A DNA stretch of 10,885 nucleotides from Candidatus Heimdallarchaeota archaeon (GCA_016839945.1 JAEOTE010000043.1:1-10885), one strand, 5' to 3'; positions 1 to 10,885 are shown, counted from the first letter of the stretch. Numbers and translations are program-made. The notes: generated by a model from the sequence alone, not told the origin.

Positions 1-80
1 ATTTTTTTAATTATATCTTCTTTCACTTTATAATCAGAATTTTTCTCAAAGTCTCTCACCAAAGTATCAAAATATGACAT
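1..80 (-). CDS. 5' fragment of a divergently transcribed gene running off the left edge (MSYFDTLVRDFEKNSDYKVKEDIIKK...), possibly another HEAT-repeat-like helical protein
   Basis: On the minus strand, an ATG at 80..78 opens a stop-free frame to the window edge, with GAGG about 7 nt upstream (revcomp of CCTC at 88..91). It is absent from the ORF track. The product guess rests on 26 residues only. Confidence 0.55.
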   Translation of the reverse strand, partial: MSYFDTLVRDFEKNSDYKVKEDIIKK

Positions 81-140
81 AGAGTTTCCTCTTTGATTTC
101 TTAATATACTTGGCATAAAAATTTAATATTTAATAAGTTC

Positions 141-158
141 TCGCACAAAATTTATAAT
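141..158 (+). promoter_or_regulatory. Putative archaeal BRE+TATA promoter of cassette 1
   Basis: TCGCACAAAA followed by TTTATAAT (151..158). The same 10-mer plus CTTATATT recurs at 4391..4408, at exactly the same distance from the paralogous gene. Confidence 0.65.
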
Positions 159-177
159 TCGAATTAACTAAACGTAA

Positions 178-735
178 TTGATTCTCTTGCGATATATAGA
201 AGCTAATTGGAATGGTTTTGAAATTGACTCAAGTGAATTTGCAGTTTCGCTTCAACCTGTTGATGTAGTAAAAACAATAAAAACTTTTTCAAGTTCTTCA
301 TTTATTGAAAAAAGCGATGAGAAATATATCTCATCGATGAGTAAATTCTATGAAATTATGGAGATCACTAAATTTGACAAACCAGACTTCCTTGAACAGG
401 AAATAGAAGGAGAAAAAATCGATGATTTTGTAAATCGTATTAAGGAAGATGAGAGTTCTTATAGACAAAGATTAGCGAATAGTGATGTTATTAAGCTAGC
501 TGAAGTGTTTAAGAAAATTAAGGAACAGCTACCACATCTTATTCATGATTTAATTCCTTGCACAGTGACATTCATAAGAAAAAATGATGATCCAGATGGA
601 ACCAATCAATATACTATCTCTCTTTCAGGAGAACCTTATACATATTGGATTAATTGGTATAATCAAGATGAGTTTTTTGCGGTTCTGAACAGTATAAAAA
701 AGAAATGTGGAATTGGATGGAGTTCTCATTTATAA
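178..735 (+). CDS. Hypothetical protein A1 (~182-185 aa), small partner of cassette 1, paralog of 4428..4970; true start may be TTG at 187
   Basis: Open frame. It aligns with A2 at LRYIxANWxGxEIDSSEF, KTIxxF..SSS, PHLI, FxRK, NxY, GxPxT and WY. Several differences in the conserved 5' block are synonymous, which supports coding. No family recognised. Confidence 0.85.
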   Translation: MILLRYIEANWNGFEIDSSEFAVSLQPVDVVKTIKTFSSSSFIEKSDEKYISSMSKFYEIMEITKFDKPDFLEQEIEGEKIDDFVNRIKEDESSYRQRLANSDVIKLAEVFKKIKEQLPHLIHDLIPCTVTFIRKNDDPDGTNQYTISLSGEPYTYWINWYNQDEFFAVLNSIKKKCGIGWSSHL

Positions 736-854
736 ATTAATTTTGGAGGAATGATTGCATCTCATCAGAAAAATCTAAGATAACAGAATTTACAGAGACG
801 GTAGAAAATTCTATTAATTTAGAATCTTATTTTCCAAGAATTAATGATAATTTC

Positions 855-3800
855 TTGAGTGATTTTTGTTTTAATACAGCAGATCAAGTGAAATGGGACC
901 ATGGAAGTACGGGATCAGGTTTTCACTTTAAAAAGGGAGGAGATTATCCTATAATTCAAAATGGAAGAGATAGTGGGGTTTCCTTTCCTTATCGATTACC
1001 AAAAACCATACGCGATGAAAGAATAATAAAGTTAGCAGAAGAAACTGATATTTCACTATCCGAGTATGGAAAATACTTACTAACAATTCTAATTAAAATA
1101 ATTAGAACCTCTAGAACTAATCTTAGTGATATTAGCTTAAATATGTATTATGAACCCGCAATGATAATTTTAAACAATTTTCTAGGACCAATTGAAGAGA
1201 TTTCTAAACAATTGAAGTATCCTGTAAAGAAGGAATTAGTAGATATACAATTGTTTTTTGAGAAATGCTATGAAGAATTTAAAAATAATCTAATTAATAA
1301 TCTCTATGTTAGCAATCATCTATACGCAAAAGAGCCCTATTACTTTGATTCTGTAGATATTTTTGCAGTTTTAGTTTTAGTTTATTGGAGTATTATAGTA
1401 GATTCAGAGAATTCGAAGAAATATAATCTAGAGTTACAAAGTTTCCTAAAAGAGTATTTCACTCCTCCTGAAAGATTTTCTAGTAATATCAATTTAACAA
1501 ACAAATCTAAATTCCGCTTTATTTTTGAAAGGGAAATGACTAATGCAGATTTCTATTTTCCTTCATTAAAATTTGATGATATTGATGATATTACAACTAA
1601 AGAGAAAGAAAAGATCTCTGAACTTCTTATTGAGGAATTCAACAAAACTAAAGATGAAAATAGAAAGATAGTAATTATAGAAAAACTTGGAGAACAAACA
1701 TATGAAAAATACCAAGATTTTCTTATTAAATGTTTCAAAAAGGAAACAGAGCGATTACAGAAATTTGTTGTGAGAGAATTTCGAAAAATAGACGATTTGA
1801 GTAATTCGACAAATAACTATTTTCATGATATTTTAGAAGGAGAAGATAGCATTCAAAAGAATTTGATTTTAGAAATTATTGAGAATAAATCTATTTCTTT
1901 TCAAGAATCTGAACAAGAAATTAATTATTTATTTACTGAGAAAAGATATGATGAACTCCTAAAATTCGAAGATAGCAATGAATTATTGGAGAAAATTATG
2001 CAAATTTTTACGGAATTAGAAATAGATAATATAACTGAGGCTCAAGAAATCAATGAACTTTCTAAAGTAGTTTCTAGTATCGTTCACAAAGATAAACACC
2101 AATTTTTAGTTAAGTTAGTGAATATTGGAAACTTCTACGCTAAAAGAGCTGCAATTGAAGCATTAGGTAACAGTGATACAGAAGAATCAGCATCATTACT
2201 GATTTCCATCTTTGAAAATGGTTCAGAAAATGAAACTTCTGAAATTGGAGATTCAGATTCAAAGATTCTTGCTACACTTGCTCTAGGGAAATTAAAAAAT
2301 GAAGAAGCAATTGATAAATTATTGAAAATTCTGGGAGATTCTGATGAACTAAAATCTTTCAACTGCAAAGAAGGATGGAATATTAAGCCATCACTATTGC
2401 AAAATTTCTATGATAATAAAAGGTTACCATACAAAGATGAATTTAAAAATGAATATAATGCAATAATAATCGCTCTTGTATCTCTTCAAGATAAGAAGAT
2501 TACTGATAAACTCCTTTCTTTCATGTCCTCCTCTACTGATGAGAAGAATAAGATCGATATTTTAGCTAATTTATCAGGAGTAATAGATGAAGAAAGTTTA
2601 CTTAAGATAATTGATTCTGAACTGAAATCCAAAGATAACGATTATGGATATAAACTCAAAATAAGTGAGTTTCTAAGCACACTAGAAACAGAGAAAGCAA
2701 TTGAATATTCTATTGATATACTTGAAAATCATTCAACATTATACAAACTTATACTTAATAAAGAAGATGATCATCCTTATACTGATGTACCTGCTTATAA
2801 GAAAATGATCAATGCTATAATCAAATTTCTCGAAAGCCAAAAGAGTACTTATAATAAAATACTTGATGAATTCAATTCTTATTTGTATTTATATTATGAT
2901 GAGCGAGGATATAATAAACCTATTCATTATTATAGGATACAAAGACATCCATTAAAATCTAAAGTAGATAATATACAAACTAAAGAGATTTTAGAAACTA
3001 TTGTTTTGCTTGGGATGCTCTATTCAAATGAAAATTTCGATAATAGGGATCACGATAGTATTCGTAAACAGGTAAAGGAATTTGCTGTATATTTACGTGA
3101 TAAACCACCTCTTAGATCAATAATGCAGAATTTTGGACATGCACAATCCTTCCGCAAAAAGCTTATTACTAACAAATTAACCTCAAGAGAAGGTCCTCGA
3201 TCTAAATCTGCTGATTCTGATTTAATAGTTGAATGTTTATTACGTTTAACAAATGACTATAATCTGTTCATAAGAAGGCAAGCTATTAAAGCTATAGGGG
3301 AGGTAGAGAATGAAGAATATTTCAAGCAAATAACTGATAGATTATTGGAGTTAATTAATACTGAAAAAGACTATTTCATTCACTTTGATGTCCATTTGTC
3401 ATTAATCACTTTCTTTGTTCCATCTTTGAGAGGAGAAGTAACAAATGATGATGAAGCTCGAAAAATAGTGGTTAATGAAGTAGATGGAGAGTATATTACA
3501 GTTGATAGATTATGGGATTGTGATGATAAAAACCAATTTAGTAAAATCATTACTAAATTATTAGAAAGGAAAATAAAGAGTAAGAAAGATGGTTCAGTTT
3601 CAACAACTAAACCAAAAACTATTGATGAAATACCAGGACAAAAGAAGTTCTTAACTGAACAAATAAAAGAACAAATGGTTGAACTAACAAATCTACCTAA
3701 TTTGAAGAATTATGAATTTAAGCTTTCTCCTAAGGAATTATATGAATCTGAGATGAAAATGGCATATCAATCACGTGATTTAGATGAAAAAAGAAGAAAA

Positions 3801-4334
3801 CAAATCTTAGAAGATTTAGTATCAATAACTCATGACAAATCTGCTTCTTCACAGCTTAGGATACTAGCTATGAATATTGTATGTAATTTGAATGCAAGGT
3901 TCATAAATGATGAAGTTAAGAAAAAACTAATTTTTCCATTATTAAATGAAGAAGATTTACTTGTTAAAGATGTAGCTATTTTTAATCTTGTGGGAAAAGA
4001 ATTTCGTAAAGAGGATATTTCTGAATTTGAAGATGACTTATTAGCTCTGAAAGAGGAGTTAGTTGAGTCGTTTTACAGGTACATTGAAATGGACAAATAT
4101 CCAGAGAGTTCTAAATATGTGTCTAATGATGTGCTTTTTGAATTATATAATACGTTTGGTCGTCGTGAAAAATTCGATGTTATATCATCTCCTCATGGTT
4201 TGTTAATATATCTCATTGATCAAATAAAAGAAGAAGTAAAAGATGTTGTCTATAAAGGTTTGAAGAGTGAGAATCCAAATATTGTAAAATTTGCTAAAGA
4301 AGCAATAGAACAAATCTATGAAAGTGGATCTTAA
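855..4334 (+). CDS. Large protein B1: uncharacterised N-terminal domain (shared with B2) plus extended HEAT/PBS-lyase-like alpha-solenoid; real start probably upstream of 855 (frame open from 741)
   Basis: 1159-aa ORF with HEAT-like motifs AKRAAIEALGN, ATLALGKLKNEEAIDKLLKIL, LTNDYNLFIRRQAIKAIGEV and GLKSENPNIVKFAKEAIEQI. The N-terminal region (~918..1530) aligns with B2 (~5108..5725). Confidence 0.88.
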   Translation: MSDFCFNTADQVKWDHGSTGSGFHFKKGGDYPIIQNGRDSGVSFPYRLPKTIRDERIIKLAEETDISLSEYGKYLLTILIKIIRTSRTNLSDISLNMYYEPAMIILNNFLGPIEEISKQLKYPVKKELVDIQLFFEKCYEEFKNNLINNLYVSNHLYAKEPYYFDSVDIFAVLVLVYWSIIVDSENSKKYNLELQSFLKEYFTPPERFSSNINLTNKSKFRFIFEREMTNADFYFPSLKFDDIDDITTKEKEKISELLIEEFNKTKDENRKIVIIEKLGEQTYEKYQDFLIKCFKKETERLQKFVVREFRKIDDLSNSTNNYFHDILEGEDSIQKNLILEIIENKSISFQESEQEINYLFTEKRYDELLKFEDSNELLEKIMQIFTELEIDNITEAQEINELSKVVSSIVHKDKHQFLVKLVNIGNFYAKRAAIEALGNSDTEESASLLISIFENGSENETSEIGDSDSKILATLALGKLKNEEAIDKLLKILGDSDELKSFNCKEGWNIKPSLLQNFYDNKRLPYKDEFKNEYNAIIIALVSLQDKKITDKLLSFMSSSTDEKNKIDILANLSGVIDEESLLKIIDSELKSKDNDYGYKLKISEFLSTLETEKAIEYSIDILENHSTLYKLILNKEDDHPYTDVPAYKKMINAIIKFLESQKSTYNKILDEFNSYLYLYYDERGYNKPIHYYRIQRHPLKSKVDNIQTKEILETIVLLGMLYSNENFDNRDHDSIRKQVKEFAVYLRDKPPLRSIMQNFGHAQSFRKKLITNKLTSREGPRSKSADSDLIVECLLRLTNDYNLFIRRQAIKAIGEVENEEYFKQITDRLLELINTEKDYFIHFDVHLSLITFFVPSLRGEVTNDDEARKIVVNEVDGEYITVDRLWDCDDKNQFSKIITKLLERKIKSKKDGSVSTTKPKTIDEIPGQKKFLTEQIKEQMVELTNLPNLKNYEFKLSPKELYESEMKMAYQSRDLDEKRRKQILEDLVSITHDKSASSQLRILAMNIVCNLNARFINDEVKKKLIFPLLNEEDLLVKDVAIFNLVGKEFRKEDISEFEDDLLALKEELVESFYRYIEMDKYPESSKYVSNDVLFELYNTFGRREKFDVISSPHGLLIYLIDQIKEEVKDVVYKGLKSENPNIVKFAKEAIEQIYESGS

Positions 4335-4365
4335 TTCACTTGGAGGTAAAGTGTAATTAATAACA

Positions 4366-4382
4366 AGCAGTAAAATACTGCT
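4366..4382. promoter_or_regulatory. Perfect 7-bp inverted repeat AGCAGTA-aaa-TACTGCT just upstream of the cassette 2 BRE/TATA (possible operator or hairpin)
   Basis: The palindrome is directly visible and ends 8 nt before TCGCACAAAA. Its function is inferred. Confidence 0.4.
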
Positions 4383-4390
4383 ATCAATAA

Positions 4391-4408
4391 TCGCACAAAA
4401 CTTATATT
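4391..4408 (+). promoter_or_regulatory. Putative archaeal BRE+TATA promoter of cassette 2
   Basis: TCGCACAAAA-CTTATATT is a copy of 141..158 at offset 4250, the same offset as between the A1 and A2 starts. Confidence 0.65.
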
Positions 4409-4427
4409 TCTTATAAATTAGTTAGAG

Positions 4428-4970
4428 TTGATTCTCTTGCGATATATTAAAGCCAATTGGAAAGGGTATGAAATTGATTCAAGTGAGTTCTTTGCTGAAA
4501 TTCTCTCAGAGAATACATGCAAAACTATACAAGCATTCCTTGATTCTTCTTCTATCGATGAGAAATTTAGAACTGCAAATATTATTTCAAGCTTGAATTC
4601 TGCTTATGAAATTGCTATATCAGAGGATAAAGATTTAGTAAGTTCCTTGAAAATAAATAATGTCAGTTTTAGCAAAATAATAGATAAATATAATTCAATA
4701 AATGAAAGTGATATCAAGAAAGACAATCTTATAGAACTTTGTCAAATTGTTCAAATCTTAGTTCAGAATTTTCCCCATCTTATTTTTGAATTCAATGATA
4801 GCTTAATTCGATTTGAAAGAAAAGGAGCTGAAGAATCGAATAATTATGAAATGACAATTATAGGTGTTCCAGTTACTTTCATGGTTTCTTGGTATGAAAC
4901 AGAAGCATGGGAAGGGGAGCTTAGAAGATTGAGATATCAAGGAAGATTTCGCTACAATTCCTGGTTATGA
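4428..4970 (+). CDS. Hypothetical protein A2 (~177-180 aa), small partner of cassette 2, paralog of 178..735; true start may be TTG at 4437
   Basis: Open frame with clear homology to A1. Its stop overlaps the next ORF (ATGA at 4967..4970). Confidence 0.85.
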   Translation: MILLRYIKANWKGYEIDSSEFFAEILSENTCKTIQAFLDSSSIDEKFRTANIISSLNSAYEIAISEDKDLVSSLKINNVSFSKIIDKYNSINESDIKKDNLIELCQIVQILVQNFPHLIFEFNDSLIRFERKGAEESNNYEMTIIGVPVTFMVSWYETEAWEGELRRLRYQGRFRYNSWL

Positions 4971-7141
4971 TGGTGTTGATAAGAATGAAGTTAATAGAAG
5001 AGATTATTTCAAAAATTAATGAGACGAATTTGGGAATTGTCCCAACTAAAAGACTACAAAAGTTTCTAACTAGTTTCAAGGAAGGAGAAAGATACAATAT
5101 ACTCATGGGTTTCCATTTCAAGAAAGGAAAAGAAGCTCTTGGAAATACTCGACCAGATTATTCCAGTGGAATTGATAAATTTATTACATCTGATAGAAGA
5201 AAAACAGAGTATGTTATCAAAGAGTTATTTGTGAATAATGATTTAAGATATAATTTGGAAAATTATACTTCAGTTATTCTATCAGCTTTGAAGTTTGCAT
5301 ATGAAAGATCTCACAGAAGCTTGACAAGTTTTACTTTTAATATCTATTATGAACCTGGTTTTATCCTAGGTTGGAGACTTTTAGATGTTCCAAAAGAATT
5401 CAAAATCCAATTAAATAAGGATATTTTATTGCTTCTAGAAGACATTCAGACATTCTATACTTTTTGTTATAAACAGCTAGAAGAATCATTAAGAAAACTA
5501 CTTCCCTCATCTATCTGGTTGGATAATAAGCTTGAACCTTTTTATTATGATTCTATCAATATCTTTGTAGCATTGATGATAACATACTGGAATCTGATTC
5601 AGAAACCTGAAAACAAGGAAGAATATATCCTCCTCCTAAATGAATTCTTAACAGATTTCTTAATAGTTAAGAAGAAACAAGATTTCAATGTATATCTAAA
5701 AAGCAAATTCAAACAAATTATACTAAATGAGATAGAAGGAAGCTCAATCAAGTTTGTAGACGTAAGAGAAAGACAGAAGGAAGAAACTGAGGTTGTTAAG
5801 AAGACATCTATAATACTTGAAGATAAAGCAGAAATTTCAGAATCTAAAGGAAAGATATATCTCACTGGAAGCGTGAAAGGTAGAAATAAAGCCAGTATTA
5901 GATTGCTGTTGGAAAAAAAGGGTTTTATTTGGGGAGCTTCAGTATGGAGTAAAGTTGATCTTGTAGTTACTGGTAATAATCCTGGTAAAAAGGCATTAGA
6001 GGATGCTGAAAGATTGAACCTTCCAGTTATAAGTTGGGAGGAATTTTCGAAGAAACATGATGTTGAAAGTCCAAAAGAAGAATATTTTGTGGCTGAAAAC
6101 AGAGGAAAAGTATACGTTACTGGAAAAATAGAAAGAAAGAATAAAGCTGAAGTTCAACAAATTGTTAAACAAATGGGATTCACTTGGTCACCAAGTATCA
6201 ATAACAGATTAACTCATTTAGTATATGGCAAAAACCCAGGTCAAAAGAAAATTGATTTAGCAGAACGATATGGAATTGATTTAATCAAATGGGAGGATTT
6301 TATTGAGAAATACAAAGTTGAAATAAAGACTAAAAGGATAATTGTCTTGGATGATAGAACTGGTGAAGATACTAGTTCTCCTTTAGGAAAAGAAGATATC
6401 ATCGAACTGACACAAAACAAAAAATGGGAAGTTAGATATGAAGCTTATAAAGAACTTATTAATTTTAATGAAGATGTATTAGAGATTTTATCCAAAGCTC
6501 TTGCTGATAAATCTGAAAAAATAAGAATGATGGCATTAGAAGAATTAAGAACACATGTTTCAGAAGAAGAAATGTTTGAAATTCTGACAAAAGCTCTTGC
6601 TGATAAATCTAGGGAAATTAGAATAATAGCATTAGAGGAATTGAAAAAACGAGATCCAGAAAAAGTTCCTTATTTGTTGTATGAACTAACCAAACATGAT
6701 GATAAAAGAGTAGGAGTAAATACTTTTTGGATTTATAATAGAGAGCAATATAAGGATAAGGTTAAGCATCTTGTTGAATTACTAGATCTTGAAAGCAATG
6801 TATCTGTTCAGCAAATGGCATTCGCTGAGCTTGTTAGAATTTCTCCCCCAAATCTAGATGAAATACTAGTTAAAGGCTTGTATATCCAGCAATTAAGTGC
6901 AGTTAGAAAATCATTAGAATTATTGATAGAAAGAGAACATCCAAAATTAGCAGAATTACTTCTCGATGGAATATTTACAACTTTCTTTGGTTACAAATTT
7001 TTTCCTTATCTTGAATCAATAGGATTTCATAAAGAGATTTTAGAAAAAGCTATTGATATATACGATTCTGCAGATAAGACTGTTAAAGGAAGAATAAAAG
7101 CAAAATTTCCTGATATAGAAAGAAGAATCTCAAAGAATTAG
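4967..7141 (+). CDS. Protein B2: uncharacterised N-terminal domain + two tandem BRCT domains (NAD-ligase/RFC1 type) + HEAT repeats; alternative start ATG at 4985
   Basis: BRCT1 (~5846..6050) reads KGKIYLTG...NKASIRLLLEKKG...SVWSKVDLVVTGNNPGKKALEDAERLNLPVISWEEF. BRCT2 (~6101..6310) reads RGKVYVTG...THLVYGKNPGQKKIDLAERYGIDLIKWEDF. Both follow the LigA C-terminal BRCT pattern. The HEAT motif ALADKSxxIRxxALEEL occurs twice. Confidence 0.9.
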   Translation: MMVLIRMKLIEEIISKINETNLGIVPTKRLQKFLTSFKEGERYNILMGFHFKKGKEALGNTRPDYSSGIDKFITSDRRKTEYVIKELFVNNDLRYNLENYTSVILSALKFAYERSHRSLTSFTFNIYYEPGFILGWRLLDVPKEFKIQLNKDILLLLEDIQTFYTFCYKQLEESLRKLLPSSIWLDNKLEPFYYDSINIFVALMITYWNLIQKPENKEEYILLLNEFLTDFLIVKKKQDFNVYLKSKFKQIILNEIEGSSIKFVDVRERQKEETEVVKKTSIILEDKAEISESKGKIYLTGSVKGRNKASIRLLLEKKGFIWGASVWSKVDLVVTGNNPGKKALEDAERLNLPVISWEEFSKKHDVESPKEEYFVAENRGKVYVTGKIERKNKAEVQQIVKQMGFTWSPSINNRLTHLVYGKNPGQKKIDLAERYGIDLIKWEDFIEKYKVEIKTKRIIVLDDRTGEDTSSPLGKEDIIELTQNKKWEVRYEAYKELINFNEDVLEILSKALADKSEKIRMMALEELRTHVSEEEMFEILTKALADKSREIRIIALEELKKRDPEKVPYLLYELTKHDDKRVGVNTFWIYNREQYKDKVKHLVELLDLESNVSVQQMAFAELVRISPPNLDEILVKGLYIQQLSAVRKSLELLIEREHPKLAELLLDGIFTTFFGYKFFPYLESIGFHKEILEKAIDIYDSADKTVKGRIKAKFPDIERRISKN
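6494..6650 (+). repeat. Intragenic tandem duplication of one 32-aa HEAT unit (96-nt period)
   Basis: Exact 21-mer AAAGCTCTTGCTGATAAATCT at 6494..6514 and 6590..6610, each followed by similar ...AGAAT...GCATTAGAxGAATT sequence. Confidence 0.85.
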
Positions 7142-7282
7142 TTTAATGCTAAACAAATCACTTGTTTGTGAAACTTTTAAATCTTTCCTGATAGGCTTGA
7201 GTTAAGAAACTCTCAAAGAAAACTCATTATTGTGAAAAATATAATAAATATTTAATAAAAACTCTAGAGATTTTTTCTCATA

Positions 7283-7305
7283 AGATTTATATTACTTGTA
7301 AATCT
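7283..7305 (+). promoter_or_regulatory. Putative TATA box (TTTATATT, 7286..7293) of gene C, overlapped by inverted repeat AGATTTA-N9-TAAATCT
   Basis: The TATA start is 36 nt before ATG 7322. The 7-bp inverted-repeat arms are at 7283..7289 and 7299..7305. Confidence 0.45.
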
Positions 7306-7321
7306 CTATTTCGTAGATTTT

Positions 7322-8974
7322 ATGGAAACTAAAGATTCATCTATTAATCCAAATAATAAAGGTAAAATTTATGTTACAGGATTAATCCAAGGATTTAACA
7401 AAGCTGAAATTAGATACATCGTTGAACAACTAGGTTTTCAATGGTCTACAACAATTTCAAGTTTGACTCTTTTGATCATAGGTAAAAATCCAGGTCAAAA
7501 TAAGATAGAAACTGCTGATAGATTAAACATTAGAAAGCTTAGCTGGGATGAATTTGCTAAGGAATATAATTTTGAAGTTAAAAGAGAAGCTAAGCAAGAG
7601 ATAGTTCAAGATAACAATATACCTCCTCAAATTGCAGAATTAATTACTAAAACAAAAAACAAAAAAAGTCAGGCAAGACTTATAGCTTATACAAATCTAA
7701 TTGAGATTGAAGAAAACTATGTAACAGAGATTTTAGTTAAAGCTCTTACTGATGAGTTAGGAACAATAAGAAAACGAGCAATGAAGGAATTAAGAAAACG
7801 AATTCCTGAAAAATTACCATATCTACTTTTTGAACTGTTTGATCACCACAATGACTATGTTGTAAAAGATTCGGTTAATGCTTTGATAAAAGAGAAATAT
7901 CCCGATAAAATTGAACATCTCACAAAAGCATTAGAAATAAAGAAAAGAGGTTTTAGTGCTAACAAAGTTTTTGAAGAGCTTCTTAAGCTCTCTCCTCCTA
8001 ATCTTGACGAAATACTAGTTAAAACTGTTAAAGCTAATATATTTAAAGCGAGTGAAAAAGCATTTGAACTACTAAAGGAAAGGAAATATCCTAAACTAGA
8101 AGAAATAGCTCTAGGAGCAATATTCAATACTTTTAGCTCTAAATATCATAATTATCTAGAATCAAAGGGATATCAGAAACATATTCTAGAAAAAGCACTC
8201 AAAGAATATGATTCCGCTGATAAATCTATAAAATACATGATTATAGGAAAACTTGCAAAATATCACTATGATGAAAGAGCAATGAATCTTTTGGAAAGAG
8301 AATCCAATTCAAGTGATAAAAGTATAAAAAGTCATGCACAACATAATAAAGAACGAGCTGTAATATTCAAAAAAATAGATCCTTACTTAAAATTAATCCA
8401 AAGTGTAAAGAATGAAGATAAGATAGAGGGATATACACAGATTGTAAAAGAATTAGGTGAAGATTCATTTAATTATGTAAAAAATGGAATTAGAACCGAA
8501 GAAACAAATGTAAGAATTGCAATAATTAAACTTCTTGCTCCTTATAAGAATAAATATGATGTCTCTTCCTTCCTGAAACGATTTGTTAACGATCGTGACG
8601 GAAAAGTTCGAGAAAGTGTTAGAAGAATATTATATTCAAGAGATAAAGAAGTTGAAGAAAAAGTAGACAAAGCTGTAAAACTAATTGAAGATTTAAGAAG
8701 TTTAACTGAATCAACCAAAACTGAAGATTCTGAAATCAAAAAGAAGAAGACTATAATTGAATTGGGTAAAATGATGGGTAAGAAATCAGTAGATTCACTT
8801 GTTAAATTGCTAAAAGACGAAAATGCAACAATAAGAGGAAACACAGCTCGAGCTTTGGGAGAGATAGGAGATACTAAAGCTATCAAACCATTAGAAGAAC
8901 TATTGGAAACTGAAAAAAGCGATTATGTTAAACAAGAAGTAGAAGAAGCATTACAACAACTTAGGAAAAAGTAG
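7322..8974 (+). CDS. Protein C: N-terminal BRCT domain + HEAT-repeat solenoid; paralog of the C-terminal half of B2
   Basis: BRCT reads KGKIYVTG...NKAEIRYIVEQLGFQWS...GKNPGQNKIETADRLNIRKLSWDEF. It shares PEKxPYLLxEL, SPPNLDEILVK, PKLxE, YLESxG..K.ILEKA and YDSADK with B2. A canonical HEAT is at the C-terminus (LVKLLKDENATIRGNTARALGEIGDTKAIKPLEELL). Confidence 0.92.
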   Translation: METKDSSINPNNKGKIYVTGLIQGFNKAEIRYIVEQLGFQWSTTISSLTLLIIGKNPGQNKIETADRLNIRKLSWDEFAKEYNFEVKREAKQEIVQDNNIPPQIAELITKTKNKKSQARLIAYTNLIEIEENYVTEILVKALTDELGTIRKRAMKELRKRIPEKLPYLLFELFDHHNDYVVKDSVNALIKEKYPDKIEHLTKALEIKKRGFSANKVFEELLKLSPPNLDEILVKTVKANIFKASEKAFELLKERKYPKLEEIALGAIFNTFSSKYHNYLESKGYQKHILEKALKEYDSADKSIKYMIIGKLAKYHYDERAMNLLERESNSSDKSIKSHAQHNKERAVIFKKIDPYLKLIQSVKNEDKIEGYTQIVKELGEDSFNYVKNGIRTEETNVRIAIIKLLAPYKNKYDVSSFLKRFVNDRDGKVRESVRRILYSRDKEVEEKVDKAVKLIEDLRSLTESTKTEDSEIKKKKTIIELGKMMGKKSVDSLVKLLKDENATIRGNTARALGEIGDTKAIKPLEELLETEKSDYVKQEVEEALQQLRKK

Positions 8975-9139
8975 GATCAACTAATGTATAAGCTATTTTG
9001 TACCTAACATTTTTTCAGATATTCATGTACTTTGGACGTTCAATTTGGATTAATCAGTCGTTTTGTTTGATTCAGTTGAACTTCTTTTGAATAAGTTTGA
9101 AGTAAGGATAATTTTGATTTTTCTTGTAACAGAGACATA

Positions 9140-9147
9140 TTTATATT
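9140..9147 (+). promoter_or_regulatory. Putative TATA box for the redoxin/FTR pair
   Basis: TTTATATT starts 38 nt before ATG 9178 and is the same octamer as upstream of gene C. Confidence 0.4.
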
Positions 9148-9177
9148 AATTATTTTTGAAATTATCTTGGTAATTAT

Positions 9178-9495
9178 ATGAACTTTGAAGAAATTAAGAT
9201 TCCTGGAGACATAGTTGCTGTTGAAGGAGAAAAGAAAATGCATTCAGTTTTTGTGTTTGCATTAAGCACTTGTATGTGGTGTAAGAAAGGTAAACAATGG
9301 CTTAAAGACAATGGTTATACATATAGATATGTAGATGTTGATTTACTTCCTCTTGATGAAAAACGAGAACTGAAAAGTGATTTACGAGAAGTTTTTAATG
9401 TTTTATCTATCCGTTATCCGTTTTTAGTTATTGATGGGATGAATTTTTATTCTGGATTTAATATTGACAATTGGAAAGAAATGTTTTCGGAATAG
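9178..9495 (+). CDS. Glutaredoxin/NrdH-like redoxin (CxxC)
   Basis: VFALSTCMWCKKGKQWL...YRYVDVD...YPFLVIDG...GF shows a thioredoxin-fold CxxC, the cis-Pro motif and the C-terminal GF typical of Grx/NrdH proteins. Confidence 0.92.
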   Translation: MNFEEIKIPGDIVAVEGEKKMHSVFVFALSTCMWCKKGKQWLKDNGYTYRYVDVDLLPLDEKRELKSDLREVFNVLSIRYPFLVIDGMNFYSGFNIDNWKEMFSE

Positions 9496-9504
9496 TTGAT
9501 CGTT

Positions 9505-9837
9505 ATGAACAAAACCAAAACAAAAGAAGATGTCATTAAATATGTTCAAGGTGTATCTATAAAGAGAGGATGGAAGCTTAATCCTGAAACTGATTCTACA
9601 TTAGATATGTTAGTTGAAGGTTTAAGAGATTATTTCAACATGGTTGGATATTTTAATTGTCCTTGTAGAGAATCGCAAGAAGATATGAAATTAGATAGAG
9701 ATATTATGTGTCCTTGTGATTATGCACCTCTGGATATAGAGGAGTATGGTTACTGCTACTGTTCTCTATACTTTGATCCAAATTTCGATTTCTCAAAATT
9801 TGTGGAAATGATACCAGAAAGAAGATCACTTGAATAG
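9505..9837 (+). CDS. Ferredoxin:thioredoxin (disulfide/glutaredoxin) reductase catalytic subunit homolog, [4Fe-4S] + active-site disulfide; the track start is TTG 9496
   Basis: Has the diagnostic CPCR...CPC...CYC triad (GYFNCPCR, IMCPCDY, GYCYCSLY) and LNP...LVEGL upstream. It lies directly after a redoxin gene. Confidence 0.93.
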   Translation: MNKTKTKEDVIKYVQGVSIKRGWKLNPETDSTLDMLVEGLRDYFNMVGYFNCPCRESQEDMKLDRDIMCPCDYAPLDIEEYGYCYCSLYFDPNFDFSKFVEMIPERRSLE

Positions 9838-9891
9838 TTTTATTGTAGAGTTAGATAGAAAAACTACTTTACGTTTTACAGAAAAAACAAG

Positions 9892-9918
9892 GAAAAAGAA
9901 AAAGAAAAAGAAAAAAAA
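9892..9918 (-). terminator. Oligo-T archaeal-type terminator / (GAAAAA)x4 simple repeat downstream of the pmbA-like gene
   Basis: The minus strand reads T8-C-T5-C-T5-C-T5-C, starting 2 nt after the stop codon at 9921..9923, in a convergent intergenic region. Confidence 0.6.
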
Positions 9919-9920
9919 TC

Positions 9921-10885
9921 CTAACTAGTAATAGTGTGTTTTGGAAAGGTTATTGTTGGTGAATCAACTGGCCAGAATGTCATTTCTCTATCTGAACCAA
10001 TAAACATAGTGTTCTTTAATGATTCAATGTAATTTCCTGCAATACTAACAGCTTTCAGAGGATGAGAAATCTCTCCTTTTTCAATCAAGAATGATTCATT
10101 CGAGTTCACACTGAAGTCACCAGTTATAGGATTGGATGAAACAAACAAACCTATAGGTTGTCCTGTTATCAAAATACCTCTATCTAGTTCTGCAACTTGT
10201 TCATCAAGAGTTTTGTTTACATTATCTACTAGGATTTTGTTTGGACCTATTGCAGGAGAAATTTCAAAAGGAACCCCTCCTCCAAATATTCCTCCTCCTC
10301 TTTGGCAATTTCCTGTTGTTTCTTTTCCAGCTGCATGAGCGAACATCCGATTAAACAAGAAGTTCTTCAATATGCCTTTTTCAATTAATGTTGTACTTCT
10401 TTTAGGAGTTCCTTCTGCATCGATTGCTTGAGTAGCAGAATATTCCGGTTTTTGACCTTCGTCTATTAAGGTTAAATCTTTACTAGCTACTTCTTGATCA
10501 AGACTGTCTTTCCATGGATTACTTTGTTCAACATATGCGGATCCTAACATTCGTATTCTTAATGCATCAGTTATAAAACCTCCAACCTCTCTAGGTCCCC
10601 AAATTGTTGGAAGTACTTCAGTACCTTCAAATTTTTTAGCACCTAAACCTTTGAGAGCATTAGCAACAGCATTTTTTCCTATTCCTTCTAAGCTAGATAT
10701 TTCTCTTCTTGCTATGAAATCAAATGCAGATTTTCTGTCTCCTTCTCCCATTACAACCGTTGATGCATTTCCACTATAAGTGGTTAATAAAGATGAAGCT
10801 AAACATCCTTCTGTAGTAGCTATCGCATATCCTTGCCATGTGCAACCTAAACCCATTGAAAACGAAACAATTCTTTGATCTGTTC
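9921..10885 (-). CDS. pmbA: TldD/PmbA family protein, PmbA/TldE-like (non-catalytic type); 5'-truncated by the window edge
   Basis: Family motifs VASKDLTLIDEG, IDAEGTP...LIEKGILKNFL, TTGNCQR, NPITGDFS, LIEKGEI.HPLK..SIAGN are present. There is no HExxH at the expected place (FITDAL). The frame stays open upstream of ATG 10856 to the edge (...TDQRIVSFSM). Confidence 0.9.
   Translation of the reverse strand, partial: TDQRIVSFSMGLGCTWQGYAIATTEGCLASSLLTTYSGNASTVVMGEGDRKSAFDFIARREISSLEGIGKNAVANALKGLGAKKFEGTEVLPTIWGPREVGGFITDALRIRMLGSAYVEQSNPWKDSLDQEVASKDLTLIDEGQKPEYSATQAIDAEGTPKRSTTLIEKGILKNFLFNRMFAHAAGKETTGNCQRGGGIFGGGVPFEISPAIGPNKILVDNVNKTLDEQVAELDRGILITGQPIGLFVSSNPITGDFSVNSNESFLIEKGEISHPLKAVSIAGNYIESLKNTMFIGSDREMTFWPVDSPTITFPKHTITS

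Follow-up and report, generated by a model that had tools for sequence, protein, structure and literature searches.

Two successive gene pairs on an archaeal contig raise the question of whether a small protein (A) and the N-terminal domain of the large protein encoded next to it (B-N) form an obligate pair, to which exchangeable C-terminal parts are attached. Such a modular system was proposed in a preliminary description of this DNA. The window, i.e., the whole stretch of 10,885 nucleotides that was analyzed, is the entire source contig C10 of a genome of 3.0 Mb (32% GC, 88% complete), which judging from the names of its homologs (Ca. Heimdallarchaeaceae/Heimdallarchaeota) is that of a member of the Heimdallarchaeia.

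The tandem duplication of the unit consisting of promoter, A and B was confirmed by ORF calls and by a 99-nt repeat that spans the promoter and the A start (141-239 versus 4391-4489, 80% identical). A1 and A2 are indeed paralogs over their full length (32% identity end to end, E = 1e-24). B1 and B2 have only the N-domain in common, as had been proposed: residues 22 to 254 of B1 align with residues 48 to 277 of B2 (30% identity, E = 7e-22), and the other segments gave E values above 2. The features of the locus are listed in Table 1.

Table 1. Features of the A-B array and its flank (window coordinates)
Feature	Position	Strand	Remarks
A1 promoter/leader	141..186	+	BRE-like stretch; TATA-like box 36 nt before TTG 187
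A1 ORF	178-735	+	Probable TTG start 187, giving 187..735, 182 aa; small acidic alpha/beta protein
WxG[FY]E[IV]DSSE motif of A1	208..237	+	Conserved in A homologs
B1	855..4334	+	1159 aa; B-N ~918-1616, then ~900 aa helical tail with HEAT repeats
Candidate terminator hairpin	4366..4382	.	Between B1 and the A2 promoter; hairpin count not above chance
A2 promoter/leader	4391..4436	+	TATA-like hexamer; copy of the 99-nt repeat
A2 ORF	4428-4970	+	Probable TTG start 4437, giving 4437..4970, 177 aa
A2 FPxLxxEF segment	4767..4805	+	aa 114-126; core of the predicted B-N interface; retained in fusions
B2	4967-7141	+	ORF of 724 aa; probable ATG start 4985
B2 N-domain (B-N)	4985..5794	+	~270 aa, all-helical; gene coupled to the A2 stop
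B2 predicted A interface	~5486-5518 and 5666-5725	+	From the complex model; the second is the NxYLKSKF helix
B2 BRCT 1	5852..6046	+	LigA-type, Trp signature
B2 BRCT 2	6104..6301	+	LigA-type
B2 HEAT-repeat tail	6401..7141	+	Homologous to the first half of C
C	7322-8974	+	550 aa; BRCT 7358-7555 and HEAT repeats; cargo-only gene without B-N
Glutaredoxin and ferredoxin-thioredoxin reductase beta (flank, outside the system)	9178..9837	+	Pfam

The TTG starts of the A genes are considered probable since homologs begin there and the database product has 182 aa. In both A1 and A2, a TATA-like hexamer was found 36 nt before the second TTG. Such a hexamer was present at -42 to -28 in 14 of 18 A upstream regions, compared to 2.5 in shuffles, with a pattern picked after inspection of the sequences. 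C possesses its own TATA-like box. The start of B1 is uncertain, as the frame is open for 38 codons upstream of TTG 855 (from ~741) and an SD-like GGAGG (within 736-860) is followed by an ATG and a TTG that are both out of frame; a single-base indel (assembly error or inactivation) or a rare start codon is possible. The upstream open frame showed no significant homology to the N terminus of a relative (E = 0.06). At the left end of the contig, a divergent ORF starts on the minus strand (2-79) and runs off the contig; it may be continued by the HEAT gene that opens contig C80 at its 5' end. A 27-nt inverted repeat (8695-8721/9060-9086, 93% complementary) has one arm in C and the other in the intergenic region after C, and the ordinary flank (9178-10885) also contains a PmbA/TldE-type gene on the minus strand.

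The tails were then compared. Pfam domains were detected in B2 (two BRCT and HEAT_2), C (BRCT and HEAT_2) and B1 (HEAT_2/HEAT_PBS). Residues 12 to 311 of C match residues 378 to 714 of B2, i.e., the second BRCT and the HEAT part (41% identity, E = 1e-66), and no B-N match was found in C. The proposed BRCT-BRCT-HEAT order of B2 and the presence of the same cargo in C thus held. For B1, a continuous HEAT solenoid of ~900 aa had been described; the long tail and its HEAT repeats were recovered, but not the continuity, since the HEAT matches are patchy (~aa 410 to 495 and 790 to 830, none in the last 207 aa). Across the family, the tails measure 200 to 1250 aa and consist of HEAT repeats, BRCT-HEAT, BRCT only or non-Pfam sequence, in B proteins of 465 aa (BRCT only) up to 1727 aa (HEAT), in agreement with swappable tails. 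BRCT domains were found in only 3 of 11 B proteins, some B proteins being cut by contig ends.

The cargo BRCTs match PF00533, like the C-terminal BRCT of the NAD-dependent DNA ligase LigA from Heimdallarchaeia, to which they are closest in identity (mean, 34 to 41% to LigA BRCTs of the genus versus 23 to 29% to other Asgard BRCTs). Moreover, cargo and Heimdallarchaeial LigA BRCTs share a Trp where most BRCTs have a small residue, and in a tree built with no non-Asgard outgroup and no outside root they grouped together (support, 100/99) against 22 other Asgard BRCTs. Judged by sequence, the cargo BRCTs are of the ligase type rather than established eukaryote-like signalling pairs. Unlike in LigA, they are joined to B-N and HEAT repeats, are sometimes in tandem, and lack the ligase core. 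Since LigA is the widespread form, the cargo BRCT was presumably captured from it.

We then investigated the two constant domains. Searches of Pfam, NCBIfam, PHROGs, PADLOC and PDB sequences gave no credible family match for A or for B-N, and the two are not homologous to one another. No model of PADLOC-DB 2.0 matched more than one of 32 A sequences, B and C matched solely through generic HEAT or BRCT stretches, and the core proteins matched no curated defence model. Literature searches retrieved no description of the family. The AF2 model of A2 (pLDDT 91, pTM 0.82) shows a sheet with a helical insert; B2-N was modelled as all-helical (pLDDT 77, pTM 0.83). In fold searches, the best Z score for A was 6.1 (a helical fragment), none reached 8, and atlas TM scores did not exceed 0.39; an ESM Atlas feature search gave no usable match, and no longin or TRADD-N chain was among the structural matches listed. 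For B-N, the best Z score was 6.3 and Foldseek returned no matches in PDB or BFVD. Thus, two domains that had gone unrecognized in the preliminary description match no known family or solved fold. The structural neighbor of A with the widest coverage in the model comparison is a contact-dependent growth inhibition (CDI) immunity protein (6d7y_B; Z 5.2, rmsd 3.6, 116 residues aligned, below the noise level of Z 8), and one A member weakly matches Imm7 (E = 0.046); this resemblance is a weak lead only.

A1 is acidic (pI 4.9). The first 19 residues of A2 are disordered in the model and hold the motif WxG[FY]E[IV]DSSE, whose W, G, E, D, S, S and E are invariant in 25/25 unfused full-length A proteins. 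A reading of this motif as a bacterial GEF mimic, based on its WxxxE spacing, was rejected because GEF mimics are helical bundles. Among 11 B-N sequences, a single Pro is invariant, and no polar or catalytic-type residue is.

Do A and B-N belong together? In two congeneric genomes, G123 (1730 aa) and G199 (776 aa), we found A and B-N in one ORF, and both fusion proteins are on record in several sources. The two fusions are intact and 51% identical, although the N-terminal motif is lost from both, with no trace of WxGFEIDSSE upstream in any frame. All 11 distinct B-N copies have A adjacent or fused (upstream in eight, downstream in one, fused in two); five of these loci were retrieved by searching 83 genomes with B-N first (5/5 with A), and the six others were reached via A and carry that ascertainment bias. 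In the complex model, A2:B2-N obtained a score of 0.73, compared to 0.13 for the best control, with at least 78% contact agreement between runs and a partner pLDDT of at least 81. The mark for this score was reached by 58 of 80 solved pairs and 2 of 110 mismatched pairs, counts that are rough because the analysis' own alignments were used. The modelled interface joins residues 61 to 66, 114 to 126 and 143 to 150 of A to residues 171 to 181 and 231 to 250 of B-N. P116, L118 and F129 of this interface are conserved in 93% of A proteins, and A interface residues are also kept in the fusions. The N-terminal motif lies outside the confident contacts predicted with B-N, but may make others. Natural fusions and the predicted complex thus support the proposed physical pairing, and A and B-N very probably form a physical module.

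The claim that the pair is obligate was not supported. Indeed, 11 A copies have no adjacent B-N, whereas B-N always occurs with A in the loci read, so that the dependence is one-way. The solitary copies include a clade of three at a conserved locus (support, 100/98) under purifying selection (omega 0.18), and the protein P0013, in which A is fused directly to HEAT repeats and any B-N remnant was not significant. The others comprise tandem A copies before a HEAT gene and copies with a HEAT, TPR or Ras gene as neighbor. For most of the solo A copies, a B-N is present at another place in the genome or island (G000, GCA_016839875.1, L040); G111 (88% complete) is the only genome with A in which B-N was undetected. 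The split enzyme that had also been suggested is disfavored, since B-N has no invariant polar residue and the fusions lack the invariant motif of A.

The family is narrowly distributed. Word-index and pattern scans missed the family; relatives of A, 30 in all, were found only by a full HMM scan that covered 1.84 billion proteins. Among 83 genomes of the class, A was present in four and B-N in three, all of one genus, and a 301-genome sample of the phylum gave no additional credible match. A match in G107 was spurious (an ABC permease ORF) and was gone in a later search. The source genome carries a third pair on contig C80 (A3 and the HEAT-tailed B3), and contig C112 carries an unpaired A4. Both domains are under purifying selection (omega 0.13 for A and 0.25 for B-N). 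In one pair, dS was 1.8 for A versus 0.39 for B-N, and distances of A and B-N across split pairs correlated weakly (Mantel r 0.35, p 0.07), which together points to an exchange of partners rather than to a strictly cognate immunity. In another locus, a 94-aa antisense A fragment (L025 4006-4290, minus strand) directly follows an intact A, and the two share a short inverted DNA match.

The array occupies a variable site. Upstream of the glutaredoxin gene, 19/20 congeners have an O-methyltransferase and/or LigA (LigA in 14/20); the source genome has C, B2, A2, B1 and A1 there instead, B2 and C on the same strand as the glutaredoxin gene, and neither the LigA core nor O-methyltransferase nor CinA was found in its assembly (G000). 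These three usually neighbor the glutaredoxin gene in the genus, so that either gene loss or a gap in the assembly may account for this. The array has a GC content of 29.1% versus 32.2%, within the lowest 1.4% of 8-kb windows. Next to the third pair lies a Type II DNA methyltransferase gene, and since the sequences that border C10 and C80 adjoin each other in the genome G283, the three pairs probably form one array beside this gene, an arrangement taken from G283 synteny, the contig ends having no overlap. Three metagenomic loci share the same neighbors (a radical SAM gene, a methyltransferase or an O-methyltransferase). Ras-family genes are directly adjacent in three loci (nominal P 0.002 at a base rate of 1.2% in the genome, from a post hoc comparison of loci that are not independent). 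In none of the loci read did we see genes for secretion or delivery.

Further genes were noted in these loci. In three loci, a conserved protein of 202 to 205 aa is encoded beside a Type II methyltransferase (L001 6393-7010, L066 10143-10751, L040 591-1199); it has no Pfam or PADLOC family and is a candidate restriction nuclease or regulator. The fused gene of G123 is flanked on one side by the gene for an HNH-repeat protein and on the other by additional HEAT genes (L017 4636-6972, 12356-16000), one HEAT gene of this locus having a weak TrmB-like N-terminal match. Elsewhere, a TnpB/IS605-type gene is located immediately upstream of an A-B pair (L024 8787-9980) and a second one downstream.

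What, then, could the module do? We tentatively propose that A is an immunity-like inhibitor that restrains B-N, with the HEAT/BRCT tails as sensors. A and B-N, as a heterodimeric core or one fused chain, would be part of a variable, accessory array of genes in Heimdallarchaeia. A would dock via its FPxLxxEF segment onto two B-N helices, as modelled, and may keep B-N inactive or soluble. HEAT and ligase-derived BRCT tails would recognize a trigger, e.g., a foreign protein or broken DNA ends; this would release or rearrange A and allow B-N to act, probably without catalysis. The invariant motif of A may contact a third conserved partner or serve as a release handle. A is most likely inhibitory because no B-N lacks A, whereas A copies persist on their own. 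The inhibitor-effector-sensor arrangement also fits the orphan and tandem small genes, the patchiness, the variable site beside a methyltransferase, and the constant core with variable repeat tails; a defence role is thus suggested by genomic context. Against the inhibitor reading we count the lack of catalytic-type residues in B-N, the absence of delivery genes from the loci read and the weak cognate coupling; moreover, a most conserved motif outside the confident interface would be unusual for a simple antitoxin. An extension that we regard as unlikely would make these proteins Asgard-specific immune receptors, with A:B-N as a hitherto unknown guard-effector core, shuffled solenoid sensors and the ligase BRCT as decoy or DNA-break sensor, paralleling the integrated-domain immune receptors of eukaryotes.

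The main rival, a nontoxic adaptor-scaffold, is possible but doubtful: A would bind the solenoid N-domain, its motif would recruit a host partner, perhaps a small GTPase, and the tails would select cargo or site. Consistent with this, the invariant motif is predicted to be disordered alone and free of the confident B-N interface, A sits beside or is fused to HEAT proteins without B-N (P0013, L038, L039), Ras genes are direct neighbors in three loci (see the nominal, post hoc P value above), and B-N lacks catalytic residues. However, a core trafficking scaffold would not be expected to be as patchy as this (4/83 genomes) or to lie in an island, and the fusions stayed intact without the motif. 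The sigma subunit of adaptins is a small alpha/beta subunit that binds the N-terminal part of an alpha-solenoid HEAT-type trunk, and A would similarly sit on the N-domain of the large, HEAT-type B. In its predicted topology, however, A seems to differ from the longin order, and its distribution is patchy and island-like.

That A merely completes the B-N fold, as one protein split in two, with chaperone-like assistance and no on/off regulation, is quite unlikely. Solo A copies would then serve B partners elsewhere in the genome, and the natural fusions, the confident modelled interface and the B-N found in the genome or island of most solo A copies would be accounted for; yet both halves are predicted to fold alone (see the pLDDT values above), G111 has A and no detected B-N, and the motif kept in every split form is left unexplained. 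Very unlikely is a DNA-end processing accessory, in which the array replaced the LigA locus, BRCT-HEAT proteins mark nicks and A:B-N is a repair module: B2 and C hold the LigA position upstream of the glutaredoxin gene, the LigA core was not found in the assembly and the BRCTs group with those of LigA, but few B proteins have a BRCT, G123 and G199 carry both LigA and the module, and LigA may lie in a gap, since the source assembly is incomplete.

We also compared the module to known systems, of which the EACC1-caspase system and the toxin-immunity pairs are nearest to it in layout. CapRel is a fused toxin-antitoxin sensor. Similarly, split and fused versions of one pair exist here, and the attached module could sense a trigger; unlike in CapRel-type proteins, no RelA/SpoT-type or other enzyme domain is present, with no sequence or fold match. 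In the two-gene EACC1-caspase conflict system (System 4 of Kaur et al. 2020, PMC7159879), as here, a small constant 5' gene precedes a gene for a constant N-domain with a variable C terminus that includes repeats. In contrast, EACC1 is a single transmembrane helix, whereas A, according to its model, is a soluble alpha/beta domain without Pfam match; the constant domain there is a caspase or cNMP cyclase, whereas B-N is all-helical without catalytic residues; and here HEAT and BRCT tails are the only ones seen, in a family that is restricted to Heimdallarchaeia. Polymorphic toxin and CDI toxin-immunity pairs, for which orphan immunity genes were described (PMC3482391), share with the module the one-way dependence, the orphan small genes, the tandem arrays, the acidic small partner and, according to the model, the binding of the small protein to a domain of the large one. 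The order of elements in A resembles the first nine elements of CdiI of PABL017 (PDB 6D7Y, PMC9086364) if the helical insert is ignored, at the Z of 5.2 mentioned above, which is below the noise level. Unlike in these systems, the domain bound by A would be constant, N-terminal and helical rather than a variable C-terminal toxin (BECR), and no secretion apparatus was seen in the loci read. A:B-N is a real, undescribed, lineage-restricted module of two domains without a family, in a known architectural style.

Sensing or scaffolding by solenoid proteins is a hallmark of eukaryotes, of which Heimdallarchaeia are some of the nearest relatives. It is a rare family, whose functional readings are drawn from sequence, context and model; the gains are two domains that match neither a family nor a solved fold, an interface predicted down to named residues, and natural split and fused forms. 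If defensive, it would be an archaeal immune module that current catalogues lack; if a scaffold, it would be a small-subunit/solenoid complex that arose independently of adaptins. In either case, the BRCT cargo offers a traceable, presumed capture of a host ligase domain. Stand-alone BRCT proteins of ~80 to 100 aa were also observed in another Asgard family (L115; genomes of family f14).
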